64,000 nt of DNA, taken from positions 36,329 to 100,328 of the forward strand of contig JBKBRB010000004.1 in NCBI GenBank assembly GCA_046292465.1, given 5' to 3'. This stretch comes from Chloroherpetonaceae bacterium (GTDB lineage Bacteria; Bacteroidota; Chlorobiia; Chlorobiales; Thermochlorobacteraceae). The translations under genes and the position numbers were made by a program. The notes below the pieces were generated by a model. That model was given only the letters and a program-made list of their open reading frames with translations, was not told where the DNA came from and did not search any database. Within the stretch, counting starts at the first letter, position 1; each line of letters starts with the position of its first letter. Below, in pieces: positions 1-64,000 of the stretch.

Positions 1-1
1 T

Positions 2-856
2 TGGGCAATTCACGAAGAAGAAACAGAACACGATGACGACCACGCCAAACGCAAAGCCGCCGTCGAACGCGCTTACGGCAAGCCGGAAAAAGATACAATT
101 CAAATTCAAATGTCGTCCGCTGAACACCATCACGACCAGCACGAGCACGATGCCGACCACAAACATGAACACGCTAAAAAATCTTCATCAGATAAACACA
201 CGCACTCCGACGGCACACCACACACTGACGGCGACGACCACCCCGACCACAAACACGAGCACGACCATGAGCATGAGCATGCCGTTCCAACCGAAGGCGA
301 TATAACGGCGATTTTAGTCAAAGCCAAAGCCCCGATTTTTTCGCTTCAACTTTACGACAAAATCAATCGTGAGCCTTACGCGCAAGCGGCGTTTGCGGTT
401 AATGAAATCAAAAATCTTTTTGACATTGTCGGCAATGTTGATTGGGCGTTTTTCTTCATCACGGCGTTAGTGATTGTTGTTGCACTGATTGGGGTAATGG
501 TTGCGCTCTACAATTCGCTGGCGGAGCGTCGGCGTGAAATTGCCATTTTGCGCTCGCTGGGGGCGCATCGCTCGAAAATTTTCAGCATCATCGCGCTTGA
601 AGCCGCTTTGACATCATTTTTCGGCGCGCTCTTTGGGATTGTGTTGAGCAAGATTCTTTCGCTCGTGCTTAAAGGGTTCGTTTTGGAGAAAACAGGCATT
701 GAAATTTCGGTTGCACTGTGGAGCGTTGTTGGCGGCGTGCCTGTGGAACTTACGCTCTTGGTGATTGTAACGCTGATTGGCGCGTTAGCGGGCATTATTC
801 CTGCCGTTGAAGCGTATCGAACCGATGTCGCTAAAAATCTTAGTCCTATTAGTTAA
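2..856 (+). CDS. ABC transporter permease (FtsX/MacB type) with His-rich insert, 5'-truncated by window edge; probable metal (Zn/Ni/Co)-related
   Basis: Frame of the 110..856 ORF is open back to base 2 (WAIHEEE...). His/Asp/Glu-rich tract followed by 'DITAILV', and FtsX C-terminal signature 'ERRREIAILRSLGA' with TM helices. Confidence 0.85.
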   Translation, partial: WAIHEEETEHDDDHAKRKAAVERAYGKPEKDTIQIQMSSAEHHHDQHEHDADHKHEHAKKSSSDKHTHSDGTPHTDGDDHPDHKHEHDHEHEHAVPTEGDITAILVKAKAPIFSLQLYDKINREPYAQAAFAVNEIKNLFDIVGNVDWAFFFITALVIVVALIGVMVALYNSLAERRREIAILRSLGAHRSKIFSIIALEAALTSFFGALFGIVLSKILSLVLKGFVLEKTGIEISVALWSVVGGVPVELTLLVIVTLIGALAGIIPAVEAYRTDVAKNLSPIS

Positions 857-3800
857 AAATCGCTGCCAAGCGAAACATAATGTCGTGGCGTCGAGGAGCC
901 GGTCAAGTTATATGCCCACGCCATGTCGTAGCGCAAGACGAGCCCGAAAAAGACCGTTCTAAATCCCCAACCGTAGCCGACGAGCAAATCTTTGAGTTCA
1001 GTATTCCCTTGTGCGTTGCGAATCGTGCCTCGAAACGAGCGGTCAGACCATGCACCACCGATATCTAAGAACAAAACGCCTTGCAAGTAGTAGAACGGAA
1101 TCGGCACAGGACCGAACGCCAAGTATTGCAAGAAGGGATAGCGCAGTTCGAAGTTTGCCAGTGCGAAGTTTGTTCCGTTTTGGCGATTGAAATTAAATCC
1201 GCGTAGGGGAATGGCAGGCGTTGTGAAAATGAAATCTTGCACTTCGGTAATCGGAATGGCATTGTTCTCGAAGCGGCGATTAATCCAGTTTTCCGTGCCG
1301 CCGATGAAGAACTTTTGCGGCGTTGGTCCAAAACTTGTTGCTCCTGAAAAACGCATCACGAACGAGTAGTAGCCGCCTAAATTGTAGTAGCGGCGATAAT
1401 CAGCAAGAATCGTCCCGAAACTCACACGGCTGAACGCTGTGCCTGAAAAACTCACTGCCCAGCGCGAGCCTGCAATCGGCGAATAGAGAAATGGACGCGA
1501 ATCGTCGTGCGTAAATGTGATGCTCGGATAAATGAATGAGACATTATCGTTGCCGAACCCACCGTCGAGATTTTCTTTGGAAAGCGTCAAGTAGCCTACG
1601 CTGAAATCAACGCGATTAAACCGTGAAAAGGGATACGACATTCCAAGCGTTGCACCATAAACGCGGAATCGGAAGAAGTTCACGAAGGCAGGATTTTCGG
1701 GGTCTAAAATGCCCAAGAAGCGTGCCGTGTGATAGGCACTGATGCTGTAATCGATGCGTTCAGGCAAATAGGCGTAAGTAATGCCGTAGTTGCTGTTTTG
1801 TAAGTCAAATTGCAGGTTCGTAAAAATGCTCAACTGATGATTGCCTAAGAGGTCGCTGAACGCGAAAATGCCTGAACCTTGTGCGCCCCAAATGGCATCG
1901 TAACTTGCGCCGCCATAAACAATGTCGGGCGTGAAGTTGACCTTGTATCGTCGCACGCGATATTCGCCGCTTTCATCGATGTTTTTTTTGGGGGCTTTTT
2001 TTGCAGGCGCGTTTTCTTCGCGTTTTTCTTTGGCTTCCTTGAAGGTTTGCACTAATCCTCTATCAAAAACAAAGGTCTTCACATCGACAGGCGGTGCAGA
2101 AGCAATCTTGGTCGTGTCTTTGGGACTTTCTTTTGCCGATGTCGTGGTGGTGCTATCGCGCTGAATACTTGAAGAATCTGCTGTCTCGAGATTGACAAAG
2201 TCAGAAACGGACGGAGTTCCCGCCAAAGTTAAATTTTCCGAGTTAAAGAGCGATGCGGTTGGCACATTCTTCAACTTATCAAGTCCTGTAACTGCGTAAA
2301 ACTTTTGCCGTTGCACTTCGACGTGTTGTTTGCCCCACACTGTTGGCTCGAGTGTGCCGTCAGGTTGCACATCTCTGGCGCGTCGCTCAAAGGGCGTGCG
2401 GAGCATGAAGACATCGAAGCCTGCATAATCCAGCCCAACGCCTAAGAGTTTCGTGCCGTCGCGCGAAATGGAAATTTGCCGTATGCCAGAAAGCAAATTC
2501 GTAACTGGTCGCACCTTTGCCACTTGGGCTGAATCAGTTTTGTAAGAGTCAAGCGGCTTATCGATGTCTAATTGCAGTTCATAGAGGTTATAGACACCAT
2601 TCGCATCGGAAACGAACAGCATCTTTTTATCGTCTGGCGAGAGCACGGGCGAGGTTTCGTCAATGCCTTGTGTTGCAGTGAGCCGACGCAAATTGCTTTC
2701 GCCAATCACGAGTTCATACAAATCTAATTGCGAATAATCGTGCAAGCGCATTTTGAAGACGGCTTCTTCCGCCTCTTTTGTTTTCTTCTTCTTTTTCTTT
2801 TGAATCGGCACATCGCGCGAATTGACGCTCAAATAGCCTTGACGGTCAGAAGCAAAAATGATGCGCGTGCCGTCGTTTGTCCAAACTGGGTCGCTATCGC
2901 TAAACACATCGTTTGTCAGGTTCGTGAGGCGATTGGTGGCAAATTCGTAAATGTAAATATCGCTCTTGTAGTCGTTGTGTCCGACAAAGGCAATGCGTTT
3001 GCCATCGGGCGACCACTTCGTGGTGAAAATGCCGTCCAACTCGAACGTGAGCTTTTCAGTTTTCTTTGTGCGAACGTCAATGAGCATCACCGCGTCTTGT
3101 TCGCCGGCTTTTGTCGCGATGGCAATTTTGCTCCCATCAGGAGACCACGAAATGCCGGGCGTCAGGATTTTCAGCTCCTCAAAGTTCGGCGTGGTTTGTC
3201 CGTCGATGAGTTTGACAAATTCGGTTGGGTTAATCGTTGAGCCGAGATAGATATCGAACTTTCCATTTCTATCCGTAATAAAGGCGAACTTATCGCCTTG
3301 TGGTGAAATCGCAGGCGAGGTGTTGTAGTTGCTTCCGTCTTTTTTGTGGTCGGTGAGTTTTTTTGCTATAGCGTTAATGTCTTCGCGTTTCGCGATTTCG
3401 GGCCAATAGATAATTTTTTGTTCGCGTTGCCATTTTTCTGAAAGTTCTTCAATAGATAAGCCAATCGCGCCACGGAAGGCTAAATCTACGCTACGTGTCG
3501 CTCGAAGCCGGGCCATAATCTCGCCGATTTTTTCGCGTCCATATTTTTCCGACACAAATCGCCAAACCGACTGTCCGCCACGATACGCAAAGTAGCCGTA
3601 GAGATAGGGAATCGGCGCGAGGTAATTATTGATGACGGCGTCCATCAAAAACATATCGCTGTTCGTGTCCCACTCGAGCGATTGAAATTCGGCGATGCCT
3701 TCGTTGAACCACAGCGGCACTTGAACGCGAATGTTATTGCTAATCGCGTTTTGCAAAGAGCCGCCATAAACCAAATCATTCACAACAGCGTGAATAAGTT

Positions 3801-4212
3801 CGTGATGAATTACGTGTCGGAATTTTTTGTAATCGCCCTCGAAGGGAAGCACAATGCGATTTTTGTAGAGCTCGGTAACACCACCAACACCTTCAGGCAA
3901 GTATTCGCTAATGACATTATTTTGCTGAAAATCGTTGTGCGATTTCATCACGATAATTGAAATGCGATTGTTAATATCGTAATTGAAATCTTTGCGAATG
4001 GTCTCGTAAGCCGCTTCGCACGCGTCTGCGGTAAATCGTGCTAAATACTCACCGCCTTCGGTGAAATAGACATCGAAGTGACGCGACTGCACATAGTTCC
4101 ATTCAAAATTGCGATACTGAACCTTGTTCTTGCCAAATGCAAAATACTGTGCCTTTAATTCTGAACATGAAAGCAGCAATAGTGTAACAAACAAGAAAAT
4201 TCTCGCTGACAT
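853..4212 (-). CDS. Secreted/outer-membrane protein: peptidase MA-like domain + TolB/PD40 beta-propeller + Omp85/BamA-like barrel
   Basis: Signal peptide from MSARIFLF, 'FGKNKVQY', HELIH...WFNEGIAE zincin motif, SPDG/WSPDG repeats, 'LRGF...NFELRYP' barrel motif, C-terminal Phe (GSDF). Confidence 0.85.
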   Translation of the reverse strand: MSARIFLFVTLLLLSCSELKAQYFAFGKNKVQYRNFEWNYVQSRHFDVYFTEGGEYLARFTADACEAAYETIRKDFNYDINNRISIIVMKSHNDFQQNNVISEYLPEGVGGVTELYKNRIVLPFEGDYKKFRHVIHHELIHAVVNDLVYGGSLQNAISNNIRVQVPLWFNEGIAEFQSLEWDTNSDMFLMDAVINNYLAPIPYLYGYFAYRGGQSVWRFVSEKYGREKIGEIMARLRATRSVDLAFRGAIGLSIEELSEKWQREQKIIYWPEIAKREDINAIAKKLTDHKKDGSNYNTSPAISPQGDKFAFITDRNGKFDIYLGSTINPTEFVKLIDGQTTPNFEELKILTPGISWSPDGSKIAIATKAGEQDAVMLIDVRTKKTEKLTFELDGIFTTKWSPDGKRIAFVGHNDYKSDIYIYEFATNRLTNLTNDVFSDSDPVWTNDGTRIIFASDRQGYLSVNSRDVPIQKKKKKKTKEAEEAVFKMRLHDYSQLDLYELVIGESNLRRLTATQGIDETSPVLSPDDKKMLFVSDANGVYNLYELQLDIDKPLDSYKTDSAQVAKVRPVTNLLSGIRQISISRDGTKLLGVGLDYAGFDVFMLRTPFERRARDVQPDGTLEPTVWGKQHVEVQRQKFYAVTGLDKLKNVPTASLFNSENLTLAGTPSVSDFVNLETADSSSIQRDSTTTTSAKESPKDTTKIASAPPVDVKTFVFDRGLVQTFKEAKEKREENAPAKKAPKKNIDESGEYRVRRYKVNFTPDIVYGGASYDAIWGAQGSGIFAFSDLLGNHQLSIFTNLQFDLQNSNYGITYAYLPERIDYSISAYHTARFLGILDPENPAFVNFFRFRVYGATLGMSYPFSRFNRVDFSVGYLTLSKENLDGGFGNDNVSFIYPSITFTHDDSRPFLYSPIAGSRWAVSFSGTAFSRVSFGTILADYRRYYNLGGYYSFVMRFSGATSFGPTPQKFFIGGTENWINRRFENNAIPITEVQDFIFTTPAIPLRGFNFNRQNGTNFALANFELRYPFLQYLAFGPVPIPFYYLQGVLFLDIGGAWSDRSFRGTIRNAQGNTELKDLLVGYGWGFRTVFFGLVLRYDMAWAYNLTGSSTPRHYVSLGSDF

Positions 4213-4346
4213 TGTTCTCTCAATGGTTGATTGATAAAACCACTTTTGTTTCACATCATAAACACGAAGTTTTAACTTACAAATTCACCTGAAAATTTCC
4301 AGCCAATAGGGCAACTTGTGGACACAATTTTCACAACACTAACACA

Positions 4347-4634
4347 ATGCCGATTGAACTGACACGCGCACACGAGCGATTCGCTTTTTCCAACCATCAA
4401 TGGGAAGAGTTACTTCTTGTCGCCAAAGATTTTGGTTGGAAACCCCAAGACGCGCCACACGACGATTGGGAACGCATTTACTTTGCTTCCAACGGCGACC
4501 TCATTTCTGAACGCGACGCCCTCGCCCTCGCCGAAGCCCTCGAGCGCGCCTTGCCCAAACTTTCTGAACCGACTCGAACGCATTATCTCGACTTTCTTAA
4601 CTTCAGCAAACGCGGCGCATTCCGAATCGAGTAA
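4347..4634 (+). CDS. Hypothetical protein (95 aa)
   Basis: ATG ORF after A/C-rich leader, plausible composition, 4 bp before the EVE gene. Confidence 0.65.
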   Translation: MPIELTRAHERFAFSNHQWEELLLVAKDFGWKPQDAPHDDWERIYFASNGDLISERDALALAEALERALPKLSEPTRTHYLDFLNFSKRGAFRIE

Positions 4635-4638
4635 AACG

Positions 4639-5025
4639 ATGCACTATCTCTTAAAAACTGAACCGAGCGATTACAGCATCGAGCACCTTCAACGCGACGC
4701 TCAATGCACTTGGGACGGCGTCGAGAACGCTCTCGCGCTCAAACACCTTCGCACCATTCACAAAGGCGACCGATGCTTCATTTACCACACAGGAAAAGAA
4801 AAACAAATTGTCGGACTTGCCGAAGCCATAAGCGAACCTTACCAAACACAAAACGCATGGGTCATTGACCTCAAATTCGTTCAGCGTTATGCTCAAACGC
4901 TCTCGCTGGCGCAGATGAAAGCCGATAAAACCTTCGCCGCATTTGACCTACTTCGCCTGCCTCGACTTTCAGTGATGCCTGTGCCCGATACGATTGCACA
5001 AGAAATTTTGAACCGCGTCAAATAA
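4639..5025 (+). CDS. EVE domain protein
   Basis: MHYLLKTEP...WDGVEN...GDRCFIYHTG...RLSVMPV, typical EVE motifs; start re-set to ATG 4639. Confidence 0.9.
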   Translation: MHYLLKTEPSDYSIEHLQRDAQCTWDGVENALALKHLRTIHKGDRCFIYHTGKEKQIVGLAEAISEPYQTQNAWVIDLKFVQRYAQTLSLAQMKADKTFAAFDLLRLPRLSVMPVPDTIAQEILNRVK

Positions 5026-5027
5026 TT

Positions 5028-5813
5028 GTGATAGAACTTTTCGCTCCACTCTCTATCAGCGACCTTTTGCCGCTTTGCGCGTTTGCCTTTCTTGCAGGAT
5101 TTATTGATTCCATCGTGGGGGGCGGCGGTCTGATTCAACTGCCTGCGCTCTTCATTTTCGCGCCGCAATACGAACACCCAACGATTTTCGGAACCAATAA
5201 ACTCTCTTCCATTTGCGGCACCAGCATCGCCACCGTGCAATATGCGCGCCGAATCGAACTCGATTGGCGCATTGCACTTCTTACTGCAACCTTTGCATTT
5301 CTTTTTTCTTTCTTGGGCGCAAGCGTTGTGAGTTTCATTCCGAAAGAAACCTTACGCCCGCTCGTGCTTTTCCTTTTGATTGCGGTCGGCGTTTATACTG
5401 CACTGAACAAAAACTTCGGTGCGATTCACGCGCCAAAACTCAACACTCAACGCGCCAACCTTTACGCCATGCTTCTCGGCGCAGGCATTGGATTTTACGA
5501 TGGCTTCTTCGGACCAGGAACAGGCAGTTTTCTCATCGTGGCGTTCATCGGCATTTTTGGATATGATTTTCTTCGCGCCTCTGCCACAGCAAAAGTGGTG
5601 AATTTTTCTACAAACCTCGCCGCGCTTTCCTACTTTGCGCCGACAGGCAAAGTGATTTTCGCGCTTGGATTTATGATGGGCACGTTCAACATCATCGGCG
5701 CGATTTTCGGCGCACGCTTGGCAATGCTCAAAGGCAGTGCGCTCGTCAGAGTCTTGTTCCTGCTCGTTATCGGCGCGATGATTCTCAAGTTCGGATATGA
5801 TACATTGGCTTAG
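5028..5813 (+). CDS. TSUP/TauE/SafE family membrane transporter
   Basis: 'AGFIDSIVGGGGLI', 'GTNK', 'GFYDGFFGPGTGSF' motifs, multiple TM helices. Confidence 0.92.
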   Translation: MIELFAPLSISDLLPLCAFAFLAGFIDSIVGGGGLIQLPALFIFAPQYEHPTIFGTNKLSSICGTSIATVQYARRIELDWRIALLTATFAFLFSFLGASVVSFIPKETLRPLVLFLLIAVGVYTALNKNFGAIHAPKLNTQRANLYAMLLGAGIGFYDGFFGPGTGSFLIVAFIGIFGYDFLRASATAKVVNFSTNLAALSYFAPTGKVIFALGFMMGTFNIIGAIFGARLAMLKGSALVRVLFLLVIGAMILKFGYDTLA

Positions 5814-5822
5814 ATTTAGCGA

Positions 5823-5854
5823 TTTGATTTCCCTTATCGCTTTTTGTAAATTTG
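5823..5854 (+). promoter_or_regulatory. Bacteroidetes/Chlorobi-type promoter for atpA (TTTG-N20-TAAATTTG)
   Basis: TTTG at 5823-5826 and TAAATTTG at 5847-5854, matching the -33/-7 consensus TTTG-N19-21-TAnnTTTG. Confidence 0.6.
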
Positions 5855-5920
5855 CCGCCTCTTTAAGTTTTTTATTCAACTTTCAACTTTCCAAATAAAG
5901 ATTTAACGCTTTTCACAAAT

Positions 5921-7507
5921 ATGTCAGCATCTACCGCAGTTCGTCCCGACGAAATTTCCGCCATTCTTCGCAAACAACTTTCAGGATTTGATAACGAAGC
6001 CGATACTTACGATGTCGGCACAGTGCTCCAAGTTGGAGATGGAATCGCTCGTATTTATGGGCTTTCAAAGGTCATGGCGGGCGAATTGATTGAGTTGCCG
6101 CATGGCGTAATGGGTATGGTGCTGAACCTTGAAGAAGACAATGTCGGTGCCGTGCTTTTCGGCGAAACAGATTTAATTCGCGAAGGCGACCAAGTTAAAC
6201 GCACGAAAATTTTGGCATCAGTGCCCGTCGGCGAAGCGATGCTTGGGCGCGTCATCAACCCGCTCGGTCAGCCGATTGACGGCAAAGGCGCGATTGAAAC
6301 TAAAATTCGCCTTCCACTTGAACGCCGCGCACCGGGCGTTATCTATCGCGAACCTGTCAAAGAGCCGCTTCAAACAGGCATTAAAGCCATTGACTCGATG
6401 ATTCCTATCGGACGCGGACAGCGCGAACTTATCATCGGCGACCGCCAAACCGGAAAAACCGCCGTTGCTGTCGATACCATCATCAACCAAAAAGGCTCAG
6501 ACGTTTATTGCATTTATGTTGCCGTTGGTCAGAAAGGCTCAACGGTGGCACAAGTGGTTGCCACGCTTGAAAAATACGGCGCAATGGAATACACAACCGT
6601 CATCTCCGCAACCGCCAGCGACCCTGCGCCGCTTCAATACATCGCGCCATTTGCAGGTGCGGCGTTGGGCGAATACTTCCGCGACACCGGTCGGCACGCG
6701 CTCGTCATTTATGACGACCTTTCCAAACAAGCCGTTGCGTATCGCCAACTTTCACTCTTGCTCCGCCGTCCGCCAGGGCGCGAAGCCTATCCGGGCGATG
6801 TCTTTTACTTGCACTCTCGCCTTTTGGAGCGCGCCGCAAAAATCAATCGCGATGATAAAATCGCACAAGCCATGAACGACCTTCCAGAAGTTATCAAGCC
6901 GATGGTCAAAGGCGGCGGCTCGCTCACTGCACTCCCCGTTATTGAAACCCAAGCAGGCGACGTCTCGGCTTACATTCCAACCAATGTGATTTCAATTACA
7001 GATGGGCAGATTTACCTCGAATCTGGACTGTTCAACAGCGGCGTGCGTCCTGCCATCAATGTCGGCATTTCAGTTTCGCGCGTCGGCGGCTCAGCACAAA
7101 TCAAAGCCATGAAAAAAGTCGCCGGCACTTTGCGGCTCGACCTTGCCAGCTACCGCAGCCTTGAAGCCTTTGCCAAATTCGGCAGCGACCTCGATAAAGC
7201 CACACAAGCCCAACTCACGCGCGGACAACGCATGGTCGAAGTCTTGAAGCAAGGGCAATATCAACCCATTCCTGTTGCTAAGCAGGTCGCAATTATCTAT
7301 GTTGGCTCAATCGGCATTCTCGACAGCATTCCCGTTAATCTTGTGCGCGACTTTGAAAAGGAATTCATCGAGTTCGTCGAGCGTCAAGAAAAAAATCCGA
7401 TTCAAATGCTATCTGAAAAGAAAGATCTCACCGATGAAATTGCTTCCGACCTCAAAAAATTGGCGACGCAATTCGCGGAAACCTTCAAAGCAAAGCATAC
7501 AAAGTAA
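5921..7507 (+). CDS. atpA: F0F1 ATP synthase subunit alpha
   Basis: GDRQTGKT P-loop, '[26 protein letters not shown]', Bacteroidetes/Chlorobi-type insert before GGGSLTALP. Confidence 0.99.
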
Positions 7508-7570
7508 CCGCACGCCAGCGGCTGAAAGCCGTTAGCGCAATGATGTTTGAAGTTTAAATACTTTTTCAAA

Positions 7571-8449
7571 ATGGCAACACTCAGAGAAATTCGCGGGCGC
7601 ATTAAAGGCGTGAAAACGACACAACAAGTAACCAAAGCCATGAAAATGGTAGCGGCAGCAAAGTTGCGTCGTTCGCAAGACGCTGTGCTTCAAGCCCGAC
7701 CCTACGCATTCAAGTTGAAAGAACTCCTTGAATCACTCTCGCAAAAAGTTGACACGTCGCTCTTTCCGCTTCTTTCGCCGCGCAAAGAGGTGAAAAGCGT
7801 GCTTGTGATTGCCGTTGCCGCCGATAGAGGGCTTTGCGGTGGATTCAATTCAAACTTGTTCAAAACGGCACACCAAGTTATCGATGGCGAATACGGCGCG
7901 CTGCTCAAAGCAGGTAAAGTCAAGATGATTTGTGTCGGGAAGCGTAGCGTCGAGCATTTCATCAAAGGCGGCTATCAAGTTGTTGGAGAATACGGCGGCA
8001 TTTTCAGCAAAATCGAGTTTGCATCGGCGAAAGCGATTGCCGAACAAGCCACCAAGATGTATTTGAACGGCGAAGTCGACCGCGTTGTCGTGGTCTATAA
8101 CGAGTTCAAATCGCTTCTGGCTTCAAAACTCAAAACGGACATTTTCTTGCCGATTCAGCCAAGCGAGAAAAAGACGACCATCAGTAGCGACTACATTTAC
8201 GAGCCGTCGCCCGAAGCCATTATCAACGACCTTGTGCCGCGTCATCTTTCTACTCAAATCTGGCGCATTTTGCTTGAATCCTTCGCCGCAGAACAAGCCG
8301 CGCGCATGATGGCAATGGAATCAGCAACCGACAACGCCAAAGAACTCCTGCGCACACTTTCCATCACTTACAACCGCGCACGCCAAGCCGCAATCACGAA
8401 AGAAATTATTGAAATCGTTAGCGGTGCAAATGCCTTGCAATCTGAATAG
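7571..8449 (+). CDS. atpG: F0F1 ATP synthase subunit gamma
   Basis: '[11 protein letters not shown]', 'DRGLCG', '[12 protein letters not shown]', '[19 protein letters not shown]'. Confidence 0.99.
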
Positions 8450-8476
8450 ATCAATCATATTTTTCACAGCAAAATA

Positions 8477-8510
8477 AAAGAGGGCGGTCGCTCCGCCCTT
8501 TTCTGTTTTG
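8477..8510. terminator. Intrinsic terminator, probably bidirectional, between convergent atpG and the lipoprotein gene
   Basis: agggcgg-tcgct-ccgccct hairpin flanked by A-rich and T-rich tracts. Confidence 0.8.
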
Positions 8511-8528
8511 ATATGAGATAGAAATTCG

Positions 8529-9740
8529 TCAGCGGCGATTTTGAAACACAACCCAATTTCTTCGGAAGTCTTCCACTTCGGCATTTGAAAAGCCATAGAT
8601 TTGCGCTAATCGCTCAATGACGCCTGTGTTCGGGTCGTTGCGTCCGTCTAATCGGAAGAGTTGCGCGGTGGCGGAATTGTTGCTCAAAAAGAGATACGAC
8701 TGCGCGCTTGCCGTTTGGTCGAATGGCGCACGGAGCAGGCTTAAGAGTTCGTCGATTTGTGCATCTGTGATTCGGCGTTGATTAGCGGGAACGGCTTTCC
8801 AGCCTGAAAGGAATCCGATACATTCGCCGTAGGCGTGCATTGCACTTGCAACGACGGCATCATCGCGGTTTGCTTGGGTTAATCCTGCCAGTGTCGAGTG
8901 GCAGTAGTTAATGACGGTTGCCATGAGGGCTTTTTCCCAGTTGAGTTTGAAGTCGGCGAGGGCTTGGTCGCGTTGCGCATTAAACGCTGACCCACCTTTC
9001 ACAGCGGCTTGTGCGGTAATTAAATTGCGCTTGATTTGAGCGTAAAGGCTATTGGCATTGGCACTGTCGCTACGGCGAGCGGCGTATTGCGCCGAAAAGC
9101 GGTCGCGGTTCGGGTCGCTGTTGCGTTCATTATTTCCGAAGCCCGGCTTTGCGCCGTAAATTTCTACAAGTTTGTGAATAGTCGCTTCGGTGATATTGCC
9201 TGCGCTAATGAGCGAGACGGCATGGTTATACATAGCGGCGGCGAAAAGTCCCTTCTCGACCACTTGCTCCAATTCCAGCACATTTTCATCGAAGAGGTAG
9301 CCTGCACGTCCGCCTACTGTGCTTGGAATCACGCCGCCGTCACCTGTTGGTGCATTTTCCCAAGCATAGCGCACGCCTTTGCCGCTTGCGCGAGCAAGTT
9401 CAGTCAAAGCAACATCAATTTTTGATTGGTAGCTTGCGCCCGTTACGGTACGGAGCGTCGTGCCGTTGTAAAGATTTTGCAACGCGGCAAGCGTAACGGT
9501 TGAATCCATGTGTCTGCCCACTTGCATGCGGCTCGTGAGTGCTGCCAACTCGGAACTCACTTGGGATTCGGTTGCGACATTTGCCGTGTAGCCTGTTGAA
9601 TCATAAACGCTCGGAATTTGAAGGTCAGGCGGAGGCGGCGTGGTTACCTTGTCGTCTTCCTTACAAGAAGCGAAGAAAACAAGTATAAAGCCACAGAGTG
9701 CGTAAAGGCGAAGCGATGAGTTCATTTGAAACAGTTTCAT
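8529..9740 (-). CDS. Lipoprotein, DUF4856-like (probable iron-regulated)
   Basis: Lipobox FFASC, 'ELEQVVEKGLF', 'HAYGECIGF' resemble DUF4856 proteins; upstream palindrome. Confidence 0.6.
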   Translation of the reverse strand: MKLFQMNSSLRLYALCGFILVFFASCKEDDKVTTPPPPDLQIPSVYDSTGYTANVATESQVSSELAALTSRMQVGRHMDSTVTLAALQNLYNGTTLRTVTGASYQSKIDVALTELARASGKGVRYAWENAPTGDGGVIPSTVGGRAGYLFDENVLELEQVVEKGLFAAAMYNHAVSLISAGNITEATIHKLVEIYGAKPGFGNNERNSDPNRDRFSAQYAARRSDSANANSLYAQIKRNLITAQAAVKGGSAFNAQRDQALADFKLNWEKALMATVINYCHSTLAGLTQANRDDAVVASAMHAYGECIGFLSGWKAVPANQRRITDAQIDELLSLLRAPFDQTASAQSYLFLSNNSATAQLFRLDGRNDPNTGVIERLAQIYGFSNAEVEDFRRNWVVFQNRR

Positions 9741-9769
9741 TGATGATTGAGATTAAGTTTTAAAAATAC

Positions 9770-9793
9770 TTATTTAGACTTAATCTAAAATAA
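9770..9793. promoter_or_regulatory. AT-rich palindromic operator (Fur-like) upstream of the lipoprotein gene
   Basis: TTATTTAGA-CTTAA-TCTAAAATAA, core TTTAGA-N5-TCTAAA, 30 bp from the start codon. Confidence 0.5.
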
Positions 9794-9837
9794 CTTAAAG
9801 AAATCGATTTTCAAAACATCACAGCGGCTTTGGCAAC

Positions 9838-10400
9838 TTAGTAGAGCATCCAAGTGTCTTTACTGCTGCCGCCTTGCGAGGAGTTGACGACGAGCAAGCC
9901 TTTTTTGAGAGCAGCACGTGTTAAGCCATCGGGAAGGACGTGAATTTTTTCGCCGCAGAGAATGTAGGCGCGAACATCGACGAGGCGTCCTTCTATTTTG
10001 CTGCCATTAACGACGTGGAGGGGCTTCGCGAGGGTCAAGCGTGGGCAGGGCGATATAGTTGCGAGGATTTTCCTGAATGTATCTTGGTATAAGTAATACC
10101 TAATCATTTTCGGCACGAAGGCATAGCGACTTTGTCGTCGGCGATGCCAGTGCCGGGCGCATTAACAAGCGCAGCATTGCTTTTTTGTAGGCATTAAAAA
10201 TGCCCGGAATTCCGAGCAAGAGAATCGGGGGAGAAAGACGGTCGAGGCGATGAACAACATTGTCGATACAGCGATAAATCATATCAACGCGCTTGAGTCC
10301 TTTGGGATATGCATGAACGCTATATCGTCTTTAACGATGAGGTCGGTTGCTGACCACGAGTTGAACGCTTATTTGTTGCGCCAGAAATGCATGCTCGCGT
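9838..10400 (-). pseudogene. Degraded C-terminal fragment of a circularly permuted type 2 ATP-grasp protein
   Basis: Fragments in different frames: EHAFLAQQISVQLV / DLIVKDD / KGLKRVDMIYR / LLGIPGIFNAY / PKMIRYYL / VDVRAYIL...GLTRAALKKGLLVVNSSQGGSSKDTW. Confidence 0.85.
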
Positions 10401-10407
10401 GTTGTGC

Positions 10408-10665
10408 TCAAAGTGCGGGCTCGATGTGAACAGACTTTTTATTGTTCTTGCCTGTCTTGAAAATCACTTTACCGTCTTTTAAGGCGAAAATGGTATGGTC
10501 TCTTCCTATGCCTGCATTTTTGCCTGCAAGGTAGACTGTGCCGCGTTGGCGCACGATAATTGAACCTGCGCTCACCATTTCGCCACCAAAAACTTTGACT
10601 CCTAAATACTTCGGGTTACTGTCGCGTCCGTTTTTAGTTGAGCCTGCGCCCTTCTTATGTGCCAT
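10408..10665 (-). CDS. rpmA: 50S ribosomal protein L27
   Basis: [16 protein letters not shown]...[10 protein letters not shown]. Confidence 0.99.
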
Positions 10666-10704
10666 TGTGAATCTCCTTTGTTATGTGGTTAAACGGTTTA
10701 GCAA

Positions 10705-11001
10705 TTATGCAATCGAGAGAATTTCAAGTTGCGTGTATCCCTGACGATGTCCCTTTGTGCGGCGATATCGTTTGCGACGTTTTTTCTTGAAGACCAACAC
10801 TTTTTCGCCTTTGACGTGTGCGAGCACTTTTGCGGTTACAGCGGCTTTGGGCGAAAGGGTTGTCGTTGTGCCATCTGTGGTCAGAAGCACACTGTTGTAA
10901 GTGAGCGTTTCGCCTTCGGCGGCTTTTTGCGTTGGGACGAAGATAGTGTCGCCCGCACTGACGAGGAACTGTTTGTCGGAAATTTCTACAAGAGCCTTCA
11001 T
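10705..11001 (-). CDS. rplU: 50S ribosomal protein L21
   Basis: [12 protein letters not shown]...[18 protein letters not shown]; directly upstream of rpmA. Confidence 0.98.
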
Positions 11002-11121
11002 TTCTGTTTGGATTTCATTCGGAATTATGTGCACAAATGTGTGAGAAATTGGTGCACAAAGTTCTAAAAAAGAGCCGTAAATATACGGCGTTTCTTTGAA
11101 ATCCCAAATAGAGATAGCGCG

Positions 11122-12021
11122 TCAAGACTTTGAAGGGCTTTGTTTTTTCTGCGCCATCTTGCTTTGATACATTGCTTCGTCGGCGCGCTCAATTAAACGC
11201 TCGTATCCCGCATCACTGCTGCTGATGCCCACACTTATCAATAGTTCGAAAGGCAGTTGTTTAGAATGGTTGAACTTCGCGAGTGCTTCACGAATGCGCT
11301 TGAACGTTGTTTGGGCTTGAGAGAAACCGGTTTCAGGCATGACGACGACAAATTCATCTCCGCCGAATCGCCCAATCAAGTCAGAATTACGCAGTTGAGA
11401 CTTGAGCAATTTGCTTAACGCAATTAAGGCGTCATCGCCGACTTTGTGCCCGAAGGTGTCGTTGATACGCTTGAAGTCGTCAAGGTCAATCATCGCCACA
11501 GAAAGCGGACGCTTATAGCGGCGCGCACTGGAAAGTTCATATTCGTAAAGTTCAGTGAATCGATGGCGGTTGAGCGTGCCTGTCAAGAAGTCGCGATTGG
11601 CGCGCTCTTCAAGCCGCTTTTGAAATTTGGTGTTCATCACTTCAATCTTGTGCACCTCTATGACTTCTGACACCGTTCTGACCAGCCTTTCATCGGTCAT
11701 TTCGTCTTTGATGATGCAATCCTTGACACCATTTTTCATTGAGGCGATAATCAAGTTTTCACTTCCACGTTCGCAGAGCAACACAATTGGAATTGGGCTT
11801 GCCATTCGTGAAACATGGCTAAGAAAATGGGTAATTTCATTCAAGGCTTTCGTGAAGTTTATGACTATGCTACTGAATCGACTTGTGTTTGCAAGCAGCA
11901 TTTCATAACCTTGCTCGCAGGTTGACACAGCAGTTACTGTGAATCGTCCATAGTTCATAAGCACCATGCGCAATAACCTTGTTTGCGCTTCGTCGGCAGA
12001 AAGAAGCAAGAGATTTTGCAT
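11122..12021 (-). CDS. Diguanylate cyclase with N-terminal (pseudo)receiver domain
   Basis: 'DFLTGTLNR', 'IDLDDFKRINDTFGH', intact GGDEF, RNSD I-site; REC-like N-terminus lacks the acceptor Asp. Confidence 0.9.
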   Translation of the reverse strand: MQNLLLLSADEAQTRLLRMVLMNYGRFTVTAVSTCEQGYEMLLANTSRFSSIVINFTKALNEITHFLSHVSRMASPIPIVLLCERGSENLIIASMKNGVKDCIIKDEMTDERLVRTVSEVIEVHKIEVMNTKFQKRLEERANRDFLTGTLNRHRFTELYEYELSSARRYKRPLSVAMIDLDDFKRINDTFGHKVGDDALIALSKLLKSQLRNSDLIGRFGGDEFVVVMPETGFSQAQTTFKRIREALAKFNHSKQLPFELLISVGISSSDAGYERLIERADEAMYQSKMAQKKQSPSKS

Positions 12022-12117
12022 GGCATTTTGATAAGATGATTTTAGAAAACTGGGTGCGAGGAACGGTAAGATAACAAACGATTCGCATTTGTTGCGTTCA
12101 AACTATGGAACATTTTT

Positions 12118-12141
12118 ACCTGTTAAGAAAATTTAACAGGT
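12118..12141. promoter_or_regulatory. Perfect inverted repeat, candidate transcription-factor operator
   Basis: ACCTGTTAA-GAAAAT-TTAACAGGT in the divergent GGDEF/exbB intergenic region. Confidence 0.55.
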
Positions 12142-12370
12142 TTGTTTCCCAAACATATTTTAACTTTTGCCGAGTGAGCTTTGTAGGAGGAGTGTGATTT
12201 GTAGGAGTTTTGTGCTGCAAGCGAGCATTTTTGTTTATTAGAATTTTTCTTATACTTCAAATCGTATCTCAAAAGCCTTACGTGTTGCGCAAGCAAGTTG
12301 TAATCAGGTCTAAATCAGTTTAGTCATCAAAGTTTTTTTCTATTAACACAAACAACAATTACTCACGGTT

Positions 12371-13129
12371 ATGAAGCAAAATGCATTCACAGCGGTTCTT
12401 ATTACGATTGCCGCTAGCGTCTCGTTCTCGTTCTACTTTTTCTACATGGGCAATCAGCCCAAAGAATCAATCTGGCACGCGATGTATGAAGGCGGACCGT
12501 TCGTTGCCGTGCTTATTACTTTGATTATCATGGTTTTTGCCTACATCATTGAGCGCACGATTGCATTGGGGAAAGCGTCGGGCAAATCGACGATGACCGA
12601 TTTTGTCAAGAGCGTCAAAGAAGAAATTGAAACCGGGCGGATTGATAGCGCGATTGAAAAATGCGACCAGCACCAAAGTTCATTGGCGGCTGTAATTCGC
12701 GCTGGTTTGGAGAAACACAAAGAACTTATTGCTAAAAATGTAACTGACCCAGACAAGAAAATCAGCAGTCTGCAAAAGGCTATGGAAGAAGCCACACAAA
12801 TGGAAATGCCTCTTTTGGAGCGCAACTTGGTCGCCATTTCAACGATTGCCTCGATTTCAACAATGGTGGGATTGCTCGGCACAACGATTGGTATGATTCG
12901 CGCCTTTTCAGCGCTTGCTACAGGCGGCGCGCCTGACGCTGTTGGACTTTCACGCGGTATCTCTGAAGCCCTTTACAACACGGCGGGAGGCATTTTTGGC
13001 GGTATCGTCGCTATCGTCGCTTACAACTACTTCACCACGCGCATTGACGGCTTCACACACATGATTGACGAAGCGGCGTTTTACATTGTGCAAACTCTGG
13101 CGACTCGTGACGAAAAAGTGAGCGCATAA
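12371..13129 (+). CDS. exbB: MotA/TolQ/ExbB proton channel
   Basis: 'TMVGLLGTTIGMIRAF', 'GISEALYNTAGG'. Confidence 0.93.
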   Translation: MKQNAFTAVLITIAASVSFSFYFFYMGNQPKESIWHAMYEGGPFVAVLITLIIMVFAYIIERTIALGKASGKSTMTDFVKSVKEEIETGRIDSAIEKCDQHQSSLAAVIRAGLEKHKELIAKNVTDPDKKISSLQKAMEEATQMEMPLLERNLVAISTIASISTMVGLLGTTIGMIRAFSALATGGAPDAVGLSRGISEALYNTAGGIFGGIVAIVAYNYFTTRIDGFTHMIDEAAFYIVQTLATRDEKVSA

Positions 13130-13177
13130 GGCTTAATCACGGCTTTTGATACTGACAACCCAAAATTGGATTAAGCA

Positions 13178-13717
13178 ATGCCGAAAATTAAAACCAAACG
13201 TGTCGGATTCAAGCTTGATATGACCCCAATGGTCGATGTTGCTTTCTTGCTTCTCACGTTTTTTATGCTTACAACACAGTTTAGGCCACCAGAGCCCACT
13301 CCAATCGACTTGCCATCGTCAAATGCAACAGTGCCGTTACCTGATACGGATATCTTGATGGTGCAAATTGGCAAGAGCGACGAACTCTTTTTGGGCGTCG
13401 ACTCACAGCCTGCACGCGAGCGCATCTTTGAAAGCACCATTCGCAAGCAACTTCAAGAAGCCGGATACCCAGCCATTGAAGATTCGCTTCGCAAGTTTAA
13501 GCTTGCCGACGCCTTTGCAGTAAACAAAGAAAATCTCGAAAAAATGATTATCGCCGCTCGCTTTGCCAACCCGAAAGTTCGTCCGGTGATTAAAGCCGAT
13601 GTAAATTCCAGCTACGAGATGGTCGACTTCGTGATGAAGACCTTTAAGAGAACCAACATGCCAACCTTCAATCTAATTACAGGCCTTGAAGGCGGATTGG
13701 GCGATTCTAACAAATAA
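13178..13717 (+). CDS. exbD: ExbD/TolR biopolymer transport protein
   Basis: 'DMTPMVDVAFLLLTFFMLTT' TM motif. Confidence 0.92.
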   Translation: MPKIKTKRVGFKLDMTPMVDVAFLLLTFFMLTTQFRPPEPTPIDLPSSNATVPLPDTDILMVQIGKSDELFLGVDSQPARERIFESTIRKQLQEAGYPAIEDSLRKFKLADAFAVNKENLEKMIIAARFANPKVRPVIKADVNSSYEMVDFVMKTFKRTNMPTFNLITGLEGGLGDSNK

Positions 13718-13729
13718 CCGAAGAACACT

Positions 13730-14329
13730 ATGGCTGCCGTTGATTCACCAGAACCTAAAAAAAGTAAAAAAGGCAAAAAAGCACCGAAGCGTGTCGGCTT
13801 CAAGCTTGACATGACTCCCATGGTCGATGTCGCCTTCTTGCTTCTAACCTTTTTCATGCTTACGACTACGTTTTCCAAACCGAAAACGATGGAAATTAAC
13901 CTGCCCGCAGAAAAGAACGAGGAGACCAAAGTCGAAATTGCTGAATCTAATGTGCTTACGGTGCGTGTTATGGAAGGCGACAAAGCCTATTGGAACATCG
14001 GCTTCAAACCGCCTGAAGCTATTGAACTTTACGACACGGACGATAATGCTAAACCGTCAATTAGCGATAAGTTTCGTAAAATGCTTAGGGAAAATCGAGA
14101 CCGAATTCGCCAAGAAGTTGGTGAAGACGTGATGGTTTTGGTTTTGAAATTGGACAAGAAAGCTCGATACCGAAATCTTGTTGACATCATTGACGAGTTG
14201 AATATTGCTAATCCTCCTATCAAGCGATTTAGTATTGCTGATTTTACTGAGGCTGACGGCGAAGAAATTGCACAAATGCTTGCCGGTGGTGCACAACCTG
14301 AACCTCAACCAAAGGAGAAGAAGAAATGA
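13730..14329 (+). CDS. exbD: ExbD/TolR biopolymer transport protein (second copy)
   Basis: Same TM motif, 'YRNLVDIIDEL'. Confidence 0.92.
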   Translation: MAAVDSPEPKKSKKGKKAPKRVGFKLDMTPMVDVAFLLLTFFMLTTTFSKPKTMEINLPAEKNEETKVEIAESNVLTVRVMEGDKAYWNIGFKPPEAIELYDTDDNAKPSISDKFRKMLRENRDRIRQEVGEDVMVLVLKLDKKARYRNLVDIIDELNIANPPIKRFSIADFTEADGEEIAQMLAGGAQPEPQPKEKKK

Positions 14330-15180
14330 TAGACGAAAAAGAAGTCGTAGAAGTCGCATCGGAGCATAAGAACGGCTTTGTCAAGACGGACTATCTTGAC
14401 ACGGACAAACTGCGCCGTTTGAACTATGGTAATCTCGTGTTGCGACGAGAATATCATGTGTTCATGGCAAAGGGTGTTGGCTATGCTATCAGCATTTTTG
14501 CGACGATTTTCATCATCTATTTAAGTTGGGGCTGGATTAAGCAGCTTCTCACTGCGTCAGACGATGAAATCGTGATGGTAAAGCCACGCCAGCTTTCCAT
14601 CTCGGATTTGCAGCCGCCACCGCCGATGGACCAAACAAAACCACCACCACCACCACCGCCTGCGTTTAAGCCCCCTGCTGCGCCTGACGTTGGCGAAATC
14701 AAAAAGGTGCGCGACGAAGAAGCGCCTCGCCAAAAAACATTTGCTGACCAAGACCTTATCAAAAAAGCCACCGCAAAAGGCGCCGCTGGTGAAGGCGATA
14801 CCACAGGGCTCTCCGACCCAAACATTGGTTTCGCTGGTGGTGTAGGAAGCGGACCAATTGAACCTGCAGACGACGCGGGAGATCCACCAGACTTTGTTGC
14901 TGTCGAAAAAGATCCCGAATTCGTTAACCGCGTTCAAGCCGTCTATCCAGAAATGGCAAGAAAAGCCGGCATTGAGGGAAAGGTCATTGTCAAAGTGCTT
15001 GTTGGGAAAAATGGGAAACCTGAAAAAGCACAAATTATTAAAAATCCAGGCACCGATATTTTTGACGAATCCGTTATCAACGCCGTGATGAGTTCAACTT
15101 ACACGCCTGCCATTCAAAACGGGCGACCTGTGAAAGTATGGCTGATGGTACCGTTTAGTTTCAAGCTCAATACACGCTAA
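14326..15180 (+). CDS. tonB: Energy transducer TonB
   Basis: N-terminal TM, Pro-rich linker, 'YPEMARKAGIEGKV...PAIQNGRPVKV' TonB_C. Confidence 0.92.
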   Translation: MIDEKEVVEVASEHKNGFVKTDYLDTDKLRRLNYGNLVLRREYHVFMAKGVGYAISIFATIFIIYLSWGWIKQLLTASDDEIVMVKPRQLSISDLQPPPPMDQTKPPPPPPPAFKPPAAPDVGEIKKVRDEEAPRQKTFADQDLIKKATAKGAAGEGDTTGLSDPNIGFAGGVGSGPIEPADDAGDPPDFVAVEKDPEFVNRVQAVYPEMARKAGIEGKVIVKVLVGKNGKPEKAQIIKNPGTDIFDESVINAVMSSTYTPAIQNGRPVKVWLMVPFSFKLNTR

Positions 15181-15200
15181 TTTCCAGACCAGCAAATTCT

Positions 15201-15229
15201 GCCGACGCTTTTCCAACGTCGGCTTTTTT
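15201..15229 (+). terminator. Intrinsic terminator after tonB
   Basis: gccgacg...cgtcggc stem followed by a T tract. Confidence 0.8.
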
Positions 15230-15274
15230 ATTCGAGATATTCATCTGTTTTCGTCAATCAAATTTACCGCAACT

Positions 15275-15658
15275 ATGAACAGCAGCGAATTTCATCAGAA
15301 TGGGTCAGGAAAAAATGAAGATGACGACTTTAACGTGCGCCAAACCGACGAAATCCTGCGCCACATTCAACGCACGCGAAAGCCTGTGCGAAAAAAAACG
15401 TCGCGCGGCATGTGGTTCGGCTTAACAACCAACGAGGTGATTGGTTACAGCGTGATGCTCATGTTTTTTGTTTTGGGCGGAATGGTCTATCTCGGTGCAC
15501 TTGTGCCGCAGTGGGCAACAACCGAGTATCGCAATGTCTTAATGAGCGTGATGTTTCTCTATGGAATTTATCGTGGCGTTACAACCTACGCCAAAGCCAA
15601 TCAATGGCGTCGCCGACAAGCCTTTGAAGAGCAACAAGAAAGAGATGAGAACATGTAA
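15275..15658 (+). CDS. Hypothetical membrane protein (2 TM)
   Basis: ATG ORF, two hydrophobic helices, charged termini. Confidence 0.7.
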   Translation: MNSSEFHQNGSGKNEDDDFNVRQTDEILRHIQRTRKPVRKKTSRGMWFGLTTNEVIGYSVMLMFFVLGGMVYLGALVPQWATTEYRNVLMSVMFLYGIYRGVTTYAKANQWRRRQAFEEQQERDENM

Positions 15659-15665
15659 CTATGGT

Positions 15666-16373
15666 TTACTTTTCATACATTGAACTTCCTTCTTGAATAG
15701 ATTCAATCAACCGTGCGAATTTCACCCACCCAAGCGTGCCAATTGCTTTTACACTCGCCGTTGGCAGTGGATTATCTAACTCTATGACCATGCTTGCCAT
15801 CGGCGGCTTTTGATTTCTGTTGCGCGAGACAAACATCTGGGCAATGTTCACCTTGCTTTCGGCAATAATTGCACTGATGTGCTGAATGCTTCCGGGAATA
15901 TCTTCCGCAATCACAACGAGCGTGTCAAGTTGCGCCGTAAATTCTACCGCAAAGCCCTCGATTTCCTCGATTTTAATCCTTCCACCACCGAGCGACGCAC
16001 CCACGATTTCAATTTTATTGGTCTCTCCAAACAGTTGCAGACGTGCGGCGTTGGAGTGAAACCGCTCGGCATCGCCTTGAAACTTAAACTGCCAGTGCAG
16101 TCCATTTGCGCGCGCAATGTCAAAGGCATCTTTAATGCGCTCGTCGTCAGGAGCAAAACCTAAAATGCCGCCAATAATCGCACAATCTGTGCCGTGCCCT
16201 TTGTGCGTTCGGGCAAACGAATTGTAAAGTGTAATGACGGCGCGACGTGGCGCTTCTCCCAACAGCCGACGCGCAATAAATCCGATTCGACTTGCGCCCG
16301 CTGTGTGAGAACTCGACGGTCCAATCATAATTGGACCTAAAATGTCAAATAAACTCGGTTCAGGTGTGTTCAT
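15666..16373 (-). CDS. sdaAB: L-serine dehydratase, Fe-S dependent, beta subunit (with ACT domain)
   Basis: 'FDILGPIMIGPSSSHTAGA', 'HKGHGTD', 'GASLGGG', C-terminal ACT. Confidence 0.93.
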   Translation of the reverse strand: MNTPEPSLFDILGPIMIGPSSSHTAGASRIGFIARRLLGEAPRRAVITLYNSFARTHKGHGTDCAIIGGILGFAPDDERIKDAFDIARANGLHWQFKFQGDAERFHSNAARLQLFGETNKIEIVGASLGGGRIKIEEIEGFAVEFTAQLDTLVVIAEDIPGSIQHISAIIAESKVNIAQMFVSRNRNQKPPMASMVIELDNPLPTASVKAIGTLGWVKFARLIESIQEGSSMYEK

Positions 16374-16567
16374 TGTGATTGAAGTTTTCGGCAAGTTATA
16401 CCAAAATCACTTTGATTTTTTACACTTTGTTTTTAACAAACAAGCCTTTTGATTACCCGCTTCGCTCGCAATGAGCATCGTTCATCAGGCAAGGTGTTCA
16501 TCTTTGCAAATCGTGCAAATCGATTTTCTTCGTAACTTGCGTGCCTTTCAAACCATCAATAAAAATT

Positions 16568-17383
16568 ATGAAGTTATTTTCACTCGAGGGGAAAATTGCT
16601 GTTGTTACAGGCGCGCTGGGCTTAATTGGTAAGCAACATTGCTATGCGCTCGCTGAGGCAGGTGCAAATGTTGTGGTAACCGACATCCATCAAGAAAAAT
16701 GTGCCGCGTTTGCCGATGAACTCTCAAAGCAGTTTCAGCGCAAGATGCTGGGCGTTGCGGCGGATATTACAAAACCCGATTCGGTCAAATCCTTACGCGA
16801 TGCAATTTTGAGCGCATTTGGAAAACTTGATGTGCTTGTTAATAACGCCGCTATCAACGATATGTTTGAAAATCCGACAGCCGCCGCCGAACGCTCAAAG
16901 TTTGAGAATTATCCGCTCGACCTTTGGCAGAAGTCGCTCGATGTGAATGTTACGGGCGTTTTTTTGTGCTCGCAAATTCTCGGTGCGGAAATGGCGAAGC
17001 GTGGTTCGGGAAGCATTATCAATGTGGCGTCGACCTACGGCATTGTCGCGCCTGACCAATCGATTTACAAAAAAGAAGATGGCACGCAGACGTTTTGGAA
17101 GTCAGCGGCGTATCCTGCAACCAAAGGTGCCGTGATTTCCTTCACGCGATTCCTTGCGGCATATTGGGGCAACAAAGGCGTGCGCGTCAATACGCTTTCG
17201 CCCGGCGGCGTCGAGAACGCACAAGATGATTACTTCGTGAAAAATTATTCCGCCAAAACGATGCTCGGCAGAATGGCTTCGCCGACCGACTACAAGGGGG
17301 CAATCGTTTTTCTTGCTTCTGATGCTTCGGCGTATATGACAGGCGCAAATCTCGTCGTCGATGGCGGCTGGACGGCTTGGTAA
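16568..17383 (+). CDS. Short-chain dehydrogenase/reductase
   Basis: TGALGLIG, NNA, YPATK catalytic motif, 'TGANLVVDGG'. Confidence 0.93.
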   Translation: MKLFSLEGKIAVVTGALGLIGKQHCYALAEAGANVVVTDIHQEKCAAFADELSKQFQRKMLGVAADITKPDSVKSLRDAILSAFGKLDVLVNNAAINDMFENPTAAAERSKFENYPLDLWQKSLDVNVTGVFLCSQILGAEMAKRGSGSIINVASTYGIVAPDQSIYKKEDGTQTFWKSAAYPATKGAVISFTRFLAAYWGNKGVRVNTLSPGGVENAQDDYFVKNYSAKTMLGRMASPTDYKGAIVFLASDASAYMTGANLVVDGGWTAW

Positions 17384-17399
17384 CACAAGACTTATCACG

Positions 17400-17924
17400 A
17401 TGCAGATAAACTCTACGCTTCAGGCACTCTCGTTTCGTAACGCAACGGCGAACGATATTCCACTGATTCAACGCCTTGCGCGCCAAATTTGGCATGCGCA
17501 TTATCCAAGCATTATCTCTGTTGAACAAATTGAGTATATGTTGCCACGAATGTATGGCGACGACATCATCGCGCAAGAACTTTCCGACACGACCGTGCGC
17601 TACGAACTGCTTTTTTGGGATACCGAGCCAATCGGCTATGCGTCGTATCGCTTCGAACTGCCGAGCGTATTTCTTTCAAAACTTTATCTCAATCCTGATT
17701 TGCACGGCAAGGGAATTGGTCGCGCCGCGCTTATGCACCTTGAAGACGCCGCACGCGAACAAGGCGCGACTTCAATTTACCTTTTCGTCAACAAGCGCAA
17801 TGAAAAAGCCATTCGAGCTTATTTGCGTTTTGGATTCACCATTGAGCAGGAGGTCGTCAAAGACATTGGCGGCGGGTTTGTGATGGACGATTACAAAATG
17901 CGAAAACATCTTCTTTATGGCTGA
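17400..17924 (+). CDS. GNAT family N-acetyltransferase
   Basis: 'LSKLYL...HGKGIG', 'VNKRNEKAIRAY...GF', 'DIGGGFVMDDY'. Confidence 0.9.
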   Translation: MQINSTLQALSFRNATANDIPLIQRLARQIWHAHYPSIISVEQIEYMLPRMYGDDIIAQELSDTTVRYELLFWDTEPIGYASYRFELPSVFLSKLYLNPDLHGKGIGRAALMHLEDAAREQGATSIYLFVNKRNEKAIRAYLRFGFTIEQEVVKDIGGGFVMDDYKMRKHLLYG

Positions 17925-18885
17925 ATTGTTCATACAAGAAAACTTACAAACTGAAACGATTGCGTCGCCAATAGACGAAAGCGAGCGGCTTGTGCCGTTT
18001 CTTCGCTTGCCTGACCGATTTAACTTATCGCAAGGCGATGTGTGGCAGTTGGTTCGCGCTGAGCCTTCGGGACTTATTTTTCTCAATCCGCGTCCGACCG
18101 CTGAAACGATAGGCACATACTACGAGCCAATGGATTATGACCCCTTCATTTCGCTCAAACAAACGCCTTCGTTTCAAGACCGACTTTACACTTTTTTGCG
18201 CCGATTCATCACGCTTCGCTACAAAGCCACATCAGTTTTGAAGCGTGCCAAGTTCCAACGCGGCGAGCGATACAAAGCATTGGATATTGGCTGTGCGACA
18301 GGCGATTTTTCCTGTGAACTCAAACGCCATGCAAAAGACGTGAAGTTGGATTTATACGGAATTGAAATATCGGAAAAAGCCGTCCGATTTGCGCAAGAAG
18401 AACATGACCTTTACGCCAAGCAAGGCGAATTGCTGACGGTTGACTTCGGCATCGAGTTTGATTTAATCACCATGTGGCATGTGTTGGAACACGTCTTGCG
18501 TTTGAACGAAACGCTGGAAAAATTGTATCGCATCTTGAAGCCAAACGGGTTACTCGTGGTCGCTATGCCGAATCCTGACAGTTGGGACGCACGGCACTAC
18601 GGCAAGTATTGGAACGGCTTCGATGCGCCGCGCCACCTTTATCACTTCACGCCGAAAGTATTTTCACAGTTGCTTTTGAAACATCATTTCAAACTTGTTG
18701 ATATGCACGCGCTTCCGCTTGATTGTTATTACAACGCGCTTTTGTCGGAAAAAATCGTGGCAGAAGCGAAAGGAAATTCGCGCGGATTGACGCTGTGGCT
18801 GAACGCGGTAATGAAAGGCTCAATCGCCGCGAGTGCCGATGTGGAAACAGCGTCGAGCGTGGTGTATTACATACGCAAAATTTGA
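17917..18885 (+). CDS. Class I SAM-dependent methyltransferase
   Basis: 'LDIGCATG', 'FDLITMWHVLEH', 'DAPRHLYHF'. Confidence 0.9.
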   Translation: MAELFIQENLQTETIASPIDESERLVPFLRLPDRFNLSQGDVWQLVRAEPSGLIFLNPRPTAETIGTYYEPMDYDPFISLKQTPSFQDRLYTFLRRFITLRYKATSVLKRAKFQRGERYKALDIGCATGDFSCELKRHAKDVKLDLYGIEISEKAVRFAQEEHDLYAKQGELLTVDFGIEFDLITMWHVLEHVLRLNETLEKLYRILKPNGLLVVAMPNPDSWDARHYGKYWNGFDAPRHLYHFTPKVFSQLLLKHHFKLVDMHALPLDCYYNALLSEKIVAEAKGNSRGLTLWLNAVMKGSIAASADVETASSVVYYIRKI

Positions 18886-18920
18886 ACCTAACAGTTTTCA
18901 ACGCAATATTCAGCCAAACC

Positions 18921-20186
18921 ATGAAAGCAGAAATTCTTTGTATCGGCGATGAACTGCTCATCGGGCAAGTGGTTAATACCAACGCTACAGAAATCGCAAA
19001 GCAACTTGAAGAAATTGGCATTGAAGTTCGACGCATTGTGTCGGCAGGCGATAGGAAAGAAATCATTCAAGCTGAACTTGCCAATGCTTTGGCGGAAGTT
19101 GATGTTGTCATCATCACAGGTGGCTTAGGTCCGACAAACGATGATGTAACGAAAATCGCCGTCGCTGAATTTTTCGGACGTGGCTTAGCGTGGAACGAAG
19201 AGGCTTTTCAAAATTGCAAGTATTTATTTGAGCGGCGTGGACTCAAAATGCCTGAAGCCAGCCGTTCCCAAGGCGAAGTGATTGAAGGGTGCATCGTTGT
19301 GCAAAACTCCCAAGGCACAGCACCGGGCATGATTCTCAAAGACTTGGACGGCTACGAAGGAAAAATCGTTATTCTTATGCCTGGCGTGCCTTACGAAATG
19401 GACGCTATGTTGAGAAAAGATATCATCCCATTTCTCGCGCCGCTCTCGGATACATTTGTCAAGCATAGCGTGATTATGACGGCGGGCATTGGTGAATCTC
19501 ACTTGGCTGAACTGATTGGCAACGAACAAGAGTTTTTAACGCCGAACTCTACGCTTGCGTATTTGCCGCATACGATGGGCGTGCGTTTGCGCGTTACCAC
19601 ACGTGGCACTCATCGCACAAGCGTGCTTGAAGAAAATGAACGCATTGTGAACACGATTGTCTCGCGCATTAAATCGTTCGTGTTTGCGCAAGGCGATATG
19701 ATGCTCGAGGAAATCGTTGGCAAAATGCTTTCAGAGCGAAAGATGGTTTTGGCAACAGCGGAAAGTTGCACAGGCGGGCAAATCGCCAACCGCATCACGA
19801 ACATTTCAGGCTCATCGGCATACTTCTCCCAAAGTTATGTTGTCTATAACAATGAGGCTAAAATTCGAACGCTGGGCGTGAAGTCTGAAACGCTCGAAGC
19901 CTTTGGCGCAGTGAGCGAAGAAGTCGCGCTCGAAATGCTCGAGGGCTGTTTGAACGCCTCAGGCGCAGATATTGCTGTGGCGACAACTGGTATTGCAGGA
20001 CCGACCGGCGGCACAGAAACAAAGCCCGTCGGAATGGTGTGTATTGCGGTTGGCACAAACGAAAAATTCGGACGAGTTCGCCGTGCCAAAACCTACATTT
20101 TTTCCGAAGACCGGTTGCGAAATAAAGAACTTTTCACCCAGTCGGCATTGAATCTTGTTCGCATCCTGCTCACTGAATTAGATTGA
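18921..20186 (+). CDS. cinA: Competence/damage-inducible protein CinA (MoCF domain + NMN deamidase)
   Basis: 'IGDELLIGQVVNTNA', 'GGLGPTNDD', 'AESCTGG', 'TGIAGPTGG'. Confidence 0.95.
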   Translation: MKAEILCIGDELLIGQVVNTNATEIAKQLEEIGIEVRRIVSAGDRKEIIQAELANALAEVDVVIITGGLGPTNDDVTKIAVAEFFGRGLAWNEEAFQNCKYLFERRGLKMPEASRSQGEVIEGCIVVQNSQGTAPGMILKDLDGYEGKIVILMPGVPYEMDAMLRKDIIPFLAPLSDTFVKHSVIMTAGIGESHLAELIGNEQEFLTPNSTLAYLPHTMGVRLRVTTRGTHRTSVLEENERIVNTIVSRIKSFVFAQGDMMLEEIVGKMLSERKMVLATAESCTGGQIANRITNISGSSAYFSQSYVVYNNEAKIRTLGVKSETLEAFGAVSEEVALEMLEGCLNASGADIAVATTGIAGPTGGTETKPVGMVCIAVGTNEKFGRVRRAKTYIFSEDRLRNKELFTQSALNLVRILLTELD

Positions 20187-20300
20187 GCGATAAATCGTCC
20201 AAAACGACCATTTTGATTGACGAAAACGACGGCATGGCACACCAAAAAGCCATAACTTCTTTTAGATGTTTTTCAGAAGTAATCAAAAGGAGTAAGCCAC

Positions 20301-21452
20301 ATGAATGTCGATGTCGCCGTTGTCGGAGGCGGACCAGCAGGAGCTTCAGCCGCAAACGAACTTGCCAAAAAAGGGCTTTCCACCATTCTCATCGAGCGCA
20401 ATTTGAATAACGCTAAACCCTGCGGCGGCGCAATTCCACTCGGATTGATCGAAGAGTTTGAAATCCCTGACTTTTTGGTCGAGCGTAAAGTTACACACAT
20501 GGCAGTGCGCTCTCCGAAAGGCAAGATGGTTACGATGACCATGCCGAATGGATTTGTAGGCATGGTTCGGCGCGAACGCTTCGATAAATTCTTGCGCGAA
20601 CGTGCGGCGCAAAACGGCGCGATGCTTCTCGAAGGCAAATTCAGAACGATTGAGGAAACAGACGGCGGCTATCGGCTCTCGCTGGACATTAAGGGTGGCG
20701 AGACAATGGAAATTCGCTCAAAGTATGTGATTGGTGCGGACGGTGCGAACTCCAAAGTCGCGCTCGATTTAGCCTTCCCGCCCAATGAATTCAAAGCCGT
20801 TGCCATTCAACAACGCTTTCACGCGTGCGAAGAGCTTGCGCGCTATGAAAACTTAGTCGAGATTTGGTATGACGGCGAAGTCTCGCCTGACTTTTATGCG
20901 TGGGTATTTCCAAAAGCCGACCATATCGCCATTGGCACGGGCACCGAAGACGGCAAAGCCAATATCAAACATCTTCAAGCGCGATTCATCGAGAAACTTG
21001 GCATTCAAGCGAAGCCTTATTACGAAGAAGCCGCCAAAATTCCGATGCACCCACGCAAACGCTTTGTCAAAGGCAATGCGATGCTGGTTGGCGATGCGGC
21101 AGGGCTGGTTACGCCCTCCAACGGCGAAGGCATTTTCTTTGCGATGAAATCAGGCAAAATGGCCGCCGAAACGCTCATTGACCACATTCAAGGCAAAGGC
21201 TCGCCGCTTTCGATGTATGAAAAAAATTTTCGCAAACAGTTCGGCCTTATTTTCACAGGGCTTGGCTTGATGCAGTCAATTTACTATCGCAACGACCGCC
21301 TGCGCGAAAGTTTCGTTTCGATTTTGGAAGACAAGCACGTTCAACAAATTTCGTTTGACTCTTACCTTTACAAAAAAATGGTGCCTGCGCCGCTTTGGGT
21401 GCAACTGAAAATCACGGCGAAAAATCTCTACCACTTGGCGATTGGAAAGTAA
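20301..21452 (+). CDS. bchP: Geranylgeranyl reductase (bacteriochlorophyll phytol tail)
   Basis: GGGPAG FAD motif, 'AKPCGGAIP', '[12 protein letters not shown]', 'GDAAG...GEGIFFA', 'SYLYK'. Confidence 0.92.
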
Positions 21453-21461
21453 GAGGAAATC

Positions 21462-22157
21462 ATGTTGCTCTCGATTCCGACATGGATTATTCACATTTCC
21501 TCCATGATTGAGTGGGGGCTTGCTGCGCTCTTGCTTTATCGCTACGGAAACTTGATTGGGCGCGACGACATCAAAAAGTTCGCGCTCTTGATGCTTCCGC
21601 ATTGGGCGGGCGGCTGGTGCGTAATTGCCTTTCATCTCACAAGTGATGAAATTCATTTTTGGCTTGAGGCTTCCAAAGTCGTCAACTTCGTTGGAAGTGT
21701 GTGCTTGCTTTACGGCTCGCTCTCGCTCTTGTTCGGTCGCAAAATCAAGCACGGAGCGTTAAGCCCGTCGGCGTTTCTGTTGCTAATTCTATTTCAATCG
21801 GTTCAAACCTTTCCTGAACTGTATTGGCGCGCCAAACTCATTGACATGATGTTTCAAATTTCAAGCGGCGTGTATTTCGGCTTTCTCATTTCGCTATTGT
21901 TTGTTTATTGGCGTGATAAGTCTGTCTTCTCTCCCGTTACGGTCTTCGGCTTTTGGTTTGTGCTTGTCTTTATTGGCGTTACGATTGTTTGCATGCATTT
22001 CTCAAAAGTGCGCGGCTATCCAACGCTCACGCACGACGACCTTTTGCATGGTTTAGCCGAAAGCCTGCTTACGCTAAGCAACCTTTTGATTGTGATTGGA
22101 ATCCAACAAAAAATGAAACAAGCCACTTCAATAGGAAATCTGAATTTAATTGCATAA
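21462..22157 (+). CDS. Ycf49/DUF2499 + DUF3593 fused membrane protein
   Basis: N-terminal 'LSIPTWIIHISSMIEW' (Ycf49-like); C-terminal 'GFWFVLVFIGVTI...DLLHGLAESLLTLSNLLIVIG' (DUF3593-like). Confidence 0.75.
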   Translation: MLLSIPTWIIHISSMIEWGLAALLLYRYGNLIGRDDIKKFALLMLPHWAGGWCVIAFHLTSDEIHFWLEASKVVNFVGSVCLLYGSLSLLFGRKIKHGALSPSAFLLLILFQSVQTFPELYWRAKLIDMMFQISSGVYFGFLISLLFVYWRDKSVFSPVTVFGFWFVLVFIGVTIVCMHFSKVRGYPTLTHDDLLHGLAESLLTLSNLLIVIGIQQKMKQATSIGNLNLIA

Positions 22158-22265
22158 GTTTGTAGCAATTCTAACCCTGCCTGTTCGAGTGTTCTTTGCA
22201 TATCGCTCAATGTTCGGACAGGCATGCGCTTCAAGTAGTATCAAAAGAAGTAAAGGAGAATAACA

Positions 22266-24137
22266 ATGAGCGAAGTCAAAAATCGTCCGCTTCGGGTTGA
22301 AACGAAGCAAGATGTTACGATTCTATTCGCTGGCGATTCAGGTGATGGCATGCAACTCACTGGAACGCAGTTCAGCGAAACCACTGCGATTTTAGGAAAC
22401 GACCTCAACACGTTTCCAAACTACCCTGCCGAAATTCGCGCCCCTGCTGGCACACTTGCGGGCGTCTCAGGATTTCAAGTTCAATTCGGAAGCAAAGAAA
22501 TTTTCACACCTGGCGACAAAATCGACGTGCTCGTTGCCATGAACGCCGCCGCGCTCAAAGCCAATTTGAAATTTCTCAAAGAAGGTAAAATCATCATCGC
22601 CAATGTCGACGGCTTCGATGAAAAAAATCTTCAACTCGCCAATTGCAAAACCAATCCGCTGACCGACGGCTCGCTCACGAAGTATCACGTCTATGCGATT
22701 GAAATCGGCAAACTGACACGCATGGCACTTGAAGGCACCGGATTAGGCACGAAAGAGATTGACCGCTCGAAGAACATGTTCGTGCTTGGGTTGCTCTTCT
22801 GGCTTTACAACCGTCCGCTTGATTACACCATCAAAAACATTCAAGAGAAATTCAAGAAGAAGCCAGAAATTGCCGAAGCCAATATCAAAGCCTTGCAAGC
22901 CGGTTATAGTTACGGCGATGCGACGGAAATTTTCACCACGCGCTACGAGGTCAGAAAAGCACAGTTGCCTGCGGGCAGCTATCGCCACATTATGGGCAAT
23001 CAAGCCACGGCTTACGGGCTTATTGCGGCGTCAAAAAAGTCCGGCTTGCCGCTCTTCCTTGGCTCTTATCCCATCACGCCGGCGTCTGACATTCTGCACG
23101 AACTCTCGAAGCACAAGAATTTTGGGGTTAAAACCTTCCAAGCCGAAGATGAAATTGCGGCAATGTGCGCAGCGATTGGTGCGGCTTACGGTGGCAATCT
23201 CGCAGTTACTTCTACTTCAGGTCCGGGAATGGATTTGAAAGAAGAAGCCATTGGACTTGCGGTCTCGCTCGAGCTGCCGATTGTGATTATCGATGTGCAA
23301 CGCGGCGGACCGTCAACGGGCTTGCCAACGAAGACGGAGCAATCCGACCTTCTGATGGCGATGTTCGGCAGACACGGCGAATCGCCCGTTCCGATTATCG
23401 CCGCTCACTCGCCTGCCGATTGCTTCAACGCCACCTTCGAGGCGGCACGGCTTGCGGTTGAATTTATGACGCCTGTTATCTGTCTCACTGATGGCTACAT
23501 CGCTAATGGTGCAGAGCCATGGCGTTTTCCAACGACGAGCGAATTGCCTGAATTCAAGGTCAAATTTGCCGCGCCGCGCAATCCAAACGACCCACCTTTC
23601 TTGCCTTACAAGCGTAGCGAAAACGGCGCACGCGAGTGGGCAATTCCGGGCACAAGAGGCTTAGAACACCGCATCGGCGGATTGGAAAAACAACACGAAA
23701 CGGGCAATGTTTCTTACGACAGCGAAAACCATGAATTGATGACGAAACTGCGCGCCGAAAAGATTGAGAAAATCGCCAACGCAATTCCGCTTCAAACCAT
23801 TGATAACGGCACAACCAAAGGCGAATTGCTCGTCTTGGGCTGGGGGTCAACATATGGCTCAATCAAGACCGCTGTGCGCGACTTGCGCGACGAAGGCTAC
23901 GACGTCTCACACGCGCATTTGACCTACCTGAATCCGTTCCCGAAAAATCTCGGCGAACTTATCTACAACTTCGACAAAGTTCTGATTCCTGAACTCAACA
24001 TGGGGCAACTTTCACGGCTCATTCGTGAAAAATTCCTTGTGCCTGCCGTGCAATTCAACAAGGTTCAAGGCATGCCGTTCACGGTTTCAGAACTCAAAGA
24101 AAAGATCATCGCAACCCTAAACCAAAAGGAGAAGTAA
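22266..24137 (+). CDS. korA: 2-oxoacid (2-oxoglutarate):ferredoxin oxidoreductase alpha subunit
   Basis: '[13 protein letters not shown]', 'YPITPAS', 'QAEDE', '[12 protein letters not shown]'. Confidence 0.93.
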
Positions 24138-24139
24138 GT

Positions 24140-25195
24140 ATGTCAGCATTGGATTTACAGGGCAACGGAAAAACGGTTGACCTACGGGTTTTGACACCGA
24201 AAGATTTTGTATCGGAGCAAGAGGTGCGCTGGTGTCCAGGGTGTGGCGATTATTCGATCTTGAAACAAGTGCAAGCCGTATTGCCTGAACTCGGCGTGCC
24301 GCGCGAAAATATCGTTTTTGTGTCGGGAATTGGTTGCTCCTCGCGTTTTCCATACTACATGGAAACCTTCGGCATTCACAGCATTCATGGGCGCGCAACA
24401 GCCGTTGCCACAGGCTTGAAAGCCGCTCGTCCTGACCTCGATGTGTGGATTATCGGTGGCGACGGCGATTTGCTTTCCATCGGCGGTAATCACACGCTTC
24501 ACTTGCTTCGTCGCAATTTGAACGTCAATGTGCTACTGTTCAACAACGAAATTTACGGATTGACGAAAGGGCAATACTCGCCAACGTCGCCAACAGGCTT
24601 TGTTACAAAATCATCGCCTTACGGCGCCATTGATTATCCTATCAATCCGCTTGCTTTTGCACTCGGAGCCGGTGGCACATTTATCGCGCGCACGATGGAC
24701 CGTGATGTCAAACATTTGCGCGAAATGCTCAAACGTGCTCACGCGCACAAAGGCACTTCGTTCTTGGAGATTTATCAAAACTGCGTCATCTTCAACGACG
24801 GTGCATTTGAAGACTTTACCGAAAAATCGGTCAAAGCCGAAAACGACCTCTTCCTCGAACACGGCAAGCCGCTCATTTTCGGCAAAAACAATGACAAAGG
24901 CATTAAACTCTTTGGGCTGAAGCCAATCGTTGTTGACCTTACGCTTCCGGATGTTTCCAAAGATGACCTTTGGATTCACGACGAGCACGACCGCACCAAA
25001 GCAAGCATTTTAACGCGCTTCTTCGACGAGCCCGGCTCTGAACACTACATGCCACGTCCGTTCGGCGTGTTCTACTCCGAAGAACGTTTCTGCTATGAAG
25101 ACGCTCTGATTGACCAAATCAAACTCGCCAAAGAAAAAGGCGAAGGCGATTTAGACGCGCTGCTTCGTGGCAAAGAGACTTGGACAGTGGCTTGA
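24140..25195 (+). CDS. korB: 2-oxoacid:ferredoxin oxidoreductase beta subunit
   Basis: 'WCPGCG', 'SGIGCS', 'GDGD', '[11 protein letters not shown]'. Confidence 0.93.
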
Positions 25196-25216
25196 CGGTC
25201 TGTTCTATGACCAGTG

Positions 25217-25244
25217 AAAGCCGATTCGCAAGAGTCGGCTTTTT
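25217..25244. terminator. Intrinsic terminator between convergent korB and phosphatase gene
   Basis: aaagccgattc-gcaa-gagtcggcttttt. Confidence 0.85.
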
Positions 25245-25262
25245 GTGTTTAGGACAGTGTGT

Positions 25263-26960
25263 TTAGGAAATTTTCATGCAGACAAGCGTGATGTCGTCGT
25301 GCTGTTCGCTCATTGGTTGGAATCGTGCGGTTTCCTCTATGATTTTCTCAATGAGCGATGATGCGGGTTTATCGGCATGTGCTTTAAGAATTGCCTCGAG
25401 TCGTTCTTCGCCGAATTCTTCTCGTTTTTGGTTCATAGACTCGGTTACGCCGTCCGTGAACAGCAAGAGCGTATCGCCCGATTCAAGCACGGTTGTTTCG
25501 ACTTCATAAGGCTTGAGGGTTGAAATGACGCCGAGAATCACGCCCCCTTTTGTGAGCCTTTGAATCGCACCTGATTTTTTGAGAAGATAGGGCGGATTGT
25601 GTCCCGCATTGATGGAAATCATGGTGCGCGTTTGAAGGTTCATAACTGCGCAGAAGAACGTGATGAACTTATCGGCGGGCGTATTTTCGTAGATGATGTT
25701 GTTGATTTTTCCGACAACTTTGGAAAGGTCAAAGGTTTCAGGATTGAAGGCGGTCATGTAGGCTTTGATGGAGGCTTGCAAGTTTGCCATAAGTAGTGCG
25801 GCTGGTGTGCCTTTGCCGGTAACATCGGCGATGCCAAGAAAAAGATGTTTTTCATCGAGCATCATGATGTCGTAGTAATCACCGCCGACTTGTTTGGTCG
25901 GAATGTTTCGCGCCGCCAATTCAATGCCCGAGAGCACAGGCAGTGTTTTCGGGAGCAAGGCAGCTTGAATTTCTTTGGCGACTTGCATTTCTTTTTCCAT
26001 CGCTTGCACTTCGAGCGTTTCTTTGAACAGGCGCGCTTGTTCCAACGCATTTGCTGCTTGTGCGGCTGCAAGCGAAATAAAATCCAAGTCAGTTTCTGAA
26101 AAGGGTTGCTTTGTTACACGCTCGCCACATAAAAACAAGCCAATCGTTTTGTCATTGTTGCGCATCGGCACGATATAGTGCAAACCGCTCAAATACAGCA
26201 TAGGATAGTCGTCAGGCATAACTTTCATCGGCTTTTGCACCTGAAACGCTTTTTCCAATTCGTTTTGAAACTGCTGACCTTGCGAAAGGTTCTGCACTTC
26301 TATGCCAAGCGAGAGTTCAGTAATTGGCTTGCCACTTTCGCCACGCATGACGACCATATAAGTGCAAATCAGCATTTGCCCTGAAACAGAGTGCGAAAAG
26401 ATTTTGAGGATTTCGTCGCGCGAGAGCCCAACCGTGTAGGAGTTCGTTAGTTCAAAGAGCGTTTTAAGTTTTTGAACCGTTTGGTCGAGGTTGCGATTGA
26501 GTTGCTTCATTTCTTGAAGCGTGAATGCGCTCTCGAGCGCACTTGCCGTCAGTGCCGCAAGCGATTCGAGAAAGGCTATTTCAGCATTGGTATAGGGTGT
26601 ATTCGTGATTTTTTTTCCCAAAAGCAAACAACCAATTCGCCGTGTCTGCGAAACGAGCGGAACACACTGCTCAAACTGATTTGCTTCCATGAACGCACTT
26701 AAATTCTTGAACTGCTTCGGTGGCGAAGGCAGTCCACGATACTTGGCAAGGGTATAATACTCACTCTCCCCTTGACGCTCGATAATGCTGATGGCGGCGC
26801 GTGAGAGCACATACTTGCCCATCACTGTGCGCAACACATGGGAAAGCATCTGGTCGACGTCCGTCGACGCCACAAGCACTTTGCTTGTTTCTAAAAGCGA
26901 GTTCAGGTCGAGGGTTGAGAGCGGTTTCGTTTGTTCGACAAGTTCGGGCATATTCGCCAC
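25263..26960 (-). CDS. GAF-domain SpoIIE/RsbU-type PP2C phosphatase
   Basis: GAF-like segments; 'VGGDYYD', 'ADVTGKG', 'NAGH', 'FTDGVTE', 'DDITL'. Confidence 0.92.
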   Translation of the reverse strand: MANMPELVEQTKPLSTLDLNSLLETSKVLVASTDVDQMLSHVLRTVMGKYVLSRAAISIIERQGESEYYTLAKYRGLPSPPKQFKNLSAFMEANQFEQCVPLVSQTRRIGCLLLGKKITNTPYTNAEIAFLESLAALTASALESAFTLQEMKQLNRNLDQTVQKLKTLFELTNSYTVGLSRDEILKIFSHSVSGQMLICTYMVVMRGESGKPITELSLGIEVQNLSQGQQFQNELEKAFQVQKPMKVMPDDYPMLYLSGLHYIVPMRNNDKTIGLFLCGERVTKQPFSETDLDFISLAAAQAANALEQARLFKETLEVQAMEKEMQVAKEIQAALLPKTLPVLSGIELAARNIPTKQVGGDYYDIMMLDEKHLFLGIADVTGKGTPAALLMANLQASIKAYMTAFNPETFDLSKVVGKINNIIYENTPADKFITFFCAVMNLQTRTMISINAGHNPPYLLKKSGAIQRLTKGGVILGVISTLKPYEVETTVLESGDTLLLFTDGVTESMNQKREEFGEERLEAILKAHADKPASSLIEKIIEETARFQPMSEQHDDITLVCMKIS

Positions 26961-26965
26961 AATTA

Positions 26966-27226
26966 TTATGGATGATGAACATCAGCGGGCGGCGTGTGCG
27001 TCGCAGGCTTTGTTTCTGTGCAATCAAAAATAGGACTTTCAGGAAAGTATGTGCTGAGCAAATACAATGCTTCAAGCACCTCTTGGCTCTCTTTGCTATC
27101 GGGGGTCTGCGATTTTTCATCGATGAATCGTTGCAGTTCGTCATATTGCGCTTTACAGCCCATCTCCAAACACTTCCAGAGCGGCAGATGCAAATTACAT
27201 TCGTGTAAAAAATGTGGTTCGGTCAT
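26966..27226 (-). CDS. Small hypothetical protein (Cys/His-containing)
   Basis: ATG ORF ending 5 bp before the phosphatase gene; TAACTTTA promoter-like element upstream. Confidence 0.5.
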   Translation of the reverse strand: MTEPHFLHECNLHLPLWKCLEMGCKAQYDELQRFIDEKSQTPDSKESQEVLEALYLLSTYFPESPIFDCTETKPATHTPPADVHHP

Positions 27227-27358
27227 ATCTCTTCAGAGTTAATTTATACACCGAAATTGAACGCCGTTTACTGCGTAAAGTTAAACAGAGATATTCGGAA
27301 AACCGTTATGATTTTTCGCGACTGGCATGGCGCACTTGTAAGCATTTGGCTAGCAGTT

Positions 27359-27389
27359 TTTGAGCCTTGAGAAAAAGTGATTATATTTA
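27359..27389 (+). promoter_or_regulatory. Putative promoter TTTG-N19-TATATTTA
   Basis: Near match to the -33/-7 consensus upstream of the GAF-GGDEF gene. Confidence 0.4.
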
Positions 27390-27433
27390 CGTCTTTTTTA
27401 GAAAAGCGATTCTCATAATCTCAAATCGGCAGT

Positions 27434-29080
27434 TTGACGTTGGAAACGCAAGGCAATTATACCGTTTCGATGGACATGAGCGAAGGCGTCATCAATGTCC
27501 GTAAATATAGACCCGAGAAAACCTCCTCTCAGACCATCAAAATTGAACTCGAGCCTTTCGCTGAGCCTGATTCCACTTTGCCACACGACGCGCCGTTGAG
27601 CCTTGAAGAAGAATTAGGCTCGCTGATTTCCGAAATTCTTGCCACTATTACCGCATCGGTTCATGCTCACTGTGTCTGTTTTGCATGGGTGAGCACAAGT
27701 AAGAAAAAAATCTACTTTGCACACAAAGAAGTTTCTTCCGAGTTTTTCACGACTGAAAAATGGCTTGCCTTCGGAAGCGATGCGGTTACACAAGTCGTTT
27801 TAGCCAGAAACGGACAACTCTACACGGAAATCAGCGTAGAAGACGAGCCCAAACTGATTCGATACTACCGCACTCCTTTGGGCATCAAGTCGTTTATGGG
27901 TGTGCCTGTGTTTCATCGTGAGCAGATTTATGGCGTTTTGTTTGCCGATAGTTTGCAGAAGGGAGCGTTTCGTCAGGAGCATGTCAAACTTTTGAATCGG
28001 TTTGGCAAAATTTGCGCCACGCTCATTGACAATTATGCGATCAAAGCAGGACATTTGGAGTCGATACGTTTTGTTGAGCCCGCGATAGCGTTCATTTATT
28101 CGCTCTACAAAGAAACGCACCTTGAGCCGCAAATTCAGGCGTTTTGCAATGCTATCCAGAGTGTGATTGACTTTGACCATCTTGCGCTTGCGCTTATCAA
28201 TTCGCGCTCGGAATTGCGCATTCGCAATGTGCGCACTAAGAGCAGTTATGTGGCTGAAGGCGCGTTAGTAGATTTGGAACACTCGGCGGTTGGGCAAGCC
28301 GTTACACATGGCGGTTCGGGCATCATTGACGACCTTTCTTCGCTCGGCAGTCTGCCTCGCTTTTTTGCTGAGGAAACACAAGCCGGTCTGGCGCCTGCAC
28401 AAGGCTCAATGCTCATTATGCCGATTAAACTCGGCGATTTGACAGCGGGCGTTGTAACGCTGGAATCGTCTCACAAAAACTTTTTCAGTCAAGAGAGCGC
28501 ACAAAAAGCGCGCTTTTTTGTTAATGCGTTGTCTCTTTCGCTTAATAACTTCTTGCTCAAAGACCGCATCAAGCAAGTCTCGCCGTTTGATGAAGAAACA
28601 GGTCTTCTCTCGGCAAAAGCGTTTTTTGAACGCTTGCGTCATGAAACAAACCGTGCCACGCGCGAGCGCTCCGAAACCGCCTTGCTCTTAATTGAGTTTG
28701 ACGACCCAAAAGGCATAGAATCTCGAAGCAACCATAACCCAACGGCTCTTGCTAATCTTATGCAAGCAACGGCACGCATGATTGTCGCCAATGCTCGCAA
28801 CTACGACCTTGTTGGGCGCATCGGCAAAATGCGCTTCGGCGTCTGCCTCAACGGCATTACTGAAATTAACGCTCGATTCTGGGCGGAAAAAGTGCGCGAA
28901 CAAATTATCAATTTTCCATTTGAAACCGGCGACCAGTTCCGCACCATTTTAGCAACGGTAAGTATCGGGCTGGCGAAACTGCGCCACGAACAAGCCGACC
29001 TTGACCTTTGGCTTGAAGGAGCAGAAAAAGCCCTGAAGCACGCGCAAAATTCAGGTGGAAATTGTGTAAAAGTTTTTTAA
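27434..29080 (+). CDS. GAF-GAF-GGDEF protein, catalytically degenerate
   Basis: Two GAF-like domains (SFMGVPV, SMLIMPI), 'DEETGLL', GGDEF replaced by GKMRF, RNYD I-site, 'TVSIG'. Confidence 0.8.
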   Translation: MTLETQGNYTVSMDMSEGVINVRKYRPEKTSSQTIKIELEPFAEPDSTLPHDAPLSLEEELGSLISEILATITASVHAHCVCFAWVSTSKKKIYFAHKEVSSEFFTTEKWLAFGSDAVTQVVLARNGQLYTEISVEDEPKLIRYYRTPLGIKSFMGVPVFHREQIYGVLFADSLQKGAFRQEHVKLLNRFGKICATLIDNYAIKAGHLESIRFVEPAIAFIYSLYKETHLEPQIQAFCNAIQSVIDFDHLALALINSRSELRIRNVRTKSSYVAEGALVDLEHSAVGQAVTHGGSGIIDDLSSLGSLPRFFAEETQAGLAPAQGSMLIMPIKLGDLTAGVVTLESSHKNFFSQESAQKARFFVNALSLSLNNFLLKDRIKQVSPFDEETGLLSAKAFFERLRHETNRATRERSETALLLIEFDDPKGIESRSNHNPTALANLMQATARMIVANARNYDLVGRIGKMRFGVCLNGITEINARFWAEKVREQIINFPFETGDQFRTILATVSIGLAKLRHEQADLDLWLEGAEKALKHAQNSGGNCVKVF

Positions 29081-29136
29081 GTGAAATTTTGAGCCGCGTG
29101 CTCTGTGTTTCTCAATGTTAAATCTGACGCTCGAGC

Positions 29137-29406
29137 ATGACGCTTGGAAAAGTTATCGGCACGATTTGGGCAACGCGCAAAGATGAAGGGCTTGTGGGCA
29201 TGAAACTTCAAATCGTGCGACCCGTTGGCTTGGATTTACAAGCAAAAGAAGGATTTTTAATTGCTGTCGACTCCGTTGGAGCGGGCGTCGGCGAAATTGT
29301 TTTGATTGCCACTGGCAGCTCGGCACGCATGACAGAAATAACCAAAAATAAGCCCGTCGATGCGGTTATCATGGCGATTGTCGACAAGCTCGATGTAGCT
29401 GATTAG
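29137..29406 (+). CDS. Bacterial microcompartment pentamer (EutN/CcmL, BMC-P)
   Basis: 'GKVIGTIWATRK', 'AVDSVGAGVGEIVL...GSSAR', 'PVDAVIMAIVD'. Confidence 0.95.
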   Translation: MTLGKVIGTIWATRKDEGLVGMKLQIVRPVGLDLQAKEGFLIAVDSVGAGVGEIVLIATGSSARMTEITKNKPVDAVIMAIVDKLDVAD

Positions 29407-29444
29407 CGTAAGCAACCTTCAAATCTTTAACGAACATCTCAACC

Positions 29445-29735
29445 TTGTATCTTGGAAAAGTCATCGGCACAGTTTGGGCAACGCAAAAACATCAATCTCT
29501 TATCGGCGAGAAACTGCAACTTGTTCAGCCGATTGATGCCGGCCATGCTTCGGTAGGCAAAGTGCTCGTTGCTATTGATGCAATCGGTGCAGGAGTCGGT
29601 GAAACCGTGATGTATGTTACTTCTTCAGAAGCAGCGATTCCAATTAAATTGCGTAAGCATCTAAAACTTATCCCGACCGATGCCACCATCGTCGGAATTG
29701 TTGACAGCATCAGCGTTCAAACCGCTCCGAAATAG
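29445..29735 (+). CDS. Bacterial microcompartment pentamer (EutN/CcmL), second paralog
   Basis: TTG start; 'GKVIGTVWATQK', 'AIDAIGAGVGE', 'DATIVGIVD'. Confidence 0.92.
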   Translation: MYLGKVIGTVWATQKHQSLIGEKLQLVQPIDAGHASVGKVLVAIDAIGAGVGETVMYVTSSEAAIPIKLRKHLKLIPTDATIVGIVDSISVQTAPK

Positions 29736-29820
29736 TTGCAAAGTTTAACCTTGTCGGATTCAATCCGAGTTGTTTCAAACTCAATTTGTTTTAGTCACAT
29801 CATTTCTTGAAAGGAACACT

Positions 29821-30720
29821 ATGCGCCAACTGAAAATCAGCAGGCAAATTACCAATCGCGAGAGTGCGTCGCTCGACCGCTACTTGCAAGAAATCGGCAA
29901 GTTTGAGTTGCTAACCCCGAAAGATGAAATTGAACTGACGCGCAAAATCAAGCGTGGGGAAGGCAAGCCGGTTGACTCTCGCGAATACAAGGAAGCTCGT
30001 AGAGCCTTAGAAAAGCTCATTAAGTCGAACCTACGCTTTGTCGTTTCAGTGGCGAAGCAGTATCAAAATCAAGGGCTTTCACTTGGCGATTTAATCAACG
30101 AGGGCAATCTCGGGCTCATCAAAGCTGCCAAACGCTTCGATGAAACACGCGGATTCAAGTTCATTTCCTACGCCGTGTGGTGGATTCGCCAATCTATCTT
30201 GCAAGCCCTTGCCGAGCAATCGCGCATTGTGCGTTTGCCACTCAACCGTGTGGGAACGCTCAATAAAATCGGCAAAGCGTTTTCGCAGTTGGAGCAAGAA
30301 TACGAGCGCGACCCCAGCACCGAAGAACTTGCACAGCTCTTGGACATGCATTCTTCGGAAGTAACCGATACGCTCAAAATCGCCGGACGGCATATTTCCG
30401 TTGATGCGCCATTTGCACAAGGCGACGATAATCGCTTGCTCGATGTGCTTCAAAACGACTCGCAACGCCCTGACCATAGTTTGATTCAAGAGTCGCTCCG
30501 CATCGAGGTTGAGCGGTCGCTTTCGGCACTCACTTCGCGTGAAGCCGATGTCATTCGCTCTTACTTCGGCATTGGAATGGACAACCCGCTCACGCTCGAA
30601 GAAATCGGCGAGAAGTTCAAACTCACTCGCGAGCGCGTCCGTCAAATCAAAGAGAAAGCGATTCGCCGTCTGCGCAACTCTCCATATAGCAATGTGCTCA
30701 AAGAATATATCGGCGGATAA
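29821..30720 (+). CDS. rpoD: Primary RNA polymerase sigma-70 factor, Bacteroidetes/Chlorobi type (no region 1.1)
   Basis: '[26 protein letters not shown]', '[12 protein letters not shown]', '[10 protein letters not shown]', 'TRERVRQI'. Confidence 0.93.
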
Positions 30721-30745
30721 ATCTGTTTGCTATCCTCATCTTGCT

Positions 30746-30772
30746 AAAAGCCCGTTGAAAAGCGGGCTTTTG
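30746..30772 (+). terminator. Intrinsic terminator after sigma gene
   Basis: aaaagcccgtt-gaaa-agcgggcttttg. Confidence 0.85.
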
Positions 30773-30775
30773 TTA

Positions 30776-30811
30776 TTGTTGTGAGAAACCTCCTTGTTGT
30801 GAGAAACCTCC
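30776..30811. repeat. 18-bp perfect tandem repeat x2
   Basis: ttgttgtgagaaacctcc at 30776-30793 and 30794-30811. Confidence 0.9.
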
Positions 30812-30981
30812 TTTTCAAATAGCTTTGCCTTTACGCTCTCTTGCCTGAACCAACCATTCGATTTGTGAGCCATGATCTCTTGTTCGATAGTGATGACGAA
30901 GTCCTGACCGCCAGTCGTGGAAAGCAAGGATTCGCAGTTTACTTGCCGATTCGGGCGTATCAGTGTCAGCGTGAAAAACTG

Positions 30982-30989
30982 TAACTTTG
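30982..30989 (+). promoter_or_regulatory. -7 promoter element TAACTTTG upstream of yqeY
   Basis: Exact TAnnTTTG match 28 bp before the ATG. Confidence 0.5.
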
Positions 30990-31017
30990 TATCTCAAATC
31001 AAACTTTCATTTTTGAA

Positions 31018-31476
31018 ATGACACTCAAAGAACGAATCAACGAAGAAATCAAAGCCGCTATGAAAAGCGGGGACAAGTTGCGCCTTGAAACCGTGCGCGA
31101 CATCAAGAAACATATCATTGAGAAAGAAACCGCTGAAAAGCGCGCCCAACGTGGCGACCTCACGCCTGAAGAGGAAATCGAAGTCCTGACCGCCATGGCA
31201 AAGCGTCGCAAAGATGCGCTCGAGCAATTCTCTAACGCCGGTCGTCCCGAATTAGCAGAAAAAGAAAAAAACGAACTTGCCATCATTCAAGAGTTCTTGC
31301 CGAAGCAACTCTCAGAAGCCGAAATCAAGGACGTCTTGACGCGCATTATCAGCCAAGTCGGTGCCAAGACGCAAAAAGAAATGGGCAAAGTGATGGGCGC
31401 CGCCATGAAAGAACTCAAAGGCAAAGCCGACGGCAGTCTCGTTCAGAAAGTTTTGAAAGACATTCTGCCTGCATAA
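31018..31476 (+). CDS. GatB/YqeY domain protein
   Basis: 'IKAAMKS', 'FLPKQLS', 'MGKVMG...KGKADG'. Confidence 0.93.
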   Translation: MTLKERINEEIKAAMKSGDKLRLETVRDIKKHIIEKETAEKRAQRGDLTPEEEIEVLTAMAKRRKDALEQFSNAGRPELAEKEKNELAIIQEFLPKQLSEAEIKDVLTRIISQVGAKTQKEMGKVMGAAMKELKGKADGSLVQKVLKDILPA

Positions 31477-31582
31477 CTCGCACTGATTGCCATCCCCCCA
31501 CACTTTCTTTGTGTTCACGATTCCGCGCAAATGTTTTATCTTCTCGCCGTTTCAATCATCCTTCCAAAACGAGAACTTGCAG

Positions 31583-32335
31583 ATGAAACTCACGCCGATT
31601 GATATAAAAAAACACTCTTTCAACACTGGCTTTCGTGGATTTGTGCCCGAAGAGGTTGAAGCGTTTTTAGATACCGTTTCGCGCCAATGGGAAGAACTTT
31701 TAGATGAACTCGACCGCGCTAAGCGGCGCATTGCCGAATTGGAAGGAGAAAATCGCAAGTATAAAGACGTCGAGTCGATGCTTCACCAGACCCTCGCGCA
31801 AGCCCAGCAAAGCACCAACAGCGTTATCGAGAACGCCAAGCGCGAAGCTGAACTCATTCGCCAAGAAGCCGAAATCAAAAGCCAACAACTCATTGAACGC
31901 GCCAAACTCGAAGTCTCTGCTATGGGCGACGATGTTCGGCGGCTCGAGGCACAAAAGCGCGAACTCATCGCTAAACTTCGTATGCTCCTTTCTTCTCAAC
32001 TTGAACTCTTAAATGCGTTCAGCGACGACGAAGAAAGTTTCATTCTCCAACAATTCGCTAACAAGAAACTTTTATCGGAACAGAAAACTGCACAAACGAG
32101 CGAAACTCCGGCACAGCCCGCCGCCGCGCCTCTCTTGCAAGAATCTTCACCCGATTCACTCAATAAGCAACCTTCCGAATCTGCCCCGACGCAAAGTCTT
32201 GAAAAAGAAACGGTCTCTCCCGAACCAAAGCCGTCGCAGACAGTCAAAATTGAAGTTCCTGTCGAACCTAATCACAGAAGCCCCGCCACCAAAAAGACGA
32301 TTAACATCGACGACATTTTAAGCGGACTCGAATAG
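31583..32335 (+). CDS. DivIVA domain protein
   Basis: 'MKLTPIDIKKHSFNTGFRGFVPEEVEAFL' followed by coiled coil. Confidence 0.9.
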   Translation: MKLTPIDIKKHSFNTGFRGFVPEEVEAFLDTVSRQWEELLDELDRAKRRIAELEGENRKYKDVESMLHQTLAQAQQSTNSVIENAKREAELIRQEAEIKSQQLIERAKLEVSAMGDDVRRLEAQKRELIAKLRMLLSSQLELLNAFSDDEESFILQQFANKKLLSEQKTAQTSETPAQPAAAPLLQESSPDSLNKQPSESAPTQSLEKETVSPEPKPSQTVKIEVPVEPNHRSPATKKTINIDDILSGLE

Positions 32336-32338
32336 CCA

Positions 32339-33565
32339 ATGGCATCGCTATTGATTCACAACGCCGCCCAAATTGCGACTGCCATAGGGCGTTACGCACG
32401 CGGCACAGACATGAACAATCTGCGCCTTTATGAACGCGCCTCGATTTACATTCAAGACGGAATCATTCGCGCTATTGGCACGCCTCTCGAACTTGAACAA
32501 TCATTTCCGCCCGCTTCACAAGTCATTGACGCAACAAATTGCACCGTTATTCCGGGGTTGATTGATTCGCACACGCATCTTGTTTTCGCTGGCTCGCGCG
32601 AAAAAGAATTTGCGCTTCGGCTTTCTGGTGCGACCTACCAAGAAATCGCCGCACAAGGCGGCGGCATTCTTTCAACAGTTTCAGCCACACGCAAGGCTTC
32701 AAAAGATGAACTCAAATCTATCGCCTCCCGTTACCTTGCACTGGCATTGGCGCACGGCACCACGACGATGGAAGTCAAAACAGGCTACGGACTCGATGAA
32801 GAAACCGAACTCAAATTGCTTGATGTGATTGAAGAACTCAATGCGGAACAGCCAATCACGCTTGTGCCGACCTTTCTCGGCGCACATGCCTTTCCGCCTG
32901 ATTGCACGAAGTCGGAGTATCTCGTTTTGCTTCATCGGCTTCTGCCGCGCGTTGCTACAAAAGCCAAGTTTATTGACGCTTTCGTGGAAGAAAATTATTT
33001 CAGTCTTGAACAAACCGAATCGCTCTGCCGTGAAGCCAAACAATTTGGACTTCTGCCGCGCTTGCACGTCAATCAATTTTCATCGAGCGGCGGCGTGGCG
33101 TTAGGGCTTCGGCTCGGTGCAGTTTCGCTCGATCATTTAGAGAAACTCTCCAACGAGGAAATTCACTTGCTTGCGCAGTCGGAAACCGTTGCCACGCTCT
33201 TGCCATGCGTTTCGCTCTTTCTGGGCTATGGCTATCCGCCTGCACGAACCTTGATAGATTCAGGGGCGATTGTCGCGATTGCCTCGAACTTCAATCCGGG
33301 AAGCGCGATGAACCTCAACATGCAACTCGTGATGTTTGTGGCTTGCGCGCAGATGTCGCTTTCTCCAAACGAAGCCTTAACAGCGGCGACGCTCAATGCG
33401 GCATATTCGCTCGGACTTTCTGAAAAACTCGGCTCGATTGAAATCGGCAAACAAGCCGACCTTGTTATTCTCGACACCCCAACTTTCGAGCAAGCGATTT
33501 ATTTCTTCGGAATCAATCATTCAAAAACAGTTATCAAAAACGGCGTTGTAGTATGGACGTGCTAA
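32339..33565 (+). CDS. hutI: Imidazolonepropionase
   Basis: 'PGLIDSHTHLVFAGSR', 'GGGILSTV', 'EVKTGYG', 'NFNPGS'. Confidence 0.95.
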   Translation: MASLLIHNAAQIATAIGRYARGTDMNNLRLYERASIYIQDGIIRAIGTPLELEQSFPPASQVIDATNCTVIPGLIDSHTHLVFAGSREKEFALRLSGATYQEIAAQGGGILSTVSATRKASKDELKSIASRYLALALAHGTTTMEVKTGYGLDEETELKLLDVIEELNAEQPITLVPTFLGAHAFPPDCTKSEYLVLLHRLLPRVATKAKFIDAFVEENYFSLEQTESLCREAKQFGLLPRLHVNQFSSSGGVALGLRLGAVSLDHLEKLSNEEIHLLAQSETVATLLPCVSLFLGYGYPPARTLIDSGAIVAIASNFNPGSAMNLNMQLVMFVACAQMSLSPNEALTAATLNAAYSLGLSEKLGSIEIGKQADLVILDTPTFEQAIYFFGINHSKTVIKNGVVVWTC

Positions 33566-34509
33566 AACTTTTCGATTTAACTTTTCGCCCCGACGAATCT
33601 CTTTTCTTTCAAAAGAACGATGCCAACGACATTCGCTTCGGCGAAATCGTTAAAGCCGACATTCGGTTTTATCGCAAGGCAAAGTTTGTGATTCTTGGCG
33701 TGCCGCAAGACGAAGGCGTCAAGCGTAATAAGGGACGCGAAGGAGCGCGACACGCACCTGACGACATTCGCCGCGCCTTTTACAAACTGCCCATTCCAAA
33801 CACGATTTCGGAGGGCGATGTGTTTGATATTGGCAACACGCTTGTTCAAGGCTCGTTGGAGCAAATTCACGAACGGCATTGCCAAGTGATTGAGCAACTG
33901 TTGCGCGATGAAAAAATCGTCATCGTCTTTGGCGGCGGCAACGATATTTCTTATCCCGATTGCAAAGCGTTGAAACAAGTCTTTTCAGAAGTGATGGCGT
34001 TCAACATTGATGCGCATTTTGATGTTCGCGCCGACACGCCTTGCAACAGTGGCACGCCGTATCGCCAACTGTTAGAGGAGAATCTTCTTTCGCCTGAATA
34101 CTTTTTTGAAATTGGCTCTCAACCGTTTGCCAATTCCGCCGCTTATCAAACTTACTTGATAGAGAAAGGCGTTGCGATTCATCCGCTGGAGAGCATTCGC
34201 CGATACGGCATTGACCAACGCCTTGAAGACATTATTCGGCACTTTACTGCGCCGCGTGCAATTTTTTGGGGAATCGATATGGATTCGGTTCGAGCCAGCG
34301 ACGCGCCGGGCGTGAGCGCGCCCTCACCGATTGGATTCAGCGCGGAAGAAATTTGCCATATTGCCGGCATTGCAGGAAAACATAAGCGCAGTAAGTTGTT
34401 GGAAATTACCGAAGTCAATCCCGAGTTCGATATTGACGGACGCACCGCCAAACTTGCCGCGCTCATCACGGCGTATTTCATTCGCGAAAAATCAACCTTT
34501 GAACGCTGA
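33553..34509 (+). CDS. hutG: Formimidoylglutamase (arginase family)
   Basis: '[13 protein letters not shown]', 'GGGND', 'DAHFD', 'NSGTPY', 'APGVSAP'; follows hutI. Confidence 0.9.
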
Positions 34510-34513
34510 ACAC

Positions 34514-35281
34514 ATGCAAGCACAATCACGCGCCATTCTCCGCTCCGAATCGCTGCGAAAAGTCTATAAAAAACGTGCCGTCGTTAAAGACTCGACGATT
34601 GAAGTCCAACAAGGCGAAATCGTAGGACTTTTGGGACCGAACGGCGCAGGCAAAACGACAACCTTTTACATGATTGTCGGCTTCATTCAGCCTGACAGCG
34701 GCAAAGTGTTTTTGAACGACATTGACATTACGCGAGAGCCGATGTATAAACGCGCTCGGCTTGGCATTGGCTACTTGCCACAAGAGCGTTCCGTTTTTCA
34801 GAAACTCACGGTTGAAGAAAACATTTTAGGCATTCTTGAATTTTCAAACCTTCCGCGCAAAGCGCAATTAGAACGCACCGAACAACTGCTCGAGGAGTTT
34901 GGCATTACGCACATTCGTAAATCGATGGGCTACGCACTTTCAGGCGGAGAGCGTCGGCGGTGCGAAATTGCACGCGCCCTTGCGCTCGAGCCGAAATTCA
35001 TCTTGCTTGACGAACCCTTTGCAGGCGTCGACCCGATTGCCGTCGAAGACATTCAACACACCGTTGCGCGCCTCAAAGAACGCAACATCGGCATTTTAAT
35101 CACCGACCACAACGTCGATGAAACGCTTTCTATCACGAACCGCGCTTACATTATGTTCGATGGCGAAATTTTGCGACAAGGTGCGCCCGAAGACCTTGCT
35201 AACGACCCCGTCGTGCGCAAACTTTACTTAGGCGAGAAATTCCGACTGCGCGAAAGCGATGATGTTGAACGCACTCCTTAA
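34514..35281 (+). CDS. lptB: LPS export ABC transporter ATP-binding protein
   Basis: [12 protein letters not shown], '[15 protein letters not shown]', '[12 protein letters not shown]', 'ITDHNV'. Confidence 0.95.
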
Positions 35282-35286
35282 TACAC

Positions 35287-36192
35287 ATGAACGCGACTGA
35301 TACAACCGCCTCCGCACTTGAAGGGTGGCTTCTCGTAACGAAACCACGCACGCTCACCGCCGCGATTGTTCCCGTCATGCTTGGCTCGTCGCTTGCCTAC
35401 GCCGACGGCACTGTGGATTGGCTTTCCACGACGATTGCGCTGATATGCTCCTTGCTCATTCAAATTGCGACCAACATCATCAACGACCTTTACGACTTCC
35501 GTAAAGGCGCAGACAATGAAAAACGGCTCGGCGCGAAAAAAGCCTTAACCGCAGGCTTGCTCACCGAAAAGCAACTGGTTCGTGCCATCGTTATCGTTAT
35601 GCTCACCGCATTTCTTTTGGGGCTGATTCTCGTTTGGCGTGCAGGCTGGGTGATTTTAGCCATCGGATTGGCGTCGCTCTTCTTTGCGTGGGCATATACA
35701 GGCGGCAAGTATTCGCTTGCCTATCTCGGTCTTGGCGATGTATTTGTGTTTCTCTTTTTCGGATTGGCGGCAGTGTGCGGAACATATTACTTGCATCACC
35801 ATTCGTTTTCGCTCTCGTCGGTTGTGGTTGCAACGGGTGCGGGCGCGATTGCCACAAACATTTTGGGCGTTAATAACTTGCGCGATATTCCTACCGACCG
35901 CGAAGTTGGCAAGCGAACGCTCGCGGTGCGCTTTGGCGAAGCCTTTGCACGGCAGATGTATTATTGGTTGATGTTCATTTCATACACCATGCCGTTCGTC
36001 TTAGCCTTGATGGGATATGGCTACGCGCCCTTGCTTGCACTTCTTTCGCTTCCGTTTGCGTTCAAGCAGTGGCGCATCGTTGCCATTGAGCGTGGCAAAG
36101 CCTTGAACCCTGCACTCGGCGGAACAGCCCAACTGCTCTTCATTTACGGCGTGCTGTTGAGTGTGGGCTTGATTCTTTCTCGCTTCTTCTAA
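35287..36192 (+). CDS. menA: 1,4-dihydroxy-2-naphthoate polyprenyltransferase
   Basis: 'KPRTL', 'NDLYDFRKGAD', 'NNLRDIPTD...GKRTLAVR'. Confidence 0.92.
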   Translation: MNATDTTASALEGWLLVTKPRTLTAAIVPVMLGSSLAYADGTVDWLSTTIALICSLLIQIATNIINDLYDFRKGADNEKRLGAKKALTAGLLTEKQLVRAIVIVMLTAFLLGLILVWRAGWVILAIGLASLFFAWAYTGGKYSLAYLGLGDVFVFLFFGLAAVCGTYYLHHHSFSLSSVVVATGAGAIATNILGVNNLRDIPTDREVGKRTLAVRFGEAFARQMYYWLMFISYTMPFVLALMGYGYAPLLALLSLPFAFKQWRIVAIERGKALNPALGGTAQLLFIYGVLLSVGLILSRFF

Positions 36193-36203
36193 ATCAAAAT
36201 CAC

Positions 36204-37241
36204 ATGCTCTCTATCGGAATTATCGGCGTTGGAAAGTTAGGCGAACTGCACTTAAAGTTGCTCAAAGAACTTTCGGCAGAGCGTGGCGATATTTCAATCG
36301 CGGGCATCTATGATGAAAACGCAGAACGTTTGCGCGACATGTCGGCGCGATACAAAGTTCGCGCGTTTGATTCGATAGATTCCGCAAAAGCCGCATGTAA
36401 GGCTGTTATTTTAGCCGCCACAACCCGTGCGCACTACGAGATTGCCAAACCACTTCTTGAACGAGGCATTCACCTTTTCATCGAGAAGCCCATCACGGCT
36501 ACGATTGCACAAGCCGATGAACTCATTGCATTGGAAAAACAATACGGTGCGAAAATTCAAGTTGGGCACATTGAGCGATTCAACCCTGCACTTGTTGCGG
36601 CGGAGCCGTATCTCGGCAAGCCTTTGTTTATTGCGGCAGAGCGGCTGTCGGGGTTTTCAAAACGGGTAACGGATGTGTCGGTCGTGCTCGATTTGATGAT
36701 TCACGATATTGATTTAATTCTCTCGTTGGTCAAGTCTGATGTTCGGTCGGTGGCGGCGTCGGGCGCGTCAGTGTTTTCAAATGAATTGGATATTGCCAAC
36801 GCACGATTGGAGTTTGAGAACGGCACGGTGGCAACGGTCACAGCAAGTCGAATTAGTCGGAGCAAGGTTCGCAAGATGCGTTTCTTTTGTCAGAATCCGA
36901 ACAGTTATGCGTCGCTCGATTTGAGTTCGGGGAAGTCGGAAATTTTCCGAATTGTTGATGCGCCGTCCGACAGAAAGACCACGCTTAAAGAATTTGCAAT
37001 GCAGAAAATCGTCTCACTTTTCGGCGATATTCAAGACGCGCTGAACGGCAAAACGATAGAGTATCTTTCGCCCGAGCCGCCGAAACTTAACGCGCTCAAA
37101 GAGGAGCAAACGTGTTTCATTGAATCTATCTTGAACGGCAAGCCCATTCGCGTCGATTCACAAGCGGCACGGCGCGCACTCTTCGTTGCGGAAAGAATTA
37201 CCAAAGAAATTAAAACCGCATTGGCACGACAGACACAATAA
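36204..37241 (+). CDS. Gfo/Idh/MocA family oxidoreductase
   Basis: GVGKLG, 'EKP', 'VGHIERFNPA', 'DLMIHDID'. Confidence 0.92.
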   Translation: MLSIGIIGVGKLGELHLKLLKELSAERGDISIAGIYDENAERLRDMSARYKVRAFDSIDSAKAACKAVILAATTRAHYEIAKPLLERGIHLFIEKPITATIAQADELIALEKQYGAKIQVGHIERFNPALVAAEPYLGKPLFIAAERLSGFSKRVTDVSVVLDLMIHDIDLILSLVKSDVRSVAASGASVFSNELDIANARLEFENGTVATVTASRISRSKVRKMRFFCQNPNSYASLDLSSGKSEIFRIVDAPSDRKTTLKEFAMQKIVSLFGDIQDALNGKTIEYLSPEPPKLNALKEEQTCFIESILNGKPIRVDSQAARRALFVAERITKEIKTALARQTQ

Positions 37242-37259
37242 ACACTCGTCGAACAAGAC

Positions 37260-38082
37260 ATGATGACCAATAAACTCATTCAAGGCGATGCGCTTTCAGA
37301 GTTAGCAAAATTGCCCGCAGACTTTGTGCAATTGATTATCGCAGACCCGCCCTACTTTCAAGTATTGCTCGAAGAAGAATGGGACACACAATGGAAAACC
37401 GATGATGATTATCTCCAGTGGCGCCCTTGCTTGGGTTCGCGCCGCCGCCCGCGTGCTCAAAGACGATGGACTGTTTTACATCTTCGGACAACTTGGCAAG
37501 CGCGAACACATTTGGCTTCACTTCTGCTCGTTAGTCGCTAAAGAAATGCAGTTTCACGATATGATTATTTGGGATAGAGCCGTCGGATATAACGAGCGAT
37601 ACGATAGTTTCACGCCTTGCTACGAAATGATTTTAGTGCTTCGTAAGTCGGAACAAGCAAAGCCGTATTTCAACAAAGATGCAGTTCGGTTGCCTTACGA
37701 AGAAGAAAAAATCAAAACCTACTTGCGCGATAAACGATACAAGGACAAAGAAGCACGACTACTTCACCTTGAAAAAGGCAAGTATGCTACGAACATTTTG
37801 CGCGTTCCAAGTTTGAAAGGCTCTTCAAAAGAGAAAGCAGGTCATCCGTCACAAAAGCCTGAAAAATTGATTGAATACCTCATTTTGTCATCAAGTCGTC
37901 CGAATGACCTTGTTTTAGACTCGTTTGTTGGTTCAGGCACAACGGCAGTTGTTGCCGAGCGTTTGGGGCGGCAATGAATTGGCATTGAAACCAATCCGAA
38001 ATATCTCTCGATTGCTGAACAGCATTTAACCGCATTGCGAGAACAAAAAGATATGCCCCTTTTTAAGGCTTTTTCTTCTTGA
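37260..38082 (+). pseudogene. Beta-class N6A/N4C DNA methyltransferase, disrupted
   Basis: DPPY motif in the first frame; +1 frameshift near 37422 (tgg-c-gcc); 'HPSQKP', 'DSFVGSGTT'; premature TGA at 37975-37977 in RQ*IGIE; frame continues to TGA 38082. Confidence 0.85.
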
Positions 38083-38129
38083 AAGTGCGAGGCGGCGCAA
38101 TTATTGTTCGATGCACTTTTTCCCTTTAA

Positions 38130-39692
38130 TCATTCCGCTTTGCTCTTGGCAACATTGATGAGCCACTCGCGCTTTTCGCCTGAAATTACTTTGCGTTTTC
38201 TAACGACTTCGGTGAAGAAGTCATGATCGACAAAAGGCGTGCCGTTAACTTTCACTTCGCGTTGCAAGCCGAAGAGCGCGCCTAATTGCGCCGCCGCATA
38301 GTTGTTCGTTGCGACAACATAAACTTTCTCTTCATCGAGCGGTTTTCCTCCGACTGTAATTTCCTTGATGCGTTTTCCGTAGGGCAAGTTGCCGTTGTAT
38401 TTACAGACGACGCCCGACATATCGCAGAACTCGCCGCGTCCGTCAATTTGCCACTCCAACATGCCGCGCAATTCTTTGCCTGTGATTCCAAAAACCACGA
38501 AGGCGTTTCCGAAGGGCGAAATTTCCCACATATCTCTGACTCGAATCGGTCCAGCGTTGAGTGATTTGCGTATGCCACCGCTGTTTTGAATAGCAATATC
38601 AACTTTCAATTCTTCGCGCATCACATCGGTTTGCCATGTGCCAATGTTGGTCGATTCGCCAAATTTTGATTTCCAATCGGCTTTGAGAATGCCAATCTGC
38701 TCATCCATCATTTTCTTCATCGGAGCTTCCATTGAATCCACCATGGCTTGCACGCGCAGGTCGGGCGTGATGCTATCGGCATATGTTTCAATCAATTTGC
38801 CTGAAAAGCTCACGAGCGAATCGCCAACAGGGTCAATCACCAACTCCAACTCGCCGACATACTGCCCACGCGAGCCTGCTTGCACAATCACGCCGCCGCC
38901 TTTGCGAATTGGTTCAAAGAGCGGCGTATGCGAGTGTCCGCCGATGAACGCCACAATTTCAGGATAAATGCGTGAAAGCGTCAGGTCGTCGACATAATCA
39001 AGTTTATTGAGCAAACCGATATGACTAAGCACAATAATCGCATCAGGCTTTTCTTTGGCTTTTATTTCAGGCAGATACTTGCTTAGCACAATGCTATAAT
39101 CTTTCGCCTCCAATCCATCAATGTTTTCAGGTATAGACAGCAGCGGTAAATCGGTTGTAATCAATCCAATGATGACGATTTTAAGTCCGCCCCGCTCAAT
39201 CACTTTGTAAGGCGGAAAGAGTGGCTCGCCTGTTTTTGAGACAACCAAATTCGCGCAAATCACATCATACTTTGTTTCGGATAAGAGCGAGATGAAATTG
39301 TCTTTTCCGTAATCAAATTCGTGATTGCCGGGCACAACGGCGTCAGGTTTGAGTTCATTCATCAAAAGCACTTGCGAGCGTCCTTTGGTGAAGTTTGAAA
39401 TCGGTGTGCCTTGAAAATCGTCGCCCGCAAAGAGCACGAGCGAGCGGTCAGGCGCAAGATTGCGGAGCGAATCGATATAGCCTTTCAAAACTGCGCTTCC
39501 GCCAACGCGATAGGGCTTGCCGTCTTTGCGTAAGGTGCGCGTCGTGTTCTGCGCGTGAAAGTCGTTCCAATGAATAATCTTGATGGTCTTGTATTGTGAG
39601 GCGAGGGACGTCGTGCTCTTTGAAGAGCCGCACCCCAAAAGTGCAAACAATGAAAAAACAACGGCACCGAGAAAGGCGATTCGCGTCAGCAT
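38130..39692 (-). CDS. 5'-nucleotidase / bifunctional metallophosphatase lipoprotein
   Basis: Lipobox LLGC, 'NDFH', 'GD', 'GNHEFD', 'GGHSH', 'NSGGIR'. Confidence 0.93.
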   Translation of the reverse strand: MLTRIAFLGAVVFSLFALLGCGSSKSTTSLASQYKTIKIIHWNDFHAQNTTRTLRKDGKPYRVGGSAVLKGYIDSLRNLAPDRSLVLFAGDDFQGTPISNFTKGRSQVLLMNELKPDAVVPGNHEFDYGKDNFISLLSETKYDVICANLVVSKTGEPLFPPYKVIERGGLKIVIIGLITTDLPLLSIPENIDGLEAKDYSIVLSKYLPEIKAKEKPDAIIVLSHIGLLNKLDYVDDLTLSRIYPEIVAFIGGHSHTPLFEPIRKGGGVIVQAGSRGQYVGELELVIDPVGDSLVSFSGKLIETYADSITPDLRVQAMVDSMEAPMKKMMDEQIGILKADWKSKFGESTNIGTWQTDVMREELKVDIAIQNSGGIRKSLNAGPIRVRDMWEISPFGNAFVVFGITGKELRGMLEWQIDGRGEFCDMSGVVCKYNGNLPYGKRIKEITVGGKPLDEEKVYVVATNNYAAAQLGALFGLQREVKVNGTPFVDHDFFTEVVRKRKVISGEKREWLINVAKSKAE

Positions 39693-39793
39693 ACCTTTTG
39701 TGTGATTCTGAGTTAAAGAGATTCAGTGAAGCCCTGAAAATACCGAGCGAGATGAAGGTTCAGTGTAAAGAAATAGTAAAAAAATGATGAAGA

Positions 39794-39819
39794 AAGGACT
39801 GCACAGAGAGGCAGTCCTT
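39794..39819 (-). terminator. Intrinsic terminator after glutaredoxin-like gene
   Basis: aaggactgc...gcagtcctt stem. Confidence 0.65.
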
Positions 39820-39823
39820 CTTG

Positions 39824-40084
39824 TCAAAGCAAGAGTGCGTCGAGCAACTGTTGAGGTCGGGGATTGACGAGCACTTTGGTTTCGCCGCTCTCGTGCTCTA
39901 AAAGAAGCGTCGGAACACTTCGCTTGCCATTGGCATGGTGCATGACGATTTCCGCCGCGCCTTCAACTTTTTCAATGTCAACTTTTTCGTAAGGGATTTG
40001 TTGGTCAGTTAAAATGCGTTCGGTTCGGTGGCAGTCGGGGCACCACGAGGTCGAGTACATGATGATTTTTTTTGGTTTTGGCAT
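39824..40084 (-). CDS. Glutaredoxin/mycoredoxin-like protein
   Basis: 'MYSTSWCPDC', 'NGKRSVPT'. Confidence 0.88.
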   Translation of the reverse strand: MPKPKKIIMYSTSWCPDCHRTERILTDQQIPYEKVDIEKVEGAAEIVMHHANGKRSVPTLLLEHESGETKVLVNPRPQQLLDALLL

Positions 40085-40100
40085 AACTTGACAGTGTATT

Positions 40101-40138
40101 AAAAAAGAGCGAAGCTGTTTGAGTGAACTCCGCTCTTT
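40101..40138 (-). terminator. Terminator-like hairpin between trxA and the glutaredoxin-like gene
   Basis: Minus strand aaagagcg...cgctctttttt. Confidence 0.6.
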
Positions 40139-40157
40139 GATTTCAGGTTCTTTGATT

Positions 40158-40496
40158 TCAAGCCACACCAGCAGGAAGTTGCAATTTTAATTTTCCTTCA
40201 AGCACGCCTTTGGGCACAGCACCAACGATTTGGTCGACGACTTTTCCATTCTTAAAAATGAGCAAGGTCGGAATAGAGCGGATTCCGAATTGCATTGAAA
40301 TTTGCGGGTTTTCGTCGACATTGACTTTGGCGACTTTCGCTTTGCCCTCGTATTCATTCGCCAATTCTTCAACAATCGGCGCAATCATACGGCACGGACC
40401 ACACCAAGGTGCCCAAAAATCTACTAAAACAGGCTTATCTGATTTCAGCACTTCGCTCTCGAAGGTCGCGTCGCTGACAGTGAGATATTTCGACAT
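40158..40496 (-). CDS. trxA: Thioredoxin
   Basis: WCGPC active site, 'IRSIPT'. Confidence 0.97.
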
Positions 40497-40648
40497 AATG
40501 ATTTGCATTTAAGTGTTTAAGTTGAAAAAACTTTTGCCGCTTAAAATTACAGTTTTGCCTTCAATCATATCGCTTTTTTTTCACGAAAAGGTTTCGGTCG
40601 AGTATGGACAACGATGTTGCTGAAAATTCTTTTACGTGCGGTTGATTG

Positions 40649-42163
40649 TTAGTCGCGTCCTGATTTGCGCTGCACTTTTTCGTAGGCTTCTTCGTCGCTC
40701 AAGAGTTTTTTCCAAGTGGTTTCGTTCTTGCGAAGCGTGTATTCGCCGTTTGAGCCTGCTTTGCGCTTTGAGAAGTCGCGACGCTTAAAGCCATTGACTT
40801 TGGAGTCGTTGTTCTTGAAGTCGCGTTTGGATTTTTCGCTTTGTTTGCCAGAGCGTTCGTTGCGCTTTGAGGATGTCTGTCCTGTGCCAATTTTCTTGCC
40901 TTCATAATTTTTGAAGGCGTTGAATGGACGTTGCCTTTCGTGTTCGTTTCGTCGATGGCGATGTTGCTTTTGACTTTCTTCTTCTGGCTTCAATCGCGAA
41001 ATCCCTTCTTCTTTGAGCAGGTCTGCGGTTTCCGTGCCTGAAAAGTTCGGGTAGTTCTCGAGTTGCAGGCGTTTGCCGATAAATTCGGCGATGCGTCGGA
41101 AGTGCTTGTATTCATCGCGAGCGACGAAGGTGATGGCATCGCCTGTGGCGGCGGCGCGTCCTGTTCTGCCAATGCGGTGCACGTAGTCTTCGGCGAAGTT
41201 CGGCGTGTCGTAGTTAATGACATGGGAAATGCCTTCAATGTCGATGCCGCGCGCCGCGATGTCGGTGGCGACGAGCACTTTGTAATGCTTCTGCCGAAAT
41301 CCCTTCAAGGCTCTTTCGCGATGCGATTGCGTGCGATTGGAGTGAATCGCAACGGCTTTGATGCCATGCTGTTCCAATCGATGTTGAATTTTATCTGCGC
41401 CATGCTTTGTGCGTGAAAAGACCAGCACGCTATCCATTTCAACCGTATCCAAAATGTGAAAGAGCAGTGCCGTTTTTTGGTCTTGCTCGACTTTGTAGAA
41501 TTTTTGTGTAACGGAATCCGCAGGTTTGCGCTCTTCGCCGACTTGCACAAGTTTCGGCGAGCGTTGCACCGATGCCGTCAGCGACTTAATGCCTTGCGAC
41601 ATGGTTGCCGAGAAGAGCAAGGTTTGACGCGCTTGTGGAAGTAGAGCAATAATTTTTTTGACGTCATGAACGAAGCCCATATCGAGCATTCGGTCGGCTT
41701 CGTCCAAGACGAGCGTTTCAACTTTGGAGAGGTCAATCGTTCTGCGGTTCAAATGGTCAATGAGGCGACCGGGCGTGGCAATCACAATATCAAAGCCGCG
41801 ACGCAAGTGTGAAATTTGACGAAACATATCGACGCCGCCGTAAATCGTGGCGGAAAAAAGTTTCATGAAACGTCCGTAGTTTTTGATTGAGGCTTCGATT
41901 TGTGTGGCGAGTTCGCGCGTCGGCGTCAGAATGAGGGCGCGCACGTGTCGGGGGGTTGGCGGCTCAGAGAGCGAGAGTTTATGCAAAATAGGAAGCACAA
42001 AGGCGGCGGTTTTACCTGTTCCTGTTTGTGCCAGTCCTATGATGTCTTGCCCTTGAACAGCAAGCGGTATCGCGCGTGATTGAATTTCAGTAGGCGCAGT
42101 GTAGCCAGTTGCAAGAATCCCTTGCACCAGCGCGTCGGAAAGTCCGAGTGTGGTAAATGACAT
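40649..42163 (-). CDS. DEAD-box RNA helicase (RhlE-like) with basic C-terminal tail
   Basis: AQTGTGKT, PTRELA, DEAD, SAT, ARGID, HRIGRTGR. Confidence 0.95.
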   Translation of the reverse strand: MSFTTLGLSDALVQGILATGYTAPTEIQSRAIPLAVQGQDIIGLAQTGTGKTAAFVLPILHKLSLSEPPTPRHVRALILTPTRELATQIEASIKNYGRFMKLFSATIYGGVDMFRQISHLRRGFDIVIATPGRLIDHLNRRTIDLSKVETLVLDEADRMLDMGFVHDVKKIIALLPQARQTLLFSATMSQGIKSLTASVQRSPKLVQVGEERKPADSVTQKFYKVEQDQKTALLFHILDTVEMDSVLVFSRTKHGADKIQHRLEQHGIKAVAIHSNRTQSHRERALKGFRQKHYKVLVATDIAARGIDIEGISHVINYDTPNFAEDYVHRIGRTGRAAATGDAITFVARDEYKHFRRIAEFIGKRLQLENYPNFSGTETADLLKEEGISRLKPEEESQKQHRHRRNEHERQRPFNAFKNYEGKKIGTGQTSSKRNERSGKQSEKSKRDFKNNDSKVNGFKRRDFSKRKAGSNGEYTLRKNETTWKKLLSDEEAYEKVQRKSGRD

Positions 42164-42420
42164 TGAAAATGATGTTAAGTGCTGTAAATAATAGCGAGAC
42201 GCGCTGAATTCAATTGGATTCAAAAGCGAGGCGAAAAGGCGGCGGTATATGAGGCAATAACATTACGGTGCTTTTCTGCATCAATCTTTACCCGGCGAAT
42301 GCGAGTCTTGCAAACTTGCTTTTTGATAAAGCATCGTAAAGATAGCGCAATCACGAAGGGTTTCCTAATTGCTCCTGAAAATTCTTTTTTTGATGCTCCC
42401 AAACTCTTCTTCAACTTATC

Positions 42421-45400
42421 TCATTTCTCCGCTATCAATTCAAGTGGTGCCGCTTCAAGCGGGACAGGGCTTTCAGATGGAGAGACAAACGAATAAATCG
42501 CGGGCACAACATAGAGCGTCAGAAAACTTGAAAACAGCATGCCAAAAACGACGGCAATTCCCATCGAGATGCGGCTTTCCGAACCTGCACCCAGCGCAAG
42601 CGCAATCGGAAGAAATCCGAGTATGGTTGAAAGGCTCGTCATTAAAATCGGTCGGAAGCGTTGCGCGGCGGCGTCTTCAACCGCATCAATTTTGGAGAGA
42701 CCTTGTGCTTTGCGTTGGTTGGCAAACTCGACAATCAAAATGCCATTTTTTGTAACCAATCCAACCAGCATGATGATTCCGATTTGCGAGAAGATGTTAA
42801 GCGTTTGGTTGAAATACCAGAGCGCGAAGAGCGTTCCTGCAAGCGCAAGCGGAACGGTGAAGAGAATGATGAACGGGTCGCGGAAACTTTCAAATTGCGC
42901 GGCGAGCACAAGGTAAATCAGCACGAGTGCCAGCAGAAACGCGAAGAGCAGGCTCGATGAACTTTCCTCAAAATCTTTTGAAGGACCGTCAAGCGCGGTT
43001 ACAAAACTCTCGTCCAATGCCTCGTCAGCAATACGACGCATTTCATTGATGCCATCGCCGATGGTTTTTCCCGGCGCAAGTCCTGCTTGAACGGTTGCGG
43101 AAATGTAGCGATTGTATCGGAAGAGTTGTGGTGGACTGCTTTGTTCGGTGAGTTTGACAAGGTTATCGAGTTGAATGAGTTCGCCACGATTGTTGCGCAC
43201 ATAAAGCGACTGCAAGTCAATCGGCGCACTGCGATTTTTTCGCTCCATTTGTCCAATCACTTGATACTGCTTACCGTCCATAATGAAAAACCCGAAGCGT
43301 TGCGCGCTGTATGAAAACTGCAAGACTTGCGCGACATCGCCGACCGAAACGCCGAGCGCGCGCGCTCTATCGCGGTCAATCTCAACTTTCAATTCGGGCT
43401 TGTTGAACTTCAAATTGACATCGACAAAACTAAACACGTTGCTTTTGCGTGCCTCGCTTAAAAACTTCGGCAGAGTTTCTTTCAACTTCTCGAAGTTCGG
43501 TGCTTGAAGCACGAATTGGACAGGCAAGCCGCCGCGTGGGTTTGAAACGGCTTGTTCTTGGGAGACGAAGGTTCGCGCCTGTGAAAGTGAGCGCACATTC
43601 ACGGCGAGTTCATCAACAATTTCTTGTTGTGAGCGTTCGCGCAATTCCCTTGGTTTGAGAAAGACGCGCACGAAGCCCGTATTGGCGGCGGCAACCCCGA
43701 ATCCGGGGGAGGTTACAGTAATAACCGCGTCTTTTTCAGGCACGAGTTCTTCAACCATTTTTCCAAGCGAGAGTATAAAGGCGTCCATATATTCAAACGA
43801 CGCGCCTTCAGGTGCGGTCGTAAATAACCTTATGCTACCCCTATCTTCGGCGGGAGCAAGTTCGCTCGGCACAAGCGCGCCGAATAAAAAAATCAACGCA
43901 AAACAAAATCCGACGATTGGAAACGCAAGCCATCGCTTTTTCAAGAAGGTATTGAGCGACGTGCGATAGCGCGCTGTGAGCCATGTAAAAAACTGTTCCG
44001 TCGTCGTGTAAAATTTTCCTGTGTGTGCTTGCTTTTTCAGTAAGCGCGTGCAAAGCATTGGCGTGAGCGTGAGTGCGACAAATGATGAAATGATGACGGC
44101 ACCTGCTACGACAATTCCAAACTCACGAAAGAGCCGTCCCGTAATGCCTTGCAGAAATACAATCGGTAGAAAGACCGCCACGAGCACCACTGTTGTTGCC
44201 ACAACCGCAAAGAAAATTTCCGACACGCCCTTGAAGCCTGCTTGAATGGGCGATTCACCTTGCTCGATTTTGGCGTAGATATTTTCCAAAACGACAATTG
44301 CGTCATCGACCACTATGCCGATTGCCAGCACCAGCCCAAGAAGCGTGAGCACGTTGATGGAAAAGCCAAAGAGATACATGATGAAAAACGTGCCAATGAG
44401 CGAAATCGGAATTGCAAGAGAAGGAATGAGCGTCGTGCGCCAATCGCGCAAGAAGAGGAAAATAATCAGCACCACGAGACCGAACGCAATGAAAATGGTC
44501 TCGATGACTTCATTGATAGAGGCACGAATAAATTTTGTGGTATCAAATGCAATCGCAACGCTTAAATCGTTTGGCAGTTCTTTACGAATTTGCTCGAGCC
44601 GTTTGTAGACTTCGTCCGCGATTTGGATATGATTTGCACCTGGTTGTGGAATGATCGCGCAAGCCACCATCATCGTGCCGTCGCGCCGAAGCACGGTGCG
44701 TTCATTTTCGGGATAAAGTTCGGCTCTGCCGACATCGCGAAAGCGTATTACCCTTCCTGCGTCTTCGCGCAGAATCATTTGCTCGAATTCTTCGGGCTTG
44801 GTTAAGCGTCCAAGTGCTCTGACGGTGAGTTCGGTTTTATCGCCTTCAAGTCGACCGGTTGGAAGCTCGACATTTTCGCGGTTCAAGGCGGCTTGGACGT
44901 CGAGCGGCGTTAAGCCGTAGGCGGCGAGTTTTTCAGGCGACATCCACAGGCGCATCGAGTATTTCTTTTCGCCCCAGATTTGAATTTCGCTCACGCCGTT
45001 GATGGTTTGCAAGCGTTCTTTGAGAATGTTCGTGGCGGCGGCAGAAAGTTCGAGCGGATTGCGTGCGTTGCTTTTGAGATTGAGAATGAGGATAGGCGAG
45101 GCGTTGGCGTCGGCTTTTGCGACGATGGGCGGGTCGGCGTCGGGCGGCAATCGGCGAACGGCTTGTGCGACTTTATCGCGCACATCGTTAGCGGCGGCTT
45201 CAAGGTCTATTTCGAGATTGAACTCGACCGTGATGGTCGAGCGTCCATCGCTACTTGTCGATGAAATCGAGCGCACCCCTGCAATGCCGTTAATTGCGTC
45301 TTCAAGCGGTTCGGTGATTTGCGAAATAATCACTTCGGCATTCGCGCCTGTGTAGTTCGTCGTTACCGTTACGACAGGCGGGTCGACAGACGGATATTCG

Positions 45401-45504
45401 CGCACTCCGAGAAAGAGAAATCCAATCACGCCGAAAAGCACAACGGCGATTGACATCACAATCGCGAGCACAGGACGCTGAATACTGACTTGGGATAAAC
45501 TCAT
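42421..45504 (-). CDS. RND efflux transporter permease (AcrB family)
   Basis: 'GIVVDDAIVVLENI', 'KNGILIVEFANQ', 'RFRPILMT'. Confidence 0.95.
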   Translation of the reverse strand: MSLSQVSIQRPVLAIVMSIAVVLFGVIGFLFLGVREYPSVDPPVVTVTTNYTGANAEVIISQITEPLEDAINGIAGVRSISSTSSDGRSTITVEFNLEIDLEAAANDVRDKVAQAVRRLPPDADPPIVAKADANASPILILNLKSNARNPLELSAAATNILKERLQTINGVSEIQIWGEKKYSMRLWMSPEKLAAYGLTPLDVQAALNRENVELPTGRLEGDKTELTVRALGRLTKPEEFEQMILREDAGRVIRFRDVGRAELYPENERTVLRRDGTMMVACAIIPQPGANHIQIADEVYKRLEQIRKELPNDLSVAIAFDTTKFIRASINEVIETIFIAFGLVVLIIFLFLRDWRTTLIPSLAIPISLIGTFFIMYLFGFSINVLTLLGLVLAIGIVVDDAIVVLENIYAKIEQGESPIQAGFKGVSEIFFAVVATTVVLVAVFLPIVFLQGITGRLFREFGIVVAGAVIISSFVALTLTPMLCTRLLKKQAHTGKFYTTTEQFFTWLTARYRTSLNTFLKKRWLAFPIVGFCFALIFLFGALVPSELAPAEDRGSIRLFTTAPEGASFEYMDAFILSLGKMVEELVPEKDAVITVTSPGFGVAAANTGFVRVFLKPRELRERSQQEIVDELAVNVRSLSQARTFVSQEQAVSNPRGGLPVQFVLQAPNFEKLKETLPKFLSEARKSNVFSFVDVNLKFNKPELKVEIDRDRARALGVSVGDVAQVLQFSYSAQRFGFFIMDGKQYQVIGQMERKNRSAPIDLQSLYVRNNRGELIQLDNLVKLTEQSSPPQLFRYNRYISATVQAGLAPGKTIGDGINEMRRIADEALDESFVTALDGPSKDFEESSSSLLFAFLLALVLIYLVLAAQFESFRDPFIILFTVPLALAGTLFALWYFNQTLNIFSQIGIIMLVGLVTKNGILIVEFANQRKAQGLSKIDAVEDAAAQRFRPILMTSLSTILGFLPIALALGAGSESRISMGIAVVFGMLFSSFLTLYVVPAIYSFVSPSESPVPLEAAPLELIAEK

Positions 45505-45525
45505 TGGATTTTTCTTGAAAAAGTT

Positions 45526-45572
45526 ACACGGATAACACGACTGACTTCATCTTGCCAGCGCATTATCCGTGT
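45526..45572 (-). terminator. Hairpin with U-tract upstream of the RND gene
   Basis: acacggataa...ttatccgtgt 10-bp inverted repeat, followed on the minus strand by aacttttt. Confidence 0.5.
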
Positions 45573-45599
45573 TAACACACGTTGCTATGATATTCGGTT

Positions 45600-46346
45600 T
45601 CAGTCAAAAAATTTATCTACAACGCTCATCATTTGCGTGAGTTCCGAGATGTTTTTTCCCGCTAACACGGTGCGAAGATTGTTGATTAAATACGACTCGA
45701 CACTTTCTCCAATTTTCGGCGAGAGTGGGTCGTTGGCATCAAGCAAGAAGACAAATTTTTTTCCGATGTGCTGACGCACGCGGTCTAAAATGGCGGTGCG
45801 CATATACTCCTCGACCGCCTTGTTCGTATTGGCTTCATTGATGAGAATTTGCTCCATATCTCGGTCAAAGTCGGGGAACTTGCCTTCTTTGAGATTTTTT
45901 AAGAAAGGCTTGTTTTTCGTCTCCCATTGCAATCCGAAAATCATGCGTTCCGCATTCGGACTAAGATAGCCCTCAAAGTTGCCCGTAGGCTTTGTAATCG
46001 GCTTGACTTCCATGCGTTTGCCAAGCGAAAGGTCTACGATAGTGGCATCGGCTTCTTTTGGATTGGCTTTGACGGTACTGTCGACCAATTCGCTGACGCG
46101 CTTGCCGTCGTAGCCGAGTTTGATGTAGTCGCTTTCAACAGCATTGAGTTGGTTTGTAACATGCCGCAAGTAAATTGAATGGAGCGTCGCTTCTTTGCCT
46201 TTTGTGGCAAGCATCATGCGAAGGGTATCGGGGGCAATTTCGGGTTCGGGTTTCGGCGCAGTGCGACGTTGCTGTGCCGACAAGTCGTGTGAGGTTAGAA
46301 AAACGAGGGATATACAGAATCCCAAAAGAAGAAAATGTTTCAGCAT
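45600..46346 (-). CDS. Secreted hypothetical protein
   Basis: Signal peptide MLKHFLLLGFCISLVFLTSHDLSAQ; no recognised domain. Confidence 0.7.
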   Translation of the reverse strand: MLKHFLLLGFCISLVFLTSHDLSAQQRRTAPKPEPEIAPDTLRMMLATKGKEATLHSIYLRHVTNQLNAVESDYIKLGYDGKRVSELVDSTVKANPKEADATIVDLSLGKRMEVKPITKPTGNFEGYLSPNAERMIFGLQWETKNKPFLKNLKEGKFPDFDRDMEQILINEANTNKAVEEYMRTAILDRVRQHIGKKFVFLLDANDPLSPKIGESVESYLINNLRTVLAGKNISELTQMMSVVDKFFD

Positions 46347-46423
46347 TGTTGTTTTGGTCGTTTGATTGAAAGGTTTGATTGAAAAATTCGCACTGCAAAG
46401 ATAGCACACACAAACGAAATGCA

Positions 46424-48364
46424 TTATTGCTTTGTAAGATGCTGTAGCCACAACTCTATGGTTAGCAATGCCCAAATGCGATGTGCATTATCTTCCTTGC
46501 CTGTTTTATCGCGCTCGATGATGTCGTGAACCATCTTCGGGTTAAAAATGCCGCGTCGCTTTACCTGTTCTTCCGAGAGGCAATCTTGAATTAGCGGGTC
46601 TAAATCTTTCTTCACCCACGCGCGTAGCGGTGCGCCAAACGGGGCTTTTGGACGATAGATAATTTCTTTCGGCAGATATTTCTCGGCGACTTTTTTCAGC
46701 AAATACTTTTGCGTAAGCCCATTGATTTTGTAGCGTGCGGGAAGACGATGTGCAAACTCGGCAACCTTGTAATCCACGAGCGGAACTCGCTCCTCGACGC
46801 TTGCCGCCATTGAGGCTTTGTCGGAATATGTCAGGTTCAAACTGGCTAAAAAGCATTTGGTATCAACGGCGCACATGAGCGTAATCAAGTCCAAATTTGG
46901 CTTTTGCTTTAAGAATTGCTCTCGGAGCGCGTAGTGCCTGCGGATTGGGTAACTGTCGTAGTGCGAGTGATAGCACTGCTCGCGAAATTCAGGCGTAAGC
47001 AATTGCGTCATTTCTGAAGCGTTGTAGTAAGAGTAATTTCCGATAAAGGCATCGAAATCGGGAAGCGATGCGGCTTTGAGAAACTTCTTTGCCCATCTTG
47101 TTGTGCGGTATCCGCCGCTTGTTCCTGCAACGGGTAAGTTCTCGACAATAGGTTCAATCACTTTTGAGCGCAACAGCCTTGGAATTTGCTTGTAGGTGCT
47201 TGCAAGTTTGACGGAAAGATGCTTGCGGTATCCACCAAAAATCTCGTCCGCTCCCATTCCTGAAAGCATAACGGTTGTGCCGCTTTCTTTTGCCATTTTG
47301 CAGATGAGATACGTGTTGATGCTGGCGGGGTCGGCAATCGGCTCATCGAGATGATAAATCATTTTCGGCAGCAGCTCGACGATGTCGGGCTTGATGACAA
47401 TTTCGCGATAATCCGCATTGAGATGTTTAGCGACTATTTTCGCATACTTTTGGTCGTCGGGCATGGCTTCGAACTTCTTGTCTTCGTCCGTGAAGGCAAT
47501 CGTGTAGGTTGTAATTGGCTCGCCTTTTTCTTTGGTCATCAATGCCGTTACGAGCGATGAGTCCAATCCGCCTGATAGAAATGCACCGACTTTCACATCG
47601 GCTACCATTTGCTCTTTAACCGTTTTGCGAAGAAGCGCATCGAGTTCGTCGATGTAGGTTTGTTCGTCTTTATCTTCGCCGTAGCCTTCAAAGTTTACGT
47701 CCCAATACCGTTCAATTTTCATTTCGCCGCTTTTGAAAATCAGATTGCAGCCTGCGGGGAGTTTTTCGATGTTTTTGAACGCCGTTTTGGGTTCAGGCGT
47801 CCAAAGAAAAAAGAGCGTTGAGAGAATGCCATCTGCATCAATCTGCTTTGCAACTTCATGCGACTGCAAAATTGACTTCACTTCGGAAGCAAAGATGAGG
47901 CGGTTGTTCGGCAAGCGTGTAAAGTAGAGCGGTTTTTCGCCTAATCGGTCTCGAGAAATAAAGACCACATCGTTGCGCAAGTCGTAAATCGCGAACGCCC
48001 ACATGCCGCGCAAGCGTTGAACACATTCATTGCCCCATTCGGTATATGCGTGCAAAATCACCTCCGTGTCGGTTGCCGACTTGAACACATAGCCTTTTTT
48101 GAGCAGTTCTGACTTGACTTCTTGGTAGTTGTAAATTTCACCGTTGAAAACGATGCACAGCGTTTTATCGGCATTGAACATCGGCTGATGACCAAGCGGC
48201 GAAAGGTCAATAATGGCAAGGCGACGAAACCCAAACCCAACAGGCGTTTTATCTAAGAAAATTTCTATTCCACCGTCGTCTGGTCCGCGATGGTGCATCA
48301 CAGTTGTCATCTTTTCCATCAAGGCTTTATCAACAAAGCCAATTGTTCCTGTAATGCCACACAT
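46424..48364 (-). CDS. asnB: Asparagine synthase (glutamine-hydrolysing) family amidotransferase
   Basis: MCGI start, 'HRGPD', 'NGEIYN', 'LSGGLDSS', 'SGMGADEIFGGY'. Confidence 0.93.
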   Translation of the reverse strand: MCGITGTIGFVDKALMEKMTTVMHHRGPDDGGIEIFLDKTPVGFGFRRLAIIDLSPLGHQPMFNADKTLCIVFNGEIYNYQEVKSELLKKGYVFKSATDTEVILHAYTEWGNECVQRLRGMWAFAIYDLRNDVVFISRDRLGEKPLYFTRLPNNRLIFASEVKSILQSHEVAKQIDADGILSTLFFLWTPEPKTAFKNIEKLPAGCNLIFKSGEMKIERYWDVNFEGYGEDKDEQTYIDELDALLRKTVKEQMVADVKVGAFLSGGLDSSLVTALMTKEKGEPITTYTIAFTDEDKKFEAMPDDQKYAKIVAKHLNADYREIVIKPDIVELLPKMIYHLDEPIADPASINTYLICKMAKESGTTVMLSGMGADEIFGGYRKHLSVKLASTYKQIPRLLRSKVIEPIVENLPVAGTSGGYRTTRWAKKFLKAASLPDFDAFIGNYSYYNASEMTQLLTPEFREQCYHSHYDSYPIRRHYALREQFLKQKPNLDLITLMCAVDTKCFLASLNLTYSDKASMAASVEERVPLVDYKVAEFAHRLPARYKINGLTQKYLLKKVAEKYLPKEIIYRPKAPFGAPLRAWVKKDLDPLIQDCLSEEQVKRRGIFNPKMVHDIIERDKTGKEDNAHRIWALLTIELWLQHLTKQ

Positions 48365-48377
48365 TTATTAATTGATT

Positions 48378-49037
48378 TTAGAGGCTGTGATTAAGTTGCT
48401 CCGTAAGCCAAGTAGAAATATCCGACAAACACGCATCTGAAATTTGATGCGCCATTGGGTATTCTTTGTAAGTCACATTGATTTGCAATTCTCGCAATCG
48501 CGCTTCGCTTTCGCGCCCATTTTGAATGGGTAGGATTTCATCGTAAAGTCCATGCGAAACAAAGATGGGAAAATTTTTCAGGTGCTCTGGCGGCGCAAGT
48601 TTGAGTAATCGTTCATCAGGCAATCGTCCGCTCATGGCGACCATTCCCAACAACCGATGTGGCTCTGTAAGCGCAATGCTATACGCCATTGACGAGCCTT
48701 GACTAAATCCCATCAAAATAATTCTCTTTGGGTCAATTGGATAATGCGCAATGACTTCATCGAGAAATTTCAAAATCAACGCACGACTCTGAATCGCTGA
48801 CTTCGTATCCAAAACTTTAATGCCTTCGTCGGTAAACGCCAACGGAAACCATGCATACCCCCCATTCCCAAGCGAGAGCGGCGCACGCGCACTGATGACC
48901 GTAAAACGCGAATCGAGCGCATCGGCAAGACCAATCAAATCATATTCATTTGCACCATAGCCATGAAGCATCAATAGCAATGGTGAAGGCTCTTTCTGTG
49001 TTGTGGGTTTTACAAGATGAACAAGCGAAAACGGCAA
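48378..49037 (-). CDS. Phospholipase/carboxylesterase (alpha/beta hydrolase)
   Basis: 'LHGYGANE', GFSQG nucleophile elbow, 'HGLYD', 'AHQI'. Confidence 0.9.
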   Translation of the reverse strand: MPFSLVHLVKPTTQKEPSPLLLMLHGYGANEYDLIGLADALDSRFTVISARAPLSLGNGGYAWFPLAFTDEGIKVLDTKSAIQSRALILKFLDEVIAHYPIDPKRIILMGFSQGSSMAYSIALTEPHRLLGMVAMSGRLPDERLLKLAPPEHLKNFPIFVSHGLYDEILPIQNGRESEARLRELQINVTYKEYPMAHQISDACLSDISTWLTEQLNHSL

Positions 49038-49069
49038 GGCTAGTTGTTAGATTAACTGTTTGAAAGAAC

Positions 49070-49678
49070 CTACAAATTTAACGCTTTTGTGCCCAAAATT
49101 TCGGCTACCGACATCTTCACATCAGGAAACTGCACAGGACTAATCCACTCACGCTCATCATATCGCTTCACTTCACTGTATCCCTCTGCACTCGGCTTGC
49201 GATAAACTTCCACACACCTTTCCATCAAATTCACTAACCACACTTCCACCACGCCAAAGCGCGCATACAGCGGCACTTTCACCGTGCGGTCAATCTTGAT
49301 GCTTGAATCCGACACTTCCACCACTAACAGCGCATCTTTGCCACTCGGTCGCTCTTCACTTCCCATCATCGGCAACAGCACCACATCAGGCTCAGGCTCG
49401 TTGTAGTCATCTAACCACAACGGATTCTGAACGGAAACAAATGCTTGGTTTCCCACCTTTCTTTCAAAGAATTTTGTTAAGCGCGTTACGCACCAGAAGT
49501 GAGGCAAGCCGACAGGACTCATTTTCTTGTAGATTTCTCCGTCAATCAATTCAAGTTTTTCATCGGACGATAACACGCCACACTCCGCCATTTTCAAATA
49601 CTCCCTCACTGTCCATCGTCGCCTCTCAAACCTTGCGTCCGCCACTGCCCATCCTCTTGTCTTTGATGCTACACTCAT
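49070..49678 (-). CDS. Uma2/DUF820 family endonuclease-like protein
   Basis: 'ELIDGEI', 'EPEPDV', 'LVVEVSDSS', 'KVPLYAR.GV.EVWLVN'. Confidence 0.92.
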   Translation of the reverse strand: MSVASKTRGWAVADARFERRRWTVREYLKMAECGVLSSDEKLELIDGEIYKKMSPVGLPHFWCVTRLTKFFERKVGNQAFVSVQNPLWLDDYNEPEPDVVLLPMMGSEERPSGKDALLVVEVSDSSIKIDRTVKVPLYARFGVVEVWLVNLMERCVEVYRKPSAEGYSEVKRYDEREWISPVQFPDVKMSVAEILGTKALNL

Positions 49679-50234
49679 TCCTTCACCCTCTTACCCTTTT
49701 GTGCCCAAAATTTCGGCTACCGACATTTTCACATCAGGAAACTGCACAGGACTAATCCACTCGCGCTCATCGTATCGCTTCACTTCACTGTATCCCTCCG
49801 CACTCGGCTTGCGATAAACTTCCACACACCTTTCCATCAAATTCACTAACCACACTTCCACCACGCCAAAGCGTGCATACAGCGGCACTTTCACCGTGCG
49901 GTCAATCTTGATGCTTGAATCCGACACTTCCACCACTAACAGCGCATCTTTGCCACTTGGTCGCTCTTCACTTCCCATCATCGGCAACAGCACCACATCA
50001 GGCTCAGGCTCGTTGTAGTCATCTAACCACAACGGATTCTGAACGGAAACAAATGCTTGGTTTCCCACCTTTCTTTCAAAGAATTTTGTTAAGCGCGTTA
50101 CGCACCAGAAGTGAGGCAAGCCGACAGGACTCATTTTCTTGTAGATTTCTCCATCAATCAATTCAAGTTTTTCATCGGACGATAACACGCCACACTCCGC
50201 CATTTTCAAATACTCCCTCACTGTCCATCGCCGC
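49084..50234. repeat. Direct repeat of ~539 bp (49084-49622 / 49696-50234), 612-bp offset
   Basis: By-eye alignment shows 8 substitutions, all synonymous transitions. Confidence 0.93.
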
Positions 50235-50284
50235 TTTTCAGGCAAGTTTTGAACGATTTCTTCTGTTGTGTGCGTCGCAATCAT
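49691..50284 (-). CDS. Uma2/DUF820 family endonuclease-like protein (tandem near-identical copy)
   Basis: Same motifs; start overlaps the gatB stop (ATGA). Confidence 0.92.
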
Positions 50285-51714
50285 ACCGATTCTAATTTTC
50301 GTTTTAGAATATCATTGATGATTTGCGGATTGGCTTTGCCTTTCATGCGCTTCATGGTTTCGCCAACGAAGTAGCCGAAAAGTTTGGTTTTTCCTGCTCG
50401 ATAGTCAGCCAGTTGGGTTGGACTTGCGGATAAGACTTCAAGAATTTCTTTTTCAATTGCGGAAGTATCGCTCACTTGTGCAAGTCCATCGCGTTTAACG
50501 ATGTCTTCGGGCGATGTGGGTTCGTCGAGCATTTTGACGAAGACGACTTCTTTCGCCGTATTGCCATTGATAACGCCTTGCTTGACCAGCGAAATAAGTG
50601 CGCCAAGCCGCTTTGCCTCAATCGGGAATTCTGAAATTTCAATGGCTTTTTCTTTGAGCGTGCGGAGCACTTCGCCCATAATCCAATTTGAGGCGGCTTT
50701 GGCATCGCCACAGACTTTGACAGTTTCTTCGTAATAGTCGGCAAGCAAGCGGTCGGTGGTAATGACCTTTGCGTCGTATTCGGGAATTTGATACTGCGAA
50801 ACGAATCGTGTTGCGCGCACTTCGGGCATTTCAGGCAGTTCGGCTTTGATGAGCGAGAGCAGTTCATCGCTGACTTCAATTGGCACGAGGTCGGGTTCGG
50901 GGAAATAGCGGTAATCGTGTGCCGCTTCTTTTGAGCGCATTGGGCGCGTTTCGAACTTATCGGCGTCCCACAAGCGTGTTTCTTGAACGATTGTTCCGCC
51001 CGACTTCAAGACTGCGATTTGCCGCTCCATTTCGTATTGAATGGCATTTTCCACGCTCTTGAACGAGTTCATGTTTTTGATTTCCGTGCGTGTGCCAAAT
51101 GTTTCCGAACCTTTTGGACGCACCGAGACGTTGGCGTCGCACCGAAGTGAACCTTCTTCCATATTCCCATCGGATATGCCAAGCCAGCGCACAATCGCAC
51201 GCAGTTTTTGCAAATATGCCGATGCTTCTTTCGTTGAGCGAATGTCGGGGTAGCTCACAATTTCTAAGAGCGGCACGCCGCAACGATTGGCATCGATGTA
51301 GGTTTCTTCGCCAATGTCGTGAATTGATTTTCCCGCATCTTCTTCCATGTGGATTCGCACCAAGCGCACACGCTTTTTTTCGCCGTCTAACTCAAACTCA
51401 ATGAACCCTTCACTGCAAATCGGCTCTTCATATTGCGAGATTTGATAGCCTTTGGGAAGGTCGGGATAAAAGTAATTTTTTCGCGCCATGATGGAATAAG
51501 GCGCAATGGTGCAGTGCGTTGTTAAGCCAAGTTTAATTGCCGATTCCAGCACTTGCTTGTTCAACACGGGCAACGCGCCGGGCATTGCAAGGCAAACAGG
51601 GCACACATTCGTATTGGCAGGCGCGCCAAATTCGGTTGAACAGCCACAAAAGGCTTTCGTCTTCGTGTTAAGTTGGCAGTGGACTTCAAGTCCGACAACA
51701 AGTTCGTATTCCAC
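50281..51714 (-). CDS. gatB: Asp-tRNA(Asn)/Glu-tRNA(Gln) amidotransferase subunit B
   Basis: 'GLEVHCQL', '[12 protein letters not shown]', 'HMEEDAGK', '[10 protein letters not shown]'. Confidence 0.98.
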
Positions 51715-51735
51715 AGTTCAAAAATTTGAAAGAGG

Positions 51736-52284
51736 TTATGCGAAAATTTCTTCGGCAGAAAGATTCAAGTCAGGCAACACAGGCGTTGTGATGCGTTCAT
51801 TTCCCGTTGATTTTGAGAGGCGCGTTGGCTCGCCATTGATGAGTGCATAACGCTCGACGGCGCGTTCGCTTACATCGATTATCCAACATTCTTTCACACC
51901 GTATTTGAAGTAAATGGGCATCTTTTTGCGCAAGTCGTAATACGCTGTTGAAGGCGACAGCACTTCCACAACCAAATCCGGTGCGCCGCGCACAATGTCT
52001 GTTCCGATTATGGAAGCGCGTTCATTTGAAATAAACATCACATCAGGTTGAAAGGTGTTGTGTATGTCAAGAAACACGTCCATCGGAGCAATTATGACGC
52101 GCCCGAGTTTGTTTTTCATCACAATCTCGCGCAACATCGCGCCAAGATTCAATACCGCATTTTGATGTGCAACGATTGGGGTTGGCATCTCGATGATTTC
52201 TCCGTCGATAAGTTGATACTTCGCGCCTTCGGGCAAGAGGGCGTAATCGTCGTAAGTTGCTTTTTGTTTTTCAGCCGTGAGCAT
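51736..52284 (-). CDS. Uma2/DUF820 family endonuclease-like protein (divergent third copy)
   Basis: 'YQLIDGEI', 'QPDV', 'GAPDLVVEVLSPST', 'Y..YGVKECWI'. Confidence 0.92.
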   Translation of the reverse strand: MLTAEKQKATYDDYALLPEGAKYQLIDGEIIEMPTPIVAHQNAVLNLGAMLREIVMKNKLGRVIIAPMDVFLDIHNTFQPDVMFISNERASIIGTDIVRGAPDLVVEVLSPSTAYYDLRKKMPIYFKYGVKECWIIDVSERAVERYALINGEPTRLSKSTGNERITTPVLPDLNLSAEEIFA

Positions 52285-52432
52285 CTTTATCAAAATTTTG
52301 TTTTGGGAATATAAACAAAATGCCGCGTGCGTTGAGCAACTGCAATCTATTTGGCTTTGCCTCTCCAAGAATCTGTGTTCTGCTTATCAAAATTCCGTAA
52401 CTTCGCCGTTCAAATTCAATCCACCTTCAACG

Positions 52433-52936
52433 ATGAAAAACACATTTTTCCTTTTGCTTTTAACGCTTCTTGTTGGTTGTTCGAAGTCAGAACTCTTGCT
52501 CAAAGAGGGCGACCTTGCACCCGATTTTACTTTGCTTTCCGACAGTGGCATGCCTGTTTCGCTTTCTGCGCTCAAAGGAAAGCCCGTTGTGCTTTACTTT
52601 TACCCAAAAAATTTTACGCCCGGTTGCACCAAAGAAGCCTGCGCGTTTCGCGATGCGTTTTCCGACTTTCAAAGTGCCGGCATTGAGGTCTTTGGCGTGA
52701 GCGTCGATGATGTCGAATCGCATCAAAAATTTAAGTCAGAGCATCAACTCAATTTTACTTTGCTTTCCGATACCGACAAGAAAGTCTCAACATCTTACGG
52801 CGTGCTCAGCGCGATGGGCTTTTCAAGTCGGATTACGTTCTTGATTGACCGCGAGGGCAAAATCAAACGCATTTTCAAAGATGTCAATCCCGAAGCGCAC
52901 GCCGCCGAAGTGCTTGCGATTGCCAAAACACTTTGA
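52433..52936 (+). CDS. bcp: Peroxiredoxin BCP/PrxQ with lipoprotein signal
   Basis: 'LYFYPKNFTPGCTKEAC'; N-terminal LLVGC lipobox. Confidence 0.9.
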   Translation: MKNTFFLLLLTLLVGCSKSELLLKEGDLAPDFTLLSDSGMPVSLSALKGKPVVLYFYPKNFTPGCTKEACAFRDAFSDFQSAGIEVFGVSVDDVESHQKFKSEHQLNFTLLSDTDKKVSTSYGVLSAMGFSSRITFLIDREGKIKRIFKDVNPEAHAAEVLAIAKTL

Positions 52937-52945
52937 GCCAACACC

Positions 52946-53908
52946 ATGAAAAAAATTCTGCCGACCGACGACGGCAAGTTGATTCTCGCCGATGTTCCTT
53001 GCCCTGAACTTCGAGATGATGAAATTGAGATTAAAGTCATGGCGATTGGCGTCAATTACGCTGATGTTAAAATTCGCCATGGATATTTTTCAGACAAGAC
53101 GCGCAAAAATCCTGAAATGGGGTGCGAGGTTTCGGGCGTTGTAACGAGAAAGGGTCGCGACGCACATCGCTTTGCTATTGGCGAAAAGGTTTTTGCGGTA
53201 TGGCATTGGGGTGGTGGCTATGCCGAGTTTATCGTGGTGCCTGAATATGCGGCGTTTCGTTTGCCTGTGTATCTCTCTTTTGAGCAGGGCGCGGCGTTTC
53301 CTGTGATTGCGCAAACGGCGTATCACTTAGTCCACACCGTTGCGCATGTTGAGCGTGGCGAAACGGTTTTGATTCATGCGGCGGCGGGTGGCGTTGGCAC
53401 AATGCTGGTTCAACTTTGTGCAACGCAAGGCGCAACCGTGATTGCGCTTTCCAGTAGCGAGCGAAAACTTGAACGGGTCAAAAAACTTGGCGCAACCTTC
53501 ACGCTGAACTATTCCGAGCCGATTGTCGAGCGCGTCATGTCGCTCACCAAAGGCGAGGGCGTTCAAGCCATTTTTGATGGCAATGGCGGCGCGTTCTTTC
53601 CGCACAACTTCGAGATGCTCGGCTTGCGCGGCAGAGTTGTGCTTTTTGGCAACACCGCAGGCGAGATTCCTCATCTGAATCCGTATCAACTTGTTTATTC
53701 CTCGCATCAACTCATGGGCTTTTCTATGCGCGCCATTACGGCGAATCCTGAACTCTACCACGCCACCTATCGCTGGATTTTAGACCGATTAGAATCGGGC
53801 GAATTGAAAATTGAAATCGGACATTGTTTGAGGCTCGACGATGCCGAAGAGGCGCACCGCTTGCTCACATCGCGAGAAAGTTATGGCAAAATTGTATTGC
53901 GAACTTGA
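52946..53908 (+). CDS. NADPH:quinone oxidoreductase (MDR family)
   Basis: 'IGVNYAD', 'HAAAGGVG', 'GKIVL'. Confidence 0.9.
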   Translation: MKKILPTDDGKLILADVPCPELRDDEIEIKVMAIGVNYADVKIRHGYFSDKTRKNPEMGCEVSGVVTRKGRDAHRFAIGEKVFAVWHWGGGYAEFIVVPEYAAFRLPVYLSFEQGAAFPVIAQTAYHLVHTVAHVERGETVLIHAAAGGVGTMLVQLCATQGATVIALSSSERKLERVKKLGATFTLNYSEPIVERVMSLTKGEGVQAIFDGNGGAFFPHNFEMLGLRGRVVLFGNTAGEIPHLNPYQLVYSSHQLMGFSMRAITANPELYHATYRWILDRLESGELKIEIGHCLRLDDAEEAHRLLTSRESYGKIVLRT

Positions 53909-53954
53909 TTTGACGGGAGAAGACGTGAAACAAAATTCAGGACGGCTTACCGAT

Positions 53955-54111
53955 ATAAAAGCCTCAACATTCACAACGAACACTGAGGCTTAATAAGCAG
54001 ATTCGCTTGAAAATGTAACACTGCTTCAAGCATTAGAAGCATTCTTTGGCTTCTTGTTGTCATAGTTGCCGCCGTCCGCAAAGCCCTTAATTGAGCCTTG
54101 ATAAGCAGCAT
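53955..54111 (-). ncRNA. Candidate structured small RNA
   Basis: Minus-strand terminator at 53959-53991, promoter-like TTTG-N18-TAACTTCA at 54147-54118, three further hairpins; both flanking genes are on the plus strand. Confidence 0.35.
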
Positions 54112-54321
54112 TGTGCTTGAAGTTAAAAAAACTTTGAAAAAAACAAACGCTTCTGAAAGAAAAAGCATAAAGATTACGCTTGGCAAAGGGTTCAATAACT
54201 TAACGGTTTTATCATCGTGCGGCGGTGAAATTGATGCTAAAAATCAATATCTTGTCTCTGCGTTTTGTGCTTCTTTCGCACGCTTTTCCGCTTCAAACTT
54301 ATCATTATGGTTCATCCAGAT

Positions 54322-55533
54322 ATGAATGCCGCAAATATGAACGCCGACAAGCCATCGCATCAATCTTCTTTTGGATTCACAACAAACGCCGTCCATTACG
54401 CGCAAGAGGCTGACGAGCGCACAGGTGCTGTTGTGCCGATGCTCTCGCTTGCGACCACGTACGAGCAAGACGGCATCAATCAACCAAGAGGCGGATTTGA
54501 ATACGCTCGTGCTCAAAATCCGACGCGTGCGCAATTAGAAAAAGTTTTAGCAGGATTAGAAAACGCGCAATTCGCCAATGCGTTTGCTTCGGGACTTGCC
54601 GCGCTTGCAGGGTTGATGAGCCTCTTTGAACCGGGCGACCACATCATTGCCGGCGACGACCTCTACGGCGGCACAGTGCGATATTTCAATCAAGTCTTGG
54701 CAAAATATGGTATCACATTCTCCTACATCGACACGGCAAACCTGAACGCAGTCGAACGTGCCATTACGCCGAAAACAAAACTTATCTATTTGGAATCGCC
54801 GACGAACCCGATGCTTCGCCTCTCCGACATTCGCGCCATTTCCACACTTGCAAAAGCCCATAATCTTCTTGTTGCCGTCGATAACACCTTCGCGACGCCT
54901 TACTTGCAGCGACCGCTTGAACTCGGTGCTGATGTTGTGTTGCATAGTTCGACGAAATACTTAGGCGGACACAGCGACATCTTGGGCGGCGCACTCATGA
55001 CCAATGATTCATCGCTCTATGAAAAATTCGCGTTCAATCAAAAAGCCGTGGGGGCAGTGCCGTCGCCGTTTGATTGTTGGCTACTGATGCGCTCAGTAAA
55101 AACGCTCTCGCTTCGAATGGAACGCCACTGCGAAAACGCGCTTGCGATTGCACAATTTCTTCAGCAGCATAAAGCGGTCAAAACCGTCTACTATCCCGGA
55201 TTGCCGACGCACCCCTCACATGAGTTAGCCAAGCGACAAATGCCAAATGGCTTCGGCGGCATTGTGAGTTTGGATTTAGGCGGACGCGCCGAAGTGGAAG
55301 CCTTTATCAAAGAATTGAACATTTTTACCTTTGCTGAAAGTCTGGGCGCCGTGGAAAGTTTGGTCTGTTACCCATGGGAAATGACGCATGTGGCAGTGCC
55401 TGTTGAGCGTCGCTTGCAGTTGGGCTTAACCGAAGGCTTGATTCGGCTTTCGGTGGGCATTGAAGATAAAGCCGATTTAATCAACGAATTGAACCATGCA
55501 CTTTCAGCCGTCCAAACAGCAGTTGCTTCTTGA
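54322..55533 (+). CDS. Cystathionine gamma-synthase/lyase (Cys/Met PLP enzyme); start uncertain (54307/54322/54337)
   Basis: 'EYARAQNPTR', 'FASGLAA', 'ESPTNP', 'DNTF', 'SSTKYLGGHSD', 'RLSVGIED'. Confidence 0.92.
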   Translation: MNAANMNADKPSHQSSFGFTTNAVHYAQEADERTGAVVPMLSLATTYEQDGINQPRGGFEYARAQNPTRAQLEKVLAGLENAQFANAFASGLAALAGLMSLFEPGDHIIAGDDLYGGTVRYFNQVLAKYGITFSYIDTANLNAVERAITPKTKLIYLESPTNPMLRLSDIRAISTLAKAHNLLVAVDNTFATPYLQRPLELGADVVLHSSTKYLGGHSDILGGALMTNDSSLYEKFAFNQKAVGAVPSPFDCWLLMRSVKTLSLRMERHCENALAIAQFLQQHKAVKTVYYPGLPTHPSHELAKRQMPNGFGGIVSLDLGGRAEVEAFIKELNIFTFAESLGAVESLVCYPWEMTHVAVPVERRLQLGLTEGLIRLSVGIEDKADLINELNHALSAVQTAVAS

Positions 55534-55554
55534 AACATATTCAATCCATGCACT

Positions 55555-55842
55555 ATGCAGCACATCGATAAACTTTTAGATTTGCTTTCCATTCACGCGG
55601 ACGTTCAAAACAAAAGTATTATTGAGCAGGACGCAAGCAACACCGAACTGTTGCAGATTCAATCCGAGATTCAAGAGCTACGGACAGACTTACTGCAACT
55701 GCGCGCAGAGTTTCAGCAATTGCATAACGATTTGTCTAAAATCTGCATGATTCTCACCACGCCGAAAACTGAACGCATGGAATTTGCAATGTCGATTTTC
55801 GGTGATGAATTCGAAAAACTCAAAGAATCTGAAAACATTTAA
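55555..55842 (+). CDS. Small coiled-coil hypothetical protein
   Basis: Heptad pattern; paralogous to the next ORF. Confidence 0.7.
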   Translation: MQHIDKLLDLLSIHADVQNKSIIEQDASNTELLQIQSEIQELRTDLLQLRAEFQQLHNDLSKICMILTTPKTERMEFAMSIFGDEFEKLKESENI

Positions 55843-55869
55843 CGCCGTAATCTTCAACACCACACCACT

Positions 55870-56106
55870 ATGCATCCCGAAGAAAAATTGCTCGACGCTT
55901 TCGGCATTTTAGCCGACTTGCAAAACCGCTCGTTTGAAAAAGCGCATCAAACTACCGAAACGCTTGGCAATGTCAAACGCGACCTACAAGAAATTCGCAT
56001 TGATATGCTTCAAATTCGAACTGCACTGCAACAACTGCACTCCGACCTTGTGCGCGTTGCTTACCTTTTGGCAGAAAATGCACAAGCCGATTCGCAGAAG
56101 GCGTAA
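55870..56106 (+). CDS. Small coiled-coil hypothetical protein (paralog)
   Basis: Shares KLLD..I.AD.QN.S and QE.R.D.LQ.R...QQLH.DL with the previous ORF. Confidence 0.7.
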   Translation: MHPEEKLLDAFGILADLQNRSFEKAHQTTETLGNVKRDLQEIRIDMLQIRTALQQLHSDLVRVAYLLAENAQADSQKA

Positions 56107-56203
56107 TTCAGCCAAACCGATAATTTTTGACTTTCAACAGTTTGCATTTATATTAAAAAGCAATTCTGTTCCGCAGCAAGCATTCTAAAACTGACCCAAA
56201 CAA

Positions 56204-57316
56204 ATGTCTTTCACTGGCACCATCAAAGGATGGACGATTACGGAAATGTTACAGCTCATTCGCCAACTCAAAAAAACTGGCGCAATGATTGCGGAAGTAA
56301 CAACTTCTTACGGAGAGGTTACCAAAACTGTCTTTTTCCGAAATGGGCTGGTTATCGCTGTCGATACAGGTAGCGACGACTTGGGCGCAGTGCTTCTCGA
56401 GGAAAATTTAATTACCCGCCAAGATCTTGACGAAGCGATTGCACTTCAAAAAGCGAAGTATCCTGACAAACGCATTGAGCAAATTCTTTTAGCAACGAAG
56501 AAAGTTGATGCTGCCAAAGTCGTCAAAGCGATTCGTATTCAAATTGAACGCACCATTACCTCGCTGTTGCAGGAAAAAAATGTGCGCGTAAATTTTGACC
56601 CTGATGCGCCGCTCACCGTTCAAGGCCTGAGCACCGGCGTAGATATACAAGGCATTATGCTCTCTGCTTCCGTCAAGGTTGATGAACTCGGGCTTGTCAA
56701 ACAGCGCATTCCGAGCACCACACTTGTTCCCAAGTTGACGAAACGCGGTGAAGAAGAGAAAAATGAAATCGCGCTCAAACTGTCTGAGTGGAAGGTCTTT
56801 CTAGCGATTGATGGTAAAACCGACATCAAAACTATTGCGCTCAAGGTCAAGATGGACGAGGTTCAGGTCATGAAAGCCCTTTTGGTTTTCTTGGACAACA
56901 AATGGATTGAGCTTCCACAAGGTAGCGCTGCTGAGCGCAAGAAGGTTTTAATTGTCGACGATAGCGCCGTGATTCGCATAGCGGTCAAAAAAGCATTAGC
57001 GGATTCGGGCTATGAACTCTTAGACGCTGGCACGGGCGAAATGGGCTTGAAACTCGCCAAAGAAAAACAACCCGACTTGATTCTGCTCGATGTCATGCTT
57101 CCTGATACTACCGGCTTGAAAGTGTGCAAAACGCTCCGCACCGAGATGGAAATTACAACGCCCATCGTCATGCTTTCCGCAAAAGATGCTGAAATTGACC
57201 GCAACTTGGGAATTCACGCTGGCGCAAACGACTACGTTACCAAGCCGTTCAAAGACGCTGACCTCGTGAGCGTGGTCAATAAATACTTGAAGCAAGCAGA
57301 AACAACGACGGCTTAA
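56204..57316 (+). CDS. PatA-like response regulator: DUF4388 + MshEN-like motif + wHTH-like + REC
   Basis: 'FTGTI...EMLQLI...KTG...FFRNG' (DUF4388), 'LGAVLLEENLIT..DLDEAIALQ', 'EWKVFLAIDG', REC with VDD / LLDVMLP / TKPF. Confidence 0.82.
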   Translation: MSFTGTIKGWTITEMLQLIRQLKKTGAMIAEVTTSYGEVTKTVFFRNGLVIAVDTGSDDLGAVLLEENLITRQDLDEAIALQKAKYPDKRIEQILLATKKVDAAKVVKAIRIQIERTITSLLQEKNVRVNFDPDAPLTVQGLSTGVDIQGIMLSASVKVDELGLVKQRIPSTTLVPKLTKRGEEEKNEIALKLSEWKVFLAIDGKTDIKTIALKVKMDEVQVMKALLVFLDNKWIELPQGSAAERKKVLIVDDSAVIRIAVKKALADSGYELLDAGTGEMGLKLAKEKQPDLILLDVMLPDTTGLKVCKTLRTEMEITTPIVMLSAKDAEIDRNLGIHAGANDYVTKPFKDADLVSVVNKYLKQAETTTA

Positions 57317-57373
57317 GTCAAACACATTTAATTTTCAAAAAAACATTCACTCAACAAAGAACGCCTGTTAATT

Positions 57374-57739
57374 ATGCCTAAGGCTCTAATTATTGACGAC
57401 AGCGCCGTAGAGCGCACGATTATCTCCAAGGTCATGACCACACTCGGTTATACCATTCTCGAAGCCAACGATGGCGAAGAAGGTGAAGAAAAAGCTCGTG
57501 CCACCAAGCCCGACGTCATTTTGCTTGATGTCGTGATGCCGAAAAAAGATGGCTTTCAAGTCTGCCGAAACCTTAAAAAAGACGCTACCACAGGTAGCAT
57601 TCCAATTATCATGATTACCTCCAAGAACCAAGAAAGTGATAAGTTCTGGGGCATGAAACAAGGTGCAGATGTTTATCTTATCAAACCATTCAGCGAAGAC
57701 GACTTGATTTCTGCGGTTAAAAAAGCCACGAAAACTTGA
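57374..57739 (+). CDS. Single-domain response regulator, CheY/PilH-like
   Basis: 'IIDDS', 'LLDVVMP..DGFQVCR', 'SKNQESDKFWGMKQGA' PilH-like signature. Confidence 0.9.
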   Translation: MPKALIIDDSAVERTIISKVMTTLGYTILEANDGEEGEEKARATKPDVILLDVVMPKKDGFQVCRNLKKDATTGSIPIIMITSKNQESDKFWGMKQGADVYLIKPFSEDDLISAVKKATKT

Positions 57740-57780
57740 ACGACTTTCCCTTTTCTGAACTAAACGATTGCTTATGAACG

Positions 57781-58410
57781 ATGAATCACGAACGACTTGT
57801 AGAGCAACTCTCAGAGCTGAAGTTTGTCATTCCTTCTGGCATGACAACACGCGATTTAGAAGGCATGGCGAGCGTTTTAGAGCGGCTTCGCGCGATTGAA
57901 TCTGATAAAAGCACGCCTAAACACGACGACGAAGCTCGCGAGCAGTATATTGCCATGCTTATCGGAGAAAAAGAACTTGCGTTTCGCGTTGTAGATATCG
58001 AAGCGATTTTGGACGTTCAAAAAATCACGCCAGTGCCCGGCTTGCCGAATTTTATACTTGGCGTTTGTAATGTGCGTGGGGAAATCACCTCCGTCATTGA
58101 CATTCAGCGGATTTTGAACATCGAGTCGCGCCGTCAGAAATCGCGCCGACAAAAAGCTGCTGAAAAAATGGTGATTGCCAGAAACAATAAGTTTTCCGTT
58201 TGCTTCATCGTCGATGCCGTCTTGGACGTGCTTCGTGTCGCCGAACCTGAAATTGAAAAAGTCAATGCTGCCGACGGCGATATGGAGCGGCTTGCTCCGT
58301 TTTCACGAGGCGTTTATGTTCGCCCTGTCGACACAGGCAAACGCGATGTTGTGATTTTAATCGACACCAAAAAACTCTTGGACGCACCTGAAATGGTGCA
58401 GTTTCAATAA
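57781..58410 (+). CDS. cheW: CheW-like coupling protein
   Basis: 'ITPVPGLPNFILGVCNVRGEITSVID', 'FIVDAV'. Confidence 0.88.
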   Translation: MNHERLVEQLSELKFVIPSGMTTRDLEGMASVLERLRAIESDKSTPKHDDEAREQYIAMLIGEKELAFRVVDIEAILDVQKITPVPGLPNFILGVCNVRGEITSVIDIQRILNIESRRQKSRRQKAAEKMVIARNNKFSVCFIVDAVLDVLRVAEPEIEKVNAADGDMERLAPFSRGVYVRPVDTGKRDVVILIDTKKLLDAPEMVQFQ

Positions 58411-58457
58411 CCTAACTTTTGAGTACAATTTTTTTAAACCTTCAAATTCTTTGAGCA

Positions 58458-59936
58458 ATGGCAACTAATCCACAACAATCGGGCGAGCAAAACAAAGACG
58501 TATTGAACTTAGGTCTGGATTTAGACAGCATTTTGGGAGATGTACTCAGCAACGAGCAACAAGCCGCAACGGTTTTTTCAACCAGCGACGAAGGGCTTCT
58601 TCGCATCGATGGCGATAGAATTGTCTTAGAAGTTGATGAAGAATTGGAACAAGGCATTGATGAAGAAGCCAAAATGTTCCAAGCGAACGAGTTCTACAAA
58701 AAGAAAGATTGGTTTAATGCGCTCATTGTCGCGCTCGCGCTGAACATTCGTTTCAAGCAAGGGGTAGGCAAACGAAGCGACGCGATTGTGCGCCGTCAAG
58801 ACGAAATTCTCTTTGAATGTAATTATCAGATTGCGGCTGACCATCTCAATAAAATTAAGACCTCCAAAGGGGACGAACAGTTGGAGCACAAACTTGCCGC
58901 CATTATGCACTTCTACACAGCGCTCGACCAAACTCCGCTTAAAGGTCAAGAGCAATATCGCGATAAAGCCAAGCAGGTGATTGACAGCATGGTTACGCGC
59001 GACCGTGCTGGCGGGCAAGCTTACATCAAAGCCGGATTCTTCAAAAAAATTGAAGTGCCATCGCTTGAAGACAAAGCACAGAAAGCCTTTTATTGGAAAG
59101 AACGAGCAAACAATGAAAAAGACCCTGTCCGCAAAGAGTTTTATCTTTTGATGACCTTTGCTTCCGACATTGGCTACTTCCCCTATCAATTAGCATTGGC
59201 AAATTTCTACCTCGAAACCGGTCGTTTAGATGAAGCTTGCCGCTACATCAAGGTCGCCTTGCCACTCATCAAAGATGAAGGCATCGATTTTCTTAATGCG
59301 GTTCGCAAAAAAGATAGTGCCTACTCTGACCGATTCATCGAGCGACGTTTGAAATCCGATGTGCGACAACTTCGCAACCGATTAGAACAGCCCGACCCAA
59401 AAGAAGCCAATGAAAAAGACGAAGCCCGAAAAGCCCAAATGGCAAAACAGCGTATCCGCAAATTCCTCGAGACCGTCGACCTCTGGGAAAAGCAAATAGA
59501 ATCCATGAAACACGATGTGCCCTTCAAAGGCTCAACCTTGCGCGTTACATATATGAGTTCCCTTGTCGATTTAATGGAAGAAGTTTCTAAACGCATGCCC
59601 GGCGCCGTCGTCCAAGATTATATTGACCGATACAAAACCACAGAAGTACGCAGCACACAAAACCCGAACATCTTGAACTTCATTGATTTCAGTTTCAAGA
59701 ACTCGATTGTGCCTGACGAGAAAACCGTTCAAGGGTTAGTCGTGGAAGGCGAAGCCGAGGCGAAGTTGGATAAACTTATGAAAACCGTTGTTGAATACTT
59801 CAACACAGAAATTGGCATTCTCAACAAATCTCTGCTCGAAGCAAAAGCCAATGTTGCAAGAGATGTCGATGAACTTGTAAACGCCATGAAGTTGCAAGGC
59901 TATAAATTCAAATCAATACCTGTTCTGACCAAATAA
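58458..59936 (+). CDS. Hypothetical soluble helical protein (TPR-like segments) within the chemosensory cluster
   Basis: 492-aa ORF, acidic N-terminus, 'LALANFYLETGRLDEACRY'; no kinase motifs seen. Confidence 0.8.
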   Translation: MATNPQQSGEQNKDVLNLGLDLDSILGDVLSNEQQAATVFSTSDEGLLRIDGDRIVLEVDEELEQGIDEEAKMFQANEFYKKKDWFNALIVALALNIRFKQGVGKRSDAIVRRQDEILFECNYQIAADHLNKIKTSKGDEQLEHKLAAIMHFYTALDQTPLKGQEQYRDKAKQVIDSMVTRDRAGGQAYIKAGFFKKIEVPSLEDKAQKAFYWKERANNEKDPVRKEFYLLMTFASDIGYFPYQLALANFYLETGRLDEACRYIKVALPLIKDEGIDFLNAVRKKDSAYSDRFIERRLKSDVRQLRNRLEQPDPKEANEKDEARKAQMAKQRIRKFLETVDLWEKQIESMKHDVPFKGSTLRVTYMSSLVDLMEEVSKRMPGAVVQDYIDRYKTTEVRSTQNPNILNFIDFSFKNSIVPDEKTVQGLVVEGEAEAKLDKLMKTVVEYFNTEIGILNKSLLEAKANVARDVDELVNAMKLQGYKFKSIPVLTK

Positions 59937-59982
59937 CATTGCGGAGCCTGAGTATTTGTTCTCGATTTTAACACCAAAGCAG

Positions 59983-60034
59983 CCGTCCGCCGCGTTCGTC
60001 ATTCTCTCTGCCGACGCTCGGACGGTTTATCTTT
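59983..60034 (+). terminator. Hairpin/attenuator between the 492-aa gene and the MCP
   Basis: ccgtccg...cggacgg stem followed by tttatcttt. Confidence 0.45.
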
Positions 60035-60045
60035 AATTACTCAAT

Positions 60046-61998
60046 ATGGAAACGCAAAAACTTCGTCTCGACCAACGTCTCACGATTCTTGTCGGAATCA
60101 TTTTCGCAACGGTATTTATTGCCGTTAATGCCGTTCTGCAAATACGAGAGAGACATCAACTTGAAACTCAACTCAAAGAAGAAGTGATTTCAACGGCAAC
60201 GACCTTGCAAGGACTGTGGGAGTATAGCGCCGCGACGATTCTGCAACAGCCGTTTTCCATAACGGATTCAACGAGCGACCTGCTCACGCTCATTCACTAC
60301 AACCCGACGCTGTTTCCGACTGACACCACCTTTCAAATCCTACCGTCGCCGCGCCAATATGACATTCGCAATATCAAAGTAAGACAAGTCTCTCTCAATT
60401 TCCGAAATCCGAGAAACAAACCAGATGCGTTTGAGGAAAAATCGCTCAAAGAAATTTCCCGAGCAATTGCCGAACTCAAAACGAAAGGTCAAACGAAAAT
60501 CAACCCAGAATCTGTTGGGATATGGCAAGAGACGAAATTTGAAGGCATGCCCGTCTATCGTTACGTCCAACCGATATTCATTCGCAAACAATGCCTAACC
60601 TGCCATGGCGATCGAGCCGATGCGCCTGAGTTCGTGCAGTCAAAATATGAAACTGGCTATGGCTACCGTCAAGGCGATATACGCGGCGTAATCTCCATCA
60701 TTGTGCCTGCCGAAACCATACGCCAAGCCGAGACGCTTAATTTGCTCGTAGGCACTGGGCTCTCCATTTTAGGCATTGCGGCTGCCATTTCTGCCGCGTT
60801 TTATTTCATTCGTCGCCAACTCTCCGAGCCAATCCAACGCATTGCAGCATCGGCAAAGCGCATTTCTGAAGGCAACCTGACTGAGCGCATGTCATACAAT
60901 TCGGCAGACGAATTAAGCCTCATCGTTTCATCATTTAACATAATTGTCGACAACATTAAAGAGTCTGTCCGCGAAGTGCTCGATATGACAATGCGCCTGA
61001 ACCAAATTGCCTTAGACATTAGCAACTCGTCAACAGGCGTTATGAAAAGTTCGGAAGCACAAACCAATGCGGTCAAAGACATTATCCAATCCGTCTCCAA
61101 GATTGAAGAAACCACCGCAACCGTCTCGGAAGGCATGCAAGGACTGACCATCAACGTGCGCGAAACACGCTCTTTTATTGAAGACCTCATCAGTTCAATT
61201 CAAGAAGCGGCGCGAAGCATTCAAGACTCGAACCAAGTCTTCAGTCAAGTCATCAATGAAGTTCAGGGTGGGAAGTTCGGCATTGAACAAATCAGCCTCA
61301 CGATTCTCGGCATTACCGATAAGCTTGATTCACTTCGTCAGCAAGTGGCACAATTAGATAAAAACATTCGGGAAATTGACATCACTGCTGGTGCCGCCTC
61401 ACGCACAGCAAAGCAAACAAACCTGCTTGCGGTTAATGCAACCATTGAATCGGCGATTGCGAGCGAATCAAGCAAAGGATTCAGAGTCGTTGCCAATGAA
61501 ATTCGCGGATTAGCCGAACAGTCAGCGCGCTCTTCTCTACAAATTCAAGACATGGTGAACGGACTTCAAGCCAGCATGCTCAAAATCAACGACACGATTT
61601 TGGAAACCAATCAAGCCGTGCGCGACAGTTTTAACACGGTTAAAGATGCAGAAAAAACGCTCGATAAAATCACACAATACTACTCGCGCTCCAGCGCTAT
61701 TATGGGTCGCCTCTCGAGCCTCATTGACGCCCAAATGCGAAGTAGCCAACAGGTCACAATGAAAACGACCGACATGACGATTCGCACGACACAAATGATC
61801 GAGCAATCCGAACAGCAGCGTGCCGTCGGGCAACGACTTCTCAAATCGCTTGACGCGCTCAATCAAACCATTCAGCGCAATAAAGATGCCTCTTCTGAAA
61901 TTACACATTTGGCACAAGAACTTATCGGACAAGCCGAGCAACTGCAAAACATCGTGCGCCAATACAAACTCACGGAGTCTTCACAAATTTTCAGCTAA
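60046..61998 (+). CDS. Methyl-accepting chemotaxis protein with periplasmic c-type heme (Tll0287/DUF3365-like) sensor
   Basis: TM1, 'RQVSLNFRNPRNKPDAFE', CLTCH, 'GYRQGDIRG', TM2, HAMP, 'QTNLLAVNATIE...KGFRVVANEIRGLAEQS'. Confidence 0.88.
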   Translation: METQKLRLDQRLTILVGIIFATVFIAVNAVLQIRERHQLETQLKEEVISTATTLQGLWEYSAATILQQPFSITDSTSDLLTLIHYNPTLFPTDTTFQILPSPRQYDIRNIKVRQVSLNFRNPRNKPDAFEEKSLKEISRAIAELKTKGQTKINPESVGIWQETKFEGMPVYRYVQPIFIRKQCLTCHGDRADAPEFVQSKYETGYGYRQGDIRGVISIIVPAETIRQAETLNLLVGTGLSILGIAAAISAAFYFIRRQLSEPIQRIAASAKRISEGNLTERMSYNSADELSLIVSSFNIIVDNIKESVREVLDMTMRLNQIALDISNSSTGVMKSSEAQTNAVKDIIQSVSKIEETTATVSEGMQGLTINVRETRSFIEDLISSIQEAARSIQDSNQVFSQVINEVQGGKFGIEQISLTILGITDKLDSLRQQVAQLDKNIREIDITAGAASRTAKQTNLLAVNATIESAIASESSKGFRVVANEIRGLAEQSARSSLQIQDMVNGLQASMLKINDTILETNQAVRDSFNTVKDAEKTLDKITQYYSRSSAIMGRLSSLIDAQMRSSQQVTMKTTDMTIRTTQMIEQSEQQRAVGQRLLKSLDALNQTIQRNKDASSEITHLAQELIGQAEQLQNIVRQYKLTESSQIFS

Positions 61999-62102
61999 CA
62001 AAGCGCTCACCACGTAGAAAGACCAATAAACTTGCGTAGGCTCTTCAAACTGTAAGTGTGCTTCACTCTCATTAGGGGCAAGATTCCCATTTAGATAGCA
62101 CA

Positions 62103-63749
62103 TCATTCACGAGAAACCTGAGCTTCATAGTCGCGCCGATATTTCTCAAGTCCTTCGAAAATGGCTTCGGCGATTAGCGTTTGTCCCGTTTCAGAGGCTA
62201 AAAATTTCTCTTCATTTGGATTGGAAATATAACCCGTTTCAATCAAGATGCTCGGCATTGAGGGCGTCCAAAGCACCATGAACCCTGCTTGCTTGACACC
62301 ACGATTTTGACGCGCCGCTCGCCGTGCAATGTCGTTGCTGATGATTTCCGCCAACTTTTCCGATTGATGCACAAAGGCGTTTTGCGCCATCGTAACCATG
62401 ATTAAGTTTTCTTCGGTGAAGTTTTTGTAGCGTTCTTGGTAGTCGCTCTCTTCGACCATAACCGCGTTTTCGCGTTGGGCGACTTTGAGCGCAGCGTCCG
62501 TTTTGTGTAGCCCAAGCAAATAGACCTCCACACCGTCCGCCTTGCGATTGACGCTTGCGTTGCAGTGGACGCTGACAAACAGTTTGGCGTTGTGGCGATT
62601 GGCAATTTTACCTCGTTCATCAAGCTCTACAAACTTATCGGAATCGCGCGTGTAGACCACCTTCACATCTTTCCAATTCTTCTCTATCAATTTTCCGACC
62701 TTCTTGACAATTGCAAGCGTAATATCCTTTTCATAATGCCCACTTGCACCAATTGCCCCAACATCTTTTCCGCCATGACCCGCATCAAGCGCAATCACAT
62801 CTAACTTCCACTTGCTTCGCTGTTCATCGAGCGTTGCGTTGATTTGCACTTCCTTGTTTTCTTGCTCAATGATTTCTTGAACATTCACATCGCGCAAAGC
62901 CAGCAAGATGAAGTTGTTTGTGCCTTGTTCGCGCGTGAGGTCAGTGGATTTAATCGTGTATTTCTGTGCATCAAATTCAAAGGTCAGTTGCAAACTCCCT
63001 CTGAGTGAAATCGGCTTAATGCGTCGGAGAAATCCGTTCTTGAAGGTTTGAGAAAGTGCCTGCATATCACCTGTCGCGCCGACGAATGTTAGATAAGCAA
63101 AACCGTTCTTATCGGGCGGAATAAATTCATATTTCAAATTCGGCTTCGTGGAAATAATACGCACAATCACACCATTCACTTTCTCTTCGACGATGATGTT
63201 TTGAATCGTGTGCCGTGCAATCATTTCAATCGGCACAGAGGCTTTGGCAGTATCGAGTGAGAAGGGTTGCGTAAAATCAAACGAGAGCACGCCGCTGAGC
63301 GTGTCGCTTTTTGCGTCGAGAAACATTCCGAAAAGGATTGCCGCTTGATGTGGCTCGAGATAAATTTTATCGCCATACAGAATGAGCGGCGAATCGAGTT
63401 GAATAATTCTATGCGGCTTGTTTTCAGTCGCGTTTTGAATCTTGATAAAATGATTATTGGCTTTGAGTTCAAGCACAAGCCGATGCTGTGCCTTGCTCAA
63501 AGTTGAAATGCTGACACTTTGATTGGTAACGGTTGGCGTAATTTTGAGCGCGTTGCACACATCGACCGCCGTTGCGACGAGTTTATTTTGCAACGAATAG
63601 ACGGGAATGTCGTCCGTATAGGCGCGTCCGCCTTCAAGGCTCACCGCAATGCTGAACTTCGTTTGCCCCAAAAGCGAACTGATACAAAACAGCAAAATTG
63701 CAAGCGAAAGCGTATATTGCCGCGCGGGAAGAGAAGATATTTTCAACAT
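62103..63749 (-). CDS. N-acetylmuramoyl-L-alanine amidase (Amidase_3)
   Basis: 'LDAGHGGKD', 'EKDITL', 'FVSVHCN', 'VKQAGFMVL', 'IETGYISN'; signal peptide. Confidence 0.93.
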   Translation of the reverse strand: MLKISSLPARQYTLSLAILLFCISSLLGQTKFSIAVSLEGGRAYTDDIPVYSLQNKLVATAVDVCNALKITPTVTNQSVSISTLSKAQHRLVLELKANNHFIKIQNATENKPHRIIQLDSPLILYGDKIYLEPHQAAILFGMFLDAKSDTLSGVLSFDFTQPFSLDTAKASVPIEMIARHTIQNIIVEEKVNGVIVRIISTKPNLKYEFIPPDKNGFAYLTFVGATGDMQALSQTFKNGFLRRIKPISLRGSLQLTFEFDAQKYTIKSTDLTREQGTNNFILLALRDVNVQEIIEQENKEVQINATLDEQRSKWKLDVIALDAGHGGKDVGAIGASGHYEKDITLAIVKKVGKLIEKNWKDVKVVYTRDSDKFVELDERGKIANRHNAKLFVSVHCNASVNRKADGVEVYLLGLHKTDAALKVAQRENAVMVEESDYQERYKNFTEENLIMVTMAQNAFVHQSEKLAEIISNDIARRAARQNRGVKQAGFMVLWTPSMPSILIETGYISNPNEEKFLASETGQTLIAEAIFEGLEKYRRDYEAQVSRE

Positions 63750-63803
63750 CAAATGTTTACAGGTTTGGGAGAACTTTCTGTGATTCCATTCCCCTAACAA
63801 TTT

Positions 63804-64000
63804 ATGCGATTGAGCAAACCACGATTGTATGACTACATGCTTTGCTTGTGCCTTGTGTGTTCAAGCGCGTCTACCTTTGCACAAATGCGCGACGCCTTGA
63901 ATCGTGCGAATTTAGTTACAATTTCTTCACTCACCAACGCATCTACGCCACTTGCCGATAGCATCAATTTTATTCCTCAACTTTTCTTTCAAGTTGCAAC
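63804..64000 (+). CDS. 5' part of a probable secreted protein (runs off window)
   Basis: Open frame MRLSKPRLYDYMLCLCLVCSSASTFAQ..., signal-peptide-like. Confidence 0.5.
   Translation, partial: MRLSKPRLYDYMLCLCLVCSSASTFAQMRDALNRANLVTISSLTNASTPLADSINFIPQLFFQVA

Follow-up and report, generated by a model that had tools for sequence, protein, structure and literature searches.

Genomic evidence for a probable two-locus Chp/Tax-like chemosensory pathway linked to an MglA/MglB module in the Chlorobiales

Cyanobacterial Tax/Pix/Pil/Hmp loci run patA-cheY-cheW-mcp-cheA, encode a CheA with a C-terminal REC domain, and lack dedicated CheR/CheB; the targets shown for their PATAN proteins are PilB1 and PilC (bioRxiv 10.1101/2021.06.11.447907). 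The Pseudomonas Pil-Chp system (PilG, PilH, PilI, PilJ, PilK, ChpA, ChpB and ChpC) has a giant CheA-REC with multiple HPt domains. In the gliding rods of Myxococcus, the Frz-RomR-MglA/MglB circuit joins a chemosensory kinase to Group 1 MglA, MglB and additional roadblock proteins, and mglA is encoded away from its partners in both Myxococcus and Bdellovibrio (PMC4316618). The same work (Wuichet and Sogaard-Andersen 2014) describes PATAN>MglB>MglA neighborhoods, and its supplement includes the triplet of Chloroherpeton thalassium, Ctha_2358, with a Group 1 MglA orthologue. The neighborhood columns returned from its table contain no Che or MCP gene and draw no link from the triplet to cheA or to the locus described below. 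A literature search found no paper describing the two-locus system set out here.

The window, the whole 64,000-nucleotide stretch of Chloroherpetonaceae DNA that was analyzed, contains five genes on the same strand, with spacers of 41–109 nt, that encode a PatA-type regulator, CheY, CheW (CheW1), a 492-residue protein (ORF492) and an MCP (MCP1) (Table 1). ORF calls and Pfam searches agree with the first-pass annotation on the identity of these genes and on the convergent amidase, and both REC domains retain the acceptor Asp and the Lys, as it had stated, together with DD. Within the same genus, certain genomes have the amidase gene next to the locus and others do not, and it is outside the chemosensory system. 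The five-gene order is preserved in 20 of the 21 carrier genomes, and that of the first four genes in all 21; thus, the order is not due to chance. Two receivers, PATAN-REC and CheY, precede cheW and mcp, a feature of the Tfp class. The PatA-type regulator exhibits 53–96% identity across 14 aligned orthologues from two classes (dN/dS 0.03–0.04), and the dN/dS of CheY is 0.04.

Table 1. Coordinates of the chemosensory features (window positions unless a contig is named)
Feature	Position	Strand	Basis and details
PatA-type response regulator, 370 aa	56204..57316	+	Pfam: DUF4388/PATAN at residues 4-161 plus C-terminal REC; D296, K347
Single-domain CheY/PilH-like receiver, 121 aa	57374..57739	+	Pfam: REC; D52, K104 intact
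CheW adaptor CheW1, 209 aa, variable N-terminal extension	57781..58410	+	Pfam
ORF492, 492 aa, orthologue of Ctha_2455 in Chloroherpeton thalassium	58458..59936	+	No Pfam family above cut-off
ORF492 residues 58-178, most conserved part, TPR-like, candidate binding surface	58629..58991	+	Invariant columns cluster
MCP1, 650 aa, Tll0287-like + HAMP + MCPsignal	60046..61998	+	Pfam
MCP1 CxxCH c-type heme motif, C183-H187	60592..60606	+	Kept in 20/21 MCP1 orthologues
MCP1 hairpin core, both arms conserved (residues ~369-417, 523-578)	61150..61779	+	Alignment
MCP1 hairpin tip IESAIA, non-canonical vs IEAARA	61444..61461	+	Orthologue comparison
Convergent N-acetylmuramoyl-L-alanine amidase (Amidase_3), flank only	62103..63800	-	Pfam
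CheA, ChpA-like, 2,056 aa	G000:C2:226616-232786 (own genome, other contig)		Profile search and domains

The first-pass annotation described the cluster as lacking cheA, cheB and cheR. This holds for the window, but "CheA-less" does not hold for the genome (98.4% complete), in which a genome-wide search places one complete CheA on another contig and finds no CheB or CheR. The protein contains two HPt domains (H1171, H1327), a dimerization domain, an HATPase domain with N, G1 and G2 boxes, CheW, and REC. The several HPt domains and C-terminal REC make this CheA ChpA-like, as in Chp/Tax systems, and ChpA is the source name of many of the closest outside matches to the carrier CheAs. Each carrier genome encodes a single CheA, with three HPt domains in the complete genome G123. 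In a quick, midpoint-rooted tree built without a characterized reference, the carrier CheAs form one clade (SH-aLRT 100) whose branching follows the families.

The order of this second locus is mcp2-cheA-REC/PATAN/roadblock-roadblock-mglA. A single co-oriented stretch contains both cheA and mglA in 18 of 21 genomes; two more are broken by contig ends and one is split, and in G128 the mglA block lies ~130 kb away from cheA. The two loci themselves are separated by ~120 kb in G123 and by ~500 kb in G128. MglA retains the G1 motif, Arg at position 53, TVPGQ and NKRD and has a roadblock partner, which are features of a Group 1 MglA/MglB module. An MglB-like gene and a second roadblock gene are conserved (C2:30488-31379 in the genome studied here), with the NCBIfam MglB model matching an orthologue at E 1e-19, under its cut-off.

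The two receptors differ in both length and tip sequence. MCP1 has 165 residues from tip to end and MCP2 has 137, which makes them 48H-like and 40H-like, respectively. MCP2, which contains ~30 extra residues that likely form a second HAMP, precedes cheA. A 40H receptor is a feature of the Tfp class, to which the 48H-like MCP1 is added here. The tip Arg is replaced by Ile or Leu in all 21 MCP1 orthologues, whereas IEAARA is intact in 18/18 MCP2 sequences. In MCP1, a periplasmic Tll0287/sCache_heme sensor (PF11845, E 1.6e-29) lies between two TM helices and is followed by HAMP and a long hairpin, in which a conserved band sits above the tip with variable zones on its flanks. MCP1 shares with other sCache_heme (Tll0287/DUF3365) sensors a CxxCH-bearing Cache domain that is flanked by two TM helices and followed by HAMP; unlike these, it continues into a 48H-like hairpin whose tip is non-canonical, and NO is a candidate ligand. 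The first-pass annotation mentions neither the c-type-heme sensor nor the altered tip. Fusions of sCache_heme act as NO sensors, as shown for another protein (PMC12889525, preprint).

ORF492 is predicted to have an acidic disordered N-terminus followed by TPR-like helical pairs and helical bundles in an all-alpha model. The best structural match of the TPR-like part is the TPR protein 4i17_A (Z 9.3, middling for helical repeats; rmsd 3.6, 108 aligned). Two of 20 family members match TPR_7, both below its cut-off; the best Foldseek E is 5e-3, and the Atlas matches are <0.9. The gene is under purifying selection. The first-pass annotation had named two findings that together would tell against a variant pathway, a canonical cheA elsewhere that co-occurs with the cluster and an ORF492 gene not conserved at this position; the former was found, but ORF492 keeps its place between cheW and mcp in 21/21 genomes. 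On this model, ORF492 is likely a scaffold and not a kinase. A TPR-like scaffold beside a polarity/Chp module recalls, by analogy only, TPR partners of polarity systems such as SgmX and, presumably, FimV and Bd2492; no sequence or structure match was found between ORF492 and any of these three.

The class sample comprised 138 genomes, 16 from families f1, f3 and f4 and 122 from the Chlorobiaceae (f2). ORF492 is present in all 16 of the former and in none of the latter. Both loci occur in all 16 non-Chlorobiaceae genomes, each of which encodes a CheW-bearing CheA, exactly two MCPs, and MglA; the last is found in 1 of 122 Chlorobiaceae. Both loci are also present in 5/5 genomes of f8, a sister family outside the class. 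The earlier suggestion that the kinase is encoded elsewhere proved correct, as a canonical CheA accompanies the cluster in 16/16 Chlorobiales and 5/5 f8 genomes, and MCP, CheW and the receivers co-occur with it throughout. No dedicated CheR/CheB pair was found in the Chlorobiales carriers, and in G123 cheB and cheR form one 1,373-aa fusion gene away from these loci. The f8 genomes contain cheR and cheB within the cheA locus and extra cheW genes around cheA; since they keep both loci as well, the two-locus split appears to be old. It is genomic co-occurrence that suggests that the two loci belong together. However, all 21 genomes belong to just two clades of related bacteria, which reduces this to about two independent observations. 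SprA exhibits the same gross pattern (17/17 carriers, 0/3 Chlorobiaceae), indicating that the Chlorobiaceae lost many things and weakening the co-occurrence argument. The dN/dS values range between 0.03–0.28 for ten genes of both loci versus 0.01–0.09 for four control genes, and G135 contains frameshifts in several pathway genes.

Comparisons with the known systems reveal a mixture of shared and distinct properties. First, the PATAN-REC, CheY, CheW, MCP order, the CheA with C-terminal REC and, in the Chlorobiales, the absence of dedicated CheR/CheB are shared with the cyanobacterial loci, whereas here cheA resides in a second locus with mglA, ORF492 is an extra gene, and none of the 16 Chlorobiales carriers yielded a match to the PATAN targets PilB1/PilC. 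Second, the giant multi-HPt CheA-REC (nearest named matches include ChpA), the 40H-like MCP2 before cheA and, in f8, cheR, cheB and extra cheW by cheA are shared with Pil-Chp; unlike in that system, no T4P motor was found, PATAN is on the first regulator, a second, heme receptor is present, and MglA/MglB is linked. Third, Myxococcus likewise has a chemosensory kinase with Group 1 MglA, MglB and other roadblock proteins, although here mglA is the last gene of the cheA run, a single REC-PATAN-roadblock protein is the candidate link, and the receptors are membrane-bound.

Searches for output machinery detected no PilB/PilT-family ATPase (PF00437) over cut-off and no PilC family member (PF00482) in any of the 16 Chlorobiales carriers, a set that includes a complete genome minus 8,000 bases, while 13 of 14 control genomes were positive. 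No prepilin-like N-terminus was found by pattern in the genome studied here. By contrast, 4/5 f8 genomes each contain a single PilB/GspE-like ATPase and a single PilC/GspF-like gene, so the ancestor may have had a pilus or secretion output. The flagellar export gate FlhA was absent from 4/4 Chlorobiales carriers and 5/5 f8 genomes searched (controls positive 4/14), and GldN, of the Bacteroidetes T9SS gliding track, was found in 0/17 carriers versus 9/29 other genomes of the phylum. GldM was found in 0/5 genomes searched, though no control genome matched either. Only one MotA/TolQ/ExbB gene is present in the genome; thus, no separate Agl-type motor is evident. Since no T4P motor, flagellar gate or Bacteroidetes gliding track was detected, steering of an unknown surface-movement machine is likely, and the linkage of cheA to mglA and a roadblock gene, with no pilus motor found, provides independent support for the putative gliding or polarity role that the first-pass annotation had suggested.

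The favored reading, with a probability of about 0.57, is that the window genes are half of a two-locus Chp/Tax pathway that likely sets or switches front-rear polarity for pilus-free gliding. Two receptors, one CheA, CheW, three receiver proteins and the MglA/MglB module occur together under purifying selection. From family knowledge, a gas or redox cue would act on MCP1, with NO as the best-supported ligand of the sensor family, MCP2 would read another cue, and both receptors would couple via CheW to CheA. CheA would then phosphorylate the window PatA and CheY, a putative PilG/PilH-like pair, and the REC-PATAN-roadblock protein, which may relay the signal to MglB/MglA as RomR does in Myxococcus, with MglA-GTP marking the leading pole. 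More speculatively, ORF492 could be a TPR-like scaffold that tethers the proteins of the window locus to the array or pole, perhaps by way of the conserved MCP1 stalk band. The Chlorobiales pathway would run without a dedicated CheR/CheB pair. A bolder proposal, tentative and rather doubtful, is that in relatives of Chloroherpeton and Thermochlorobacter a Chp pathway that lost its pilus and is genetically fused to an MglA/MglB switch steers a new gliding motor. In this proposal heme-c MCP1 would sense NO or the redox state, a single REC-PATAN-roadblock protein would connect the kinase directly to the GTPase, and ORF492 would represent a new type of array accessory gripping a non-canonical long receptor, MCP1.

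The same pathway and MglA switch could instead serve an output other than movement, such as secretion or adhesion polarity involving SprA-type export and its many substrates, mat aggregation, flexing, or cell shape, a serious but unlikely alternative. SprA is present in every carrier tested, a pattern search finds a T9SS-type motif at the end of 54 ORFs of the genome studied here, the searches revealed no known gliding motor, and the uncultured carriers have no motility record. However, C. thalassium, the sole cultured carrier and the only one with motility on record in the sources cited, glides and flexes, whereas the non-carrier Chlorobiaceae are non-motile (PMC3362086, PMC9318685), and the characterized Group 1 MglA systems described in PMC4316618 act on motility or predation polarity.

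The placement of both loci in one pathway could also be mistaken. The window locus might be a separate branch, in which an MCP1-CheW1-ORF492 complex works with another kinase or MCP1 only damps the MCP2-CheA array. Receptors of different length class usually build separate arrays, and MCP1 differs from MCP2 in class and has lost the tip Arg throughout. V, M and F replacements of R388 in E. coli Tsr destabilize the kinase-ON state (PMC6681711). Two further HPt-bearing hybrid kinases are present in the genome, and in 5/5 f8 genomes patA is directly preceded by the gene of a classical PAS histidine kinase, an alternative phosphodonor candidate. Nevertheless, this arrangement is improbable: neither this genome nor others of its genus encode a stand-alone CheW besides CheW1, so the MCP2-CheA locus depends on the window locus; Tsr R388 mutants still make trimers and signaling complexes; and the longer MCP1 stalk (4 heptads per arm, ~4 nm) could offset the ~30 extra MCP2 residues.

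PMC3362086 proposed that such genes in C. thalassium and Ca. Thermochlorobacter are remnants of a flagellar chemotaxis system that has been lost. This is highly improbable here; the passage concerned names cheBRW and mcp but leaves cheA out, and in G123 cheB/cheR is the fusion gene elsewhere. The missing flagellar export gate, the lack of a dedicated CheR/CheB pair in the Chlorobiales and the altered MCP1 tip would fit decay, but selection data contradict it (dN/dS 0.03–0.12 for the five window genes), gene order is kept across two classes, and CheA is complete and ChpA-like instead of flagellar-type. Replacement of CheA by ORF492 as phosphodonor, an option raised in the first-pass annotation, is scarcely credible: one invariant His (H151) and the fixed position between cheW and mcp would suit such a role, but every carrier has a complete CheA, none of 20 family members has an HATPase, HisKA or HPt match, the all-helical model best matches TPR or solenoid proteins, and the H151 helix presumably follows the TPR helix-B pattern and not HTLKG.

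Among green sulfur bacteria, movement has been shown for Chloroherpeton alone, and its chemotaxis genes have previously been called relics. Finding a complete pathway under selection, but no sign of the three usual motors, makes the motility question testable, and the named kinase, substrates and GTPase, together with the presence/absence pattern, constitute a screen for the motor. If the bolder proposal of a new gliding motor is true, the 21-genome distribution would provide a handle for finding it. The system also offers a PATAN output without PilB/PilC, a natural receptor family without the near-universal tip Arg, and a compact, gene-linked chemosensory-to-MglA connection of a kind that is still indirect in Myxococcus.

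The first-pass annotation described five co-oriented ORFs closed by a convergent amidase gene, and this arrangement stands: the spacers measure 41–109 nt, and both receivers retain the acidic pair, the acceptor Asp (D296 and D52) and the Lys. The same annotation regarded the cluster as lacking CheA, which is wrong. In the genome-wide search that it had proposed, the CheA dimerisation, CheW and HPt families converge on one 2,056-aa frame, encoded on another contig of this 2.70-Mb genome (98.4% complete). The window itself is C4:36329-100328, and homologues that bear names group the organism with Chloroherpetonaceae/Thermochlorobacter relatives. We consider this CheA very probably the phosphodonor. 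Promoter and terminator scans returned counts at chance level. A helical insertion inside the PATAN domain looks like a degenerate MshEN motif in which the c-di-GMP-binding Arg-Leu-Gly is altered. The coiled-coil ORF upstream of patA was observed in the same genus only, and in two comparison genomes (G133 and G130) it is followed by a second short paralogue, ~36–38% identical.

Locations of the chemosensory genes and of other features (C numbers alone are contigs of the same genome as the window; domains from Pfam for the five window genes)
Feature	Location	Content
patA	window 56204..57316 (+)	DUF4388 + REC
PATAN domain	window 56204-56700	helical insertion, strongly conserved
cheY	window 57374..57739 (+)	REC
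cheW1	window 57781..58410 (+)	CheW
ORF492	window 58458..59936 (+)	nothing above cut-off
mcp1	window 60046..61998 (+)	Tll0287-like + HAMP + MCPsignal
Coiled-coil ORF	window 55555-55842	95 aa
exbB-exbD-exbD-tonB	window 12371-15180	
EutN/CcmL vertex gene	window 29445-29735	lone microcompartment gene before sigma-70 gene
Uma2-family genes 1 and 2, by gatB	window 49070-50284	near-identical tandem pair, 49070-49678 and 49691-50284
Uma2-family gene 3, by gatB	window 51736-52368	
mcp2	C2, before cheA, same strand	sCache_3, HAMP, MCPsignal
cheA	C2:226616-232786	two HPt with HTLKG histidines, dimerisation, HATPase, CheW, REC
Genes after cheA	C2, same strand	382-aa REC-DUF4388-roadblock protein, 122-aa roadblock protein, MglA
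MglB-like gene + roadblock gene	C2:30488-31379	
TonB-C-like paralogues	C2:236656-237513, C2:27725-28606, C28:9582-10421	three exported proteins
ORF before cheA, carrier G123	L042:5671-6558	matches N-terminal 295 aa of the CheA studied here, 26% identity
MCP1 orthologue, carrier G124	L038:7226-9130	sole orthologue without CxxCH segment

The gene for ORF492, the 492-aa protein, is present in 16 of 138 genomes of the class, comprising all members of three Chlorobiales families and none of the 122 Chlorobiaceae, and each of the 16 also has a window-type cheW, a distant long CheA, exactly two MCPs and MglA. Among the Chlorobiaceae, CheW domains occur in two genomes, MCP matches in two (one over the cut-off) and MglA in one, and these look unrelated or appear on short contigs. 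In two Chlorobiaceae MAGs, short contigs (L058, which is G075:C220; G075:C120 and G091:C92) bear a different type of che genes, together with mglA in one of them, through transfer or binning error. A sample of 401 phylum genomes added one carrier family outside the class, f8 (5/5), with the same five-gene locus, PatA N-termini 52–56% identical to that of the window, ORF492 at 32–34% identity, and a second locus ordered mcp2-cheR-hpt-cheA-cheB-cheW-cheW-REC/PATAN/roadblock-roadblock-mglA. Since f8 shares the two-locus layout, the split predates the class. The Chlorobiales have lost dedicated cheR and cheB, their only CheR matches being 1,000–1,400-aa fusions in three genomes of one family (f3) and one weak match; genus g1 and G128 have also lost the two extra cheW genes. 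Because the carrier genomes are kin, the co-distribution amounts to about two independent clades.

Gene order, read from ORFs in the genome studied here and by tblastn in the other carriers, is well kept. The five-gene order holds in 20/21 carriers, the exception being G129, where mcp1 is on a different contig; the run from cheA to mglA is a single stretch in 18/21, with contig-end breaks in G126 and G149 and a split in G128. The MglB-like/roadblock pair lies near mcp2, or is transcribed divergently from it, in G123–G125, G134, G137 and the f8 genomes. A quick tree of 83 rows from the loci and search hits, with most near-identical Thermochlorobacter hits omitted, places the carrier CheAs in one clade; identity outside it is ~40%, and many of the outside hits are named ChpA. 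In f8, the position taken in the complete genome G123 by a separate ORF ahead of cheA is occupied by a free-standing 134-aa HPt-like ORF. Family f8 (L079 and L080, in G141 and G157) contains a further chemosensory cluster, absent from Chlorobiales, which comprises a 1,070–1,090-aa CheA, CheB, CheR-TPR and two or three MCPs. Three f3 genomes (G123:C1:463724, G124:C63, G125:C5) encode a second, more distant MglA (44–46% identity), and the available part of the PMC4316618 supplement lists a second C. thalassium MglA with a PATAN:MglB fusion. In G135 (L041, L055), the reading frames of ORF492, patA, mcp1 and cheA are broken, and unrelated genes nearby are broken too, which probably reflects sequencing errors.

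The system works like those of the Tfp class but departs from the output expected of that class, occurring in bacteria without the pilus normally controlled. Among the 16 Chlorobiales carriers, no PilB/PilT-family ATPase exceeds the cut-off (two weak partial matches) and no PilC-family protein was detected. FlhA was found in 0/9 carriers tested, four of them Chlorobiales and five f8. One PilB/GspE-like and one PilC/GspF-like gene are present in 4/5 f8 genomes and count against a wholly pilus-free history. GldN was found in none of 17 carriers, versus 9/29 other phylum genomes, and three Chlorobiaceae are also negative; SprA is present in 17/17 carriers. A GldM search matched none of five genomes and no control. 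The genome studied here encodes SprA and 54 ORFs whose C-termini match a T9SS-type pattern but no GldN, a reduced type IX secretion system; its single MotA/TolQ/ExbB gene lies in the exbB-exbD-exbD-tonB run. PilB1 and PilC are the targets of PATAN domains in Synechocystis (bioRxiv 10.1101/2021.06.11.447907). As these known targets were not found in the Chlorobiales carriers, PATAN needs another target there, and the most obvious one to propose is the MglA module encoded in the same gene run as cheA. Two of the TonB-C-like genes lie <3 kb from the mglA locus and the mglB-like pair, respectively, and the paralogues are possible envelope-spanning motor parts.

A relic reading of these chemotaxis genes appears in the available text of PMC3362086. 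Against G133 and G130, dN/dS is 0.03–0.12 for the five window genes, 0.03–0.28 for the second locus and 0.01–0.09 for four control genes; the low ratios contradict the relic reading, which was rejected.

The first-pass annotation had also suggested that ORF492 might replace the kinase. Given its all-helical model and the absence of kinase or HPt family matches among 20 members, a role as kinase or HPt protein was rejected. In sequence searches ORF492 is a closed family: a word-indexed search returned 54 matches, every named one from Chlorobiales; 1.84 billion representatives yielded four, all of its own family; a profile search found no relatives beyond the family; and solved-structure sequences gave no match at E <0.01. 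The model (26 sequences; mean pLDDT 83.6, pTM 0.71) is helical throughout, and its acidic N-terminus is disordered. Foldseek returned nothing at E 0.001, its leading candidates being TPR and solenoid proteins, and Atlas leads all fell below 0.9. In a wide structure search, residues 61–175 matched a Bacteroides TPR protein (Z 9.3, rmsd 3.6, 108 residues), a middling value for helical repeats, and the invariant residues cluster in residues 57–168. From the model, we read ORF492 as a probable TPR-like, family-specific scaffold. In G129, a single observation, it is kept with patA-cheY-cheW while mcp1 has moved. A possible correspondence to the TPR portion present in certain cyanobacterial MCPs found no support in a literature search. 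Weak apolipoprotein E matches lie on an N-terminal extension that the window's protein lacks, and this likeness was rejected.

The window receptor, MCP1, carries CxxCH in 20/21 orthologues, and its hairpin is unbroken in the model. From tip to end it measures 165 residues, versus 137 in MCP2, lengths that are 48H-like and 40H-like, respectively. The tip Arg of IEAARA is Ile or Leu in 21/21 MCP1 and Arg in 18/18 MCP2 examined, a position that presumably corresponds to Tsr R388. The available text of PMC6681711 describes R388 mutants that still form trimers and mostly fail in chemotaxis, with V, M and F replacements destabilising the ON state; a term search of that text did not find Ile or Leu replacements. 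A conserved band on both arms, 57–105 residues from the tip and between variable zones, is a candidate binding site judged by conservation. By inferred geometry, the extra four heptads per arm of MCP1 could make up for the length of what is probably a second HAMP domain in MCP2, so that both tips would reach one baseplate. The sensor domain type of MCP1 has been renamed sCache_heme, and a HAMP-linked member is reported to behave as an NO sensor (PMC12889525, a 2026 preprint). A plasmid search with MCP1 retrieved generic MCPs only.

Every module is already of a known kind, and the combination was not found described. The available part of PMC4316618 lists a C. thalassium PATAN>MglB>MglA triplet without che genes, and that of PMC9318685 reports a motility contrast between the two families; the portions available of PMC4546325, PMC3441718 and bioRxiv 10.1101/2022.05.07.491037 do not mention Chlorobi. 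The literature searched on Chloroherpeton and Thermochlorobacter chemotaxis, gliding, MglA and T9SS, which excluded subscription papers, does not describe the combined system. This system is a conserved Chp/Tax-like variant spread over two loci and joined to MglA/MglB, with an unusual heme receptor and a probable family-specific scaffold. The components and their intact catalytic residues, the linkage, the co-distribution, the selection and the non-detection of three motors are directly established. Building on these, we propose that one shared CheA would phosphorylate both receivers encoded in the window as well as the REC-PATAN-roadblock protein, which would couple to MglB/MglA, while ORF492 might, more speculatively, anchor the proteins of the window locus. 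We place the whole reading, gliding polarity included, at a probability of roughly 0.57: MglA would set the leading pole, and heme-c input would tune reversals.
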